Virus record (IMG/VR): IMGVR_UViG_3300037467_000583
Coordinates: 25,342 to 89,341 of that record
Source: a virus
Lineage: Duplodnaviria; Caudoviricetes
Reading direction: 5' to 3' (one strand)
Length of the DNA stretch: 64,000 nucleotides
Below the pieces are notes generated by a model, which saw only the letters and a program-made list of their open reading frames with translations, was not told where the DNA came from and searched no databases. The translations under genes and the position numbers were made by a program. Shown piece after piece: positions 1 to 64,000 of the stretch (its first letter is position 1; each line of letters opens with the position of its first letter).

Positions 1-552
1 ACGCATCACAACAGGGTAGGCATCCTCTTTTGCAATCAAACTCAAAGTGTAGGCTGCACCTGCGTACTTCAATTCATTGAATGCCCTAGAGACAGCTTCA
101 AGCCTACCAATGATGGCATCGTTCTTCATGATGCGCTCAAAGATGTCTTTGGGATTCTCCATGCACACCCGAACGATTTCCGAGTAGGTTAGAGCGTGCA
201 GCACTTCAATTTCGCTAATCTTCAGCAGTGCTGCCCAGTATTCACTGTTTGTAACAAACGGTGCGAATAGAGGTGCAATACTGCGGGCAGCAAAGCTGTC
301 AGTCTCCCACTGAAGCGCAAGATTCTCAAGCATGATTTCTCGTGCTTCCGGCTTGCAAGTGAGCATGTCGATACGACTTTGCTCAAGATCAATTTCATCT
401 TCGGACCAATCAGCGGACTTTTGATCCTTGTAATACTTAAACAGTTTAGGGTGTGCTACGTTGATGCTATCGTACAGTCCGGGGGCTTGCCCTAGAAACA
501 AACTGTACTTGCCAGTCTTCCATTCATCATTATCTTGGTTAAATACAGTCAT
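1..552 (-). CDS. nrdB: Ribonucleotide reductase class Ia beta subunit (5' part; runs off the window)
   Basis: Hand translation MTVFNQDNDEWKTGKYSLFLGQAPGLYDSIN...WSEDEIDL...QWETDSFAARS...EIEVLHALTYS matches R2 N-terminus and first iron-ligand motifs; directly follows nrdA. Confidence 0.93.
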   Translation of the reverse strand, partial: MTVFNQDNDEWKTGKYSLFLGQAPGLYDSINVAHPKLFKYYKDQKSADWSEDEIDLEQSRIDMLTCKPEAREIMLENLALQWETDSFAARSIAPLFAPFVTNSEYWAALLKISEIEVLHALTYSEIVRVCMENPKDIFERIMKNDAIIGRLEAVSRAFNELKYAGAAYTLSLIAKEDAYPVVMR

Positions 553-560
553 GTTCATCC

Positions 561-2798
561 TTACAATTTGCAGCTTTCGCACTCAGCCTCATTTTCTTCA
601 AGAGTGAGGCCAGCTTTGGTGTTGGAATAGTATCCGGACTTATGGCCGCACGTAATGCGGTAGAGCCAGTCTTCAAACATCTCCGTTGCACTAATCTTAG
701 GCGTCACACCCGCAGGGAAAGCACGGTACTTGTCAGCACTAATAGCCTGCCCACAGAACTTCTGGAAGATGCCGTACATCTCAGCAATATCCTTAGCTGG
801 AACAGTCCAAGCCAACTGATACGCATCTTTCAATTCTTCCAAGTCCGGTGCAAGAAACACATTTTTGTTAGTGCCACTCGTCTTAACAACCACAAGCTCA
901 CGAACCGGATAAATACTATTGGTCGTGTTGCCAGCAATGCTGCTTGATTCGACAGGCATATACGCTTCAAGAACGCTGTTACGCATGCCGTGCTCTGCAA
1001 TCTCCTTACGAAGACCTTCCCAATCACACAGAAGGGGTTGATTCGTCACATTATCGATGTGTTTGCAGTAGGTGTCAATAGGCAACCAGCCATCTGCATA
1101 CTTCGTCTTGTGGAACCAATCGCACTTGCCACGCTCCTTGGCAAGACGCACACTAGCCTTGTGGAGCCAGTAAGAATGCATCTCAGCTAGTCGGTGCATG
1201 TAAGCTTTACCCTCTGCCGTATCGTATCGAAGCCCCTTAACTGCCATATCATGTGCAAGGTTTGTGATACCAATGCCAGCAGAACGACGAGCCTGTGCAG
1301 TGTACTTCAGATGCGGGAACGGGTAGTCCATGATCGAAATCACGTTGTCAACCATCTTGAGAGTGCGGTACGCCACTTCCTCATACATTTCAGGTGTCAC
1401 ACGCCCTGCAACAATTGCACCTAGATTGCACAGACCAATCTCACCCTGCACATCATCGTCCATTCGGTAAAGCTCGGTAACATCCTTGTAGCCTTGTGTC
1501 GGCAGGCCGATTTCTTGGCAAAGGTTAGAGCTATACACAGGGTCTTTGAACGGCGTATGGCGGTTCAGTTCATACGTATTGTGCTCGTACATCCGACCCG
1601 TCTCTTCTTCCATACGAAGGAACTCTAGAGCAAGTTTACGCGCAGGAATAAACTTCTTACGCTTGCTGCTCTTTTCGTGTTCCTCATACAGCTTCTCAAA
1701 GCTGCCGTCTGCACGGTACATCGCTTCCCACAGATTAGGATTCACCTTATAGCTGATGTTCATCCACTGCTCATTCTTAGCAGCCTTCTCTGCAAGCAGA
1801 GGGTGGAAGCCAAAACTGTAGTCGAGTCGTCGCTCTGCTTTCGATGCAACAGTAGTTGGGTGACGAAGGCGCAGCAACGTCTCAATCTCAGGATCAAGAG
1901 CATTGATGTGCATCGTCTCCGCACCGCCACGACCGCCTTGCAGGTTGGCATTCACAGCACTTGCCTGTGCATTGTAGTACGGCAGTTTCCCACCGTGGCG
2001 AATAGTATTCTTACGAACACCATCTCCCTTACTACGAGTCATCAGCATGCCGCCAATGCCTGCACTGGAAGCTGTCATAATCGTTGCAATGTGATCGCCA
2101 GCAGCCAAACTGCCAAGTTCATCGTTACTCTTGTAAACGCAGCAAGAAGCATAAGTGCGCTTAGGGGTGCCAAGATTGTTAATGTTAGGCGTAGGCGCAT
2201 TGATGCGACCAGTTGCGTAATCTTCGTAGAATGCTCGCACTTCCTGCATGCGAGTGGCCTTAGGCTCATCTTTGCACACCCCAAGAGCCATACGCATCCA
2301 CACGAATGCGGGTGACTCCAACACAATGTTTTTCTCGATATCCTTGATAGCGTATTTAGTCGTGATTTGGTTGATGACAGAGTAGACGCTATTCAAGTCA
2401 CGTTCGTGGTTGATGAACGACTGTGCAGCAAGCAGGTCCAAGTCAGTGTAGCCCATGTCTTCCCACAACCCGTCTGCAACCATATCGTGGTACATTTTAA
2501 ACACAGACGGAACACACTCATGCCCACCGAACGCTTGTTTGTACACGTCACCAATTAGCAGACGGCCAGCCATTAGCATGTGCGGCGTATCTTCGTAATC
2601 CATACAAGCCTGAATCATTGCTTGTTGCAAATCCTTGGTTGTGCAGGTGTCGGGCAGCTTTTGATAGGTGTCAGCAACAATGCCAAACCAGTCCACACCG
2701 ATGTTACCTGCCCACTTTGCCCAACGAGTAAGCTTCTCAGGATCAAACGGGACAACAGAACCATCCCGCTTAGTAACCATAATATGCTTCTCAGTCAT
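561..2798 (-). CDS. nrdA: Ribonucleotide reductase class Ia alpha subunit
   Basis: N-terminal ATP cone (VTKRDG), SNLCQEI active-site motif, LCNLGAI, GIGITNLA, C-terminal CESC. Confidence 0.97.
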   Translation of the reverse strand: MTEKHIMVTKRDGSVVPFDPEKLTRWAKWAGNIGVDWFGIVADTYQKLPDTCTTKDLQQAMIQACMDYEDTPHMLMAGRLLIGDVYKQAFGGHECVPSVFKMYHDMVADGLWEDMGYTDLDLLAAQSFINHERDLNSVYSVINQITTKYAIKDIEKNIVLESPAFVWMRMALGVCKDEPKATRMQEVRAFYEDYATGRINAPTPNINNLGTPKRTYASCCVYKSNDELGSLAAGDHIATIMTASSAGIGGMLMTRSKGDGVRKNTIRHGGKLPYYNAQASAVNANLQGGRGGAETMHINALDPEIETLLRLRHPTTVASKAERRLDYSFGFHPLLAEKAAKNEQWMNISYKVNPNLWEAMYRADGSFEKLYEEHEKSSKRKKFIPARKLALEFLRMEEETGRMYEHNTYELNRHTPFKDPVYSSNLCQEIGLPTQGYKDVTELYRMDDDVQGEIGLCNLGAIVAGRVTPEMYEEVAYRTLKMVDNVISIMDYPFPHLKYTAQARRSAGIGITNLAHDMAVKGLRYDTAEGKAYMHRLAEMHSYWLHKASVRLAKERGKCDWFHKTKYADGWLPIDTYCKHIDNVTNQPLLCDWEGLRKEIAEHGMRNSVLEAYMPVESSSIAGNTTNSIYPVRELVVVKTSGTNKNVFLAPDLEELKDAYQLAWTVPAKDIAEMYGIFQKFCGQAISADKYRAFPAGVTPKISATEMFEDWLYRITCGHKSGYYSNTKAGLTLEENEAECESCKL

Positions 2799-3374
2799 TT
2801 AAACTCCTTCTACATTCTTACGTTTATGCTTCTTACGCTTCTTCTCAGCAGGCTTAGGATTATGATAGTCCTCCAACGTTTTGTATCCACCGTCAGGATT
2901 CCTCTGATCGCCCCGAATATGAAACAGAATATCTTCTAGCTGAATAATCTGGTTAACAATCTCAAGTTCCTCTGCCTTGTACTCTTCAGCTTCCTTGGTA
3001 GGAATGTTATCATCCAGAGCGTGTGAACCTCCATATTGAGGGCACGTGTGCCCCATAGCATACAGTTCTTCATAGAGGCTCTTGTCCTGCGCCTGAGCAG
3101 CCAACATCACATCTTCTAGAGTGCTGTACGGACCTTTGATGTGCCTACGAGCAAAATTATACTCGCCTGCAAACAAATAGCCAACCCTCACTTCGTTCTT
3201 CAACGTTCGGTGTTGTGCTGCATATACGTGCACAGCTTTGTTTGTGTCGAATCCAAGTTCAGCAAGAACGCCATACACTTTGTCTGCGTTGTCAAGATGA
3301 ACAAGATCAAATTGATTCATGCCTTGCAACGGCTCTGCAAGCAGCAGATCATATACGCTAATTACCTTAGACAT
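2799..3374 (-). CDS. Hypothetical phage protein
   Basis: Long ORF co-oriented in the operon; start taken at MSKVIS. Confidence 0.7.
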   Translation of the reverse strand: MSKVISVYDLLLAEPLQGMNQFDLVHLDNADKVYGVLAELGFDTNKAVHVYAAQHRTLKNEVRVGYLFAGEYNFARRHIKGPYSTLEDVMLAAQAQDKSLYEELYAMGHTCPQYGGSHALDDNIPTKEAEEYKAEELEIVNQIIQLEDILFHIRGDQRNPDGGYKTLEDYHNPKPAEKKRKKHKRKNVEGV

Positions 3375-3825
3375 TATCACCTCCGAAGAAATTATCGGGT
3401 ACAAGATCATCTAAGATAACGGACTCAAAACCAATAGGCTTACGAATCTTACCCTTGTTATCTTTAATGACAATGACTCCGTACTCTTCGTTGTCTTCAA
3501 AAGAGTAGTCAGACGGATAGTCCGACATGAAGAGGGACGGAACAAACTTATCATTATTGTTCTTAGTCACTCGACGTAGTGCTTCGTCCACATTAAATCC
3601 AGCTTTTTCCATAGCTTGCAGTAGTCCACATGTAACAACAAACACGTCACATGCCCCGTCAAGAAGTTCTACGCTGTCTCCGGTTGCGTGCAAAGCAGTA
3701 ATTGTCTCAGCAAGCTCCTCTTTAATAAGGTCTACATACAGACAAACTGCCTCAAATGGCTCGTCGAAAGACTTGCCGATCTTATTAAATTTCAACACTT
3801 CGTCATAATGCTTTTGAATATTCAT
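3367..3825 (-). CDS. MazG-like / PRA-PH family NTP pyrophosphohydrolase
   Basis: LIKEELAE...ELLDGACDVFVV...VTKNNNDKF all-alpha NTP-PPase pattern. Confidence 0.75.
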   Translation of the reverse strand: MNIQKHYDEVLKFNKIGKSFDEPFEAVCLYVDLIKEELAETITALHATGDSVELLDGACDVFVVTCGLLQAMEKAGFNVDEALRRVTKNNNDKFVPSLFMSDYPSDYSFEDNEEYGVIVIKDNKGKIRKPIGFESVILDDLVPDNFFGGDNV

Positions 3826-4227
3826 TTTCTCTCCCATACAACTGCTTCATATTTAGCCCAATTACCATCTTGTACATACTTGATGGCTTCTTCAGCAGTG
3901 TCAAAATGTACCACACAATCTTCAAACGTCATTGCCTCGTGCATGAAATGCCAAACGAACCAACCTTTGTACTGAGGATAATAGTACTTGCCGTATTTGT
4001 AGACACGAGTTTTCATTTCGTCCACCCAAGCTCAACAGCTTTCTGCAAGGCTTTGATGAGATAAGGTACATCTTTGTTAAGAATGTTCATGGACAAAGAA
4101 TCATCGCTTTCGATACAAATGTAAGTCCCTTTTGTCAGTTTGTAAGCATCGTCATACCCGATGTTACTACCAAAAATAATTTCATCAATAGGTTTATCTT
4201 CTGCACGAATATCAATTGAAGCCATAA

Positions 4228-5178
4228 TTATTTCCCCACATTCGTAAGACTGTTATCACTCTTGTGCTCGGAGACATTTTTACGCCCCCGATTCTGCTTC
4301 CCACAAGAAAGGCAATTATACAGCATAAACTCAGATGTGGCAGTGTAATATTTCTTGTCAATCTCAGCCAGCTTCTCACTACCGCAGCACACACAACGCA
4401 ATTTACCAGCAGGTTCGTACAGAGCTACATTGGGGTGTGTCTTACTCCAGTGCCGCAGGCGCATATACACTTCCTCTAGTACTACAACATCCTGAATGTT
4501 GTATTCAAGCATCTCGTCAAATGCCTCGTCGTCCATAGCCATACAACGAGTCCACAGCTCAAAACCGCTGTGGCTTGCTTTCCGTTGCAGGCCAAGGTAT
4601 GCAGCGATGCTATCAAGGCTATTGCTAGGGAAGCGAAACTCAGCTTTAGCAATCCGCAGCGTGTCAACAATCTTACTAGGTGCAGGTGGCGTCATGCCAA
4701 GAGCAACCATACGAGTCTTGATGAGTGGAATGTCGAACTTCTGCGCGTTGTGTGCCACGCACAGGTCTGCTTGGCTCATCAGGTCTGCAAGCTCTCGTAC
4801 AAGCACTTCGTCGTTGCGAGCTTCGTAAATACGATTGGACACGATAGTTGGCTCACCAAGCCACTTAGCAGAATACGTCAGAAGATAGCCTTCGTGAACC
4901 ACTTGCTTCTGGCTAACATTGTTGTCCCAACGGCCCCACACATACGCTGTAGTAGGGGCGCACTCGATATCAAGCAGAAGAATCTTAACACCTTTAGGAA
5001 CAACACCTTCTACAGCTTCCACTTCAGTTTCGCGGAACTTGAAGTACTTGCGCAGGTTGTCCGACACAGTGCTCTTTGCTTTGTTGATTCGACGGGCAAT
5101 TTCACGCCACGACATATCAGGATTCTCGTTAGCCAACTTTACAGCTTCTACGGCCCAATCTTTATCTGCAATATTCAT
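4228..5178 (-). CDS. N-terminal HTH + DEDD (RNase H-like) 3'-5' exonuclease + C-terminal Zn ribbon
   Basis: SWREIARRINKAKSTVSD HTH; LLLDIEC, AHNAQKFD, YNIQDV Exo I-III motifs; CxxC...CxxC. Confidence 0.8.
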   Translation of the reverse strand: MNIADKDWAVEAVKLANENPDMSWREIARRINKAKSTVSDNLRKYFKFRETEVEAVEGVVPKGVKILLLDIECAPTTAYVWGRWDNNVSQKQVVHEGYLLTYSAKWLGEPTIVSNRIYEARNDEVLVRELADLMSQADLCVAHNAQKFDIPLIKTRMVALGMTPPAPSKIVDTLRIAKAEFRFPSNSLDSIAAYLGLQRKASHSGFELWTRCMAMDDEAFDEMLEYNIQDVVVLEEVYMRLRHWSKTHPNVALYEPAGKLRCVCCGSEKLAEIDKKYYTATSEFMLYNCLSCGKQNRGRKNVSEHKSDNSLTNVGK

Positions 5179-5374
5179 TTGCTATCCTCAAACAATTTGT
5201 CAAATGCTGCCCAGCGACGCTCAACAGCCAGTTTGGCATCACTCACGATATGCGCTTGCCCGACAATGTTTTGATTGAGTTTATTGAGGATGCCAATAAT
5301 TTCCCACAAAGCAAGCAAAGTCCCGATACCAAAAAATGCAATGGCAGCGCCAATAAAAATAAACCCCTCAGCCA

Positions 5375-5977
5375 TCACACACCCTCCAATGCCGAAGCTT
5401 GCAAAGCTTCAATCTTCTTGCGCAGATCATTTTGACGGGCTTTGTAATTCCCGATAAGACGATTCCTGTGCTCAATGTCTTGTTCGTTCAACTTAATACT
5501 ACTGTCAAGCTGTGCAATTTGCTCTTTGAATTCTTTCAGAGTGCGCTGCTGCTCGGTTGTTAAAGGCTTTTTGTCAACGATTTTCCACACCTTAGACTTT
5601 ATATATGCGCTGATATCATTATAGCTCCAAGGTGCAGTTTCTTTGCTGCCATCCAGTGCATGGCACATGAAAGTGCATTCATCAATTGCAACGAACTTGT
5701 AGATTGCACCTCTCGGGACTTCAATGTAGAACTCATCCGGCAGGGATGCTTCCTTTTGCTTCGGCGTGTCGTTTACGATGATCCAACACCCATTTTCCAC
5801 CCAACACTTGACGTTGTTTTTATCAATCACAGAGTCAGGAATCACCCCAATCACTTGCGCCCAACCCCTGGCCCACTTCACCTTGTAATCGCCATAATCA
5901 TGTAACGTTGCTGTATGAGTGTATCCCGGCAAGTCCTTATCCCGAAACTGAAATTTGTCTGGAAGCTGTTTCATCAT
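5375..5977 (-). CDS. Hypothetical protein, two similar N-terminal modules plus coiled coil
   Basis: LPDKFQF...WIIV and LPDEFYI...WKIV, then heptad-rich tail. Confidence 0.65.
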   Translation of the reverse strand: MMKQLPDKFQFRDKDLPGYTHTATLHDYGDYKVKWARGWAQVIGVIPDSVIDKNNVKCWVENGCWIIVNDTPKQKEASLPDEFYIEVPRGAIYKFVAIDECTFMCHALDGSKETAPWSYNDISAYIKSKVWKIVDKKPLTTEQQRTLKEFKEQIAQLDSSIKLNEQDIEHRNRLIGNYKARQNDLRKKIEALQASALEGV

Positions 5978-6036
5978 TTCTCCTTAAGAATGTACAACAA
6001 ACGTATTCTACTCTTGTTCTTGCATATGCGCAAGGG

Positions 6037-6585
6037 TTATTTTGCTCGACGTAAGATTTCTTCTACAGCAGCCCTTCGCTTCTCGGGATTGCTAAGCTGT
6101 ACATCTGTGTAGCCATAATCATAGCAAAACTGCTTTATGTCTTTCACAGGCTTCTTGCAGATGGCAATGGCAAGCTTCTGTACCTGTGCCTCGTCCTTGG
6201 AGTAGCCATGCTTGTCCATTAATGTTTTCAAATCATGACACTCATGACACAGCACTTGCAGCCCTTCAGGCCCACAAAACAGCCGCTCTACAAAGTCTGC
6301 AATGTCATCCTTGCAATTCAGGGCACCAGCAGGAATCTTGTGATCTACTGCCACCTGTTTGCTCTCAAAAAGCATGTCGCACTCGGCACATACGTAGCTC
6401 CATTTGCGACGCTTGTTGTCTCCTTTGTAGGGCACCTTGGCTTTGTCTAAAGCTTCATAGATGGCAGACCAGCGACGAGACAGCTTGCGAAGTCCGCTTC
6501 TCAACCATGTATAGAACTCCACAGGCTTCTTATCTTTCTTACGGCTTGTAGACATACCCCTCCGCTTCGTTCTTGTTGCGGACAT
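6037..6585 (-). CDS. HNH endonuclease
   Basis: CAEC...VDHKIP...LQVLCHECHDLKT. Confidence 0.85.
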   Translation of the reverse strand: MSATRTKRRGMSTSRKKDKKPVEFYTWLRSGLRKLSRRWSAIYEALDKAKVPYKGDNKRRKWSYVCAECDMLFESKQVAVDHKIPAGALNCKDDIADFVERLFCGPEGLQVLCHECHDLKTLMDKHGYSKDEAQVQKLAIAICKKPVKDIKQFCYDYGYTDVQLSNPEKRRAAVEEILRRAK

Positions 6586-6940
6586 AGTTGTACACGTTAA
6601 GAATCTTAAGGCCGCTAATGTCCAAGGAAAAGAAACGCTTCACAACACGTTCTTCGTAAGACAGTGTGTCCAACACTTTCCAACCATACCAAGTTTCTAC
6701 AGGCATGTATCGCACTGGGAAAGATTTTTGCTCAGTCATCTTGCACCACCACATCTGCAAGATTGTCAGGCAAGGTTGTAAGTTCACCAAGCCAGATATC
6801 ATCTATTACGCGGCAGTCATAAAGCAAGCCTATTGCACGCAGAACTTCTCTAGCACCCAGAGAGTTGTTTTGTGCTTCCAATTTGCCGTCAACATACAAG
6901 CCTTCCCAATCATCGCCAACAACAAAAGTGATTTGCTTTT

Positions 6941-7897
6941 TCATACTTCAATCTCCAATTTCTCACAAAGTTTCTTCACATCAAGCCTGTCACCTTCCCA
7001 CCTACGCATGTGCACGCAATCGGCGTACATCTGCCAGATAGTGAGCCAATCTGCTTTGTGACGAGAATCATCCCATGCAGTGTAGTAGACTTCTTCAGGA
7101 TACCACTCGCGGTACTTATCCACAACAGCCTGCACAGCTTCCTTGTCCGTCGTACAATCCTTAAGAAGCTTATATGCGCCCTTCTCGCCAAACTTCTTCT
7201 TAGCAATCTCGGACGGCTTATAACAATCTGCTGGGTCGCCAAAGAGCATTTGGAAATAGGCAAACACCCTACCGTAACCTTTTACCTCGTCCTTGTCATT
7301 CAAATACAACTTACCAAATCCATCTACAAACTCAGGCTCCTCCATGTGCAGCCAGTTGAACTGCCAGCCGGGAGTGGCGTTATCGTCTTTATCGATTGTT
7401 ACAGACACTACGTATTCTTTCTTGCGATAGCCTTGGTACTTGTAGGCTGCAATCAGATCATCAGCTTCGCCCAGAGCCACCTCTGCGTTGTGCTTGTCAA
7501 TAAGATATTGCTTGGCTTCTTCAAGATTAATCGGCTTAGAAATGTTACTGCGATTGTCCTTGTACTGAGTTGGCAGCGGAAGATGCTTACGAAAATTGCC
7601 ATCGCTTGGACCTGAAACAACAATGTGATATGCATCACACTTAGTCTTCTGCAAAATCATCTTGAGCATTTGCTTCATCGCATAGATGGTGTTGGCAATT
7701 GGTTCAGGTGTTTGTACGGGTTTAAGATCGTAATCACCCGCTTCGCTGCCTGCCCACTCCTTGAACAGTGTAACAGTGTCGAACTCAAGCTCGCTAAGAT
7801 TTTCTTTGTGTGTGGCGATTACGCTCCGCTTCTCCGTAGCTGCTGCACAACGGTATGCAAGCAAGTCGCCATCAATCACCGCTAGTCGTTCTGTCAT
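6941..7897 (-). CDS. 5'-3' exonuclease (T7 gp6/T5 D15-like)
   Basis: VIDGDLLAY, YKDNR, EADDLI, TIDKDD, GDPADCY motifs; start at MTERLAVID. Confidence 0.9.
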   Translation of the reverse strand: MTERLAVIDGDLLAYRCAAATEKRSVIATHKENLSELEFDTVTLFKEWAGSEAGDYDLKPVQTPEPIANTIYAMKQMLKMILQKTKCDAYHIVVSGPSDGNFRKHLPLPTQYKDNRSNISKPINLEEAKQYLIDKHNAEVALGEADDLIAAYKYQGYRKKEYVVSVTIDKDDNATPGWQFNWLHMEEPEFVDGFGKLYLNDKDEVKGYGRVFAYFQMLFGDPADCYKPSEIAKKKFGEKGAYKLLKDCTTDKEAVQAVVDKYREWYPEEVYYTAWDDSRHKADWLTIWQMYADCVHMRRWEGDRLDVKKLCEKLEIEV

Positions 7898-8676
7898 ACA
7901 GGCTCCCACGTGTCCCAATAGCTCCTAGGTCCAAACGGTTTTTCTTCGTTCTTCCATTCTTCGTACTCAATGCCAACACTCTTCAGCAAATCATATGCAT
8001 TGTCAGGCATAATTTTGGCTGCATCCGGTGCAGTAATCTCGGCATCCTTGAACAGATCAAGTGCATTGTCGAGAGAGAATTCTTTGTCAGTTTCGATAGC
8101 AGCCTTCTCCCCATATTGACCACCAATTGCCTTAGCCAGATCATCCCATGAATTCAGTTCCACCTTCTGGCAAGCAAGACCAATACGAAGCAGATCGCTC
8201 TTACCAATCTTATAGCCACGATCTTGATACTTAAGCACACGCATAAGGGAGCCGTACGGGTAGCGAGTGCCGCTGTGAAAGCGCAAGAATCGCTGCGAAT
8301 TGTGTTTGAAGAAGTCCTCATGAAAGACAAAATCTTTTTGATCAATATCGTATGCACCCATCACAGCGGTGTAGTCGAACGCATCGAACACAGCTTCAGC
8401 AGTTGGAAAGAAATCGAAATGCATAAGCTGCACAACACTGTCACGCTGTGCAAAAGTGATAGCACGGTCAGTTGCAGCGAGACACCACATACCATCGTCA
8501 TACGCATCTGCCACAGCATTGATGAAATCTTCTTTGGTCTTGAAATAAAAATCTACGTCATTGATCGGCTGACCAGTGAAAGCGGATGTAAGTGCACCAC
8601 CTGCAATGAATGCGCCTTTCGGCATGAAATGATACGCTGCTTGTTTGATTTGTTGAAATTCTTTCGCATGCTGCAT
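7894..8676 (-). CDS. Nucleotidyltransferase, class II CCA-adding/poly(A) polymerase-like head domain
   Basis: IAGGALTS...NDVDFYF, FDYTAVMGAY (cf. RDFTINA), RVLKYQDRGY. Confidence 0.7.
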   Translation of the reverse strand: MQHAKEFQQIKQAAYHFMPKGAFIAGGALTSAFTGQPINDVDFYFKTKEDFINAVADAYDDGMWCLAATDRAITFAQRDSVVQLMHFDFFPTAEAVFDAFDYTAVMGAYDIDQKDFVFHEDFFKHNSQRFLRFHSGTRYPYGSLMRVLKYQDRGYKIGKSDLLRIGLACQKVELNSWDDLAKAIGGQYGEKAAIETDKEFSLDNALDLFKDAEITAPDAAKIMPDNAYDLLKSVGIEYEEWKNEEKPFGPRSYWDTWEPV

Positions 8677-8693
8677 TAAGTTTCCCCCTTAAG

Positions 8694-8723
8694 AAAAATG
8701 CCCCACCCCTTGCGGAGCAGGGC
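8694..8723 (-). terminator. Intrinsic terminator
   Basis: Minus strand GCCCTGCTCC-GCAA-GGGGTGGGGC followed by ATTTTT. Confidence 0.6.
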
Positions 8724-8728
8724 TTGTG

Positions 8729-9262
8729 TTAGTCGTCTTGCTTCCAGCGACTGCCTTTCTCTGTTGCTTTTAGTGTCAAACGATCTTGCTCGTGGTCGTG
8801 CTCACGATGCACTTCCGCATGATGTTTTGTACAGAGCCAAATCACGTCAAGCGGTATGTCATAATGAACGTGATGACCTTCGACATTTTCCGTCGTGCCG
8901 CAAACCCAACAGGGCAGCTTGGATAATTTGCCATCCCGTACTGCATTATTAACTGCCGTGGTCGCAGCTTTCCTCGCTTTGTCGTAGGTGTAACTTTTTC
9001 TGTATTCAGCAATCTTTGCCCTAACTTCGGGTTTGGATTCCCTCAACTTCTTTTGCTGCTTGCGTTCGGGTTCTGTGCTACGCAATCTATCATAAGCGTT
9101 GTAATACTCTTCGCGCTTCTTGCGGTTTGTGCGAACATCAAGCTTGTTACACTCTTTACATTTGTTGACGTGACCATCAGCCATCTCTGGATGCTTATAG
9201 TAGTCGGAGAGAGGTTTAATCTCCCCGCACTTAAAGCACGCCTTATTTACTAGCGTCTCCAT
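8729..9262 (-). CDS. HNH-type endonuclease with N-terminal Zn finger
   Basis: CFKC...CKEC and CWVC...EGHH...VIWLCTKHH. Confidence 0.8.
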   Translation of the reverse strand: METLVNKACFKCGEIKPLSDYYKHPEMADGHVNKCKECNKLDVRTNRKKREEYYNAYDRLRSTEPERKQQKKLRESKPEVRAKIAEYRKSYTYDKARKAATTAVNNAVRDGKLSKLPCWVCGTTENVEGHHVHYDIPLDVIWLCTKHHAEVHREHDHEQDRLTLKATEKGSRWKQDD

Positions 9263-9269
9263 CTACATC

Positions 9270-10310
9270 CTAGAAAGGCGTATCTTCCATATCATCAAAG
9301 TTTGGCGCAGGCTTGTTAGGCGCTTTCGGCTGTGCCACAGGGGCAGCAGCTTCACCATCACCCGGCTTGCCATTTGGGAACTTAGCACGAATCTCTTGCA
9401 GTTCTTTGTCACCTTCAACAATCTTCTCTGCAATTTCCTTAGCCTTCGCGATGATTTCCTTCTCACCATCTGCACCATTACGCTCTACAACAGCCTCTTG
9501 CATCTTGGAGCCAACATACTCTTCAGCCAGAACAATCTTACGCAGATCGGCAATGCGGAGCAGATCAAACTTAGCAAGACCGCCAAGTTCTTCCTTCTCT
9601 TCAAGCAGATCGTCGTCATCAAAGCCGACAGACACAGCAGGCATGATCGCAGGTTCAGGCTTCATACCTTTCATGAGAGGGACAGGCGACTTAAGCTTGG
9701 TGTTAACAAACTTCTTGTCATCCTTCTCTTGCACCTTCACTTCCAGATTGAACATGAACGGCTTAGCCAGCAGTTGCGAGATGTCGTTCAGCTTAGGATT
9801 CTTGTAATCCGCCTTAAAGATGACATCACTAACTTTCGTACCATCTTCATACTTAGTTACACCTGCAATCTTGTAGAAGTTGGACGTACTTGCCAGAAGC
9901 CACGGACGACCTTTAATGTAGTTGCCATCAGGGTCACGAGGCGCCACAGTGGTGAAGTTTAGACCTTCCGACATACCGCGAGTTACAGGGTGTAGAGGCA
10001 GACGAATGTTCTTAACACCAATGTCACCTTCGTAATCATGAGTTTGGTCCAACAGATCGATGTAGCAAGCAATCTTTTGCTCAACAGCGTCATCTTTAGG
10101 CCACAGGATTTTATCCTCTCCCGTCACCTTATCTTGCTCACGCTTGCCTGCACTATCTTTAGCAAACTTCGGCAGCTTCTTGTGGCTTCCAAGATCAACC
10201 AGCAGACCCACTTGAACAGGAACCAAACCCTCTTCAGGGATGATCGGCACGAATGCTTTCTGTTCAGTGTTCTCGTTACGTGCAGGAGCGTTGATATTGC
10301 GTGGTTTCAT
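9270..10310 (-). CDS. Probable single-stranded DNA-binding protein
   Basis: In replication cluster; Pro/Ala/Lys linker and acidic C-terminus NFDDMEDTPF. Confidence 0.55.
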   Translation of the reverse strand: MKPRNINAPARNENTEQKAFVPIIPEEGLVPVQVGLLVDLGSHKKLPKFAKDSAGKREQDKVTGEDKILWPKDDAVEQKIACYIDLLDQTHDYEGDIGVKNIRLPLHPVTRGMSEGLNFTTVAPRDPDGNYIKGRPWLLASTSNFYKIAGVTKYEDGTKVSDVIFKADYKNPKLNDISQLLAKPFMFNLEVKVQEKDDKKFVNTKLKSPVPLMKGMKPEPAIMPAVSVGFDDDDLLEEKEELGGLAKFDLLRIADLRKIVLAEEYVGSKMQEAVVERNGADGEKEIIAKAKEIAEKIVEGDKELQEIRAKFPNGKPGDGEAAAPVAQPKAPNKPAPNFDDMEDTPF

Positions 10311-10403
10311 AAATTATATTTCCTTTAGAGTAAATTGTTGTGTGCAAGCACACTCTTAAGCGCTAGAGCCAGCGCAGGCTTTGTCCTGAGAATGCAGGAC
10401 GCA

Positions 10404-10613
10404 TCAGAACAACTTTTTATTCCAGAACCCCGTGTGGTGTGCAGTGTAGAACAAACAATACAAAACTGACACGATATTCAAAATAGGAATTAAGCTCAGG
10501 ATGACATAACCAGCCATCAGACCGATAGTAACATCTTGTTCATCAACCTTCTTACTTGCGAGACAGTATGTAAATACACAGAACATTGAAAACAACAAAT
10601 AGATCAATAGCAT
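10404..10613 (-). CDS. Small membrane protein
   Basis: Two hydrophobic segments. Confidence 0.6.
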   Translation of the reverse strand: MLLIYLLFSMFCVFTYCLASKKVDEQDVTIGLMAGYVILSLIPILNIVSVLYCLFYTAHHTGFWNKKLF

Positions 10614-10622
10614 TATTCCACC

Positions 10623-10940
10623 TCACACACAAATATGCACAATATATCCAGCAGCCAGAACAACCGTAGACAGGATTACGGATGCAGCAACATACTCTCC
10701 AACAGTGTCAAGCACCTTGAAATCAACGCTAGGAACACCCATAAATCGTGCCAACAGCGTCAATCCCATTGCAGCGGCAATCCCGAGCGGAGGTGCACCG
10801 AAGATTGATACAACAAACCATGCCCACAAAACAGTTACCACCCAAGCTTTGTAAACACTGGAGCCAAGAACCAACAAAACTTGGCCTACAAGTGTCGTAA
10901 GCGACTCATCCTTGGATTTCTTCAGCACATCAACTTTCAT
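10623..10940 (-). CDS. Small membrane protein
   Basis: Three hydrophobic segments. Confidence 0.65.
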   Translation of the reverse strand: MKVDVLKKSKDESLTTLVGQVLLVLGSSVYKAWVVTVLWAWFVVSIFGAPPLGIAAAMGLTLLARFMGVPSVDFKVLDTVGEYVAASVILSTVVLAAGYIVHICV

Positions 10941-11200
10941 ACTTCCTCCTTACTATCATAAAGTTTCAAAATTTCAGCTTCAATCTCATCCCAAGCTTTC
11001 GTGCCAATAAGATTGCTGATTTCAATATCATCGACATACACTGCTTCGATAATCACTTCCTCTGGGGATTCAGGCTCATCTGCCGTTGAAGGAATGGCTT
11101 GGTAGAACCTGAATTCTACTTCGAGTTCAACTCCACGTAAAACGATTTTACGAGTGAAGAAACTCGGAGAAAACTGTTTACTTTGATCGGAATAACTCAA
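10937..11200 (-). CDS. Hypothetical protein
   Basis: Co-oriented ORF overlapping the next gene by 4 nt. Confidence 0.6.
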   Translation of the reverse strand: MSYSDQSKQFSPSFFTRKIVLRGVELEVEFRFYQAIPSTADEPESPEEVIIEAVYVDDIEISNLIGTKAWDEIEAEILKLYDSKEEV

Positions 11201-11599
11201 GAATGTCCTCCCACATAAGAATTAGTCCAATTTTGATGAGCATCCATTTGTAGGCTAGCTCATTCATTTTAGTGTTACCGTGTATTTTTCTAAAAGCACC
11301 CTAGCAGCTTCGTTACAATCATTAACGTAAAGTCCGACTGTAGAGTTGTATAAGTATTGCGCAATATCGTCCACGTGCTTGACGTGGTCTTCCCAGTTTA
11401 CAGCCTCTTGCTCACTTTGAAAGATATTTCCATCTTCAGTTTGCCACACTTGCTTAGGCATCTTCGTTCTCCAATTCATACATTTTATCTAGCATCTTGT
11501 ACAGTTGATCCACTTCGCTCTGCATCATACGATTCTCTTCTTTGTTGGCATCCATCTCATCACAGAGAACGTCGATACGAGCCTGAATTTCTTCTTTGG

Positions 11600-11992
11600 T
11601 CATACATCGTCCTTAATAACTAACACGTCATTGTACACTGTTTTCTCAGGATTTACAAGCATCCTATCAATCTCTCCGATAAGATTGTTGACAGCACGTA
11701 GACTTTTTACAACAGCCTTTGCATCCTGTGCTGCATGCCCGTGCTTGTAGAGCCAATCCATCATCTTGAACGCCTTGGCGCGATACCAATTGTAGCGTCC
11801 ATCCTTTTTGTAGAGCAAGCCTTTTGGGAAATCATCTGGCAAGCTCACGAAGTAAGGGAAGCGAATGTGCACATCCTTCCTCTTCAATGTGATTGCCTCT
11901 ACAACGGCAGCAGCAAGAATCTTATAATCCTCGTCAGAAGCTTCCCTTGTTGTGGCACGAAGCTGGTTAGAGGGTTTGCGTCGTGTTGTCAT
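11600..11992 (-). CDS. Hypothetical protein
   Basis: Co-oriented 130-aa ORF. Confidence 0.6.
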   Translation of the reverse strand: MTTRRKPSNQLRATTREASDEDYKILAAAVVEAITLKRKDVHIRFPYFVSLPDDFPKGLLYKKDGRYNWYRAKAFKMMDWLYKHGHAAQDAKAVVKSLRAVNNLIGEIDRMLVNPEKTVYNDVLVIKDDV

Positions 11993-12122
11993 TTATCACA
12001 ATATTAGTCATTATTGAAATCGTAGTAAGAGTCTTCTAACTTCTGTTGAAGTTCCTCAAATGTAATTTCTCCGGCCTCATACTGGTCTTTGTACTCTTGC
12101 TGTAATTTTTGTAGGTCGTTCA

Positions 12123-12416
12123 TCATTTCATCTCCACAAAGAACAAAACGTTAGCAAGTTGCATCCAGTTTTCGTAAGTGCCTCCGTCAGAAGGTTTAAT
12201 CTTCTCTACAGAGGCTTTAACATAGAAAGTGTACAAAGTTTTCATTTCAGCAGAAGAAACAAAATCCGCCCATTGCTCATTAGTAAGCTTTACACGAAAC
12301 TGTGGCGTCTCATACGTAATTGGACGGAACCAAGATGTCACTTGTGCAATCCTTCCTGTCAGGTCTTTCTCAACATTGAAAAGTTCGTATGGCAGGTTAA
12401 TGTATGGAAGGCTCAT
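12123..12416 (-). CDS. Hypothetical protein
   Basis: Co-oriented ORF with GGAG SD. Confidence 0.55.
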   Translation of the reverse strand: MSLPYINLPYELFNVEKDLTGRIAQVTSWFRPITYETPQFRVKLTNEQWADFVSSAEMKTLYTFYVKASVEKIKPSDGGTYENWMQLANVLFFVEMK

Positions 12417-12819
12417 CCCATCTCCACATCATAAAGCGTACCCTCAAGCCTATCTGCAATTTGTTGCAACTTCTCTCTTACCCAATCCATCGTAATGCGA
12501 TAGTTGTCGTCTGAGAAAAGTTCATCAGGGATGTTGTGAATTTGTACGTGAAAGGTTAGTTCCATTGTTCCAAGACCTCAGGAGGTTGTTTGCCAAACTT
12601 CTTAGTGTACTCGTAATTCAGCCCGAAGTCATCGTCAGGGTCTACGTCATACGTCTCGATACAGTATTGCCTGAAGAATGCTAAATACTGCACCCAGTCA
12701 GTGTATTCCTTCATGTCTTTTAGAAGCTCTGCCATAGTGATTTCAAGTTTCATTATTCCTCCTCTGTGAAAAAGCGATAAGGTATAACTTGCCAACTATG
12801 TCCATTCCACGCCACGTCT

Positions 12820-13029
12820 CTAGTACTCATACCCTTGTTGTGCATTCCTGCTCCGTACGTTCGTGACGTATTCGTAGTCGAGTGCTTCTTGTTCTGCGTC
12901 GTCGAAGCCATCTTGCCAGTCGTCTCCTGCACTGTCGCAATCTCCATTAGTGTGCGGGTTGTTCGTGATGCCGAGGGCGTACGCTGCCCTACCCTCGTAG
13001 TAGAATCTGCTACCATTTTTACTGCGCAT
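12820..13029 (-). CDS. Small protein with Rmf-like pattern
   Basis: YYEGRAAYALGITNNPH...DDWQDGFDD resembles the G-x-x-A...P(Y/H)...W-x-x-G-(W/F) pattern of ribosome modulation factor. Confidence 0.45.
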   Translation of the reverse strand: MRSKNGSRFYYEGRAAYALGITNNPHTNGDCDSAGDDWQDGFDDAEQEALDYEYVTNVRSRNAQQGYEY

Positions 13030-13046
13030 TGCTGTGTTGTCCTTAG

Positions 13047-15452
13047 TTAGTGGCAAGTTGCCCAATTTGTGCCGATCATGTAACCGGCAGTAAGCTCAAC
13101 GTTAAGTTTGTAATATTCTCCGGACATTTTGACGGCCTGTACAGCAAGCTCTCCTGCCCTGTTGTATGCCCGGAACCACCCTTTGTCGTTGTGAATCACG
13201 TCGCTCCATTTACGTCCTTCAGGATCGACAAAATTCTTAGCTTCTTCCTCTGTTTCAAACTTCTTAAACTTTACTGCACTACGTCGTACCTCGTATTGTG
13301 CCTCATCGTGATATGCTATCAACTGTTGGCAGAAGTCTTTATTCTTCCAGTCATCACGAAAAAAGTCAACAGCTAATCCCTCTTTTTCCAACATCTTATC
13401 GTGAATAACCATAGCACGCTTAGCACAGATAACACCTGCAGATTGTAGATAGCTGTTAATCACGTTACCTTTTGAGCGGATAGGAAGCTTACGTTTGTCA
13501 ATAGCGGGGATGAACTTCTTTTGTCCAGCGCCTTCCCAATACCTTTGCATAGCCTCTTTTAGCAACTTCAATGGAGCAGCTTGCGTCCAGAAAGCGTCGA
13601 AAATAATTTGTCCATCTTCTAAACTACAACCTACAGTCTTTGCTACTCGCTTTGGCTGCGCGTTATAGCTGCACCCGTACTTAACCGGCTTGGCAGACTG
13701 ACGAGGGAAGTTTCGCCCTAGAAGTTCGGTAATCGAACGAGCCAGTACAGAGTGACAGTCATTGGGCTTCTCTGCCGTCAAACTATAACCGTACTCTGGT
13801 CCACCCGGATACTTCCAAACCGCATGGGTTTCCATTTTAGCTTCTAGGCTGTCAAAGTCGAACGCCATCTGTAGAAAACCGTCCTTAACATCCACACCAA
13901 ACAGCGAGCGCATTTGTGTACCATACAGACTCGTAGTACGGCTAATATTGGCAACACGCCTGTGCTTCATGCGACTCGTAGCTGCATCGCACGTACCTGC
14001 TGGTGTTGGGATACGTCCATCTATGTCTAACCTAGGCTCCGACAGAAAGCCCTTCTCTGGTTCCTCTTCCTCGTCGTCAGGGTCTACTCCGCCTCCAAGA
14101 ATACTGTTACGACGGTGTGTGTACGTAAAATAATCCGACACCAACTTTGCATGCGGAAATTTGTCGGCAATCTCTAAAAGTTTAGGATCAATCTCCTTCT
14201 CTTGCCCAACAGTCAGCGTAGGATTGGTGTAGACTTTCAAAGGGCGTTTGATGTCATGCTTCAACAGTTTTTCACGCAACCTTTTCGGACTAACTTCTAA
14301 TTCTTCGCAACGGTCTTTGCAGAACGGAGAACTCAACGTCTGCTCAACGTACTTCTCGACTGCCGCTTCAAACTTCTCCCGCGACACTTTTTTCTTCTTT
14401 GCATCACAAGTAAGATCACGCTCTTTGTACTGCGAAGGCTGCCACTTGAACTTCTCTACAAGCCAACCCTTCAAGTGCGCGCTGTCATTTGCACTACTGC
14501 TAAGCTTACCCGGTTCTGTGCTGATGAGCGGTTCACATGGAATAGGCAGCTTATGCGTCTTACCAAGAAGGGTGGCATACCAGCCGTCTTCTTTCTCTTC
14601 TAGAACGCCCTCGTGCTTAGCAATAAAATTTTTAAGATGCGTGCTAGGAGCACCAGACTTAAGAAATTGGGTAGCAGGAGGAGTGTACTCTTTTTGTTTA
14701 GTTTTCGCAAGAGGGCGAGGTGGAATAAGAGGTTCAACAATTGCACGAATCTCTTCCATCTTCTGGTCCAAGTCACGTACACACTCTTCTGCAAACTTCT
14801 TATCAAACCAAAATCCACGGTGTTCTTGTCTTGTAATAATCTCAGCCACCTTCTGCTCCATCTTGAAGGCATCTTGCCACGGCCAGTCTCCCCATTCTTT
14901 GACAAGAGCGTTGTAAACCTTGTGGTTCACTTCAACGTCTCGGACGTTATACTCAAGCATTTCTGGATGATAGACACGGAACTCTGCACCTTTTTCTGCA
15001 TCCTTGTCGATAAGTCCAATCTCAATTGCTTTGGCACGCCAGTCAATCTTCTCCAGACCAAGCGTCTTACCCCAAGCCTCGATGCTATGTCCTCCATAAC
15101 GATCAGGGTTCAGCACCTTACTCGCAATCATAGTGTCGTAGATGACAACTGGACGACCATCAAACATATCTTGGTCATCAATCTTGTAGTCAAGGTTCAA
15201 AGCCAGTTTAAGTGCAAGCAAGTCGAAGTTAATGATGTTTGCACCGATAAGCGTGGTAAGCTGCTTACTCCACTCTGGAAACTTAGAGTAGCACTCGTCT
15301 TGAACAAACTTGTAAATCTTACCTGTGTCGATGTCCTTGGCAACAATACAGTGAATTTTGAACGTATCCTTTAGTGAATAAGGACTAGTCGTATAGTCAA
15401 TTGTATCGCTGTTCAGGAGGTTAGTTGACTCAATATCGAATACGACTCTCAC
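13047..15452 (-). CDS. Family A DNA polymerase with 3'-5' exonuclease (T7 gp5-like)
   Basis: VFDIES, GANIINFD, YNVRDV exo motifs; DFDSLE (A), RQSAKPVKYG (B), YHDE (C). Confidence 0.97.
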   Translation of the reverse strand: MRVVFDIESTNLLNSDTIDYTTSPYSLKDTFKIHCIVAKDIDTGKIYKFVQDECYSKFPEWSKQLTTLIGANIINFDLLALKLALNLDYKIDDQDMFDGRPVVIYDTMIASKVLNPDRYGGHSIEAWGKTLGLEKIDWRAKAIEIGLIDKDAEKGAEFRVYHPEMLEYNVRDVEVNHKVYNALVKEWGDWPWQDAFKMEQKVAEIITRQEHRGFWFDKKFAEECVRDLDQKMEEIRAIVEPLIPPRPLAKTKQKEYTPPATQFLKSGAPSTHLKNFIAKHEGVLEEKEDGWYATLLGKTHKLPIPCEPLISTEPGKLSSSANDSAHLKGWLVEKFKWQPSQYKERDLTCDAKKKKVSREKFEAAVEKYVEQTLSSPFCKDRCEELEVSPKRLREKLLKHDIKRPLKVYTNPTLTVGQEKEIDPKLLEIADKFPHAKLVSDYFTYTHRRNSILGGGVDPDDEEEEPEKGFLSEPRLDIDGRIPTPAGTCDAATSRMKHRRVANISRTTSLYGTQMRSLFGVDVKDGFLQMAFDFDSLEAKMETHAVWKYPGGPEYGYSLTAEKPNDCHSVLARSITELLGRNFPRQSAKPVKYGCSYNAQPKRVAKTVGCSLEDGQIIFDAFWTQAAPLKLLKEAMQRYWEGAGQKKFIPAIDKRKLPIRSKGNVINSYLQSAGVICAKRAMVIHDKMLEKEGLAVDFFRDDWKNKDFCQQLIAYHDEAQYEVRRSAVKFKKFETEEEAKNFVDPEGRKWSDVIHNDKGWFRAYNRAGELAVQAVKMSGEYYKLNVELTAGYMIGTNWATCH

Positions 15453-15694
15453 ACAACCTCCTCAATCAATAATCTTCGCCAAGTGCCTACCAAGCTGCGT
15501 CAGCAACTCTTGTGCCACAAACTCATCAGCCTCTTCTCGACAATACGAATGATAGTCGTCATCCGAAAGCTCAATCTTCTTACCGTGAAAATCGTACTCG
15601 TAAGTTTCATAACCATTGTCGTCAATCGTAGAACAGATCAACTCCAGCCCAAGAAGCTCAGCCACATCCCACGCCTTAATTTGTACGTATGCCA

Positions 15695-16129
15695 TCACTC
15701 CTCCCCAAACATCTCAGCCAATTGGTCGTAACTATACGTCACCTGATAATCCTCCTGCTGAGCCATCTTCACCAACCCCTGCCACTCAACATCGTCCATC
15801 TCTACCCAGGCTTCGATGCTCTGCAATCCCTTCAACTCACTCTTGAGCATCCGCTGAATTTCCTCCACAGCAGCAATCTTCTTCTTGAACTTGCGAATGT
15901 AGGGTGTGTAGACGGCAGCTTGTTCTTTGCAATTTTTTGCGTTTGAATAGCACGTCTCTGCCGACACTGTATCTTGCTCCTTCATACACACGCCATATTG
16001 CGACATATATTCGTCCGCCTGCGAATTGTAGGCGGCGCGTGCCTTGCGGAGTTTGGACTGTTCTTCATACAGGCCCGTTAGAACCTGTGACAATACTGCT
16101 ATGTTGCGCTGAACTAATTGTGCCTTCAT
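15695..16129 (-). CDS. Hypothetical coiled-coil protein
   Basis: Helical ORF; its start is overlapped by the 3' end of endonuclease cassette 1. Confidence 0.65.
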   Translation of the reverse strand: MKAQLVQRNIAVLSQVLTGLYEEQSKLRKARAAYNSQADEYMSQYGVCMKEQDTVSAETCYSNAKNCKEQAAVYTPYIRKFKKKIAAVEEIQRMLKSELKGLQSIEAWVEMDDVEWQGLVKMAQQEDYQVTYSYDQLAEMFGEE

Positions 16130-17291
16130 ATATGTACCCGCTTTCCTTTATAAAATCTATAAGTTTTAAATACTGTGAAGATGGCATTGCCTCACTTACA
16201 AAACCCTTTACACCAACCCTTTTCAACGGGAAGTTAGATTTGATTTCCTTCTCCAAGTCGAATGCAATTGCCCCAGTCGTCTTTAGGACGTAAGACATAT
16301 CAACGTGATATCCATGCTTCCCTAACTGTGCAGTGTGTTGCTTTAGTCTTCTGTCAAAATTGTTTGTGACCCCAAAACCAACAAACGAGTCCGCAAACCC
16401 TTCAATTTTCAGTGCGTAGACATACCCCACGTCACTTAGTCGCTTATACCCTCCCTGTACGCAGCTTGCACATCGACTACCGTTCAAAAAACTCTGTAAT
16501 CCAATATCGAAGGTTCCGTGTTCAAGACACTGTATAGATACTTTCGACTTACTGCCGACGTACCCCTCGGCCCAACCCTTGAATGTATATTTGCTTCCTA
16601 GCAATGCAGTTACTACTTGATACTCCCTTAAAGCAATAGGCCACTTATAAATATGAGAACACCTACATGCCAATAATCCTTGCCCAAGCTTTGCAGTTGT
16701 ACTCTGAAAAATCCCATCGCATAGACCTGCGCTTGCAAACTCATCATTCTTACAAACAGGGCATAAGTAATACCAAGAGTGAGTACGTGTACCTCTAAGG
16801 AATTTGGTGTCAGGGTGGTACACACCAGTATTAAAGAACTTTCTGATTAATTCTTCGCTCTCTTTAGTGGCCCTAACCCTAGAGTTTTCTGCTTTGCAGT
16901 ACGGACAGCCGCACTCTTTTCCCAACAGTTTGCTAACATATGTACTTTCCCACGTCTTGTTATGAATTTTACAGAACATTTCTGCTTTCGTCAATGAACG
17001 ATTCCACTCCGCAAAAATTCCAACAAACTCGTGATCTAGCCCCACATATTTCCTGCGCAGAAGAGTTTCGTACTGCTCTTTAGACATCTCGTAGTTTGCA
17101 CTACAACCGCAAGGAACATTCCCTCTAGAAAATGAGTTGGTTGCTTGCAAGAACGTCCCATCCCCATACATCTCGCTATCCGATGCACACTTGTCGCACT
17201 TTACTCGGAAATATTTTCTACCGTCATGCTCTACCCTCTCAACAATTGTCAATCCGTTTTTAACATATCCCGGAATATATTTCGCTGTCAC
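16065..17291 (-). CDS. Zn-finger repeat + GIY-YIG-like endonuclease (cassette copy 1)
   Basis: Repeated CxxC...PCxC modules; C-terminal GYVYALK...VGFGVTNNFDRRLKQH...LE. Confidence 0.8.
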   Translation of the reverse strand: MTAKYIPGYVKNGLTIVERVEHDGRKYFRVKCDKCASDSEMYGDGTFLQATNSFSRGNVPCGCSANYEMSKEQYETLLRRKYVGLDHEFVGIFAEWNRSLTKAEMFCKIHNKTWESTYVSKLLGKECGCPYCKAENSRVRATKESEELIRKFFNTGVYHPDTKFLRGTRTHSWYYLCPVCKNDEFASAGLCDGIFQSTTAKLGQGLLACRCSHIYKWPIALREYQVVTALLGSKYTFKGWAEGYVGSKSKVSIQCLEHGTFDIGLQSFLNGSRCASCVQGGYKRLSDVGYVYALKIEGFADSFVGFGVTNNFDRRLKQHTAQLGKHGYHVDMSYVLKTTGAIAFDLEKEIKSNFPLKRVGVKGFVSEAMPSSQYLKLIDFIKESGYIYEGTISSAQHSSIVTGSNGPV

Positions 17292-17479
17292 ATTGCCTCC
17301 AAACGGGCCAGAGCACGCTTTTTGACAACAATCTTGCGAGCCCCACGAATCTTATTTTCCATCTCAGTATTACCTTTGTTGGCATAATAACGAATCATGG
17401 TTGAAATTACTTGAGGTGTTGCAGTTTCAATGTATTCTGCAAGTTCTTCAAGAGTGCTATTCTGGTAATCAAAGCTCAT
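17288..17479 (-). CDS. Small partner protein of cassette 1
   Basis: FDYQ...YY...MxxKIxxARK motif shared with three other copies; ATGA overlap with the nuclease. Confidence 0.8.
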   Translation of the reverse strand: MSFDYQNSTLEELAEYIETATPQVISTMIRYYANKGNTEMENKIRGARKIVVKKRALARLEAM

Positions 17480-17501
17480 GCATCTTTCCCTTAAAGCTTT
17501 A

Positions 17502-17530
17502 ATTATACATCAGAATAACAATCTTGTCAA
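17502..17530 (-). promoter_or_regulatory. Consensus sigma70 promoter, cassette 1
   Basis: TTGACA-agattgttattctgatg(17)-TATAAT. Confidence 0.9.
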
Positions 17531-17533
17531 ACT

Positions 17534-19273
17534 TTAAAACTGCTGAGGGTTCTGCTGCAACCAATCATCCATGTCATGCATAGTGTGAGTAACATTGTCG
17601 TAGTAGTACTTGCCAGCCATACCTGTACGACCCGTCCAGCGGCACTTACTCATCTTCATGTGCGTGGTATTTTTCTCAGTTTCGTCCTCTGCCTCTTTGT
17701 TACGAGTGAAGATGAGGTTGCAGGCACCCGACTTCAGAATTGCAGACGAACCATGAATGTCTTCTTCATGCATATTAGCGCCAGTAGAGTTGGCCTTCTG
17801 CCCGCTACCGGACTTGCGCACGTGATTTACGTTAATGAAAGTGCACTGGTGACTCTTGACCATGCCCTTCATCCAACGCATGAACACAGCCTGCTCCTCA
17901 TTACTGAGTCCATCAAGGATGTCTTGCAACGGATCAAGGATAATCACCTTACAGCCGCAAGCAATGATGAGATTCATAATGAGGTCTTTAAGACTCTCAA
18001 TCCCCCCATCACGCTCCTCTACAAGATGCCAGCGCGGAGTTCCGTCTTCATTATACCACAGTTCCTTAGCCTTAGCTTGAACTTCTTCACTTTGGATAAA
18101 CTCAATCTTCTCATCTACATCCTCGATAAGATCGATCTTACGCCCGATGTGACGGCTAAGAATCTTAGTGCCATACTGCCCACTATCACTCTCAAGAGTA
18201 ACAACACCAATACGATGAGGGCTGTTGAACACCCAAAAGTACGTGCACTCATCTACGATAGTACTCTTACCTGTTCCACTTGCAGATGCAAGATTGACAA
18301 TGACACCTAGCGGAATTCCGCCTGCCATCTCCTTCTGAACCTTGTGCATGAATGGCGGCAGAGGAATCTTAGGCGTACGGGCTTGCTCAATAATCTTATC
18401 CATGAGGCTGTCACTGCCAATGATGCCGTCAGGGCTGTATGCAGGGGCAGAATAGAACAAGCTTACGAACTGCTTCTCACGGCCTTTCTCAAGATACTCG
18501 TTAGCGTCCTTGAGCGACAACTTCATCACAAACATCTTACCTTTTGGTAGTACATCAACAAGCTTCTTAACAGCGTCCTTGCCAGCATCGTCGTTGTCGT
18601 AGCAGACAACAATCTTATCGAAGTTGTTGATCCAGTCGTAGTGTTTTTGAATTTGTTTGTAGCTACCTGCCTCACCAATGCCGCTAGAAACTACTGGTAT
18701 TGGATCAAAGTCACTCCCCTTACCTTTTCGATAATTTTCAAGCATCTGGTAAGCCGACAAGGCATCAACTTCCCCGGCACAGATCAACAAGTATCGGCCA
18801 ACACTGTTCTTCCACTTCCACTGCCCGAAAAGCTCAGAATCCTTGCCAATCTTGCCTACACTATAGAACTCCTTTGGCAACTTCCTAACTTTGAAACCTG
18901 CAGGTTTGTATCCTTCCGTGTAAGGGTAAAACACTTCAGCGACATTGCCAGTTTCTTCGTCAAACTTGAACCGGCAGGCATAAGCTTTATAAGTTTCATC
19001 AGTGATGCCACGACAGTTCTGTCCGTTGACCCCTGTGTACCCCTTGATTTTCTCAACTTCTTCTTGAGTAATAAGTTCTTTAGTCATAACCTCTTCATCG
19101 TCATATTCGTAGTTATCGACGCCACGGGCTTTACGCTCAGCATCGCTCAAAATGGAAAAGCCACAGGCAAAGCAATGCTTCCCCATGCCTTCTCCGTAAT
19201 TGACAAGGTTATCCCCTGCTGTGTCATGTCCCGCTTTACGACATTGTGGGCATGGCTCGTTAGAAATCATCAA
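17534..19273 (-). CDS. Primase-helicase (T7 gp4-like)
   Basis: CPQC...CFAC Zn finger, TOPRIM (CAGEVDA, YDND, KDANE), SF4 Walker A SGTGKST, LDPLQ, HVRK. Confidence 0.96.
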   Translation of the reverse strand: MMISNEPCPQCRKAGHDTAGDNLVNYGEGMGKHCFACGFSILSDAERKARGVDNYEYDDEEVMTKELITQEEVEKIKGYTGVNGQNCRGITDETYKAYACRFKFDEETGNVAEVFYPYTEGYKPAGFKVRKLPKEFYSVGKIGKDSELFGQWKWKNSVGRYLLICAGEVDALSAYQMLENYRKGKGSDFDPIPVVSSGIGEAGSYKQIQKHYDWINNFDKIVVCYDNDDAGKDAVKKLVDVLPKGKMFVMKLSLKDANEYLEKGREKQFVSLFYSAPAYSPDGIIGSDSLMDKIIEQARTPKIPLPPFMHKVQKEMAGGIPLGVIVNLASASGTGKSTIVDECTYFWVFNSPHRIGVVTLESDSGQYGTKILSRHIGRKIDLIEDVDEKIEFIQSEEVQAKAKELWYNEDGTPRWHLVEERDGGIESLKDLIMNLIIACGCKVIILDPLQDILDGLSNEEQAVFMRWMKGMVKSHQCTFINVNHVRKSGSGQKANSTGANMHEEDIHGSSAILKSGACNLIFTRNKEAEDETEKNTTHMKMSKCRWTGRTGMAGKYYYDNVTHTMHDMDDWLQQNPQQF

Positions 19274-20025
19274 CCCTCCTTAAACTTCACCTCACGCCCA
19301 CTCATCGCAAGCAAATCATAAAGTTCTTGTGCAATCTCTTTCCGGGTCATGTCCGTTCTTATGTCAGCAGCAAGCCCAGAGCCACCCTTCCAGTTAGTTG
19401 CCCACACTTGTACACCATCACCGTGCACCTCAATTTCAAATTTATCTTGCATCAATCCCCCACTATCCATACCAAGCTATAGCACCACAAGTTTTACAAA
19501 CATCGCTGTACGTACTGTCAACCACCCATTCACAACGACTTACTAAAGGATTTCCGTCTTCATCTTCAGTGTGCCCTTGCTGTACCCAATATGAGTCTTG
19601 ACACAACTCCTCTTTATTAGTTTGATAACCCATCAACCCTCCCACTCCTCCACATCTGCACCCGTGCTCAAAAGCAAGTCGTACATCTCTTGTGCAGAGC
19701 CCTTCTGATCACAACCTGCATCGAAGTAGAATGCGCGAACAGAGTCATCTTTAATTAAACAAACAGTGATAACACCACCTTTAATATGAATCTTGTACTT
19801 GTTCATGCTTCCTCCGTATATTTATCACCACAAGAAACGTGACTTTCACGATTGCATCCCACAACATCCATGTCCTGATACCGAAACACAGTCATGTTAA
19901 GCTTCTTATCCAACTCAGTGATTTCTTTGTAACCTAAGAATAGGTATTTCGGCACTCTGCCAGTCTCAACTATATACCCAACTCGCTGAGATTCGATACG
20001 ATCTAGGATACCCATTGCAATTTCC

Positions 20026-21228
20026 TCATGAATTCTCCCTACTATCAAAAATCAATTTATCTACAAAATCTACTACCTCTTGGTAATACTCGTAGTAAGT
20101 CGCTTCCGTTTTAAACCCCTCAATGTCTTGTGGATTGCATGGAAATCGCTTTTTGATTACCTGCTCAATATTCCACGCTTGTTGACCTGTAACATAGAAT
20201 ATTTGTGTTGCGACTATTTTAAGGCCAGCACGTTTAAGATTTCGTGCGTGAGTGTGCAGTCGACGGTCAGGTGTGTTTGAAACACCAAAACCTATAAAAC
20301 TGTGGCGGCCTTCCACTTTCAGGATGTAAAAACCAGCGTCAACCCCTTTCTTATACCCTGACGTGGCACAATCAGGACACCTATTTCCTACAGCCAGGAA
20401 CGAGTGGATGTTAACAGGCCAGTTACCATGAACATCACAGTTTAGTACTATCTTACTGCCAACATTCTTGTAATTGTCCTCCCACCCTACGAAGTTATAC
20501 TTGAGTCCCTCATATTCTAGAGTAGATTTTACTTGAAACTCTCGCTGTTGTGCCGTCCATCTATACGCCCTTGAACACCTGCAAGACTTCTTACCCACAG
20601 ATAGGTTAGCATAGCTAGAATTGAACAGTCCACTGCACAGCCCATTCTTTACAAAGATATCGTCACTACAAACACCGCAACGATATTTCCACTTATTACC
20701 CCTAGATTTACATCTACCGAAAATTGTGCCAGAAGGAAACTTACCCACCTCAAAAAATTTCTCTACGCAATGTTCGTCTGTGTATCCATTCTTCTCCGAG
20801 ATAGTATTATTTGCACACACCCTGCATCCCACTTTGGAGGTGAGTAAAGCACTTGCCCGTAAATTAGACCACTCATTTCCGTCTAAATTACAACGTAATT
20901 TTATCTTAGTTGAATTACCTGCGAAATCCTCAACAAATCCAAGAAACGTATAATTTCTTTTTGAGCATTCCCGTTCAACTCTCACTTTACACTGAGCCAG
21001 TGTCCATCTGTACACTCTACTTTCGCAAGCACAGGGCGTTGAACCTCTTGTCAGGCTGGATTTAGCAATAAGAAACTGGCCATCTCCAAACAATTCTGGA
21101 TCAAGATTGCAGATGTGGCAAACAACTCTGTAGACCTTATCGTGTCCGCTGGACGTAACACCATCTTGACATATGACTTCTATTTGGTTGCTTTTACCAA
21201 ACCTTCGCCCAATAAAAGAGTCTGTCAC
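20026..21228 (-). CDS. Zn-finger repeat + GIY-YIG-like endonuclease (cassette copy 2)
   Basis: Same architecture as copy 1; GFYILK...IGFGVSNTPDRRLHTH. Confidence 0.8.
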   Translation of the reverse strand: MTDSFIGRRFGKSNQIEVICQDGVTSSGHDKVYRVVCHICNLDPELFGDGQFLIAKSSLTRGSTPCACESRVYRWTLAQCKVRVERECSKRNYTFLGFVEDFAGNSTKIKLRCNLDGNEWSNLRASALLTSKVGCRVCANNTISEKNGYTDEHCVEKFFEVGKFPSGTIFGRCKSRGNKWKYRCGVCSDDIFVKNGLCSGLFNSSYANLSVGKKSCRCSRAYRWTAQQREFQVKSTLEYEGLKYNFVGWEDNYKNVGSKIVLNCDVHGNWPVNIHSFLAVGNRCPDCATSGYKKGVDAGFYILKVEGRHSFIGFGVSNTPDRRLHTHARNLKRAGLKIVATQIFYVTGQQAWNIEQVIKKRFPCNPQDIEGFKTEATYYEYYQEVVDFVDKLIFDSRENS

Positions 21229-21416
21229 ATAGCCTCCAGTCGAGCTTTAAGCCTCCGCTTGCTGACAATCTTACGGGCCATTTGAATCTTCTCAACCATG
21301 TCGCCCCTACCTTTATTTCGGTAGTATGCTAGCATGGTTGAAATCACTGGTGCTTTAGTCACTTCGATGTGATCTGCAAGTTCATCAATTGAACATTCTT
21401 GATAATTAAAATTCAT
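21225..21416 (-). CDS. Small partner protein of cassette 2
   Basis: FNYQ...VISTMLAYY...ARKIV...ARLEAM, clearly homologous to copy 1; ATGA overlap. Confidence 0.8.
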   Translation of the reverse strand: MNFNYQECSIDELADHIEVTKAPVISTMLAYYRNKGRGDMVEKIQMARKIVSKRRLKARLEAM

Positions 21417-21444
21417 AGTAAGATTCCTTTCGTCAGAAACCTTA

Positions 21445-21473
21445 ATTATAACATCTTAATACAATCTTGTCAA
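21445..21473 (-). promoter_or_regulatory. Consensus sigma70 promoter, cassette 2
   Basis: TTGACA-agattgtattaagatgt(17)-TATAAT. Confidence 0.9.
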
Positions 21474-21489
21474 TTTATAAGTTTTCGGG

Positions 21490-21768
21490 TCACACTGTGA
21501 CCCGATTAGCCAAGAAGCTTGCAAGACGAGTCATCAACTTGTGTTCTGGTGAATACTCGCCATCTTTTCGGCGTGCAATGGTGTTTGGAAGAACGTCCAG
21601 TAAGTCATGCACAGCGTTGATTTCGGCTTGGTACTCTTGTTGACTCTTATAGTAATGACCCTTCATATCACTAGCTTGCTTAAGTTTAGACGCAATATCA
21701 ATAACCTGCTTATCGAGTTCTGCAATCTGACGTTTCAGCGATGCCACACTTTCTTTCTTGACAGACAT
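21490..21768 (-). CDS. Hypothetical coiled-coil protein
   Basis: Start MSVKKES after GGGGGAA SD. Confidence 0.6.
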   Translation of the reverse strand: MSVKKESVASLKRQIAELDKQVIDIASKLKQASDMKGHYYKSQQEYQAEINAVHDLLDVLPNTIARRKDGEYSPEHKLMTRLASFLANRVTV

Positions 21769-22315
21769 AATTCCCCCCTTAGTTAATTTGAGATTCAAAT
21801 TCGTTAGCGAATGCCCTGATCTCACTCCAAAGCGCACTTGGATCAAACTCATCAGTGCCATCCTCAGCTTCGTAGAAATAGTGATTGCTATGAAGCTTGA
21901 GTAGCAAGATCAAATCTTCAAAAACTTCTTTCATACAACTTCCTCCGGGAAGAAATCCTTGTAGGTCCACTTGCGATAATCCCACAATGCCAGATTGTAT
22001 GTACCATGGACATCAATGTCGTATTTGTACCAATTCTTGTGCGAGTACACTTCTTCGATTCTACGGCCAAGGTGTCTGTGAATAATCTCCACACGAATTA
22101 TGAATAGAATTGCCACCAAAAATAGTAAGATACCTAAAATTCCGACAGCAAAAATCATACAACCTCCTCAATTTCACTAGAATGTAAAATCTGCCAAGTA
22201 CCTTCGTCATCTACATACCAAGCGTACTCGACAGGGCCGTAAGAATAAGCCACTTTAACAATCGTACCAATCTTGTACAAGTGGTCGTCGTGCTCTACCA
22301 CCACTTTGTAGGATT

Positions 22316-22552
22316 TCATTGTGCGGCAAACAAAGGCTGCTTCTTACTAATTCGCGTATCCAATTGGTTCCTCGTCTCGTAGTACCAGATCGCGCCATGA
22401 GCATCACGAGCGACAAAGCTCCAAGGGTGAACTTCTACAACATCCTGCGTGCCAACGTCCCTCACAACGTTGTTACGACATTCGTTGTGGTCGTAGCTGG
22501 AACAACCTGTCAGGGCAAGTGATACGGCGGCAAAAGCAATAATCTTTTTCAT
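22316..22552 (-). CDS. Small lipoprotein
   Basis: MKKIIAFAAVSLALTG-C lipobox. Confidence 0.75.
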   Translation of the reverse strand: MKKIIAFAAVSLALTGCSSYDHNECRNNVVRDVGTQDVVEVHPWSFVARDAHGAIWYYETRNQLDTRISKKQPLFAAQ

Positions 22553-22584
22553 ATTCCCTCCTTGTTCACGTAACGTGAAATTTC

Positions 22585-22616
22585 AAACAAAATGAACAGA
22601 GAGCCTTTCGGCTCTC
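22585..22616 (-). terminator. Intrinsic terminator after the CTERM-like gene
   Basis: Minus strand GAGAGCC-GAAA-GGCTCTC followed by a T-rich tract. Confidence 0.6.
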
Positions 22617-22627
22617 CCTTCTACAAA

Positions 22628-22945
22628 TTACTTCTGCTTCTTCCGACGAGCATACTTCGTCACGCCTACCAGACCAAACAGGCCGAAGCCGAGGCCTGCC
22701 ATTGCCAGCGAATCCGAGTTGTCTTCAGCTTGAGCCTTCGGAGCCGAGACGGACACATTGCAGCAGCCCATTGCAGCGACGTATGGAGCAGAAACATCTT
22801 CAGCGTTCACCGAAGGAGCCGACACTTCAGAGTCATTGATATAGGGCGAAGACACGTCAGATGCTACAGCAGATGCCGAAACAGCTTGTGCAAATGCTGC
22901 CGAAGCGAACATAAACAGGAACAGAGCGGTGATAACATTTTTCAT
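22628..22945 (-). CDS. Exported protein with VS(A/S)P repeats and a PEP-CTERM-like C-terminal anchor
   Basis: Signal peptide ...ASAAFA; repeats DVSSPY, EVSAPS, DVSAPY, VSAPK; tail SLAMAGLGFGLFGLVG...ARRKKQK. Confidence 0.7.
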   Translation of the reverse strand: MKNVITALFLFMFASAAFAQAVSASAVASDVSSPYINDSEVSAPSVNAEDVSAPYVAAMGCCNVSVSAPKAQAEDNSDSLAMAGLGFGLFGLVGVTKYARRKKQK

Positions 22946-22996
22946 TGTGAAGCCTTTCTTAGTTGTTGTAGAAGCACTGTTGTTCAGTGCAAGAGC

Positions 22997-23025
22997 ATTA
23001 TGGACGAGTTTAGGGCTGCTGTCAA
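22997..23025 (-). promoter_or_regulatory. sigma70 promoter
   Basis: TTGACA-N17-CATAAT. Confidence 0.75.
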
Positions 23026-23669
23026 GCTACTTTGAATACAGAATTCACTTGCTCCGCAATCAACCTTGCAAGTTGTACGTGCTCAAGCTGCGTCACACCT
23101 TCCTCAAGACGTACTTCAAGGTAGTGAATCCAAGAGCGGATCGTACCATTGACGTACAGACGACTCATCGTAAGCCCTTCCGGCAGAATAACACGGGCAA
23201 CCTCTTTAGCAATGCCACGGTCAAGTGCCCGCTTGTAAGTGTCCTGCACAATTGCCAGAAGCATCTTCTGCTCACTCTCCCACCAATCTTTCAGTACTTC
23301 GTCATCTGCTACTAAACTGTTTTGACGATTCTTGGTGTCTTGCATTCGTAGCTCACGTAAACAGAAAGCCTGCTCAAGTTGGGTGACATCAGCGTAACGC
23401 TGGCTGAACTCCTGAAAGCTAAAACTACGATGACGGAGTAATTGTCGTGCAATGTCACGAGGGCTCTCAACTTCCACCACAGCGTTACACATCTCAAAAG
23501 GTGAAAAATGTTTGTGTTTCAGAAGATATGTTGTGAGTTTCTCTGCTGTATCTACATTCATCTGATTCGCAGGGTTAGAAACCCTTGCACAATACGAAAT
23601 CAGGTCATGCACCGTCTCAAGACCCCCTACAACTGGTTTCGTTACTGCGATAAGTTTTGCTTTAAACAT
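23022..23669 (-). CDS. thyX: Flavin-dependent thymidylate synthase
   Basis: RQLLRHRSFSFQEFSQRY ThyX motif; HFSPFE, ARVILP; start at MFKAKL. Confidence 0.97.
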   Translation of the reverse strand: MFKAKLIAVTKPVVGGLETVHDLISYCARVSNPANQMNVDTAEKLTTYLLKHKHFSPFEMCNAVVEVESPRDIARQLLRHRSFSFQEFSQRYADVTQLEQAFCLRELRMQDTKNRQNSLVADDEVLKDWWESEQKMLLAIVQDTYKRALDRGIAKEVARVILPEGLTMSRLYVNGTIRSWIHYLEVRLEEGVTQLEHVQLARLIAEQVNSVFKVA

Positions 23670-23967
23670 TCTCTTCCATTTCCTTAACCAAATCTTCCAC
23701 TTCATCTACATACCAACGTTGCAGTTGAACCTTGACAAACTCTCCTCGCTCTTTTACCGTACCTTCTCGCAGTACCTCTGCCATAAGATTGATAGCGCCC
23801 TCAAGATTGTCTTTACGGAAGAAGCCAAAGTTCATCCATTCGTCAGACACAACATAGTACTCTTCTTTTTCAGCCTCTTGCAGAGTCTTAAGCTTTTTGT
23901 TTGCAAGCTCGATAACATTTGCAAGGTCATCGCGGTCAAGCCCTGCTAGGCGTTCTTCGTGTGTCAC
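23662..23967 (-). CDS. Hypothetical protein
   Basis: Co-oriented, overlapping neighbours. Confidence 0.6.
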   Translation of the reverse strand: MTHEERLAGLDRDDLANVIELANKKLKTLQEAEKEEYYVVSDEWMNFGFFRKDNLEGAINLMAEVLREGTVKERGEFVKVQLQRWYVDEVEDLVKEMEENV

Positions 23968-24278
23968 CCCACCACCTCCGTCTCAACATCTTCATAAGTA
24001 TCATTCCACACAAGAGGAATAACGTCACCTTGATCTTGCTTGAACTTCGCAGTACGAACACTAGCAATCTTACCAATCCCTTCGATGAAAGATTCTTCGC
24101 CTTGGGCAAGTTGCCGTGCTGCAAATGCAAACAAATCGTTCTGCTTTTGCTCTAGATTGGTCCCTTCAAGCTCAAACATATATGATTCAAATTCGTTGAT
24201 AAAAGATTGCTTAAGAATTTCCTCGTGAATTTCGATTTCATACTCTTTTTCGGTTGTCACTCGTACGGTCTTTTTCAT
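23964..24278 (-). CDS. Hypothetical protein
   Basis: Co-oriented, overlapping neighbours. Confidence 0.6.
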   Translation of the reverse strand: MKKTVRVTTEKEYEIEIHEEILKQSFINEFESYMFELEGTNLEQKQNDLFAFAARQLAQGEESFIEGIGKIASVRTAKFKQDQGDVIPLVWNDTYEDVETEVVG

Positions 24279-25186
24279 TTGTTACCATCCTTATATTCAA
24301 CCAAACCTTGTTCCACTTTCTCCATAAACTTGTCATAGAAATCTTCGTGGAACAGGTCCATTACGTTGTAATAATTTTCCCACGCAAATTCGCGCCACCA
24401 CCCGGAGGCGATCGATGTACAGCACTTCATCAGTGCCATTTCAAAAGCCTCTCGCGGAGTCTTCTTACCCGGAAACACAGACAAGCTGCGCTCAATTGCG
24501 AGCACCATTGCTTCCTCTACAACAGAGTACAATTTCACCTCGTCAGAGCACTTCTCAAACATCGCCTTAGAGCACATCACCTCAGCAGTGTTAGGCTTGA
24601 AATACTCGTAAGCTGGCCTGTCCAAGTGCTTGACAGCCTCGTGCACCGCGTCATGCTGGTAGACTTGCACAACACCAGTAACATTGCTATCAAAGAAATC
24701 TGCACGAGAAACGTTCAGCTTGGGTGCGCTGTTAGTGTACGTTTCCTTCTCCCGCTGCTTGAAGAACTCTTCATGCTCCGGTCGAATCTTAGCACCAAGC
24801 TTGCGCATGAACAAGATGTCGTCAAGAGTTTTCTTGAAGTGAGGAGAATCTTTTTTGTATCGATGCGAAAGTTTTAGCAAGTACAGCATATCAAGTGAAG
24901 GCACAAGCCAATCATTACCAGTCACGCCCCAATCATCGTGCTTCCTGATAAAATTGTTAAGACGCTCTGCCATGCTGTCTTCCCAGCATACCTCAGCCTC
25001 AATAATGGTGCCTTCATCATTGCGCATGTAGATGGAACGTCCCTCGTTGATCGGATAGCACACTTTGATGCCGACCTTCTGCCGAAACTTCATAATTTCA
25101 TCGTACGCGCCTAAGATATCAACATCAGCCGGGACACGACCAATATCTACGTGATGCGCCAAAGCCATGCTACCAATCAAAATCAT
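24275..25186 (-). CDS. Uncharacterised protein with N-terminal Pol-beta-type nucleotidyltransferase motif
   Basis: LIGS-x14-DVD; helical C-terminal region with QHDAVHE. Confidence 0.55.
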   Translation of the reverse strand: MILIGSMALAHHVDIGRVPADVDILGAYDEIMKFRQKVGIKVCYPINEGRSIYMRNDEGTIIEAEVCWEDSMAERLNNFIRKHDDWGVTGNDWLVPSLDMLYLLKLSHRYKKDSPHFKKTLDDILFMRKLGAKIRPEHEEFFKQREKETYTNSAPKLNVSRADFFDSNVTGVVQVYQHDAVHEAVKHLDRPAYEYFKPNTAEVMCSKAMFEKCSDEVKLYSVVEEAMVLAIERSLSVFPGKKTPREAFEMALMKCCTSIASGWWREFAWENYYNVMDLFHEDFYDKFMEKVEQGLVEYKDGNK

Positions 25187-25203
25187 GTCATGTTTCCTTT
25201 ACA

Positions 25204-25644
25204 TTAGCAATAAGAAGTCAGCCAGTCCGACACATCGGATTCCATATTTTCTAGCAGGGCATATAGTTTTCCTACTGCTTCGTTATCATTAATGGCATCG
25301 TTGTCCACTTCATCAATTTGAACGGTGTACGGATCGCCGTAAGGATGGTAATCACTTTGACGGTCATAGTACGGCAACGTGTACGTGACACCAGACACTT
25401 CACTCACAAAGCTTGCCGCCGACAGTAGGTCGTAAGCCCGTGATGCCACGTCATCTACGTTGCCATCAAAATCATCATCAAGAAGTTCTTCAACAAGCTT
25501 CTTGCCCTCTGCAATCTTCTCAGCGATAAACTTAGACGCACCTTGACGAATGCTATTACGAGCTTGCTGCATCTCTTTTTGCAGAGCATCATGCTTAGCT
25601 TTCATCTCGTTCAGATTTACACCATCAATAATGATTTCTTGCAT
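25204..25644 (-). CDS. W-x-x-S-S-x-x-C family paralogue 4 (ends DWLTSYC)
   Basis: Start MQEIII; helical acidic protein; shortened terminal motif. Confidence 0.7.
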   Translation of the reverse strand: MQEIIIDGVNLNEMKAKHDALQKEMQQARNSIRQGASKFIAEKIAEGKKLVEELLDDDFDGNVDDVASRAYDLLSAASFVSEVSGVTYTLPYYDRQSDYHPYGDPYTVQIDEVDNDAINDNEAVGKLYALLENMESDVSDWLTSYC

Positions 25645-25657
25645 TTTATTTTCCTTG

Positions 25658-25882
25658 TTAGCAATGTGCAGAGCTTGCACGCCAATAAACATAATCACTG
25701 TGGTTGTGCCCGCCTTTGGCTTCGTCTGGTAGTTCCAAATCAACGCACACGTTCAAACCGAACGTCTTCGCCAGCAGCACAGCCTCTCGATACAAGCGTT
25801 GAATTTCTTCTACGCGATTTGAAATCTCCGTGATGGCTGTGTGGTCATCTTGTGCCACATCCCATGCACTGAATTCTTCCAT
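25658..25882 (-). CDS. W-x-x-S-S-x-x-C family paralogue 3 (ends YWRASSAHC)
   Basis: Start MEEFSAW after GAGG SD. Confidence 0.7.
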   Translation of the reverse strand: MEEFSAWDVAQDDHTAITEISNRVEEIQRLYREAVLLAKTFGLNVCVDLELPDEAKGGHNHSDYVYWRASSAHC

Positions 25883-25889
25883 AATATCC

Positions 25890-26153
25890 TCAGCAATTGT
25901 ACGACGACGAGTTCCAATCGTTGTGCAGTCCATCAACCGATTCAATAGCATCAGCCAGAACGCCGTAAGAGCCACCTAGCTTCACTTCGATGCCAGTCTT
26001 CTCGACAACATCCTTAATTTCTGCCAGTAACACTTTAATTTTCTGTACGCGCTCTGCCACGCGAGCGTTTGCCTCTTTTGTAGAAATCACTTCCTCGCCA
26101 GCTTTAGCCAGCAGTTCATCCAGACGTTTCTTGCTAATAGTTACCGTGCTCAT
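25890..26153 (-). CDS. W-x-x-S-S-x-x-C family paralogue 2 (ends DWNSSSYNC)
   Basis: AAGGAG SD; helical. Confidence 0.75.
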   Translation of the reverse strand: MSTVTISKKRLDELLAKAGEEVISTKEANARVAERVQKIKVLLAEIKDVVEKTGIEVKLGGSYGVLADAIESVDGLHNDWNSSSYNC

Positions 26154-26174
26154 GTTTTCTCCTTAAATAAAATT

Positions 26175-26381
26175 TTAGCAACCTTGCGACGAGGGTTGCC
26201 AGCCAGCATCACCGTAATAACGTGCGTCTTCGTTACCTTCGTAGTACCCGCCCATACCGTATGCTGGGCTAAAACTAAAGCCAAGTTTGTGCTCATCTGC
26301 TACACTCTCAGCCTCATTCAGTGCATCGTAAGCCTGCTGTACCAACTCTGCAATCTTTGCTGCTGCTTCTTGTTTCGTCAT
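26175..26381 (-). CDS. W-x-x-S-S-x-x-C family paralogue 1 (ends GWQPSSQGC)
   Basis: AAGGAG SD; helical. Confidence 0.75.
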   Translation of the reverse strand: MTKQEAAAKIAELVQQAYDALNEAESVADEHKLGFSFSPAYGMGGYYEGNEDARYYGDAGWQPSSQGC

Positions 26382-26397
26382 TTTCTTCTCCTTAAAA

Positions 26398-26715
26398 TTA
26401 ATAAATTTTTACAGCATGTACAACACGAGGGTCAACCCCCGAAAACACTGCTTTCCATCGCTCATGAGCATCTACAACACTGTTAATCAATGTATCAGGC
26501 TGTTCTCCACCAATTTCAAAGCCAACAAACCAGTCTTCTCCGCTGTAACAATCCAAACACACAACAGACATGCCGAGATATCCTAGATTGCCTTCAAGCA
26601 TATGTTCGATTTGCTCAATGCTCAAATCTGTTTTCTGCAACAAGAAATCTTTAACTTCTGCTTCTTCTGAAAATCTCCGTCCGATACCTAAAAGTGCATT
26701 GTAATCGACTGACAT
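26398..26715 (-). CDS. Hypothetical protein
   Basis: GGAGG SD, co-oriented. Confidence 0.65.
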   Translation of the reverse strand: MSVDYNALLGIGRRFSEEAEVKDFLLQKTDLSIEQIEHMLEGNLGYLGMSVVCLDCYSGEDWFVGFEIGGEQPDTLINSVVDAHERWKAVFSGVDPRVVHAVKIY

Positions 26716-26723
26716 AACCCCTC

Positions 26724-27140
26724 CTACGTACCACTACAATAAAACAAATGATCCGCAATCCGCCTGTCAAACTTAACCTTGCTCGCCCAACTTGGCGGTG
26801 TGCCCGAATGAAAGCTGTCCACACATTTACTGACAACGGCGTTCATTGTAGCAGCTTTTTTGAACTTGTCCACAAATTTCTTAGGAATTTTTATCTTCTT
26901 AAGATTCATGCCACGCTTCACAGACGAAAACTGATGTGACTCACGCACAACACTGCACACACTCTTCTTGCGCTTCTTAGCTCTGTGCCGGATTGTTTGA
27001 ATCACCCCTGCCACACCTTTTGTTGGCTGGTTGCCAGCTTCCTTGTACGCTACAGCTTTGAGGCAGATGTCGTCAGCAGCTTTGGCGTTTGCACCTGTTG
27101 CTAGCATGAGTGCAAGCAGAATAGCCCCACTGCTGCTCAA
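26724..27140 (-). CDS. Cell wall hydrolase (SleB/Hydrolase_2-like) with signal peptide
   Basis: CLKAVAYKEAGNQ...SVCSVV...HQFS...DHLFY. Confidence 0.8.
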   Translation of the reverse strand: MSSSGAILLALMLATGANAKAADDICLKAVAYKEAGNQPTKGVAGVIQTIRHRAKKRKKSVCSVVRESHQFSSVKRGMNLKKIKIPKKFVDKFKKAATMNAVVSKCVDSFHSGTPPSWASKVKFDRRIADHLFYCSGT

Positions 27141-28030
27141 AGATCATCCTCATCACGCCAACCAAGAAAAATAGGAAAACGATAAGAATCTTTCATGCCC
27201 ACGGCGAAGAATTTGAACTTAGCCAATTTTCCAAGATATTTCTCTTTGTTAGTCCACACTTCTGCACGTCCAGCATCATCAAACCCGCTGCCCATCGTGA
27301 AGCGAATACCATCACACTCACAAACAAGAGCACCGAGCGTTCCTGCACCAACCATACCTTCTTGTGCTTGACTGCGCTGTGTTCGACCTAGCTCGTTCGT
27401 TTTAGCCTCGTTGGTATTGGTCATCTTCTCTTCAAAGCCAATCACAACAGCCTCCGCGTCAGAGAACCGTTTGATCTTGCCAATGATGCCTTCCTTGGCT
27501 GTAGAGCGGCCTTGTTTGTACTTGCCATCGATAGACCTCACCATAACGCCTTCATAGCCGTCATCTAGACACTTCTGCTCAAAAGTTGCCAACTCTTCAG
27601 GCGAATTAACAACCACTTGATCGATTACAAAAACTTGATGTCCGTGCCACATCGCTTGAACTGCGCGTAGGCGACTTTCATACGGACCCCCAACAAATAC
27701 GTTATCAAACACAGCAAGGCGCAGTTCACGCTTGTCAAACTCAGGCTTGAGTTCAGTTGCCATCACAGTCTGAGTAGTGAGATTGAACACGTTATGCGCT
27801 ACCCAATCGCCATACAACACTTCGCCGTCAAAACCTTGATATTCAGGCTTGCCGAACAGTTCCTGCACAACCTTGCTGCGAATAGGTTTCATCGAGCGAG
27901 AATAGACAACATTGTCAATAATAACCACTCGGATGCCATCAAGTTTGACGCTTGCATACAGAGGGTAATTTAATGAAGATGTGTCTTCGCAAGTGAATGC
28001 GAGCATTGGTTTAAATTTTGGTAAAGTCAT
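27137..28030 (-). CDS. lig: ATP-dependent DNA ligase
   Basis: KLDGIR (motif I), FDGEV, YEGVMVR, KIKRF, OB fold with RFPIF. Confidence 0.95.
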   Translation of the reverse strand: MTLPKFKPMLAFTCEDTSSLNYPLYASVKLDGIRVVIIDNVVYSRSMKPIRSKVVQELFGKPEYQGFDGEVLYGDWVAHNVFNLTTQTVMATELKPEFDKRELRLAVFDNVFVGGPYESRLRAVQAMWHGHQVFVIDQVVVNSPEELATFEQKCLDDGYEGVMVRSIDGKYKQGRSTAKEGIIGKIKRFSDAEAVVIGFEEKMTNTNEAKTNELGRTQRSQAQEGMVGAGTLGALVCECDGIRFTMGSGFDDAGRAEVWTNKEKYLGKLAKFKFFAVGMKDSYRFPIFLGWRDEDDL

Positions 28031-29414
28031 TTAATTTCCTTATCAAACACAATCGTGTTACGCTTAAAATGAGGCTGCATTCCCATATAGATAGCAGGGC
28101 CGAACACTTGCATGATGCTCCACAGCGAATCGCGCAGGACATCACCCTCTTTACGCTCAGCAGGACGATAGTGCTTAAACTGCGAGTAATAACTGTTATA
28201 CACGTCTGCGCCGTAGCTCGTCAAGGTCACTTCCACAATTTCGTTAATGTTGATTTCAAATTTCACCCTTTCGTCTCCTCTAAAAATTCTCTAGCAGCGT
28301 CCCACTGATCTTGAAAATCTGCCGTGGTTTGCCAGCTACTCCAGTAAGCGTCATCCATCGCTTCGACTAGCTCTTTGAGTAATAAGTAAGGTGTGTTTTT
28401 CGGGTGATTCATCATCGCTCCCTATCATTTCCAAAACCAAGTTCTTCTTTGGCACGCTGCTCTGGTGTGCGGGCATCTTCTACACGAGACATCTTAGCAA
28501 GATTTTGTACAGTTACAGTGAAACCCCTCCGTTTATCCTCTGCAATGGCTTCGTCGCAGTAGGAGAAATACCAGTACGGGCAGCGATGGTTGGCACTCTC
28601 AACAAACACAACTTTGCACTCGCCTTTGTGTTCTTCACAGGAACCGTCACATTCATTGTTCCATGCTCGATCAAACACATAATTTTTAAGCTCGTCAACT
28701 GTTATCATACCAAGTCCTCCTTAAGAATATTGTCAGGAACTTTGTTCAGCAAATCATCCATCTTCTCTCGCAGCCATGCATCTGTGTTTGGTGGGAATTT
28801 TTTGACGATTAGATTTTCATGTGCTACCAAGTATTGACCCTTATTTGGAAATTCTGCAACGTAGCAATCTAGATACCCTTTATTACCCTTGTTGTCTGTT
28901 GTCAAACGCCGAGCGCGACCACCTGAAACAGTACACTCCAGTCCGACAAATTCTGGATATAAGAAACCATTCTTATTTATTGTCACACAAACTGAACCTA
29001 CTGAGATGTTCATACGCCCTCCGCTTTGATCCGTTCAATCTCTTCAAGTTGTGCTCGCAAGCTTGCTTCCCGGCGAAGTTTAGATTACTTGTCATACTCA
29101 CGTTGTTGGCGTTCTAGCTCCTCAATCTTACGAATTTCTTCTGCAAACACTTGTGCACACTCTTCACTTGTTGCGAAAATGTTCTTACCTAGCTGAAACA
29201 CGCTGCCAGAACCAACGCCCGTCTCGTCGCACATGTATTCCTCAACATATCCTTTTTGTGGCTTATAGTTGTCACCGAAACTATAAGAACTATCGCCCTT
29301 ACTGTCGGTGTGCGTTATGCGAATCTGCCCGATAGTCACACTCTGTGGCCACTTAGTACCATGCATGAAAACATACGCCACATCGCCAATGTTAAACTTA
29401 CTTTCAAACTTCAT
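28027..29414 (-). other. Run of four small hypothetical ORFs (28027-28266, 28412-28708, 28705-29013, 29085-29414)
   Basis: Co-oriented ORFs with SD sequences downstream of the 29442 promoter. Confidence 0.6.
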
Positions 29415-29441
29415 ACACCCTCCTTGTCAAAATGTTCGCTC

Positions 29442-29545
29442 ATTGTAGGCTGCGATGAAGATCATGTCAAGCGCAAAATTCTTACGGCTGTTGTTAGAAA
29501 TCTTACGCAGAGGGGCTTGACATAGAAGCTCTACTGTGCCATCAT
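29442..29545. promoter_or_regulatory. Back-to-back sigma70 promoters at the strand switch
   Basis: Minus TTGACA-N17-TACAAT (29442-29470); plus TTGACA-N17-CATCAT (29517-29545). Confidence 0.75.
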
Positions 29546-29576
29546 ACACACGTTCACAACAATTTTAGGAGGAATC

Positions 29577-30206
29577 ATGCGAGTACGAGTAACCCGTGTC
29601 ACAGATGACAACTGGTACAAAGTGGGGGAAGAATACGAAGTGGAGAGCAAGCCAGTGCACCGAGGCGGTTATGATTACTACCCACTTGTAGAGGATAAGA
29701 ACGTAGGTATTGGCCCTGAGCATTGCGAAGTGATTAAAGAGCAACTAAAATTTCCGTTCCGTGTACGTTGCATTGACAACATGAACGCAGAAGAACAGCT
29801 TGAGGAAGGAAAAGTTTACACTGCGATTGGCGAAAACGTGTGGAACGATGCATGCGATTTCTATCTTGAAGGTATGAAATGCTCTTGGTCGCAACACCGA
29901 TTTGAAATTGTAGAAGATGAAGTGGAACAACAAGACGATGAGTACACGGGTGGTTCCGTCAGCTACTACACCGTGCCAGTAGACAATCCCACAGACCCGG
30001 ACAAAGCACCTTACACCGCTGAGTGCAACGATATCATCGAAGCTCTTGGTATGAACTATGCTGAAGGGAATGCTTTCAAAGCCATCTGGCGCTCTTGTGC
30101 GGCACGCAAGTTCGGAGTTGCTAAGAAGGGCTACGATGATGGTTTGTACGACGCACAGAAAGTTGTGTTTTTTGGGCAGCGTATGGTTGCTCTGGCTAAT
30201 AAATGA
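29577..30206 (+). CDS. Two small beta-rich repeats + C-terminal DUF3310 (T7 gp1.7-like) domain
   Basis: RVRVTR...YEV and RVRCID...YTA repeats; ECNDIIEALGMNYAEGNAFKAIWR...YDAQKVVFF. Confidence 0.6.
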   Translation: MRVRVTRVTDDNWYKVGEEYEVESKPVHRGGYDYYPLVEDKNVGIGPEHCEVIKEQLKFPFRVRCIDNMNAEEQLEEGKVYTAIGENVWNDACDFYLEGMKCSWSQHRFEIVEDEVEQQDDEYTGGSVSYYTVPVDNPTDPDKAPYTAECNDIIEALGMNYAEGNAFKAIWRSCAARKFGVAKKGYDDGLYDAQKVVFFGQRMVALANK

Positions 30207-30981
30207 TTTCTAAATCCTAGAAATGAATACAAGTAAAAATTAGGTGCCGAACCACTGACGTAGCACCCTTGGGATCAACGCATAGGGTAGGCTCTACCGG
30301 GAAACTGTGTGGAGCTTGCCCCTCTTGCCCGTTCATCATCCTCAAAAACACGTTTCTGAAAACGCGCCCTTCCTCTACACAGCACCGAACGGTGCAAGCC
30401 CCTCCCTGCCGCTTCTAGAGCAGCTTTCAAAAGTTTTAGACAAAGCTTCGCCATTACAGCATTGTTGCTGTTTCTTTCAGGCAAAACATCACCTTACCCC
30501 ACCTAGTATGTGAGATTTCGCAGAGGGACAGTTTCCCTATATGTCATGTTACGCCTGTGTGACGAGACATGTTCCACATGTGCCCTAGTAGTTCTGATAG
30601 GGCGTCATCGTTGTTTGAGCGTTATCTACCTCACAGAAGATAGGGTTCGTAAGAATTACAATCACGTTACGCCTTTCTTTTGTAGATGTACAGCAAATTC
30701 TCACGCTTTTTGGTGAGAATTGTAAGAATGTTGTAGGAGTTGGCTTACGTGGACAGGATAACAACTGTTTATGCATACAGGTGAGATGTGGAAATTCACT
30801 GCCTAGCACGATTCTGAACAGAAAGATAGGGGTTGTACGAAAAAATTCTTGACAGCCGAATATAAGTAGCGATAAGATGCATTCATCGACAGCGCAACAC
30901 AGCGATGCAATACAAGAAGCAAAGCTGTCGAAGCTGGCAAAGCAATCTAACGTAATCAAACACTATATAAGGAGTAACATC

Positions 30982-31647
30982 ATGAAACAGGTTATCGCTC
31001 GCATCTATCCCCTGACGAACACGCCAGTGATTTTTGACGTGGAGTCGAAACAGAACGGCAACGGACGCCTGAAAGCGTTCATGAATGGTGAGTCTGTTGA
31101 AGTGGGCTACGATTTCTACATGCACACTGAGCATCTGAACCCTGAACAAGCATTGCAAGTGGCTCGTGCGTACGCCAAACACGAGAACATTCCTGAGCAT
31201 GATATCCTAGTTCGTCAACGCTTTCCGAAAACGAAGCCTCTTCCGCGCAAACTGAACGATGCTAACCTTGTGCTTGTTCAGAAGGACGAAGAGAAGAAAG
31301 ATGAGCCGGAAACCCTGCAACAGCTTGCGCAGGAAATGCATGACAAGGAGACGAACAAGCCGGAACAGAGGAAGGATGTTGCGTCAGCAACCAATCCTGA
31401 AGGTGCGAAGGTTGTTCGTTCTGCGGGAGAGAAAGCTAAGACGAAGCGTGCTTACACCAAAAAATCGAACAAACGTAGCGAGGCCGCAATGAAGCGCTAC
31501 CTTTCCGAGTTGGGTCAAGTGGCTGCTGAGTCGACCACCCTGCTTCAACCTGCTGTACCCGGCCCCGGCATCACACCCGAGCAAGTGAGTGAGGCAGAAC
31601 TTCAGTTTGCTTTGAAATTGGTGAAGCTTTTGAAAGGCGTCATGTAA
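30982..31647 (+). CDS. Hypothetical early protein with own promoter and terminator
   Basis: AAGGAG SD, start MKQVIAR; hairpin GCCTCT-CCGA-AGAGAGGC-TTTTT at ~31706. Confidence 0.7.
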   Translation: MKQVIARIYPLTNTPVIFDVESKQNGNGRLKAFMNGESVEVGYDFYMHTEHLNPEQALQVARAYAKHENIPEHDILVRQRFPKTKPLPRKLNDANLVLVQKDEEKKDEPETLQQLAQEMHDKETNKPEQRKDVASATNPEGAKVVRSAGEKAKTKRAYTKKSNKRSEAAMKRYLSELGQVAAESTTLLQPAVPGPGITPEQVSEAELQFALKLVKLLKGVM

Positions 31648-32413
31648 TCACTGAGCATAGATAACGTCCCGCCAAGACGATAACAACAACCCTCGTTGTG
31701 CATTTGCCTCTCCGAAGAGAGGCTTTTTCTTTTGTGCTCAATTTTCTCTTGACAGCTAAGATTCTTATCTCTACACTTATTCTGTCTTAACAAACATAAG
31801 AAGGAAACAAAATGAACATTCCAGATTTCATCGAACAACTTGTTGAAGCTGACATCGAAGTAGTGTTGCGCAAAGGTGGGAAGTTTTACATCAAAGGTTT
31901 TTACAAAAGCAGCGGCATCACTGTGCAATGGGATTCTGTTTGTTGGGTTGCTACTGCTCGATATAACGAAGTGTCACAAATCGATAATATGCACGACCTT
32001 GTTTGTCTAAACTATTCTTGGTGGCAACGGTCTAAAGATCGATTTGACGGATGGTCACAACCGGAATCTGCATGGGTTCCTTTACTGCTTAAATTTGGAT
32101 ACATCAAAGAGAAAACCATTCCTGCACAAACTGTTTACGAGTGAGAATAACATGACCAAACTTACCGACGACGATATTCGACAAATCATTGCTGCTCGCT
32201 TTGCAGATACCTTCTGCCTACCTGATGATATTGCATTTGCTCGTGCTATTGAAGATGCTGTGTTGGAACGTGCTGCACTAGCTGCTGAGAAGGTTCAGGA
32301 CAACTACAACGAAATGCAGGGCGGTAAATGGCCTGAGCTTCGTGATGATGCAGCAACAGGTGCAGGTGATTGCGCATCGGCCATCCGTGCAATGAAGAAT
32401 CAAGGAGAATGAT

Positions 32414-33175
32414 ATGACAGACATTGACAAGCTTAACATGGCAATTATGAATATTCCGTACACAGGAATTAGTGAAGCGTGGACAAAAGACGAGACGCTT
32501 ACATACAAACTAGGACATCGTGACGCACGCCACGCTGCTGTTGACATCGTGCTTGAGCATTTTAAGGATGTTCAGCAAGCCGCGCCCGAAGCACCTGCCG
32601 GAGAGGTCAAACTTGGCCCTTACGGCAAACTGATCGATTGGAGTTCGAACGGACCTGACTTGTTCGATCTTCCCGTAGGAACGAAGCTGTATTTTGCACC
32701 GACCGCACAGCAGGCTGGAGCGGCTGAACTGGTTCATCAGATGCGCCACAAGGCAGGCGGCACTTGGACCGACTGCGATGCTGACGGCGAAACGTGCATC
32801 AAGCGCATGCCCCATTGGGCAGACGCCTACGAGTTCCGCACGTTGCAAGTCATCAGCCCTGCGGCCTCCACGGCAAGCGCGAGCAGGGAACTTATCGAAG
32901 CAGCGGACAAGCAGCCATTCGGCACGGTCGATCCTCGTGCCGCATGTCGGGCTGGACTCCGCGCCGCCCTCGCCAATTCTGGCGCATCCCATGCATCGAA
33001 TGCTGGCGAGGATACCGAGCGGGATGCAGCGCGCTATCGCTGGTTGCGCACTCAGCCGTTCGACACCTGGAAGCGCATCGCTTGGAACACGTGGAATGAC
33101 GACCCCGAAGTATTCCCTATTCGTGATGAAGAAATCGACGCAGCAATCGCCGCCAGCGCGAAGGAGAAGAAATGA
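32414..33175 (+). CDS. Mosaic hypothetical protein of temperate-phage type
   Basis: DAARYRWLR...IDAAIAA motif; becomes visibly GC-rich after ~32570. Confidence 0.7.
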   Translation: MTDIDKLNMAIMNIPYTGISEAWTKDETLTYKLGHRDARHAAVDIVLEHFKDVQQAAPEAPAGEVKLGPYGKLIDWSSNGPDLFDLPVGTKLYFAPTAQQAGAAELVHQMRHKAGGTWTDCDADGETCIKRMPHWADAYEFRTLQVISPAASTASASRELIEAADKQPFGTVDPRAACRAGLRAALANSGASHASNAGEDTERDAARYRWLRTQPFDTWKRIAWNTWNDDPEVFPIRDEEIDAAIAASAKEKK

Positions 33176-33771
33176 GCAACGAACTGAACATGGAAGCCGA
33201 GCGCGCGGCGTTTGAAGCGTGGTATGGCGAGAACTATACGTCCTACATGCCGCGTATGCTCGACGGTGAGTATAAAGGCGAGTACGCCAACAACGATACA
33301 CAATCGCTGTGGTCCGCGTGGCTTGCCGGACGCCGCACAGTAGACACGTCAGTGGATACAACCGCTCCTGTCTCCGCCCCTATCGTGGAAGAACTGCCGC
33401 CGATGGATCAAAATCGCCTCGTAGAACTTTGGGACAGCACAGAGGACGGCGGATTAATAGGCCGTCAGCTTCGTTTCGCGGAGGCGATCAGGCGCGACGC
33501 CATCGCCACGTATGCCGAGCGTATCCGCCAGCTTGAGCGCGAACTGAAACACGCGAAGCTTCAAGAGCTTGTCGACATCGCGCAGGAATGCGACATGGGC
33601 TATGGCAAACCGGCAGAACGGAAGACGGCGAGTATCGGCGACGATCCGAAGTTCCAAGAGTTATTGGAGGAGTACGATGATGCCGCATCTCATACTGCGA
33701 TTTTGCACTCGTTGAACGCCCTCATCACCTACATCGACAATTTCAAAATAGCTAAGTTTCCACTTGACTAA
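33172..33771 (+). CDS. Hypothetical protein of temperate-phage type
   Basis: ERAAFEAW...LWSAWLAGR motif; GC-rich codon usage. Confidence 0.7.
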   Translation: MSNELNMEAERAAFEAWYGENYTSYMPRMLDGEYKGEYANNDTQSLWSAWLAGRRTVDTSVDTTAPVSAPIVEELPPMDQNRLVELWDSTEDGGLIGRQLRFAEAIRRDAIATYAERIRQLERELKHAKLQELVDIAQECDMGYGKPAERKTASIGDDPKFQELLEEYDDAASHTAILHSLNALITYIDNFKIAKFPLD

Positions 33772-35127
33772 CAGCCATTTCCACTCTACCATGTGCATAT
33801 AAACAAACAAGGAGAGCGGGATGGCTGAACTATCTAGGGATGAAATCACAATAATGGGGGCTACCGAGTCAGAGTTGTACGCCTACATTAAGACACATTC
33901 ACTTGGTAAAGAATGGCCTGTTAAGATTTATCACGATGGCACAGTGTTTGAGTTCGACACCACATACGACTTACCATCGCAAATGAAAACATTCATTCAA
34001 GCTGCTCGTTACCTACTTATCATGCCATGAATGAGTTATCAATTTTGTACGTTATTATTTTGATGGTTGTGTGCTTCCTTGCAGGTTTCTTCTTAGGTAT
34101 AATCTATTGCGAGAACGATGTGAACGAGCGTCATAGATTGTGGCGAGATTATTTGAAGGAAAGGAAGTGTGATGAGAAATGCAATTGGCACCACTAACAA
34201 GGAGGAGCCTTTTAAGCGGGAGGAGATTATAACCCTATTCGACGAAGAATACGTTGTGCTTAAAAACTATGGCACAAGGGGCCGTGTTAGGCTACTCAAT
34301 ACGCACATGAGTATTGATCCCTTCTATTGGAGCTTTCAAGGTATGGAAGCCCGACGAGTGAAAAGGAATGCAGCATGAATAAGGAGAATGTTGTGGATAA
34401 TACAATTGTGACAGTAAAGCATTTTGCATACACACTTGCAACGCTGTTCGTTTACTCGTTTGGCTTGCTACTTTTGAATCAGGCGCAAGAGCTAAACAAT
34501 CTGGCAAAGGTGCTGTCTCTTGCAATTATTACCTTCGCAGGGTATTTGTCTTACGAGCTAATCACTACGAAAGATTATAAGCTATCGCCAATGCTTGTTG
34601 GGCTAGGCACTGTAGTGACACTCATCGGTCTTATGTGCCTTTACTATTAGGAGAATGACGTGAAGAAAACTTTTATTGCAATCGGAATTGGGTTTGTCTG
34701 CTTCCTTGCGTTTGCGGATTTTGCGCAATACGAACACCATTTGAAAGAAAAGCGGGAGGCCATTTTGGCGGGAAGGGAATAATGGTTTTGGAATTGAAAA
34801 GACGAATAGATGGAAAAATTGGGTGCCGAGCGGGGATGTAACACCCCTTGGGAAACACGAGGCCCACTCTACATTTTCGGAAATTCTTATTAGCTCGCCT
34901 TGTGCGGGCTTTTTCTTTTTGTAGGAAACACATTTTGGAAATGTAAGGGCGCGATTTTATAGATGCTTATCTTGATAAGGAATGCTGTCACAACAATTAG
35001 CTTGATAGCGGATATTCTAGGGCTGCATGGTGTGCTGCATTCGTATGTAGAAGAGTCTAGGGACAATTAGCAAAATAGGCGAATTTCGTCTGAGTATGCT
35101 TATTACCCCTAGTTGTGCTTGTACAGG

Positions 35128-36108
35128 TTAAATTTTTGAGGTATAGTCTTCTACATACGCCACGACGTCATCATAGAGCCAGTAATGTGTAGCCTCAGTC
35201 ACGAATCCTTCAACACACTGCGGCACTATGGGGAATGAAGACTTCACAGCTTTTTCTAACTCTATGGCTTCGACACCACTCATAAGGAACGACTCTATCT
35301 CAGTGAGAGTAAAACCCTCTCGTAATAACTTTCTTCTATGAGTAGATACCCGCCTATTAATTTTTGTGGTTATGCCGTACCCGCAAAACTCTCTATCGTT
35401 GGCAACTGCCCTAAGTACGTAGAAATATCCATCTTTTGACTTATCAAAACCACCTGATGGCCGACAGAGACAGCTTACACTGCCCCTTCTCAATGCAAAG
35501 AGACGAGTTCTAAACTCCTTGCCGTCTTTACTGCAAGATGGGCAGTTGACGTACCAGACACTCATATGTTCGTCAGGATTGGTTGTCCTCCTAAAAGTAG
35601 TGCCCTCTAAAAACTTGCCAGTACTCAGCAATTCTCTATTAACCCTATCTTCATCTAATGTTAGAGTTGCTGCCATTTTCTTTTTACCGCAGGATGGGCA
35701 ATTAGCACCTTGCCATAGGTTAGATAGCCATTTGGTCCACGTTGTCCCATCTTTCTTGCAACGCAGAGATACGGTGGAATCTGCACCTTTAAACTCGCCG
35801 ACAAACTCTATAAACTCGTATCCTTTATCTGCGCAGAACCTCTTAATCAATACTTCATATTGTTCTTTGGATTTCATGTATGATCTACCGCATCCGCACG
35901 GGTATTTGTTGCCATCTATACTGTTAATCTTGGCAGTAAAAAGTCCGCATCCATAAAGTTCAGGGTCAGCTGCACAAACGTCACACTTGACAATAAACTG
36001 TGTGTCCTTCATACACTTCCTGTCCCCTATAAACAAGACCTGTAATTCTAGGTTGTTACCAAACCTCTTTCCAATCAAATCTTCTGGCTTCCTATTAACC
36101 TTACTCAC
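35128..36108 (-). CDS. Zn-finger repeat + GIY-YIG-like endonuclease (cassette copy 3)
   Basis: CDVCAADPELYG...PCGC; GGFDKSKDGYFYVL...GYGITTKINRRVSTH; antisense to neighbours. Confidence 0.8.
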   Translation of the reverse strand: MSKVNRKPEDLIGKRFGNNLELQVLFIGDRKCMKDTQFIVKCDVCAADPELYGCGLFTAKINSIDGNKYPCGCGRSYMKSKEQYEVLIKRFCADKGYEFIEFVGEFKGADSTVSLRCKKDGTTWTKWLSNLWQGANCPSCGKKKMAATLTLDEDRVNRELLSTGKFLEGTTFRRTTNPDEHMSVWYVNCPSCSKDGKEFRTRLFALRRGSVSCLCRPSGGFDKSKDGYFYVLRAVANDREFCGYGITTKINRRVSTHRRKLLREGFTLTEIESFLMSGVEAIELEKAVKSSFPIVPQCVEGFVTEATHYWLYDDVVAYVEDYTSKI

Positions 36109-36310
36109 TAAAATACTCCTCGGCGTATTCCGTCTGCAACTTAAAAATCTTAGAAAGTTTCTTTGCTTGTGCCAACTTTTTCAGCATTACGTTATCGTTT
36201 TTCTTTGTGTAGTATGTAACAAGTCGATAATACGCTTGTTCTTGGACGGTGTTAAGGCGAACGGCGATAGCATCGACGGACGCCGACTGATAGTCGAATG
36301 AACGGGACAT
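36101..36310 (-). CDS. Small partner protein of cassette 3
   Basis: SFDYQSAS...YY...MLKKLAQAKK; 8-nt overlap with the nuclease start. Confidence 0.75.
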   Translation of the reverse strand: MSRSFDYQSASVDAIAVRLNTVQEQAYYRLVTYYTKKNDNVMLKKLAQAKKLSKIFKLQTEYAEEYFSE

Positions 36311-36382
36311 TTTGATTCCTTTAGGTGGGATTATTGGACAACAGACATACAAAACGTAGCGTTGCACTACGCGATTAACATT

Positions 36383-36411
36383 ATTATACGTGTTACTGCA
36401 CAGATTGTCAA
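36383..36411 (-). promoter_or_regulatory. Consensus sigma70 promoter, cassette 3
   Basis: TTGACA-atctgtgcagtaacacg(17)-TATAAT. Confidence 0.9.
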
Positions 36412-36534
36412 TATAAAGTCAAGTTTTAAATTAGAGTAAACACTCTAGCTTTTATTGCTTTGGTTGCTTGACGGGCTGCACTAACAAACGTAAGATACAT
36501 CCATCAACAACGCAAACTTTCTAGGAGAAACAAC

Positions 36535-36762
36535 ATGACAAAGTTTAACGGCCACAAAAATTGGAACCACTGGAACGTTTCTCTGTGGATCAACAACGAT
36601 GAGGGGTTGTATCGTATGGCGCAACGTCTAAACAGTATCATGAGTAAGCAAGATGCAGCGGAAGAAATGTTACATATCCTTAAGTCGAACGGGCAAGCCA
36701 AAACCCCTGACGGTGCACCGTACAGCATCACAACGATTAAAGCAGCAATGCGGGAGATGTAA
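36535..36762 (+). CDS. Conserved-type small phage protein
   Basis: NGHKNWNHWNVSLWINNDEGLY; AGGAG SD; promoter at 36468. Confidence 0.7.
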   Translation: MTKFNGHKNWNHWNVSLWINNDEGLYRMAQRLNSIMSKQDAAEEMLHILKSNGQAKTPDGAPYSITTIKAAMREM

Positions 36763-39700
36763 TCATGGCAGAGCAAATCGGAAATCTTCTTGTATATTCG
36801 TCTAATGCGAGTCGTAAAGGGGCACAGAAAGCATCTGTAACTGTGCGTGACTTGTCCGGTGAAGTGGTTGCACGAATCTATAGCGACCGCTCGCAGCCGC
36901 TGCGATGGCTCCGTAAATGGCCCCATTGTATCGAACGTGCCGAGCTATCCGGACAGCTTAAACAAGCTGGCATCTCGCAAGCGGATATTGATGCAATTGT
37001 TTCCATGAGGGATAAATGACATGCCCACTTATGCACAATCGTACAAACCGGAACGTCTTCCTTCTGTGCTACAAATTATCGTAGTGTTGATGGCATTTCT
37101 AGCAGGCGCCGTTATTCTCGTGCTGGCGGGTATTGCTGGTGACGTTGGTTAAGGGGATGCGAACATGTTAGTTCTCAAATGGTGGTATTCGTCACAAGCT
37201 CCTGATGCACTGCCATACGAACATCAGGGAATGGATGCAGCGCAAATGGGCGTACTTTTTAGATTAAAGGCTCTGGAAAGTAATATTCGAAAGATTGAAC
37301 TTTTGTCAGATGACGTGCTTGTCATCTCTTGGATTCAGCCTGAAGAGAATGCCTAAAATTTCTCTTGACATGGGTAAGCAACATCAGCATAATAAGCACA
37401 TGGACAAACAACGGAGGGTTAAATGAAAGTTCGGATTACGCACCAAAGCGGTTTCACTAACCCGCCAGAGTGGTACGACAGTCAGTTTGGCAAAGTGTTT
37501 GACGTTCTAGAAGAAATGGGACGGGGCACGTATCGGATTGATCTGCCACATGATCTGTATATCAAGCTTGGACAATTCCAATATTACGTACCTACTAAAT
37601 TTTGTGAAGTAGTGAGCGAATAATCATGCGCCCAATAAAAACTAAATACTACCAAGGGAAACGCTATCACGATCCCGTACAAGTGAATAGTGCAAGTGAC
37701 GCGAATTGGGCTGTTGCTAAATGTGTAGCTCATATGCAAGTGAACCATTATGAAGCAACGAGTGCTGAAGTGTACGACGACAACACAGGCGAACTACACG
37801 CCATTGTGACACGAAGCATTAACGGAAGGATTCAGATTGAGTATAGGCGCGATCCTGTTAAGTTTGAAACTCGATTGGCTATTGGCGCATTGTTTGGAAA
37901 GGAAAAGAAATGAAACTCAATCATATTCAAAGTATTGCATTAGACAACTTGATTAAAGCATTACAACAAGCTACAGATCATGGCGTGTTAGATGAATTGG
38001 TGCCTTGGTGCGAAAGTCCGGACAGTATTAACGATGTGTGCGATGCCTGCGATGATTTGAAAGAGGCTCAAAAATGACCCCACAACAAGCACACGAATTG
38101 AAACTCAAGATAGCCCTTTTCTCTGAAGCAACAGCCATGCTTGCCCTCTTGAGGAACAAGGAACAAGCTGAATGGGATGTTGCACTTGCAGAGCGTGACC
38201 GCACACGAAATGCTTTGTATAAATTTATTGACGAAATAACGGGGGAATGATGTTTAAAAAGAAAACATACACTATTGAAATTACATACTCGGATAATACC
38301 AGTACAACATATAAAGGTACGTCAAATGTAAGTTTAGACAGCGGTGTGTTGCGCTTTACAAAAGTCAATATACACTACTTTTGCAATTGGAATATGATTT
38401 ATGGATATGCCATTAAGGAGGAATAAATGAATTATCATAAAGATGTTGTGTTAATTGCATGTGCGCAATTCGTTCCAACTCTTGTTGAGCACGGTAAATC
38501 TGCACATGTAAATATCCCCGAACTGTTGCGACATGCTGCAATAGAAGCATTTAAGCAAATGAATCTTATACAAGGTGCACCAAGTCTTGATTGGGAAAAG
38601 GGACAAGCATGTCTCATAATACAAAAGGATTAAATGAATTATCCGAAAAAGGCTTTATTGAATTTGGCGGATGAAATGAACAAACATTCGAAGAATACAC
38701 CACAAAAACACGCAGCACTTATAAAATTATGGGCCGATGGGGCAGAAATTCAGTATAAGTACAGGTCGCAGCCTGAAGAATGGCGGGATTGCCCCCATCC
38801 GGGATGGCATGATACAGATGAATACCGAATCAAACCAAAAAAGGAATATCCGAAAAGCGACTTTACTGATGATGATTTGCAAAAAATTCTGCGTATTAAC
38901 CGTGGCATTTGTGAATCGATTACGATGGCACGTATTATTGCAGACGAAGCAATCAAACGTTACATCATGGAGAATGAAGAATGAAGCCCATTTTCACCAA
39001 CAGTATCTACGCCGTCTTTAAATCCGGCTCGCGCTACATCGTCACGCTTATTTCAAACAAAAACAAGGTGCAATACACAGGCACAAAAACGTTTGCCATT
39101 GAATGGGCAATTGAGAACGGCATTTGATATGGACATTGCTAACGATCTTGCAAATAACGCTTGACACAAGCACTCTAAGCCTATTAAGCTATGTCCACAC
39201 AGATGTTGAAAACATCAAACACTCAACAAAACGGAGAACATCATGAACACCATCAAACAATTCCTTTCCCATCTGTTTGCAAGCAAATGGTATTACAATC
39301 AAGACATGTCCATGCGTATCCACAAGGATACAGGAAATGTAGAGTATCGTTGGAGTGATGGGCGGGGCAATTGGTATGAGCAAGAGCCGATGTGGGGAGA
39401 GTGATTCTTGCAATGATGTGATAATGACGATTCAAGGCGTAGGAGATGCCCACAAGGCCACAACACAATGCGGCCTGTAGGGTGGTAGCCTAAACAACTT
39501 TGAGCACCTGATGAGGCTCTAAACGCGAGGAGACAATGATACGCAAATTCATACGCGAGCATGAGGGCGCTGTTTTTATAATCATTGCCATATTGGCATT
39601 TGTTGCATTCGTGACAATTTGTGTGATTATGTTGAATGTGTGAGGGTGATATGACAATTGAAATTGACGAGTTAATTGAAGTGTTGAAAGAGTGCATCTG

Positions 39701-42184
39701 CTACCCATATGGTGCACAGCCTTATATCGATGCACAAGAGTTTCTTTCTGCGCTATATTGTTTGAAAGCTAGGAAAGAGGAGGAAAATATCAAATGACCC
39801 CGCAAGTGTTTATCGATGGCGAATACATCGACATTGAAATTAAATTGGCAGATGACAGCGTGTTTAGTGTCACTCTTAATAAAGTGGAAGCAGTGCACTT
39901 GGCAAATAAGCTTTTAGATGGGGCGGCTATGTTGGGATTTGTTAACGTGCGGACGGAGATTAAATGACCAAATACACAGAAACAGCCCTAAAGTTAATCC
40001 TAGCTCGTTGCAGAGCCACACCAAACTATAGAGCCATGATTGCAACAGCTTCCTACAATCGTTCTACAGACGTTCTGTTTCAATTGTACGACATGTTAGA
40101 AGGGAAAGAAGAATTGGCAATCTTTGAAGGAAAGTAAACCTTTCCGAACGGCTCGCAAATATCTGTAGTGCATGGAATGCAAGGATTTAGTGTTGAGAGT
40201 GTTTGAAGGGAGAATGTATGAAATACGAAGAATTTGTGATGACTCGGGAACAAATAGCATGGGCAAAGAAATTACAAAAGCATCTTGACAGCATGCCTGA
40301 TGGAATTGAGATTTTATTTGGTGCCGGTCATGCCCATATCCATCCTGAGGGCTGGTACATGGCAGAGATTTGGGATGCCGGGGCAGATATGATGACTGCA
40401 AGCACTATGATTGATAGAGATTCGTGCTGGCTCATAACTTACGATGACAACAAGGTTAGGCCAAACTCAGAATCAGTTTAAAAGTGCTTGACGTGCTTAA
40501 GTTTATGTGAGATTATACGTTCATGGGCAGCGCAGAGGGCGAGGCCGGAATGGGAGGGGATAACATGATCTGGAAATTCACGATGTATAATGGCAGTACG
40601 TGGGAAGCACCTTGCCAAATGCTGCTTTCTAGCGCAATAGAGGCATTCATTAAGGCCACTGGTAAAACTGAGTGGGATATTAAACGTATTGACAATTTAC
40701 ACTAATCATGACCTACACCAAAACAATCACACAAGACATCGATTGGCTGAATGCCATTGACGGGCGCACTGTGAAAGAGGCTATCGAATATCTTAGCACG
40801 TTGAGCGAAACGCTCTCTCCTGAGCATGTGTTGAATTACAATCTTGAAGGGAATACGTACGGCTGTAGGGTTGAGTCAGATGTAAGCTATGAAGTGCCGA
40901 TGACGAATAAGGAGGTTTTGGAAGTGTTGGAGAGGCGTTACTTGAAAGAGATTGAGCATTATGAATTAGCTTTGCTAGCGCACACTGTAGCAAACCGTAA
41001 AGAGCGTATGGAATCGTGCGGGGCTTCCTTGTGGGACGTGAGGAAAAAGCTGGCAGAGGCTAGGGCTAAATATGGGGAGTGATGACAAATGACAACCAAA
41101 TACGACAACTTTATTGCAGAGCTTAAAGAACTTTGCAAGAAACATCAAGTGTGCATAGAGCTAGGATACGATGGGGCTAAAGTGTATGACATGCGGATGG
41201 ATGATAAACTGTCTAACACAGGGTTTTGGCAAGAGATTGTCCCTTGGGATGAGACGAGGGAGAGGTGATGAACATTTACAACGGCCCTTATATATCTGGA
41301 TTCATGAGAGTTGATAGGAATGTTATTCATCTTGAAGATGTGCTAGGGATTTATGCCGACAGGGGTACACCGCGTAAACTTGGATACTGGGTGAAAGTGA
41401 AAGCAGATAATGCAAAAGGTGTATCTAAGCTGTACATAGAAGGACTGAGCATAAAAGAACGGATATTGTTTGATGCTGCTGGCAGGTTCAATCAAACAAT
41501 TGACAGGTTATTTTGCGAAGAAGATAAATAAAAGTGCTTGCATTGCTTTGAGATGTGCGGTATAGTTCTTCTGTCGCTTCGCTAAGAAGCCATCCCAGCA
41601 CACAACACATAGGAGAACATCATGAACGTCGAACAAACCTTGGCAAACATGAAAGTAGAAGCTGATGCATTCGCGGCTGTCAATGCCGCCTATGCGAAGC
41701 ACAAGAAAAACCCTTCCGATGTTGAGTTGAAGAATGATTTTATTTTGGCACAAAATGCTTATCGTGCAATCTACGACAAGCGCATGAAAGAATACATGAA
41801 GGGTGCTGCAAAACCTTTCCGCGCTGCTAATATTCTGTCCGGCGATGAATTCGCCAAAGCTTGCGAGGAAGCGCGGAACAACTACTATGCTGGAAGTGTC
41901 TGCACTAGCAATGCTGAAGTCTTGAAGATGTATTCTCAGGTTAAAGTCTGAGTGATGATAGGGCGAAATGACTAAAGAACAAAAATACACAGTAAAGAAA
42001 ATAGAAAGTTCAACTGTGCCACATTGGGCAATTTGGATGGGCTTCAACGATGTTGTGTGCTGGGACGAAGAGACAGCCAACAAAGTGTGTGATGCGCTTA
42101 ACATGGCTGAGAAGATGAAGAAGAACGAACGCAAGATTAAAGAGTTGTATCAAGCTCTGGGTGAGTGGGTAGAGGAGTGATCAA

Positions 42185-42544
42185 ATACCCGCTTTAAGCG
42201 GGGTTTCTATTATCTTCATATCTCGGCTTCGCTCGTTGCACCAAACAAATTTAGTCTTACTCGCATGCGCTCGCGCTCAAAGGCGTAGCACACAAACAGT
42301 CTGTAAGACTTATAGCGAAGCTATGTTATCTGTTCCTCTGTGGAGGCGAAGCCGTAGCAGAGAGTAAGAAAGATAATTGTAAGAACTAAGGGCCTTAAGT
42401 TATCTTTTCTTTTATCTGTTAACTTATCTATTAGATCGGAAGAAAAGCGGGGTTTTGCACCTCTCTAATGAGGGGTTATCAACCTCTTAAAAGCGGGGTT
42501 TACACTCCTACCATGCCTCCTAATACCCGCTTAAAGCGGGGTTT
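42185..42544. repeat. Origin/operator-like non-coding region
   Basis: 22-bp direct repeats ATACCCGCTT(T/A)AAGCGGGGTTT at 42185 and 42523, each with palindrome CCCGCTT-N-AAGCGGG; AAGCGGGGTTT also at 42445 and 42491; GCGAAGC mini-hairpins; AT-rich tract 42365-42435. Confidence 0.8.
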
Positions 42545-42548
42545 TGTA

Positions 42549-42577
42549 TTTGACATACGATCTTACCTGTGCTACAA
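42549..42577 (+). promoter_or_regulatory. sigma70 promoter adjacent to the palindromic repeat
   Basis: TTGACA-N17-TACAAT. Confidence 0.85.
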
Positions 42578-42608
42578 TTGTTGTGTAGCAAATTAACTAA
42601 GGAAAATT

Positions 42609-42794
42609 ATGCAACTTAACCTTAACCCTGATGTGGCATGCTGGATAGATGCTAACAGAGGCGAACTGTCTAGGCAAAAGTTTATTCTAACACTTGTCAA
42701 GAAAATGATGTTGCAGGATACTCAATCTACTAAGGATAACAATGGAAAAAACAATCTCCCCAATGGAGCTTTCTACGCTCCTGTGCAAGAGTAA
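42609..42794 (+). CDS. Ribbon-helix-helix (CopG-like) protein
   Basis: MQLNL beta strand, helix, GELSRQKFI turn-helix; AAGGA SD. Confidence 0.6.
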   Translation: MQLNLNPDVACWIDANRGELSRQKFILTLVKKMMLQDTQSTKDNNGKNNLPNGAFYAPVQE

Positions 42795-43332
42795 GGACTC
42801 TTGTGTCAATCTGTCACTCGCAGAATTCCGCGTGCTGACATACCTACTAGCCTGCGCCAACATCAAAGATGGTGAGGGATATAAATGCTGGCCTAGCACA
42901 GAAACTATATCCGAGCATACAGGCATACATATCAAGACAATCGAAAAAGTAAGAAAGTCACTTGTTGACAGTGGGTGGATGCAGTACAAGCCCGGTAAAG
43001 GCAAGGGTAACTGTAACACGTACTACGTCAATGGTTTCAAAATTGTTGAATGCTTTATGCAGTCTGGCAATCCTCGTCCAAAGGGTGTGATTGCGGCATC
43101 AGTTAAGATTGATCCAAAGGAGCCACGAGAACGCAACACAAGCGGTTTAAAGCAGGGTAATGTAGCTCCGAAGCCATCCAAAGAGAAAACGCCATCAGCG
43201 CCCGATAAAGAGGGTTCTACAACTAATCCTGATGGTTCCCCAATGTATCACAGGAACGGAGAGCGCCGTTATACGTGGGATGATAGGATGCAATCGACAA
43301 GCTACGATGATAGCTTAGAGTGTCCATTCTAG
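42742..43332 (+). CDS. Winged-HTH replication initiator-like protein (HTH_36 type)
   Basis: LSLAEFRVLTYL...CWPSTETISEHTGIHIKTIEKVRKSLVDSGWM...NTYYV; acidic tail YDDSLECPF. Confidence 0.7.
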   Translation: MEKTISPMELSTLLCKSKDSCVNLSLAEFRVLTYLLACANIKDGEGYKCWPSTETISEHTGIHIKTIEKVRKSLVDSGWMQYKPGKGKGNCNTYYVNGFKIVECFMQSGNPRPKGVIAASVKIDPKEPRERNTSGLKQGNVAPKPSKEKTPSAPDKEGSTTNPDGSPMYHRNGERRYTWDDRMQSTSYDDSLECPF

Positions 43333-43340
43333 CAACATTC

Positions 43341-43360
43341 GCCGCCTTCGGGCGGCTTTG
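43341..43360 (+). terminator. Intrinsic terminator closing the RHH-Rep cassette
   Basis: GCCGCC-TTCG-GGCGGC-TTTG. Confidence 0.75.
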
Positions 43361-44381
43361 TCATTTCTGCAACAGATAAAATTCTTAAGAAAGTGCTTGC
43401 AAAGCTTAAAAATCTTAGCTACACTGTCTCTACTCGATCAACAAACACAGAGCCAAACATGAAACTCTCTTCCTTCTGCTACGTCGCTCTTTCCTTACTC
43501 TGCATGATTGCCACTCTTCCGGCATTCTTCGCAGGGTTTAAATTGGCTGTAGCTATGGAGCCATTCATGAGCAACAGTATTGTTGTGATGCCTCTTCCTA
43601 TGCTGGTGTGCATCATCTGTGCTGTGTTCTTCCAATTCCGCGCTGAGAATAACTTGTAATTAATTAGGGGCTAACATGCACAAATCTCTTTTCTTCGTAA
43701 TCCTCATGGTTGTGGTGCTGGTAGTCTCCGCCCCTTGGGCTGCTATTATTTCCTGAAAGGTAATATCATGTACATCACAATGCTTAAAAACCAACGTGTC
43801 ACTTTCGTCTCTGACGTAATTCAGGCACGAGCAAACAGCCCATTCAAAGAATATCGCAATCCTTTAAATGGCTGCTACATTGTACATGATACGTCTAAGC
43901 CGGAAGGGCAACGCACTGTAGCGGCAGGATTGAGCAAGGAAGAAGCGGAAGCTTGTGTTATGTACAAGGCTAACCAATGGATTTATAACAACGTGCAGAA
44001 AGGCAACTGACATGAAAACTCTTCTTACTACATTCAACGACGGCGACTGTCCAGTGATGCTGTACCAAACTAGTAAGTACAAATATATGGTTGTGTATGG
44101 TGCACAAGAATACAAAGGTTTGGACTGGCAGAAAGCAGCAGAAGAATATGGCTATTGCATGTTCCACTCTCTGGAATGTGCCGGTAAGATTGAATGAGGA
44201 GACAACTAACATGCAAACATTCGACAAGCTGCACAATTTCCTATTCCTCTTGTTCATCATTCTTATGACAGTAGGATTTATTGGGTTGCCTTTTGCTGTT
44301 TGGTGGGATTTTCATGTAGCAGGAATTGTTTAACTTTCGTTAAACTAATCCTCTAAACAACATCCCTAACGGAGACATTAC

Positions 44382-44531
44382 ATGTCACTCGCCTACAATG
44401 TAGGATATAACGCAAGATTGTACGGCTATGCTAAGCTGAAAGATTGTCCTTACATGAAAGGGACATTCTGCTACACAGATTGGTGTTACGGTTGGAAGAT
44501 GTGTAACGATTGTGTGTGCAAAGGGGAATGA
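44382..44531 (+). CDS. Rmf-like 49-aa protein (absent from the ORF track)
   Basis: Hand translation MSLAYNVGYNARLYGYAKLKDCPYMKGTFCYTDWCYGWKMCNDCVCKGE; GGAG SD. Confidence 0.55.
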   Translation: MSLAYNVGYNARLYGYAKLKDCPYMKGTFCYTDWCYGWKMCNDCVCKGE

Positions 44532-45240
44532 TTATGTATGCAATTCAATGGTATGACAACATAAGTAAAACATGGCTTTTTTGCAGCACTAAAGGCCAGC
44601 TTGAGATTTACCATGCATTTGATAGAGCTATTGAAAGCTGCGATAAGTGGAAGCAAGGTAGCTTAGACAATGATTGTGTGGACGAATATAGGGTTGTTAG
44701 TGTTGTTGTACAGGAGAAATCATAATGGCTAAGAAAGATAGTGTTCAAAGGCTTGAGGCTAAGATGTAGTCTGCTACGCATCCTGCCTGTTTCGCTTGCG
44801 CTCAACAGTTGAATTGCTTGGTGCTATAAAACTCTTGACGTGCTTAGAAAGCTTGTGTACACTAGACTTATTCGATTAACAAACACAGAGGGGGGAACAT
44901 CATGCAACAGCTTAAAGATTGGCAACTTCGTTGGTACAACTTTTCAGGAGATGAATTCTCCGACATGTACACCGAAGAAGAAGCTAACATTCTGTTTGAG
45001 AATCGTAAGATGACTAGCACTCAGGTTGAGATTATTTCTCCTTACGGCAACTGGTTTACTGTCTGGAATCGCAAGCTTGATAAACACTTTGATTGCTGGA
45101 AATAATATTATAGGGCATCCATGCGGGTCTACTAGCTAGGGGAGACTTCTAGAAGTCTCTGAGGATTATCTCTATAAACCTAGCTGGAGGTGAAGGTTGG
45201 AATCCTTCAATGCCCACCAAACACAACAAGAAAGCCTAAC

Positions 45241-45633
45241 ATGAAACTCATTTCCCTCTGCCTCTTGTGTATCGTGCTAATGTCTAGCTCTGTAGCATAC
45301 AGCGAGTCTTATGCACAGAGTCATCCCATGAATGGCCTACAGGTTAAGATGGAATATTGCATTGATATGCAACGTTATGAGAACATGCCTATGCAAGATG
45401 TTGGTTGCAAAGTGGGACATGGGAATGGTAAACGAGGTGTGCAACAGGACGTAGTGAGGCAACTAGTTGCACGCATAAACATTTACAAGAATAGCTACGA
45501 ATACATGCAACTTGTAAGTAAAGATGGCCTTACTATGGTTTTCCATGATCCCGCCCTAGGATCGAAAAGCACTGCCCGAGTATGGCAAGACCGATACGGA
45601 AAGATTTATACAATCTTTGAACGTGACGAGTGA
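45241..45633 (+). CDS. Secreted protein with signal peptide
   Basis: MKLISLCLLCIVLMSSSVAYS. Confidence 0.65.
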   Translation: MKLISLCLLCIVLMSSSVAYSESYAQSHPMNGLQVKMEYCIDMQRYENMPMQDVGCKVGHGNGKRGVQQDVVRQLVARINIYKNSYEYMQLVSKDGLTMVFHDPALGSKSTARVWQDRYGKIYTIFERDE

Positions 45634-46815
45634 TTAACAGATAAAATCTTCTGCAAAGGCAACTACATCATTGTACAAATAGTGATACGTTGCCTCTTTC
45701 CTGAATCCTGCGATATCTTGTTTATTAAGCGGGAATTGCTGTTTAACCGCGTTTTCTAGTTCTGGTGCTTTCTGTCCAGACATATCAAACAATTCAATCT
45801 CAGCTATAACAAAACCTTTTTTAGCAAGATTATTTTTGTGCTGAGAAAGTCTTGTCGTTGGTTTGTTGGTTATGCCATATCCAGTGAATTCCGACTCATC
45901 AGATACCGCACGGATGACGTAAAAGTATCCATCTTTGCTTTTGTCATAGCCTCCGGGTGATCCACAAAAACATGGTTTGAAACCTGCAACTAGGCTTGAA
46001 AGGTTAGTTCTGAATTCTTGTCCATCTTTGCTACAAGTGGGGCATGTAAGATACCATGTGTTGCTCTCATCTCTTGTTCTACGCAGAGTTGTACCTTTTT
46101 CATATGCTCCGTAAGATAAAAGTTTTTCAGCATATACATCATCGTCTATCCTGTTCGATTCGCCGCAAGCAATACGGCCACACTTAAAACATGCTGTATC
46201 TCTAGTAAACCTCTGGTACTTTCTGGACCACTCATGACCGTCAATATCGCACTTGAAACGAAGCATAGTCTTAAATCCGGCATATTGCCCCTCAAACCCT
46301 AAGAATTTAAATGTCTTACCCTCTGTATATCTCGTTGCTATAATCTTCATTTGTTGTTCGTTTGGTTTGTATATTGGAGCACAACCACACGGAATATCCC
46401 TGTTTGTTATTTGCTCTCTTGACATTGTAAAACACCCATCTCCGAACATTTCAGAGTCTTTTGAACACTCGTGACACTTTACGCTATAGAGCTTTCCAGC
46501 AGACTTTTTAGCATCTTGCACGCATACTAGTACTTCTAACCTCTCATCAGGACCAAACCTATAGCCGGTAATATCTGTAGCCTTAATACTGGAGACAGAT
46601 ACACCAGCGTATTTGGTTGCATTTCTAGCATAGAAGCATTCCCTACAACCCCTGCCTTTATAGTGCTTATTAGTGGTTTGTTCAAATGTACCATGCACAG
46701 GGCATGTTATACTGACTTTGCTTGTGCTGTGCTGGAAGTCCGCATTCTCGTAACTGTAGTATCCATTATGAGCATCATAACAACGCTGCCTCATTTCATC
46801 TGCTGTTTGTCTCAT
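45634..46815 (-). CDS. Zn-finger repeat + GIY-YIG-like endonuclease (cassette copy 4)
   Basis: CPVHGTFEQ module; CHECSKDSEMFG...PCGC; GGYDKSKDGYFYVI...GYGITNKPTTRLSQH; antisense to neighbours. Confidence 0.8.
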   Translation of the reverse strand: MRQTADEMRQRCYDAHNGYYSYENADFQHSTSKVSITCPVHGTFEQTTNKHYKGRGCRECFYARNATKYAGVSVSSIKATDITGYRFGPDERLEVLVCVQDAKKSAGKLYSVKCHECSKDSEMFGDGCFTMSREQITNRDIPCGCAPIYKPNEQQMKIIATRYTEGKTFKFLGFEGQYAGFKTMLRFKCDIDGHEWSRKYQRFTRDTACFKCGRIACGESNRIDDDVYAEKLLSYGAYEKGTTLRRTRDESNTWYLTCPTCSKDGQEFRTNLSSLVAGFKPCFCGSPGGYDKSKDGYFYVIRAVSDESEFTGYGITNKPTTRLSQHKNNLAKKGFVIAEIELFDMSGQKAPELENAVKQQFPLNKQDIAGFRKEATYHYLYNDVVAFAEDFIC

Positions 46816-47003
46816 TGCTTACCATCCTTAGTATCAATCTTCGCCATCACATAAAGTTTGTACGCTTGTGTAATCTTGTCGTGCATATCTACATCATCTT
46901 TATAGTAACGCCTAGTGTGGCTTACCACTTGCCGACTAGACGAAAGAAAATGCTTCGCAATCTCTTCTGCTGAAGCTTCTTTGTAGTTGAATTGTTGTGC
47001 CAT
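46812..47003 (-). CDS. Small partner protein of cassette 4
   Basis: FNYKEASAEEIA...RRYY...MHDKITQAYK; ATGA overlap. Confidence 0.75.
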   Translation of the reverse strand: MAQQFNYKEASAEEIAKHFLSSSRQVVSHTRRYYKDDVDMHDKITQAYKLYVMAKIDTKDGKQ

Positions 47004-47035
47004 TTGTTTAACCTAACGTAGTTATCGACTCCTTA

Positions 47036-47064
47036 ATTATATATCAAGTCTTGTCATCTGTCAA
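47036..47064 (-). promoter_or_regulatory. Consensus sigma70 promoter, cassette 4
   Basis: TTGACA-gatgacaagacttgata(17)-TATAAT. Confidence 0.9.
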
Positions 47065-47359
47065 GATTGTGTATCTTTAAGAATCTTAGAAAAATGCTTG
47101 ACATGGCATATCCAAGTGCCATACAATGGCTTTAACATCAACAACAGCAGGAAATGACATCATGAATAAGCAACCTACAGGTAGTGTGAAGCTACACACT
47201 GTAAAAGTGATGTTTAACCAATGGGGGCAATTATGTTTGCTTCGTAGGTACGTCACGAGTGCTAGACACTGCCGAGCAATGGAGGGCTCAGGATTGGCTA
47301 GATGAGCAGGTAGCAAAGGGTTGCAAAGTGTCGGATAAGAGTTATTTAAAGGAACAGCC

Positions 47360-47725
47360 ATGAACAAAATCATCCTCTCTATCGCTATTGCATTCTCTCT
47401 TATGGGTTGTGGTGCTGCATCTAGTGACAACACCCCTATGATGGATTCTAGCATGTCTCAACAGGCACAAGACCAACATTCGTTTGTTGTGGCTTACAAT
47501 GGCACTACAGGCATGGTAGAAGGCTATGGGAACGCAAGCGAAGATGCAGCATATGACGCTGTAGCATGGATGGCAAGCAATGTGTGGAAAGCTGGCACAC
47601 AAGCATACAGAGACATGTTGACGGACAAAGGGCTAAATGTTGTGTTGTACGAGGGAAAGAAAGTATTTAAGGCGAATGTGATGTTGACTAGGCAAGGGGT
47701 TGTGATCGATGTAAAAAGCGCTTGA
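47360..47725 (+). CDS. Lipoprotein
   Basis: MNKIILSIAIAFSLMG-C lipobox. Confidence 0.75.
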   Translation: MNKIILSIAIAFSLMGCGAASSDNTPMMDSSMSQQAQDQHSFVVAYNGTTGMVEGYGNASEDAAYDAVAWMASNVWKAGTQAYRDMLTDKGLNVVLYEGKKVFKANVMLTRQGVVIDVKSA

Positions 47726-47939
47726 CGTGTTTGTTTTAAGTGCGTTACAGTGATGGTTCCTGTAGCGCATGTGTGTTGATAGGCTAATCCACCCCTGCCT
47801 GTTATGTTTGTATAAAAGCAATAAGAAAATAAATCGGTGTTTTCGCAAATAGTGCTTTACAAGCTTAGAGTGCTTAGGTATAGTGTGTTCATTGGATGAA
47901 CTTACTACATCGGATGCAAACATACACAAGGGGCTTAAA

Positions 47940-48410
47940 ATGAACACTGTAGAATTCCTCAAAGAAGCGCAACTTATCGTCACTGGCAAACACTCTGCAT
48001 ATCGTGCTTTCTCCGACCGTATCAACAACTATGAAACGTTCATTTGGACCTTTGCAAAGGACAATCCAAAACAGGCTCTTGCTATTGCAGACGAAATCTA
48101 TGCAGACATCAATGCCGCTGTAGAAGCTGGTAACATGACTCCTCATCGTACCGAACAGACTGCACTGTTGCTCAAGCGTACGGCAGAGAAGTATGCAGTA
48201 AAGAAAGAATCGAACAATGCAGAGCAGACCACTGTAGAGCGTACCTATTTGACACCTGAACAGCAAGCTGTTGTGGAATCTCGCATTGCAAGAGGTTATC
48301 AGTACGACAAAAAGAAGAATGGTAATTATGTTGTGTGGAAAGGGAAACATATTATGGAAATCAACTGTTTGGGGTATGATTGCCACATTGCTAACTGGCA
48401 GAGGCCATGA
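47940..48410 (+). CDS. Hypothetical early protein
   Basis: Start MNTVEF downstream of the 47856 promoter. Confidence 0.65.
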   Translation: MNTVEFLKEAQLIVTGKHSAYRAFSDRINNYETFIWTFAKDNPKQALAIADEIYADINAAVEAGNMTPHRTEQTALLLKRTAEKYAVKKESNNAEQTTVERTYLTPEQQAVVESRIARGYQYDKKKNGNYVVWKGKHIMEINCLGYDCHIANWQRP

Positions 48411-48602
48411 TGGATGATTGGAAATCAGTGTTGGATGGCATGCCCAGTGCTGACGACGCGGACCCTATAGGAGATGTTCTGTTCCTTCGAAGTGGTGTTG
48501 CCATACTAGGTAGACTTGCACAAGGGATACCAATTGACGCAACTCATTGGAGGCACACTAGACGGTACGATTATAGTGAGCACATTAAAGATACGACGTA
48601 GA

Positions 48603-48630
48603 AGGGGCCGCTTTCGCGGCTCTTTTCTTT
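48603..48630 (+). terminator. Intrinsic terminator ending the early region
   Basis: GGGGCCGC-TTTC-GCGGCTCT followed by TTTCTTTT. Confidence 0.75.
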
Positions 48631-48647
48631 TGTACAGAGCTAAAAAG

Positions 48648-48711
48648 TTATCCACAATAGCAGGCTTACAGTAGTCTACTTATCCCCAAGTTATCCACAT
48701 TGTTATCCACA
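48648..48711 (+). promoter_or_regulatory. Cluster of four co-oriented DnaA boxes
   Basis: TTATCCACA at 48648, 48691, 48703; TTATCCCCA at 48680. Confidence 0.85.
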
Positions 48712-48889
48712 AGCTATTATTGGGGACAGAGTGGTCAAGCAAAAACCCGTTTGTGTTCGGTAATCGCACAACCTTGGGCACCGACGAGGGGTATTATCGT
48801 GACGCATCACATTCATAACCAATGAGTTATGTATTGCCAAAGTGCTATCTAGTACAGTGTGTACACACAGACAGGCGTGCTAGGTGCGT

Positions 48890-49155
48890 GAGAGGGCATC
48901 CCGCAGCAGCAGGACAGGGGCAACAGAGGGCCAGTGATGGCGAGATGGGGTGAAGCTACAGAGGGACGGAGAAAGGGGGCGCTGAGGGCCTGTATTCGCG
49001 TCAGAGGGGCATTTGTGAGGGTGGGATTGTGTGAGGGATGAGCAGGCGTGCGACGGAGCGTTAGCCTTTGGAGTAGTGTAAACGGCCCCTCTTCCAGCAG
49101 ACCTAACGAACGTATAGCCTTTGGAGCAGTCCAGACAGATATTTTAGAGGGCAGA
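48890..49155 (+). repeat. G-skewed non-coding tract with eight GAGGG motifs
   Basis: GAGGG at 48892, 48926, 48961, 48984, 49004, 49017, 49033, 49147. Confidence 0.7.
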
Positions 49156-49360
49156 GAAGGGGTGTTTTCGGCACTCGTCGGCCCTATTAAGCAACGCAAC
49201 TGCCTCAGTAGACTCCTGACCGAAACCCCTCATAAAATTGAAAATCACCTCAACAGATATATTTTCAACAACTATTTCTATATTCCAACAAAAGTAAGCT
49301 GATTGAAATTTTAATTTTTCTGAAAATTTCGCTTGTAAACTCGTACTCCAAAGGCTATAC
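49062..49360. repeat. Three copies of TAGCCTTTGGAG (candidate resolvase sites)
   Basis: Direct copies 49062-49075 and 49112-49126; inverted copy 49344-49360 overlapping the -10 of TTGTAA-N17-TATACT. Confidence 0.7.
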
Positions 49361-49396
49361 TTCTCTCATCAGTTCAATATTCAGCAAGGAGAAACT

Positions 49397-50074
49397 ATGA
49401 AGAAGCTTATGATCGGTGTGGTTCGTGTCTCGACAGAACGTCAAACTTCTGCACGCAACGGTATCGAAGCACAGGTATCCGAAATCGAAGCCTTTGCAGC
49501 GGCGAATGGGTATGAGTTGCTTGAGATTGTAGAAGAGAGTGTGAGCGGTAAGCACGATCTTAAAAACCGGCCTGTACTGAAGGCAGCAATCCAGAAGTGC
49601 TTGAAGTTGAAGGCTACGCTGTGTGTCTCCAAACTAGACCGCCTCAGCCGTCGTGCAGCCTTCATCATGACGCTTATGGAGACGAAGCTTAAGTTTGTAG
49701 TAGCAGAGTATGGAGAAGAGGTTTCTCCTATGATGATTCACTTTGCATGCGTGGTTGGTGAGGCTGAGCGCCATGCTATTGGTTCCCGTACAAAAGTGGC
49801 TTTGCAGGCGAAGAAACGTAGGGAGCCTGACTGGACTCCCGGTAATCCTACCAATCTCAAAGAGGCTGGAGCCAAAGGTGCTGCCGCAACATCTAAAGTT
49901 GCAAATATGTTTGCTGAGCGCCTTCGCCCCAACCTCCAACGTATGAGGGCAAGTGGAATGACGCTTTATGAGATTGCTAAAGAATTTAATGAAAACGAGG
50001 TTGCTACTGCGCGGGGTGGGATGTGGACGGTTCAGTCTGTGTCGAATGTTGTTCGTCGCTTACAGATTTCTTGA
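49397..50074 (+). CDS. Serine recombinase (resolvase/invertase type)
   Basis: VRVSTERQ catalytic Ser, RPVL, KLDRLSR, E-helix ERHAIGSRTKVAL; C-terminal EIAKEFN...TARGGMW HTH. Confidence 0.92.
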   Translation: MKKLMIGVVRVSTERQTSARNGIEAQVSEIEAFAAANGYELLEIVEESVSGKHDLKNRPVLKAAIQKCLKLKATLCVSKLDRLSRRAAFIMTLMETKLKFVVAEYGEEVSPMMIHFACVVGEAERHAIGSRTKVALQAKKRREPDWTPGNPTNLKEAGAKGAAATSKVANMFAERLRPNLQRMRASGMTLYEIAKEFNENEVATARGGMWTVQSVSNVVRRLQIS

Positions 50075-50561
50075 TGTATTGTAAGCTACCCAACATTGTT
50101 TTGTCTCTGAAAGGTACACCAAGAGTGTCAAAAATATTGGCAACAGACTTGGCGTACCAATCCCCTCCACGTTGAGTTTTCACACCTTCTTTGTTGAGGG
50201 TTTCTGCTATCGTATTTACTGACATAAGCTGGTTCCTAAGTTCAATCAGTTTGTCGATGATAGACTCGGCATATTCAATTTTTAATTTCTCCAAAGCTTC
50301 AGCGGAAAGCTTCATTACTTTCGCGTGATCTACCGTACAACCGGGTGTTCCAAATCCCCACGTCTTTCCTTCTGCCCTTGCTCTTGCCATTCCGGTCTTC
50401 ACCAATTCATTATGATCGTCCCGCCTTTTGTTGTAACCTCCATGTACGCGTGAATGGCACCCTCCGCATAGAGGAATAGTCTTCGTGCCGCCAAGGGCAC
50501 GGGGGATTACGTGATGATCTTCAGTTGCAGGTTTTCCACACTCAAAACATTCTTTGCTCAC
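50004..50561 (-). CDS. HNH domain fused to a serine-recombinase-like arm and DNA-binding domain
   Basis: GTG start; CFEC...DHHVIP...LCGGCHSRVH; VKTGMARARAEGKTWG; TIAETLNKEGVKTQRGGDW. Confidence 0.75.
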   Translation of the reverse strand: MSKECFECGKPATEDHHVIPRALGGTKTIPLCGGCHSRVHGGYNKRRDDHNELVKTGMARARAEGKTWGFGTPGCTVDHAKVMKLSAEALEKLKIEYAESIIDKLIELRNQLMSVNTIAETLNKEGVKTQRGGDWYAKSVANIFDTLGVPFRDKTMLGSLQYIKKSVSDEQHSTQTEPSTSHPAQ

Positions 50562-50628
50562 TATCTCTTCTCCATAAAAGAAAAAGGGCGCACAAAGCGC
50601 CCTCGTAAGGTTATTACCCAATTTGTTA

Positions 50629-50850
50629 TTAAAGCGCCCTCACCTTCGCCAGAGCTTCCTCCAGAATCGCAATAGCCTGCACCTTCGTGCCATCCACCGC
50701 CAGTCCCTCCCCCTTCTCCACACCCATCAGTTCCTTTGCAACCCAAGCTTTAGAGCAGCCGAGTGCAACGGATATTTGTTTGTGCGAGTAACCTTGCTCC
50801 CGCAGTGCTAGTGCCTCTTCCCTGCTAAATTTTTTAACGTTTGCCATCAA
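50629..50850 (-). CDS. Small HTH DNA-binding protein
   Basis: ALALREQGYSHKQISVALGCSKAWV. Confidence 0.75.
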   Translation of the reverse strand: MMANVKKFSREEALALREQGYSHKQISVALGCSKAWVAKELMGVEKGEGLAVDGTKVQAIAILEEALAKVRAL

Positions 50851-50889
50851 TCTTCCTTATTTATCTGCATATTTATATGCTACATACTA

Positions 50890-50918
50890 ATTATAACATT
50901 ATTATGATATCTTGTCAA
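50890..50918 (-). promoter_or_regulatory. Consensus sigma70 promoter
   Basis: TTGACA-agatatcataataatgt(17)-TATAAT. Confidence 0.9.
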
Positions 50919-51790
50919 ATTTGCGCACACAAACAAAAGCCCGCCAACAATTGCTGTCAGCGAGCCTGTGAGCATCAGTCAAATCTGAGAAACTGTTTAG
51001 CGTCGTTCCACCCCTCTTGATACCCTTTGTTGAAAATTTCATCGTAAGCGTCGTTTAAACGTTCAAGCGCAAGCCTTTCAATCTCAGCCTTCAACTTCTC
51101 AACAATCGCAAGATGGTCTTCCACCAACATGAACTTACCTTCTACGTCGTGCTCAAGGTATTCACTCTCGTATCTAACATAATACCGATCAAAATCACTC
51201 ATCGACCATCCTCCAACCCAGCTTCATAACCTTCTCCCCACCCATCCTCGTACCCATTTGTGTAATCAGATTCAAGGCTATTAATCACTCCAAGAAGCTC
51301 GTTTACATGATCTTCATAATCCTCATAGCGGACATACCTGCCATAAGAAAGAGGAAGCTCTCCGTGTTCATTCACGTTGTATCTTATAATGTATTTGTCG
51401 TTAGTCATCGCACACCTCCGACAGGAGGTGCAACCCCTCCCACAAACGTAATCGTGAATGGTGCCCAATGTAATGCTGCCCAAAACACTACTACTGCTAA
51501 GATCAGAGGGATGAATGCTCCGCTCATATCATTCATGAACATCCCTGCAAAGAACAGCACTCCAGCAGCGTAAATTAAGAACAGTCCAATAAGTACAAGA
51601 AAAATAAATCCAATAATAGCCATCACAACCCCCTTAACAATAAATCTCAATCAACATCTGCCCAATCATATACCCCATGATCAGCCCGATAACGTAAATA
51701 TTCATACATCCGCCATATCAGGAAGAATGCCAATGCCGACGAGCAGCATGATAAGAACTAGGATAACAGCGTAGAAAAAATCGTTCAGTT

Positions 51791-52315
51791 TCATTTCGTA
51801 AGCTCCTTAAAACGACGCATAAAATAAATATAACTCATGTGGCTGTCCCATGCAATGATTTTGTTTGGATAGGGCTGATAGCCCTCATAACAAACTTCTG
51901 TCACACATGGCTGCATGTCCCTACGTTCTGCAAGGAACACCCGAATGTCAGCTTCCTTGATACTTGGATGAAACGGAAACTTCATGCCAAAGCGCTTGCA
52001 CATATCCACTTCAGCGCGCTTCTCAAGCTCCACATAGCCCGGCAGCATGCGCTTAAGAGGGCTTGGGATGTCTGCCATGAAGGCTTCTATGCCATCGTGC
52101 AGAAGCCCTTCTAGAGCATGTTCTTGTGGCACCATCTTGCTTACCAAGACACAGTGTTGTGCTACAGTGTAGACGCGATTGGTTTGCCCTGAGAAGCGTG
52201 CTGTGTGGGATAAGCCACGAGCGATGTCTTCTATGCCATATCGGCTACGCTCAGGGGCTTCGTAATCGAAGTGCCCTCCGTTTAGAAGGCTGATGGATGT
52301 GGAGTTCACAGACAT
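51791..52315 (-). CDS. HD-domain phosphohydrolase (YfbR-like 5'-deoxynucleotidase)
   Basis: RFSGQ...TVAQHC...LLHDGIEAFMADI...KEAD. Confidence 0.85.
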   Translation of the reverse strand: MSVNSTSISLLNGGHFDYEAPERSRYGIEDIARGLSHTARFSGQTNRVYTVAQHCVLVSKMVPQEHALEGLLHDGIEAFMADIPSPLKRMLPGYVELEKRAEVDMCKRFGMKFPFHPSIKEADIRVFLAERRDMQPCVTEVCYEGYQPYPNKIIAWDSHMSYIYFMRRFKELTK

Positions 52316-52646
52316 TCCTTGGTTAAATGTTGATTTACTTCAAACAGAATATCAGACCACTCCATATCTTCATCTTTCCTGTAGTTAAGCATTCCTACCG
52401 CTACACATGGACTAGTAAGGCAATAGCCTGTTGAAATCCACACTTCACACGGCTCACCATATGTATCTGTTTCAGGCCAATCTGCGATGAGCCTCTTAAG
52501 CTCTGCAACAGTGATTCCATTTTTGTTGAAAATGTTGTCCATACTCCCTCCTTAAATTTGTTGACGAATCTATGGTAGCCCATCTTCCGTAAGAATGCAA
52601 GCACTTTGTACAAATAAAAATGCCCCAGCCGAAGCTAGGGCGCCAG

Positions 52647-53303
52647 TCATTCTACAATTTCTTCTTGTACAACATTCTTAACACGCTTCGTGCGTGGCTT
52701 CTTAGTGGGCTGGTTGGCTTGCTCAATTTCCTTCATGCGAGCATTCGTACGTGCTTCAAAGCGATCCATGCACTCGGCAGCATCCATATACAGTTCAAGT
52801 CCATCTTCCAGACGCGAAATTTCATTTGGCGTAAGTAGCCCAGCATACAGGTCACGAATGATTTTCTTGCTAGAAGCTGTGATGTGGTTCACTTGAGCTT
52901 CAACGTTCCCACCGTGACCTTGTGCACCGTATTGCACATTGTGGTACATTATTGTTGCGTACTCGTTGACGTACAGGCTGTGTGCAAGAGCCATAATCAT
53001 TGTACCTGCGCTCGCGGTGTCGCTCTCAACAAACACATGAATGAATGCTTCAGTGTGTTTCATAGCATTGATAAGAGGGATGATGGCACCAAGAGAGCCT
53101 CCAACAGTGGACAGACGAATCTGCACAACATCGCCCTCTTGTGCATTCTCCAACACATCTACAAGCTCGGCAAATTGGAACACGTCGCGGAATTCTTCGT
53201 CAATCGTAACGCGGAACACTTGGCTGATGGGGGAAGCTTGTACTTGGAACGGTTCTTGTTGCCCGCCAAGCAGCTTCATAAGGTCTTTGTTCATGTGTTT
53301 CAT
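52647..53303 (-). CDS. ClpP-like serine protease
   Basis: LSTVGGSL, TASAGTMI, IMYHN, YMDAAE. Confidence 0.8.
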   Translation of the reverse strand: MKHMNKDLMKLLGGQQEPFQVQASPISQVFRVTIDEEFRDVFQFAELVDVLENAQEGDVVQIRLSTVGGSLGAIIPLINAMKHTEAFIHVFVESDTASAGTMIMALAHSLYVNEYATIMYHNVQYGAQGHGGNVEAQVNHITASSKKIIRDLYAGLLTPNEISRLEDGLELYMDAAECMDRFEARTNARMKEIEQANQPTKKPRTKRVKNVVQEEIVE

Positions 53304-53312
53304 GGTGGCTCC

Positions 53313-54092
53313 TTAATTGTAATAGTACATCTTGACGAACGCACGGCAAAGTCCCGAACGAACAACATCATCTGGTGTAAAATTAACAACACCTACGTTC
53401 TGTGCGATACACTGAAGGTCTTCGTCCTCTAAGTAATCTGGTTGGTGTTCTGCCATTCGATTGATGAGTTCTACTGTGTGCATCAGCCCACTGTTACCTT
53501 TTAGATCATTCTGTTTGTGGTCCCCAGTCAGAACAAGCTGGCAACCATCTCCAATACGAGTAAGAATTGCTTCAAGCTCTTCTTTCGTAAGATTCTGGCT
53601 CTCTTCTACAATGACAAGCGCGTTCTCAATGCTCATACCACGGATGTGCTCAACGCTCAGCATCTCCACTTTCTTACTTGTCAGGCAGTAGCCGAGAAAA
53701 CCTTTGCCCATGAACTTGCCAAGATGCTCAAGTGTCTGTTTGAAGAACGGCAGCAGCTTTTCTTCCAAAGTGCCCGGCAGCGCACCATTGCTTTTGCCTG
53801 TAGAGACGTTAGCACGAACAAGAAAAATCTTATCAATCTTTTTGGATCGTAGCAGTTCGGAGCCGTGGTAGGCGGCAAGGAACGATTTGCCTGTACCAGC
53901 AGAGCCAATAGCAAATACCACTTGACGACCTTCTTGCAGATATTGAAGTAGGCTTTTCTGCCGAGGATTAGCAGGTTTGACAGCGAGTTGTTTTTGTTGT
54001 ACAGGGACAACAACCTCTCCAGCAACAACCTCAACTACAGGCTTTTCGCCCGTCTTTTGCTTTCGTGTAAAACGCTTAGCATTGTTGGACAT
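53313..54092 (-). CDS. phoH: PhoH family ATPase
   Basis: GSAGTGKS, IRGMSIEN, VEESQN, LTGDHKQND, DVVRSG. Confidence 0.93.
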   Translation of the reverse strand: MSNNAKRFTRKQKTGEKPVVEVVAGEVVVPVQQKQLAVKPANPRQKSLLQYLQEGRQVVFAIGSAGTGKSFLAAYHGSELLRSKKIDKIFLVRANVSTGKSNGALPGTLEEKLLPFFKQTLEHLGKFMGKGFLGYCLTSKKVEMLSVEHIRGMSIENALVIVEESQNLTKEELEAILTRIGDGCQLVLTGDHKQNDLKGNSGLMHTVELINRMAEHQPDYLEDEDLQCIAQNVGVVNFTPDDVVRSGLCRAFVKMYYYN

Positions 54093-54377
54093 CAGTTATC
54101 CTCTTGTAAAAATGTTAATAGGAATGCCCAACAGCGATGTTAGACACTCCAATTTACCACTTGCAATCTAATCTGTCAAATCGGCCAAATAAGGTCTTTA
54201 GAGTTTTTCTCCCACTTACCAAAGTCGTCAGCAATGATCAAATCGATAGAGCCGTCGTCGCAGCGAGTATTAAAGCGGTGGATGTGATAGAACGTAGGAG
54301 GAAAGCCGCTACCCTCTTCTTGAATGACTACAGAGCCTTGTACAAGATTCTTGATGTTCACTTCTTTATTGGCAAAT

Positions 54378-54710
54378 TTAACCTTGATTTTCATTGTTAT
54401 CACCTTTGTTAATCTTCTTAGCAGCGCGAGCCTTAGCCATGATTTCTTGACGTTTTTCTTTCGTCATAACATCCCTACCACTCTCAGCGGACTCAAGCTG
54501 CTGCTTGGCTTTAGCAATAGTGTTGGCGTTGCGGATAAGATACACTTCGTACATGATATAGCTGAAGAAAGGTTCACGTTGAGGATCGATGTCCCAGCCG
54601 TACCCTTTGTGTTTAAATGCTTCTAGCATACTTTCAACATAGCTTGGCGTCACAATAGTTTTGTACTCGGTAGCACCTTCTTTAACTTCGGTTTCGATGA
54701 TGTCGCTCAT
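54378..54710 (-). CDS. Hypothetical protein
   Basis: AAGGAG SD, co-oriented. Confidence 0.6.
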   Translation of the reverse strand: MSDIIETEVKEGATEYKTIVTPSYVESMLEAFKHKGYGWDIDPQREPFFSYIMYEVYLIRNANTIAKAKQQLESAESGRDVMTKEKRQEIMAKARAAKKINKGDNNENQG

Positions 54711-55091
54711 TGCTTCTCCTTAAAAGAGTTGTTTAGATTTGTTACGGGCGCGCCCTACATACAGCGCAATTTTCTTACCTTTTGCTTCTTTGTCTGTCAG
54801 AAAGATTTCTGCAAAGCGTAAGTCTTCAAAGTCGGCAAAGTTTCGTTCTTGTTGCTCTACTTCGTATAGGATGTGTTCAAGGTCGTTCATTTGTTCACCA
54901 GAGCCATAGCTGGACCTTTGACATCGAACCAGTTGTCTTTACATCCAAGTACTTGTTCTCGTACACACCAGATAGCACGGTTGTAACTGTCTGCATAATC
55001 TAGGTTCACACAAGCTAGCTTACCGTTCTGACGATAGTACACCTTAACATTTTTCAGCATTGTTCCCTCCTTGAAAGTGGTTAGTGACTGA

Positions 55092-55157
55092 ATTGTAGAG
55101 CCTGTTCTAGATGCTGTCAAGCCTAAAATTGACAAGATAGGGCACAAATGCTATCCT
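55092..55157. promoter_or_regulatory. Back-to-back sigma70 promoters
   Basis: Minus TTGACA-N17-TACAAT (55092-55120); plus TTGACA-N17-TATCCT (55129-55157). Confidence 0.75.
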
Positions 55158-55186
55158 TCACTTGTTAAGAATTTTAAGGAGGTAGT

Positions 55187-55558
55187 ATGAGTGATGTGGT
55201 GAGTACAACACCCAAACCGTTGTTCAAAAAGAAGCACGAACTAGACAAGCTTGTAAAACAGCTTAATAAGATTAGTAAGAAAGCTGTGGAAGTGTTAGAA
55301 GCAGGGTTAACGAGTAATGACGAGCGTGTCAGGATGATTGCTGCTGAGAAACTGTTGAAGTTTTACATGGATAGTGCAGAGGCCCAAAGGGCTGACGAGA
55401 TTAAGGCAATGTTGCTGGATATCAAAGTAACAGGTCTTATCGGTCAGGGTAGCACGGCAGAGGACGATAATACACCAGCGTTGGATTTTGACAACATCAG
55501 CCCGGAATTTGCTCAAGATGTACAAGTGGTAGACATGGGTAACGTTAATAAGATTTGA
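55187..55558 (+). CDS. Probable terminase small subunit
   Basis: Helical protein at the head of the packaging-strand block; AAGGAGG SD; positional inference only. Confidence 0.45.
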   Translation: MSDVVSTTPKPLFKKKHELDKLVKQLNKISKKAVEVLEAGLTSNDERVRMIAAEKLLKFYMDSAEAQRADEIKAMLLDIKVTGLIGQGSTAEDDNTPALDFDNISPEFAQDVQVVDMGNVNKI

Positions 55559-55583
55559 CAAGATTCATAGAGCAGTGTACAAT
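55555..55583 (+). promoter_or_regulatory. sigma70 promoter of the tRNA/ncRNA cluster
   Basis: TTGACA-N17-TACAAT. Confidence 0.85.
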
Positions 55584-55700
55584 TTGTTTTGTTGAGTGAG
55601 TCGATCTTGAAATCATGCGGCCACATGACTCTAGCGCATCAACTTTAAGGCTTTCGCCATAGCCTTCACAAGAATTGGCACTCGGCTTCCACAAGAGGCC

Positions 55701-55775
55701 GTTTTCAAGACGCTTCCTCTACAGGGTCGTTGCCCCTCCTCATCAGCTTTGTAGCAGTAGAGGCGTCCTGAAAAC
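55701..55775 (+). ncRNA. Structured RNA candidate (long bulged stem + two-hairpin multiloop)
   Basis: GTTTTCA/TGAAAAC, GACGC/GCGTC and CTCTAC/GTAGAG pairings. Confidence 0.45.
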
Positions 55776-55780
55776 AATAA

Positions 55781-55868
55781 GCTCACTTCGCATAGTTCGT
55801 TCGATTGCACCGGCTTTGTAACCCGGAGGAGAAATCCCGCGTTGGTTAAAATCCAACAGTGAGCACCA
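55781..55868 (+). tRNA. tRNA-Thr(TGT), atypical
   Basis: GCTCACT/AGTGAGC-ACCA acceptor; CCGG-ctttgtaac-CCGG anticodon arm; T arm GTTGG-TTAAAAT-CCAAC. Confidence 0.75.
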
Positions 55869-55869
55869 C

Positions 55870-55962
55870 GGAAAGTTGGCTGAGTGGCTTAAGGCAGCAG
55901 GTTGCTAACCTGTCGAGTCTATTTATACGGCTCCATTAGTTCGAATCTAATACTTTCCACCA
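55870..55962 (+). tRNA. tRNA-Ser(GCT)
   Basis: GGAAAGT/ACTTTCC-ACCA; GCAGG-TTGCTAA-CCTGT; long variable arm; TTCGAAT. Confidence 0.92.
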
Positions 55963-56027
55963 TCTACGCACAAGTAAACCGCATCCGGTCTTCAGAGACG
56001 GCTCTTGCTGCGAAAGTGCACTTACAT

Positions 56028-56105
56028 AGGCCCGAATGTTCCAAGGTTGGCGAGTGAGTCTCCAAAACTTACTGTGGCACGTTCGATTCGTTGCCGGGCC
56101 TGCCA
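56028..56105 (+). tRNA. tRNA-Trp(CCA)
   Basis: AGGCCCG/CGGGCCT-GCCA; loop CTCCAAA; TTCGATT. Confidence 0.9.
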
Positions 56106-56112
56106 AATCATA

Positions 56113-56188
56113 GCGGAATTGGTGTAAGTGGGAACACAGCATCCTTCCAAGTTGCAGTAGCCGGTTCGATTTCCGGCATTCCGCTCCA
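56113..56188 (+). tRNA. tRNA-Gly(TCC)
   Basis: GCGGAAT/ATTCCGC-TCCA; loop CTTCCAA; TTCGATT. Confidence 0.92.
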
Positions 56189-56191
56189 GAA

Positions 56192-56255
56192 TATAGTTGC
56201 AGGGTTCGACACCCGGTGGAGTGCTTAACCACATTCGGCGCAGGTGCCAACTATA
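56192..56255 (+). ncRNA. Circularly permuted tRNA-like RNA candidate
   Basis: Closing stem TATAGTT/AACTATA enclosing GGG-TTCGACA-CCC, GTGG/CCAC hairpin and GGC-GCAGGT-GCC. Confidence 0.45.
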
Positions 56256-56366
56256 CCTTCTCTACTACCTTAGAGATTGTTAGCCTTACGGTTGACGAGG
56301 CTTCTACGAGAAGCTAAGAGAGGGTGAAATTCCCTCCGCACGAATAATAATTTGTAAAGGCCAACC

Positions 56367-58280
56367 ATGACAAACACAACTACATCCTCTTGGGGAGTTA
56401 ATGAAAAGGGCGAAGTGGTTGTTCAGCCCGGTACAGGTAGTACAACAATTGTAGGTTATATCTCGCAGGACGAAGTTCCTGTTGATCCCAGCGGAAGGTT
56501 TCTTTTGGCAGGGCTTTCTGCCAGCACAGACCCCTCTAATATTTTCTACGTCACCAACTACGGCGCCAAAGGCGATGGCGTCACAGACGATGCACCAGCA
56601 GTGAACGCTGCTTTGGCTGCTCTCTACACTAATAAGGGTGGCACGCTGGTCTTTCCGTTTAAGTCAGCAGGCTACAAGCTGGGATCGTCGATTGTGGTCG
56701 ATCCGGGCCAGTATTCGATGGGTAGCGGTATTGTCATCGGTCTATGTGGGAATCAGTTCAAGCCAACCCATACAGGCTGGTGCTTTGACATCAAGACCAA
56801 TTTCTTTGGCGCCAACAACGGTGGTAAGCTTGGTAACAAGCCTGTGATCATGCTGGGTGATGGTGCCAATATCAATAATGGTGGCGGCAACACTGCGATT
56901 GGTGGTGTGCGTTGGAACGACACGGTAAAATGGGCTATGCGTGATGTGGTTCTGAACGACTACACAGGTGGTACTCTTGTCCAGTTGAACATCACCAGCA
57001 ACGATCTGTCTACATGGGTCGAGCACGGCGACATGTCTGACATCTCCGGCTCAAACTTCCTGAATGGGCTATGGTGCAAGTCCACAAATATCATTGGCTC
57101 GTTCCTCGGTAACATGTTCACACGCTTAGCTTTTGAAGGTCGCGTCAACAATTGCAAGGACTACTGGCTTCAAGGTTTAATGTTCAACTGCCAGTTCAAC
57201 ATGTGCGGCGGCTATTACAACCAGAACGGCACCACGGGCGGCTGTTGCTTCTACCTAGACGGCGGTTATACTGGCACAACGTTCATTTCGCCGTGGGTGG
57301 ATGCAGGTGGCAACGGTACACAATCAGCGTTGACTGATTTTGTGTTTGGACCTAATTATACACCTAACCTTAGTTATTTCCCAACTCTTATTAACACGGT
57401 CGAGATTAACCTCCCTGTTAACTGGCGGGATAAAATGCTAGTGGCTACACCAATTGGTTACGGCACTCTTGACGGTGGTATTGCCGCCAGCCCAAGAGAA
57501 GTATCGCGTTCAGCTAAGACTTTCTATGTAGACGTAAACAACGGAGATGATACCAACAACAATGGCCTTAAAGACTATGCCAATGTTATTCATCCATTCA
57601 AGACGGTACAGAAAGCGCAAGATGTTATTCGTACTTATCTAGATGCAGGTAATAAGGATGTGATTCTTCAGCTTGCTGATGGTACTTACCCGGCAATTGT
57701 TGTGCAAGGCAATCCTCCGGGTATCGGAGCAGCTTCCTTTAGTATTGTAGGTAACACCACTACTCCGGGTAACGTAATCGTGCAAGGTACTAACACGGAT
57801 GCGTTTCTTGCTAAAGGTGGGGCTAGGGTCACTGTCAAAGGTATTAAGTTTCAAACGACCGGAAGTGGTAGCGGTATTAACACTCAGGATGTTGGGACTT
57901 CTGTGTATGTGGATGTTGGGTGCCAGTTTGGAGCTTGCGTGGCTAAGCATATGATTGCATATTTGGGGACTGAGATTAATCTTGCAGGGGCGTATACTAT
58001 TACTGGCAACGCTCCTGTGCACTATGAAGTTGCTGGCGGTGTGATCTATAAGAATGCTTCTTGCGATGCCACTAATAGAACATTCACGAATTTTACCAAT
58101 GTGTACAATGGCGGCAAGTTGATGATTAACAACACCGCATTCACGACAACAGGTTCAGTTGGCACACGTTATTATGTCTACGCTGGCGGGATGGTCCAAT
58201 CTTACGGTGCAGCTAATACAATTATGCCGGGTAACGCAGCAGGATATACAGACACCGGGACAGGCGGATTGTATTTGTAA
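56367..58280 (+). CDS. Right-handed beta-helix protein (tailspike/depolymerase-like)
   Basis: VTNYGAKGDGVTDDAPAVNAAL pectate-lyase-3-type start; second module TFYVDVNNGDD...PFKTVQKAQD; Gly/Asn/Thr-rich. Confidence 0.75.
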   Translation: MTNTTTSSWGVNEKGEVVVQPGTGSTTIVGYISQDEVPVDPSGRFLLAGLSASTDPSNIFYVTNYGAKGDGVTDDAPAVNAALAALYTNKGGTLVFPFKSAGYKLGSSIVVDPGQYSMGSGIVIGLCGNQFKPTHTGWCFDIKTNFFGANNGGKLGNKPVIMLGDGANINNGGGNTAIGGVRWNDTVKWAMRDVVLNDYTGGTLVQLNITSNDLSTWVEHGDMSDISGSNFLNGLWCKSTNIIGSFLGNMFTRLAFEGRVNNCKDYWLQGLMFNCQFNMCGGYYNQNGTTGGCCFYLDGGYTGTTFISPWVDAGGNGTQSALTDFVFGPNYTPNLSYFPTLINTVEINLPVNWRDKMLVATPIGYGTLDGGIAASPREVSRSAKTFYVDVNNGDDTNNNGLKDYANVIHPFKTVQKAQDVIRTYLDAGNKDVILQLADGTYPAIVVQGNPPGIGAASFSIVGNTTTPGNVIVQGTNTDAFLAKGGARVTVKGIKFQTTGSGSGINTQDVGTSVYVDVGCQFGACVAKHMIAYLGTEINLAGAYTITGNAPVHYEVAGGVIYKNASCDATNRTFTNFTNVYNGGKLMINNTAFTTTGSVGTRYYVYAGGMVQSYGAANTIMPGNAAGYTDTGTGGLYL

Positions 58281-58292
58281 TAAAGGAGATGT

Positions 58293-58595
58293 ATGTCTGA
58301 TAACAATACGAAAACATTTCATGCAGATGCTGGTAAGGGGTCTCGGCCCCGTGGCACTGGTTGGAAGAATTATTACGATAATTTCGATGCAATCTTCGGT
58401 AAGAAAGAGGAAGCGAAGCCAGAAGTCCTACAGGTTGAAAGTTTGTCGTCTGTTGGTAGTAAGGTAGGTGTCTTGACAGTTGGGACTATCGGTGGAGATT
58501 GGTCAACTGTGTCGATTGATGCAGAAGGTAATGTAATTAGAAAAGAATCTGGTTGCAGGATTACTGTCGAGGTCACGAAAGCCGACGAGGGCTGA
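58293..58595 (+). CDS. Hypothetical protein
   Basis: AAGGAG SD. Confidence 0.6.
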   Translation: MSDNNTKTFHADAGKGSRPRGTGWKNYYDNFDAIFGKKEEAKPEVLQVESLSSVGSKVGVLTVGTIGGDWSTVSIDAEGNVIRKESGCRITVEVTKADEG

Positions 58596-58599
58596 CATC

Positions 58600-58905
58600 G
58601 GTTGGGAAACCAACTAATACTCGTAACAAATTTGCCTAGAGGGACTTCGCTCCGATTGGGCATACTCCGCGAAAGCGGATTAGTGGAGAGGGTGGCATCA
58701 AGGTCACTAAAGCTCGCAGGCATGGTTGAGTGGCGCTGCGACACCGAATAAGAGCGTTTGTGATGTGCGCGCTCATTAAATATAGGGCACACCGCGTAAG
58801 CGCCTGTCTAGGCCAAGTTGTAAAGACTAAGTATAGGCAGACTAGGCAGCGGCTAGTCAATATTCTAAAGGAGGCTGCACGGCAGGAATGCTGTGTGGCT
58901 TTTTG
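58600..58905 (+). ncRNA. Structured intergenic RNA candidate ending in a terminator
   Basis: GTTGG-GAAA-CCAAC, TCCGC-GAAA-GCGGA, GACTAG/CTAGTC, GCTGCACGGCA-GGAA-TGCTGTGTGGC-TTTTT. Confidence 0.45.
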
Positions 58906-58925
58906 TTGTTTCTATTAAGGGCACT

Positions 58926-60362
58926 ATGAACAATAAAAAACAGAAAACAGTGCTTGGTCCGGACTCGCCTACACACAAAAAGTTCCTAGATTGCAAGAGT
59001 AACTACATCATCTTTGGCGGAGGAGCTGGGTGCGGGAAATCCCATCAGGCACTTTTGTTGGTACTCAAGTACAAGGACGATCCAAATTTCCGTGCAGTGT
59101 TCATTCGTGAAACCAGTACGCAGCTTTCTCAGGCAGGTGGATTGTACCAAGAAGCTGAGAAGATGTGGAAACAATTTGGTGCAAAGTTTAAGACACACCC
59201 GCAAATGACCGCTGTGTTTCCTAGCGGGGCACAAGTGCAGTTTAAGGTTTGTGGTGCGGATAGAGATATTTCTAACTACGACGGTGGACAGTTCTCCCTA
59301 GTCGTATTTGACGAGGCACAAAACCACACGGACGTGCAGATTCGATATCTTGAGTCTCGTATTCGTTCTCAGGCCAAAGGGCCGCATCAGCTTATTGCGA
59401 CCTGCAACCCACGTCGCGACAGCCATCTTATGCCTTTTGTGAACTGGTATTTGGATCAAGACACAGGTATTCCCATTCCTGAGCGTTCAGGTGTTGAGCG
59501 GTATTACGCTTCGTACAACGGGACGATGGTGTTTGCTGATACAAAAGAAGAACTGATTGAGACATATCCCGGAGTACGGCCACAGAGCTATACGTTCATC
59601 AGCGCCACTATTCGGGACAACCCAAGGATGAAGGTGCTCAACCCCGGATACGTGGCCCGTCTTGAGAACCTTAAGCGTGTTGAGCGTGAACGTCTGCTGC
59701 TTGGCTCGTGGTTTGCCAAGGAAGAGTCGTCAGGGTATTTTAAACGAGATTGGTGTGAGATTGTTGATAAAGTTCCTGCACTAGTTAGTAATCGTGCGAG
59801 GGGGATGGACTTAGCGAGTACACTCAAGTCAGAAAGTAACCCCAATCCCGACTGGACGGCATCTACCCGCATTTCTAAAGGAAAAGATGGTTTCTATTAC
59901 GTCGAACATGTTGAGCGATATAGAAAGCTGACGCACGGGGTTCTTGAAGAGATTGCCAAGTGTGCTATCAAGGATCGCGACGAGCTAGGGCAACAAGTTC
60001 CTGTGTTTATTCCGAAAGACCCCGGCGCTGGCGGAGCGGCAGCAAATATGTTCTTCATTAAGACGCTTGTAGAGAATGGTGTAGACGCTCGCACAGAGAT
60101 GGTTTCAGGACACACTGGCAAGCTGTCTCGTATGCAACCATTCTTGTCTCTTGCGGAGGCGGGGCTTGTCCGGGTGGTAAGGGGCGAGTGGAATGAAATG
60201 TGGTTCAACGAGCTAGAAGATTATATTGACGGCAATAGGAATCAGAAGGACGACATGTGGGATAGCACGGCTACGGCGTGTAAGGCTGTTATGAAGCAGA
60301 TCACTATTCCGTCGTTTACTCTGTCCGTAAATACTCAGCCATCCCCAATTCCATCGGTGTAG
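58926..60362 (+). CDS. terL: Terminase large subunit
   Basis: GGGAGCGKS Walker A, VVFDEAQ Walker B, IATCNP, GMDLAS, DDMWDS nuclease; start at MNNKKQ. Confidence 0.96.
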   Translation: MNNKKQKTVLGPDSPTHKKFLDCKSNYIIFGGGAGCGKSHQALLLVLKYKDDPNFRAVFIRETSTQLSQAGGLYQEAEKMWKQFGAKFKTHPQMTAVFPSGAQVQFKVCGADRDISNYDGGQFSLVVFDEAQNHTDVQIRYLESRIRSQAKGPHQLIATCNPRRDSHLMPFVNWYLDQDTGIPIPERSGVERYYASYNGTMVFADTKEELIETYPGVRPQSYTFISATIRDNPRMKVLNPGYVARLENLKRVERERLLLGSWFAKEESSGYFKRDWCEIVDKVPALVSNRARGMDLASTLKSESNPNPDWTASTRISKGKDGFYYVEHVERYRKLTHGVLEEIAKCAIKDRDELGQQVPVFIPKDPGAGGAAANMFFIKTLVENGVDARTEMVSGHTGKLSRMQPFLSLAEAGLVRVVRGEWNEMWFNELEDYIDGNRNQKDDMWDSTATACKAVMKQITIPSFTLSVNTQPSPIPSV

Positions 60363-60372
60363 TAGCACAAAT

Positions 60373-60401
60373 TTGACAAGACTTACTTGCAATGGTACAA
60401 T
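60373..60401 (+). promoter_or_regulatory. sigma70 promoter for portal/head genes
   Basis: TTGACA-N17-TACAAT. Confidence 0.85.
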
Positions 60402-60428
60402 TCGTTTCAGTAAAGAAAAGGAGCAATA

Positions 60429-61913
60429 ATGGCCGCTAAAAAGAAGCCACAAGATAATACGGCTGCTCTGGCGGCTGACGATGGTGTTGCAGTGCCCCGT
60501 ATTCAGTTAGGGGAAACAGGCTTTATCGGCCTTCGCACAATTTTTGGGAAAGTTATTGACGATCCGAACAGGGCATTTCATCTTGATAACTTTGTTATCA
60601 CGGTCAAAGAAATGCTCAATGATGCAGTTATTGCATCTGCAATGAACACTTATCGGATGCTGCTGTCCCGTGTCAATTGGACCGTAGTTCCACCTGTAGA
60701 CGCCACAGAAGAAGAAAAAGAGCGTGCTAAATTTGTTCAGTCGTGCATGGACGACATGGAAGGCTCGTGGGCAGAGTTCATGTCCGATGTAGTTACATAT
60801 CTTCCCTACGGATTCTCTGTACAGGAGAAGGTCTACCGCCGCCGCCTCTATAAGAACGGTAGCAAATTTAACGACGGTAAAGTTGGAATCCGCAAGCTCA
60901 CTCCGCGCTCACAAGACACTATTGCACGTTGGACGTTCTCTGAAGATGGTCGTGATCTGCTGGGTTGTGAACAATCCATCTATAAGCTTGAACACGCAGC
61001 AATGTTCATGGATCAAGCCAATGAGCACGGTCTTATTCCTATTAAGCGAGATAAATTCTTGCTTTTCCGTGCAGACCCTACTAAGGGTGATCCTACAGGC
61101 AACTCTATTCTTAAAGGTGTGTACAAAGCTTACAAACAGCTTGACATGCTCCGTTCACAGGAGCTTCTTGGCATTGCTAAAGAATCTGCTGGACTTCCAT
61201 TGATTAAACTTCCACCTGAGTACATGGCTGCTGATGCACCCGATGATATGAAGGCAGTATATCAAGCTTGCCAAAAACTGCTTGACACCATGCAGGCAGG
61301 TACAAATCGCGGAATCATCTTCCCTAAGCTTGTAGATGAACAAACCAAACAGGATAGATTCTCGATTGAGTTACTGGAGAAGAAGGGTATACCCGGTGCT
61401 AACATCGATCAAGCTATTCGTCGCTACGCAGATGAAGTTTATTCTGCACTTGGAATTGATATTCTTAAGGGTGGTAGCGAAGTTGGCTCTTTTAGCCTTG
61501 CTGATTCGGATACAAATGTTGTGTCTCTTGCGATGGGGCACCGGCTCAATGAGATTGCTGATGTCTTGAACAATGATCTAGTTCCGCAACTCTACAAACT
61601 CAATTCGTGGAAAATAGAACGGTTGCCTAAATTCATCCCCGGAGATATTTCCGAGATGAGCGCTGATGAATTAGGAAAACTTATGCAGAGAACTGGATCG
61701 ATCGGTCTTATTCCTAAGAATGTAGACGTTGTTAACAGGCTTCTCCGCGCAATCGGCGTTAGTACACTTCCACCTGACACTGATTTAGAGTCTGTGGAGT
61801 TTACAATGGAATCCAGTAATTCTGGAGAGGGGATGCAAACTCCTTACGACGGAACAGCAACAAAACCCACTAAAAAAGATTCAAGTTCGCAAAATTCGGA
61901 GAATTCAGCTTGA
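60429..61913 (+). CDS. Portal protein
   Basis: Follows terL; size and helical character; GFSVQEKVY...KLTPRSQ; GNSILKGVY. Confidence 0.88.
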   Translation: MAAKKKPQDNTAALAADDGVAVPRIQLGETGFIGLRTIFGKVIDDPNRAFHLDNFVITVKEMLNDAVIASAMNTYRMLLSRVNWTVVPPVDATEEEKERAKFVQSCMDDMEGSWAEFMSDVVTYLPYGFSVQEKVYRRRLYKNGSKFNDGKVGIRKLTPRSQDTIARWTFSEDGRDLLGCEQSIYKLEHAAMFMDQANEHGLIPIKRDKFLLFRADPTKGDPTGNSILKGVYKAYKQLDMLRSQELLGIAKESAGLPLIKLPPEYMAADAPDDMKAVYQACQKLLDTMQAGTNRGIIFPKLVDEQTKQDRFSIELLEKKGIPGANIDQAIRRYADEVYSALGIDILKGGSEVGSFSLADSDTNVVSLAMGHRLNEIADVLNNDLVPQLYKLNSWKIERLPKFIPGDISEMSADELGKLMQRTGSIGLIPKNVDVVNRLLRAIGVSTLPPDTDLESVEFTMESSNSGEGMQTPYDGTATKPTKKDSSSQNSENSA

Positions 61914-62656
61914 TTGAAGACCACGTAGTATATTGGATTAGACATAAAAATCATACCGATATTAAGTCTGAAGGTTACGTTGGTGTTACAAACAACTTTG
62001 ACCGAAGAATGACTGTGCACGACTACAGTGTAAGGAGTGGTTCTGAGTATTTGGTGCACCGGGCTATGCGGAAATACGGTGACGATATCCTCAGAACAGT
62101 CATAGCGAAAGGTGATGAGGAGTTTTGCTATTTCGTAGAGTCTGAATTGCGACCCGTCGCTGAGGTCGCATGGAACTTGGCTCCCGGAGGGTTGATACCT
62201 CCCCTCTCCGGGAGGGGTCATTCTGAAGCTTCTAAGCTAAAAATGTCTAAGGCCCACAAGGGTAAACAAATATCTGAAGAAACCCGTAAGAGGATGTCCG
62301 CTGCGTCGAAGGGGCGACCCTTATCTGAAGAGTCACGAAACAAGATTCGACAAAAGGCCACGGGGCGAGTAAAGAGTGAAGAATCTAAGAGGAAGTTTGC
62401 ACTCGCCATGACAGGGAGAAATCTTTGGGAAAACAGCGCCGCTAGAAAAGATTTGTGGGCAGTTGCAGACCTTTTTTATGAGAAACATTTGGAGCATCCT
62501 AAAGCAGCGGCAAGGAGTCTTGCGGAAATGCTTGGTTTCTTAAACTGCAACCCTTGGAAAATGAAAGATAAGTTCAAATCTGGTTGGATTCCAAAAGAAG
62601 ACCCTGCGTGGCTCCAGTTTAAGGAGCAATACTTGACGGAGCAAATGCATGAATAA
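61910..62656 (+). CDS. Free-standing GIY-YIG homing endonuclease with NUMOD3 repeats
   Basis: VVYWI...YVGVTNNFDRR...H; repeats G+xHSExS+xKMS x4. Confidence 0.88.
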   Translation: MIEDHVVYWIRHKNHTDIKSEGYVGVTNNFDRRMTVHDYSVRSGSEYLVHRAMRKYGDDILRTVIAKGDEEFCYFVESELRPVAEVAWNLAPGGLIPPLSGRGHSEASKLKMSKAHKGKQISEETRKRMSAASKGRPLSEESRNKIRQKATGRVKSEESKRKFALAMTGRNLWENSAARKDLWAVADLFYEKHLEHPKAAARSLAEMLGFLNCNPWKMKDKFKSGWIPKEDPAWLQFKEQYLTEQMHE

Positions 62657-63473
62657 ACACAAACTTTTGCGGCTTACCGCTTCCCTGCGAAACCGCCCCC
62701 ATCTAATTTCTAAAACAGCCTTTCAAGAAGTTGAGGCTTATTTTGACGCTCGCAACGCCGGTATGATCGATATCGAAGGCAGTAAGAGCACAGAAAATAA
62801 AAAAGATGTGCCTGTTGCTGGCGATATTGGAGTGATTACTATTCGTGGACCTCTTACATACCGTTCCACAGGTTGGGAGGGTATGTGCGGAGGTTTTTCC
62901 TACGAAATGCTTCTGGATCAAGCTGAGGAACTTATTGCAGCTAAAGCGAAAACTCTTGTTCTTGACATTGATTCAGGTGGTGGCGAGGCTTACGGCTGTT
63001 TTGAATCAGTTGACGAACTTCGCAAAATGTGTGATGCCGCTGGTGTTCGCCTCGTTAGCTACGTTGACGGTTCAGCATGTTCTGCTGCTTATGCTATTGC
63101 GTGTTCTTGCGACGAAGTGATTGCCAACCCTTACGCTGACGTGGGCTCTATCGGAGTCTTGATTTGCCTTTACAACGATAGTAAGAAGCTTGAACAAGCT
63201 GGCATTCAACGTACATTCGTTACAGATGGCAGCGACAAAGTTCCTTTCGCAGACGATGGTTCGTGGCGAGATGGCTTCCTTGAAGACATGCAGAAGCGTG
63301 TTGCCGAGCTTGGTGATGCATTCCGTGCTCACGTCTCTAATTACACGGGCTTGTCCACAAAAGACCTCAAGGACACACAAGCACGAGTGTACTCCGCTCA
63401 AGACGCTCTGTCAATTGGTTTGGTCAACAAAATTATGACTCGTTCCGAGTTCGTAGATTACGTGCTCAGTTAA
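62649..63473 (+). CDS. Prohead protease, peptidase S49 (SppA-like)
   Basis: LDIDSGGGE, ACSAAYAIA, VGSIGV. Confidence 0.92.
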   Translation: MNKHKLLRLTASLRNRPHLISKTAFQEVEAYFDARNAGMIDIEGSKSTENKKDVPVAGDIGVITIRGPLTYRSTGWEGMCGGFSYEMLLDQAEELIAAKAKTLVLDIDSGGGEAYGCFESVDELRKMCDAAGVRLVSYVDGSACSAAYAIACSCDEVIANPYADVGSIGVLICLYNDSKKLEQAGIQRTFVTDGSDKVPFADDGSWRDGFLEDMQKRVAELGDAFRAHVSNYTGLSTKDLKDTQARVYSAQDALSIGLVNKIMTRSEFVDYVLS

Positions 63474-63482
63474 AGGATAACT

Positions 63483-64000
63483 ATGCTGGATTTTCTCAAA
63501 AAGAAGTTGGGCGCAACGCCTGTAACCCCGGAGGCTTCGGAAGAAGTCGTAACTACAGGCGATTTGCCTGAACAAGAAAAGGAAGAAACGATGAGTGTAG
63601 AAGATAAAGCTCAAACTATCGAGCTTGCTGCGCACGAAGCCGTTCTGGCTCAACTGTCTGCCCTGACTGCCGAAATGGAATCGGTTAAGGCTGCTGCTGA
63701 AGCTATGAAAGCTGAGTACGAAGAAAAGCTGTCGGCTTATGCCGCTGCCGAAGAACAAGCTAAAGCTGATGCGCTGGCTGCAAAACTGGAAGCCCGCCGT
63801 AAAGAAGTTGAAGCTCAAATGGGCACTGAAAAAGCTGCTGATTTTATGGCTGCAACTGAAGGTATGGACGACGCAAAGGTCGAATCGTTCCTGCAAATTT
63901 TCGCTACTAATGCTGCTGCCGAGGCAAAAAGCGAGATGTTCAATGAAGTCGGCGTTGAGACTAAGGCAGACGCTAAAGAGGAGCCTAAAGTTACTCATTT
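63483..64000 (+). CDS. Probable capsid scaffolding protein (partial)
   Basis: Hand translation MLDFLKKKLG...; Ala/Glu/Lys-rich coiled coil after the protease; no stop before the window end. Confidence 0.7.
   Translation, partial: MLDFLKKKLGATPVTPEASEEVVTTGDLPEQEKEETMSVEDKAQTIELAAHEAVLAQLSALTAEMESVKAAAEAMKAEYEEKLSAYAAAEEQAKADALAAKLEARRKEVEAQMGTEKAADFMAATEGMDDAKVESFLQIFATNAAAEAKSEMFNEVGVETKADAKEEPKVTH

What the first reader, a model, noticed from the sequence alone, without database searches (positions are those of the whole stretch)
24275..26381. Four tandem paralogues sharing a C-terminal W-x-x-S-S-x-x-C motif upstream of a nucleotidyltransferase-like gene
SEEN: four consecutive ORFs end in GWQPSSQGC*, DWNSSSYNC*, YWRASSAHC* and DWLTSYC*. 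Each is acidic and has a long amphipathic helix followed by G-x-x-hydrophobic (e.g. AYDALNEAESVADEHKLGFSF; AYDLLSAASFVSEVSGVTY), while the bodies are otherwise divergent. The next gene (24275-25186) starts with a GS...DxD Pol-beta-type motif. KNOWN: a conserved free C-terminal motif on variable scaffolds is typical of substrates for modifying or conjugating enzymes, RiPP precursors, or docking peptides. INFERENCE: a substrate-array plus enzyme system. The terminal Ser/Cys could be nucleotidylated, or the motif could act as a decoy or inhibitor inserted into a host defence enzyme. I know no assigned function.
Basis: partly seen in the sequence, partly recalled or inferred. Interest (0 to 1): 0.84.

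Follow-up and report, generated by a model that had tools for sequence, protein, structure and literature searches.

The report
Cys-tailed protein array plus nucleotidyltransferase
Four neighbouring small phage genes really do share an unusual Trp-x-x-Ser...Cys ending, and together with the MenT/AbiEii-like nucleotidyltransferase gene next to them they form a two-part module found in many large phages, whose function nobody has tested.

Summary
Four adjacent minus-strand genes (68, 87, 74 and 146 aa) end in W-x-x-S-(S-x-x|x)-C-stop. They are true paralogues, and they lie in one tight operon with a 303-aa enzyme (Pfam DUF7277+DUF7275).

- **Enzyme.** Its fold is a Pol-beta nucleotidyltransferase closest to the tRNA-modifying toxins MenT1/3/4 (AbiEii clan). 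The GS...DxD...E motif is invariant.
- **Linkage.** It is conserved across very different phages: T4-like Mosigvirus/RB69, Phapecoctavirus, jumbo phages, Pseudomonas siphophages, and phage contigs in Bacteroidota and Saccharibacteria bins. 66 of 80 IMG/VR loci have 1-6 tail genes upstream. The motif ends 177 same-strand ORFs against 4 opposite-strand ORFs.
- **Family size.** The small family has at least 1043 clusters. Ser at W+3 is invariant and Cys is terminal in about 97%.
- **Co-absence.** T4 lacks both parts.
- **Literature.** I found no paper on either part.

Function is inferred only. My best guess (0.35) is that the enzyme nucleotidylylates or phosphorylates the tail Ser. The main rivals are MenA1-like regulators or adaptors of an RNA-end-modifying enzyme; one natural enzyme-RNA ligase fusion exists.

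First-stage readers of this scan flagged the same motif on other DNA; I saw no follow-up report on it.

The parts
26175..26381 (-). Tail protein a (68 aa): long N-terminal helix, three short strands, YGMGG loop, tail W61-Q-P-S64-S-Q-G-C68 (tail at 26178-26201)
   Evidence: ORF; SD AAGGAG; PHROG 899 C-terminal part E 4e-15; AF2 model pLDDT 87; orthologues in alignment A3
25890..26153 (-). Tail protein b (87 aa), tail W80-N-S-S-S-Y-N-C87 (25893-25916)
   Evidence: BLASTP to a E 7e-5 and orthologues at 53-62% identity in related phages; PHROG 899 E 3e-4
25658..25882 (-). Tail protein c (74 aa; start corrected to the ATG at 25882), tail W67-R-A-S-S-A-H-C74 (25661-25684)
   Evidence: 89% identical 74-aa orthologues in L007/L008; profile-profile E 6e-12 to the a-type
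25204..25644 (-). Tail protein d (146 aa; start corrected to the ATG at 25644): extra N-terminal helices plus the shared helix-strand core, short-form tail W141-L-T-S-Y-C146 (25207-25224)
   Evidence: orthologues; alignment A5 with invariant W141, S144, C146; profile-profile E 2e-6 to the a-type
24275..25186 (-). Nucleotidyltransferase (303 aa): DUF7277 (aa 1-77, 24956-25186) plus DUF7275 (aa 100-279, 24350-24889)
   Evidence: Pfam E 4e-9 and 7e-65; PHROG 2141; AF2 pLDDT 94; fold matches MenT1, MenT4, TglT, ANT(2'') and LnuA; Atlas neighbours are AbiEii, DUF6036 and DUF2204
25118..25174 (-). Catalytic motif of the enzyme: G5-S6 (25169-25174) ... D21-V-D23 (25118-25126). The likely third carboxylate, E63 (24998-25000), lies outside this span.
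   Evidence: Invariant columns in 45 homologues; GS...DxD kept in 101 of 103 locus copies and 116 of 120 database homologues, the exceptions being truncations or spacing variants

Best explanation
This is a conserved, phage-restricted two-part module. One part is an active Pol-beta nucleotidyltransferase of the MenT/AbiEii kind. The other is an array of small acidic partner proteins. Each partner has a variable body and the same short C-terminal tail: a Trp anchored in the last beta-strand, an invariant Ser three residues later, and a Cys at or next to the C-terminus. I think the enzyme most likely uses an NTP to put a nucleotidyl group (or, as MenT enzymes can, a phosphoryl group) on the hydroxyl of that tail Ser. 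The tail would then be a shared acceptor tag, and the different bodies (plain helix-sheet, coiled coil, SH3/Sm-like heads) would give the modified proteins different targets during early infection. Shown here: paralogy, the motif invariants, the enzyme fold and its intact catalytic residues, the operon structure and the cross-phage linkage. Inferred: any contact between tail and enzyme, the chemistry, and the role of the Cys.
For: - Linkage from the enzyme side: 66 of 80 IMG/VR enzyme loci carry 1-6 same-strand tail ORFs within 3 kb upstream, and 3 more have 1-3 residues after the Cys. The motif ends 177 of 4134 plus-strand ORFs against 4 of 4565 minus-strand ORFs.
- The same arrangement is seen in RsoM2USA, Phapecoctavirus, Mosigvirus, Pseudomonas SYP, Erwinia Hallingskeid and 7 of 8 MAG contigs.
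- Linkage from the small-protein side: the enzyme lies within 6 kb in 5 of 6 contig look-ups.
- T4 has neither part.
- Only the tail families co-occur broadly with the enzyme.
- Ser at W+3 is present in 157/157 and 150/150 tails and is never Thr, while neighbouring positions vary.
- In the model the Trp sits in the last strand and the S...C tail is loose.
- The catalytic GS...DxD...E is invariant.
- The fold is closest to MenT1 (Z 10.3, Foldseek E 6e-5) and to other hydroxyl-directed NTases.
- Precedents from papers: MenT1 and MenT3 transfer phosphate to an active-site Thr or Ser (PMC11375011). The abstract of PMC7641770 states that the MntA NTase adenylylates its partner HepT.
- The order a-b-(c)-d-enzyme is kept in related phages, so each paralogue is maintained.
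- Distant enzyme homologues in actinophages are flanked by another tandem small-protein family, which again has an invariant Ser three residues after an aromatic.
Against: - No direct evidence of modification or binding exists.
- About 10% of enzyme loci have no recognisable tail gene.
- One tail gene on a 438-kb contig has no enzyme within 6 kb.
- The near-invariant terminal Cys is not explained by Ser modification.
- One natural fusion of the enzyme to an RNA ligase, and repeated RNA ligase/PNK neighbours, point to an RNA substrate instead of, or as well as, a protein one.
- The closest solved relatives act on tRNA 3' ends.
Confidence: 0.35

Rival explanations
1. The enzyme is a MenT-like RNA or tRNA 3'-end nucleotidyltransferase, used for host shut-off or for RNA repair. 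The small proteins are its regulators, in the manner of the 68-aa antitoxin MenA1 encoded upstream of MenT1. They would bind and switch the enzyme off or on, with the tail acting as a pseudo-substrate in the acceptor site.
For: - The best fold match is MenT1, and the arrangement of small helical ORFs upstream is the same (PMC7450476).
- A single helix of MenA1 suffices to regulate MenT1 (PMC11375011).
- There is an enzyme-RNA ligase fusion.
- RNA ligase or PNK genes lie nearby in several lineages.
- The enzyme can exist without tail genes, but the reverse is rare.
Against: - Up to six diverged paralogues are kept per genome in a fixed order, which an antitoxin role does not need.
- The conserved part is the tail, not the helix.
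- No sequence or fold similarity to MenA1 or AbiEi was found.
- RNA ligase is within 6 kb in only 11 of 80 loci, and none was found in this phage record, which is about 74% complete.
Confidence: 0.25
2. The small proteins are adaptors. The common tail docks on the enzyme and the variable bodies or heads bring different substrates (RNAs or host proteins) to it.
For: Bodies are variable and the tail is constant. Extra N-terminal modules occur, such as a WYL_2 Sm-like barrel (PF10902, E 3e-8) and SH3/Tudor-like repeats in jumbo-phage members. Several paralogues are maintained side by side.
Against: No head domain has an established target. Most members are only the 60-90 aa core with little room for a second binding site.
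Confidence: 0.15
3. The tail proteins work on their own, for example as acidic decoys or inhibitors of a host enzyme with the Ser/Cys tail inserted into its active site. They would sit beside the enzyme gene only because both are early accessory genes.
For: - 93% of members are acidic.
- One copy lies far from any enzyme gene and beside an anti-CBASS Acb1 gene.
- The genes lie in early accessory regions.
Against: Adjacency and shared strand persist across phages that share no other neighbours and whose sampled contigs carry bin labels from at least three bacterial phyla. T4 lacks both parts. Chance co-location does not explain this.
Confidence: 0.12
4. The tail is a RiPP-like crosslink site. 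Ser would be activated and eliminated to dehydroalanine, and the terminal Cys would add to it to give a lanthionine-type ring.
For: Ser and Cys are the two invariant side chains and lie 2 or 4 residues apart. The enzyme has a large extra helical domain with many invariant His/Asp/Glu/Arg residues of unknown role.
Against: - The precursors are folded proteins without a leader-core layout.
- No dehydratase, cyclase or flavoprotein family travels with the module.
- The actinophage partner family keeps the Ser but has no Cys.
- In some members 1-3 residues follow the Cys.
Confidence: 0.04

Closest known systems
MenT1-MenA1 (Rv0078A/Rv0078B) and the wider MenAT/AbiE nucleotidyltransferase toxin-antitoxin systems (DUF1814/AbiEii)
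   Same: Pol-beta NTase fold with GS...DxD, best structural match (8an4, Z 10.3, rmsd 3.7 over 149 residues). A small helical protein is encoded directly upstream. The family is known to move phosphate onto a Ser or Thr near the bound nucleotide (PMC11375011).
   Different: Sequence is not within Pfam AbiEii (only sub-threshold hits in 2 of 45 members). The phage enzyme carries about 100 extra residues (DUF7275). It is phage-restricted: only 8 MAG contigs among 185,579 species genomes. Its partners are 1-6 paralogues defined by a C-terminal W-x-x-S...C tail and show no similarity to MenA1 or AbiEi.
HepT-MntA (HEPN/MNT) type VII toxin-antitoxin pair
   Same: A minimal Pol-beta NTase chemically modifies its genetically linked protein partner; the abstract of PMC7641770 describes adenylylation of HepT by MntA.
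   Different: From my own knowledge, the acceptor there is a Tyr in a HEPN RNase. Here the partners have no HEPN domain or known fold, and the candidate acceptor is a tail Ser. No modification has been shown.
CitX/MdcG with the acyl-carrier proteins CitD/MdcC (from my own knowledge, not tested here)
   Same: An NTase-type transferase links a nucleotide-derived group through a phosphodiester to a strictly conserved Ser of a small acidic protein.
   Different: No sequence or fold match was seen. The Ser there lies inside the fold, not on a C-terminal tail, and there is no terminal Cys.
Phage RNA repair sets (T4 Rnl1/Pnk; PHA02142-type RNA ligases)
   Same: Recurrent neighbours of the module (L085, L092, L110, L112, L113), and one fused enzyme-ligase protein (P0201).
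   Different: The association is partial (11 of 80 loci). It was not seen in this phage record, which has a DNA ligase nearby but no RNA ligase hit and is about 74% complete.

Membership tests
Pol-beta nucleotidyltransferase superfamily | alpha-beta-alpha-beta-alpha-beta core fold | tested here: met
   AF2 model pLDDT 94. Z 8-10 to MenT1, ANT(2''), MenT4, TglT and LnuA over residues 1-151. Foldseek E 6e-5.
Pol-beta nucleotidyltransferase superfamily | hG[GS] ... [DE]h[DE]h motif plus a third carboxylate | tested here: met
   G5, S6, D21, D23 and E63 are invariant in 45 homologues. The motif is kept in 101 of 103 locus copies.
AbiEii/MenT (DUF1814, PF08843) | Sequence match to the family model above its curated threshold | tested here: not met
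   No hit for the window protein at E 0.1. Among 45 homologues only 2 give weak hits (best E 0.0088). No hit in the phage record. Relatedness is at fold or clan level only.
AbiEii/MenT (DUF1814, PF08843) | C-terminal motifs III and IV (catalytic Lys and Asp specific to DUF1814) | tested here: inconclusive
   K105, R109, K119 and D123 are conserved in a helical segment after the core. No residue-level superposition on MenT was available.
AbiEii/MenT (DUF1814, PF08843) | Adds nucleotides to tRNA 3' ends; toxic unless neutralised | not testable with these tools
   Needs biochemistry or expression tests.
MenA1/AbiEi antitoxins | Homology of the upstream small protein to MenA1 (MazE-like) or AbiEi (COG5340 wHTH) | tested here: inconclusive
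   No Pfam hit. No PDB fold match above Z 3.6. An absent match does not exclude a distant relationship.
RiPP precursor array | Short leader-core peptides with a dedicated maturation enzyme (dehydratase, cyclase, rSAM, YcaO, protease) in the cluster | tested here: not met
   The proteins are folded 60-200 aa domains. Only the NTase co-occurs with them across loci.
Ubiquitin-like / sulfur-carrier proteins (ThiS/MoaD type) | beta-grasp fold ending in Gly-Gly, with an E1-like adenylating enzyme | tested here: not met
   The tail ends in Cys, not Gly-Gly. The model is a long helix plus three strands. The enzyme is Pol-beta type, not E1-like.
Tail-protein family itself (C-terminal part of PHROG 899; no Pfam) | Helix-strand core followed by W-x-x-S-x(1 or 3)-C at the C-terminus | tested here: met
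   All four window proteins have it. So do 145 of the 150 best representative clusters and 79 of 80 homologues.

The most novel reading that the evidence does not exclude
A new phage protein-tagging system. A MenT-like nucleotidyltransferase would covalently load a nucleotide or phosphate onto the invariant Ser of a portable C-terminal W-x-x-S...C tag. That tag is carried by a diversifying set of small proteins (and, in actinophages, by an analogous second family). The modified tails would then act on host RNA-end or defence machinery. This would be a kind of enzyme-substrate array not described in phages.
Probability: 0.25. Interest if true: 0.88.

Novelty: new variant of a known kind. Interest (0 to 1): 0.72.

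Why it matters
The module is common. The enzyme is in 727 sequenced phage records, and the small family has at least 1043 clusters at 50% identity. It occurs in phages used as models or for therapy (RB69/Mosigvirus, Phapecoctavirus, Acinetobacter and Klebsiella T4-like phages, jumbo phages), yet both parts are annotated only as hypothetical proteins or DUFs.

It offers a sharply defined and cheap biochemical question: does a MenT-type enzyme modify a tail Ser, or do the tails regulate an RNA-end enzyme?

A positive answer would extend MenT/AbiE-type chemistry, known from bacterial toxins and abortive-infection defence, to the phage side of the conflict. It could also reveal a new protein tag or a new way of controlling tRNA ends during infection.

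Tried and rejected
- **Complex prediction.** Enzyme (A2) with tail protein a (A3) gave no verdict (score 0.02). This is not evidence either way.
- **Enzyme sequence searches.** A profile search of PDB sequences found nothing.
- **Small-protein fold and family searches.** PDB Foldseek gave no hit at E <= 0.001 (best were weak HU-like rows) and VIA wide gave a best Z of 3.6. BFVD returned only uncharacterised phage homologues, among them RB69ORF139c. The ESM Atlas gave nothing named.
- **Literature.** Searches for DUF7275/DUF7277, the PHROG numbers, phage NTases with a C-terminal cysteine, and phage tRNA-end counter-defence found no paper on this module.
- **Window DNA.** The stretch has no near match in the phage collection.
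- **Locus search from the small family.** The search for related loci with A3 failed because no stretch was conserved enough. A stricter pattern for D-G-W-x-P-S-S-Q-x-C-stop gave 7 hits. Five lie on contigs already known to carry the enzyme, and two were false matches not at ORF ends.
- **Second family.** A profile comparison of the tail family with the actinophage family aligned only G-W-x-x-S and was not significant, so I do not claim homology.
- **tRNA link.** tRNA genes lie within 6 kb in 18 of 60 loci, but 30 kb away in this window. I judged this too weak to use.
- **Transcription signals.** No convincing internal promoter or terminator was found; counts were at or below shuffled expectation.
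- **Fusions.** One 254-aa 'fusion' (P0327) looks like a homing-endonuclease gene merged by gene calling.
- **Unreachable record.** The record behind L107 could not be searched for a distant enzyme copy.
Full report
**What is in the window.**
Positions 24275-26381 carry five closely packed minus-strand genes. With the start codons that have Shine-Dalgarno sequences and match orthologue lengths, they are:
- a: 26175-26381, 68 aa
- b: 25890-26153, 87 aa
- c: 25658-25882, 74 aa
- d: 25204-25644, 146 aa
- the enzyme: 24275-25186, 303 aa

Gaps between genes are 7-21 nt. No convincing promoter or terminator lies inside the block, so it reads as one transcription unit within a long leftward block. That block also holds a DNA ligase, a SleB-like cell-wall hydrolase and ThyX. 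The window is part of an 89,341-bp IMG/VR virus record estimated to be 74% complete.

**Is the motif real?**
Proteins a-d end in GWQPSSQGC, DWNSSSYNC, YWRASSAHC and DWLTSYC. Of 1131 stop-to-stop frames of at least 30 codons in the window, only these four end in W..S.{1,3}C. Composition predicts about 0.16.

The four are homologous, not merely convergent at the tail:
- a-b: BLASTP E 7e-5
- a-type vs c-type profiles: E 6e-12, probability 97.5%
- a-type vs d-type profiles: E 2e-6 over the helix-strand core

An AlphaFold model of a (pLDDT 87) has a 29-residue helix packed against three short strands. The conserved Trp sits in the last strand. The S-S-Q-G-C tail follows with lower confidence, so it is probably exposed.

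**The motif across the family.**
In 168 distinct tail proteins from related loci, two tail lengths dominate: W-x-[S/P/A/T]-S-S-x-x-C (109 proteins) and W-x-x-S-x-C (48 proteins). In both forms Ser at W+3 is present in 100%. Gly most often precedes the Trp, and 93% of the proteins are acidic.

Sets found by profile, without the motif regex, agree:
- 79 of 80 homologues end in the motif.
- 145 of the 150 best representatives end in the motif, and Ser at W+3 is present in all 150.

The whole-library search finds 1043 clusters at E <= 1e-3 and 515 at E <= 1e-10. A few members, mainly from distant lineages, have 1-3 residues after the Cys. A free carboxylate on the Cys is therefore usual but not obligatory.

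**The enzyme.**
Pfam assigns DUF7277 (residues 1-77) and DUF7275 (residues 100-279), and PHROGs assigns family 2141 of unknown function.

The AlphaFold model (pLDDT 94) matches solved structures as follows:
- MenT1: Foldseek E 6e-5; VIA Z 10.3, rmsd 3.7 over 149 residues
- ANT(2''), MenT4 and TglT/MenT3: Z 9.0
- LnuA: Z 8.5
- H. pylori JHP933-type NTase: Z 8.2

The ESM Atlas gives AbiEii, DUF6036, DUF2204 and NTP_transf_5 clusters as nearest neighbours by features and by structure. At sequence level only 2 of 45 homologues touch the AbiEii model weakly. The enzyme is therefore a clan-level relative, not a member of PF08843.

G5, S6, D21, D23 and E63, plus many charged residues of the extra helical domain, are invariant. 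The GS...DxD motif is retained in essentially all copies. I read it as an active enzyme.

**Linkage.**
Starting from the enzyme:
- Ralstonia jumbo phage RsoM2USA has two tail genes directly upstream, and E. coli Phapecoctavirus Mt1B1_P17 has three.
- The T4-like Mosigvirus ChristianSchoenbein has three, followed by one spacer gene.
- Of 80 IMG/VR loci, 66 have 1-6 same-strand tail ORFs within 3 kb upstream.
- Three more loci have variants with residues after the Cys, and three are cut off upstream.
- The motif ends 177 of 4134 same-strand ORFs against 4 of 4565 opposite-strand ORFs.

Clustering all neighbouring ORFs shows that only the tail families accompany the enzyme across lineages (59 and 21 of 81 loci). 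Every other neighbour is lineage-specific.

A pattern-based scan of 185,579 prokaryote species genomes found only 8 hits. All are MAG contigs, binned as Flavobacteriaceae, Chitinophagales, Saccharibacteria and Bacteriovoracales among others, and 7 have tail genes upstream.

Starting from the small protein:
- tblastn hits lie 0.5-1.5 kb upstream of enzyme hits in the records present in both lists.
- Pseudomonas phage SYP and Erwinia phage Hallingskeid have both parts.
- Five of six contig look-ups show DUF7277/DUF7275 within 6 kb.
- The exception is a 438-kb contig that I could not search further.

T4 has neither the enzyme nor any such tail. In related phages of about 88 kb the order a-b-(c)-d-enzyme is conserved, so the paralogues are old and individually maintained.

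**Clues to function.**
1. Solved relatives add nucleotides to tRNA 3' ends. MenT1 and MenT3 can also transfer phosphate to a Ser or Thr beside the bound nucleotide when their small antitoxin binds (PMC7450476, PMC11375011). According to the abstract of PMC7641770, the related minimal NTase MntA adenylylates its partner HepT.
2. Some tail proteins carry extra N-terminal modules. These include a WYL_2 Sm-like barrel (E 3e-8), SH3/Tudor-like repeats and coiled coils. This makes the tail look like a portable element on varied bodies.
3. One protein (P0201, 630 aa) fuses the enzyme to a PHA02142-type OB domain and an RNA ligase, with two tail genes just upstream. RNA ligase or PNK genes are neighbours in several lineages. 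They lie within 6 kb in only 11 of 80 loci, and no RNA ligase hit was found in this phage record, which is about 74% complete.
4. Distant enzyme homologues in Gordonia and Streptomyces phages and in a Vibrio schizoT4 phage lack tail genes. They are instead flanked by another tandem family of small acidic proteins with an invariant Ser three residues after an aromatic (G-[WY]-x-x-S-[YW]). That family has the same taxonomic spread as the enzyme there. Homology to the tail family is not demonstrable.

**Interpretation.**
The data establish a two-component module. They do not establish its chemistry.

I favour Ser modification by the enzyme (0.35). The reasons are a strictly invariant, exposed Ser on otherwise divergent proteins, an intact hydroxyl-directed transferase, precedent for protein modification in this enzyme class, and the dependence of the small genes on the enzyme gene.

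The regulator or pseudo-substrate model (0.25) and the adaptor model (0.15) are close rivals. They fit the RNA-ligase link and the existence of enzyme-only loci somewhat better. Independent decoys (0.12) and a RiPP-like crosslink (0.04) are less likely. The terminal Cys is unexplained by any model.

**Novelty.**
I found no paper on either family. All database names are 'hypothetical', 'uncharacterized' or DUF. First-stage readers of this scan flagged the same motif in other genomes, but I saw no follow-up report on it.

I class it as a new variant of a known kind: an NTase with a small linked protein partner, as in MenAT and HepT-MntA. There is a real chance that it is a new kind of tagging system.

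Noticed in passing
L090:4103-5300, L092:4247-4925, L091:3043-3339: Distant DUF7277/DUF7275 enzymes in Gordonia and Streptomyces phages and a Vibrio schizoT4 phage are flanked by a second family of tandem small acidic proteins (consensus ..YFRxNG[WY]YxS[YW]xGxxYDG..EV.P..K.IT.[YW]). They have an invariant Ser and no Pfam hit. Records with a match (Gordonia 25, Streptomyces 16) mirror the enzyme's distribution.
   Followed up: partly
L115:6001-7893 (protein P0201): A single 630-aa ORF fuses the enzyme (DUF7277+DUF7275) to a PHA02142 OB domain and an RNA ligase domain, and two tail genes lie directly upstream. It is seen on one 10.5-kb contig only, so an assembly or stop-loss artefact is not excluded.
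   Followed up: partly
L107:6001-6273 and 7014-7475: On a 438-kb jumbo-phage contig a tail protein (...EWHPSSQSC) has no enzyme gene within 6 kb. It lies 0.7 kb upstream of an Acb1 (anti-CBASS nuclease, PF23474) gene.
   Followed up: no
L084:4631-4987: In Pseudomonas phage vB_PpS_SYP, the gene just upstream of a canonical tail gene has the motif inside the protein (..MWESSSGC..) followed by 16 more residues. It may be a decayed or extended copy.
   Followed up: no
L046:5397-6909: The enzyme gene lacks its N-terminal NTase part here. An HNH-like homing-endonuclease ORF sits in that place, which suggests a split or invaded gene.
   Followed up: no
L085:2203-5234 and L113:2731-5756: In Erwinia phage Hallingskeid and a related contig, a tail gene directly follows the T4-type RNA ligase 1 and polynucleotide kinase genes. 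The enzyme lies 4-6 kb further downstream with another tail gene in front of it.
   Followed up: partly
L036:3813-3886: ARAGORN calls a tRNA with a CTA anticodon (amber-suppressor-like, labelled tRNA-Pyl) 2 kb upstream of the enzyme gene.
   Followed up: no
window 26724-27140 and 22628-22945 (minus strand): The first is a SleB-type cell-wall hydrolase (PF07486) with a signal-peptide-like N-terminus, lying between the DNA ligase and the tail array. The second is a small ORF with a signal peptide and a C-terminal hydrophobic anchor, downstream of ThyX.
   Followed up: no
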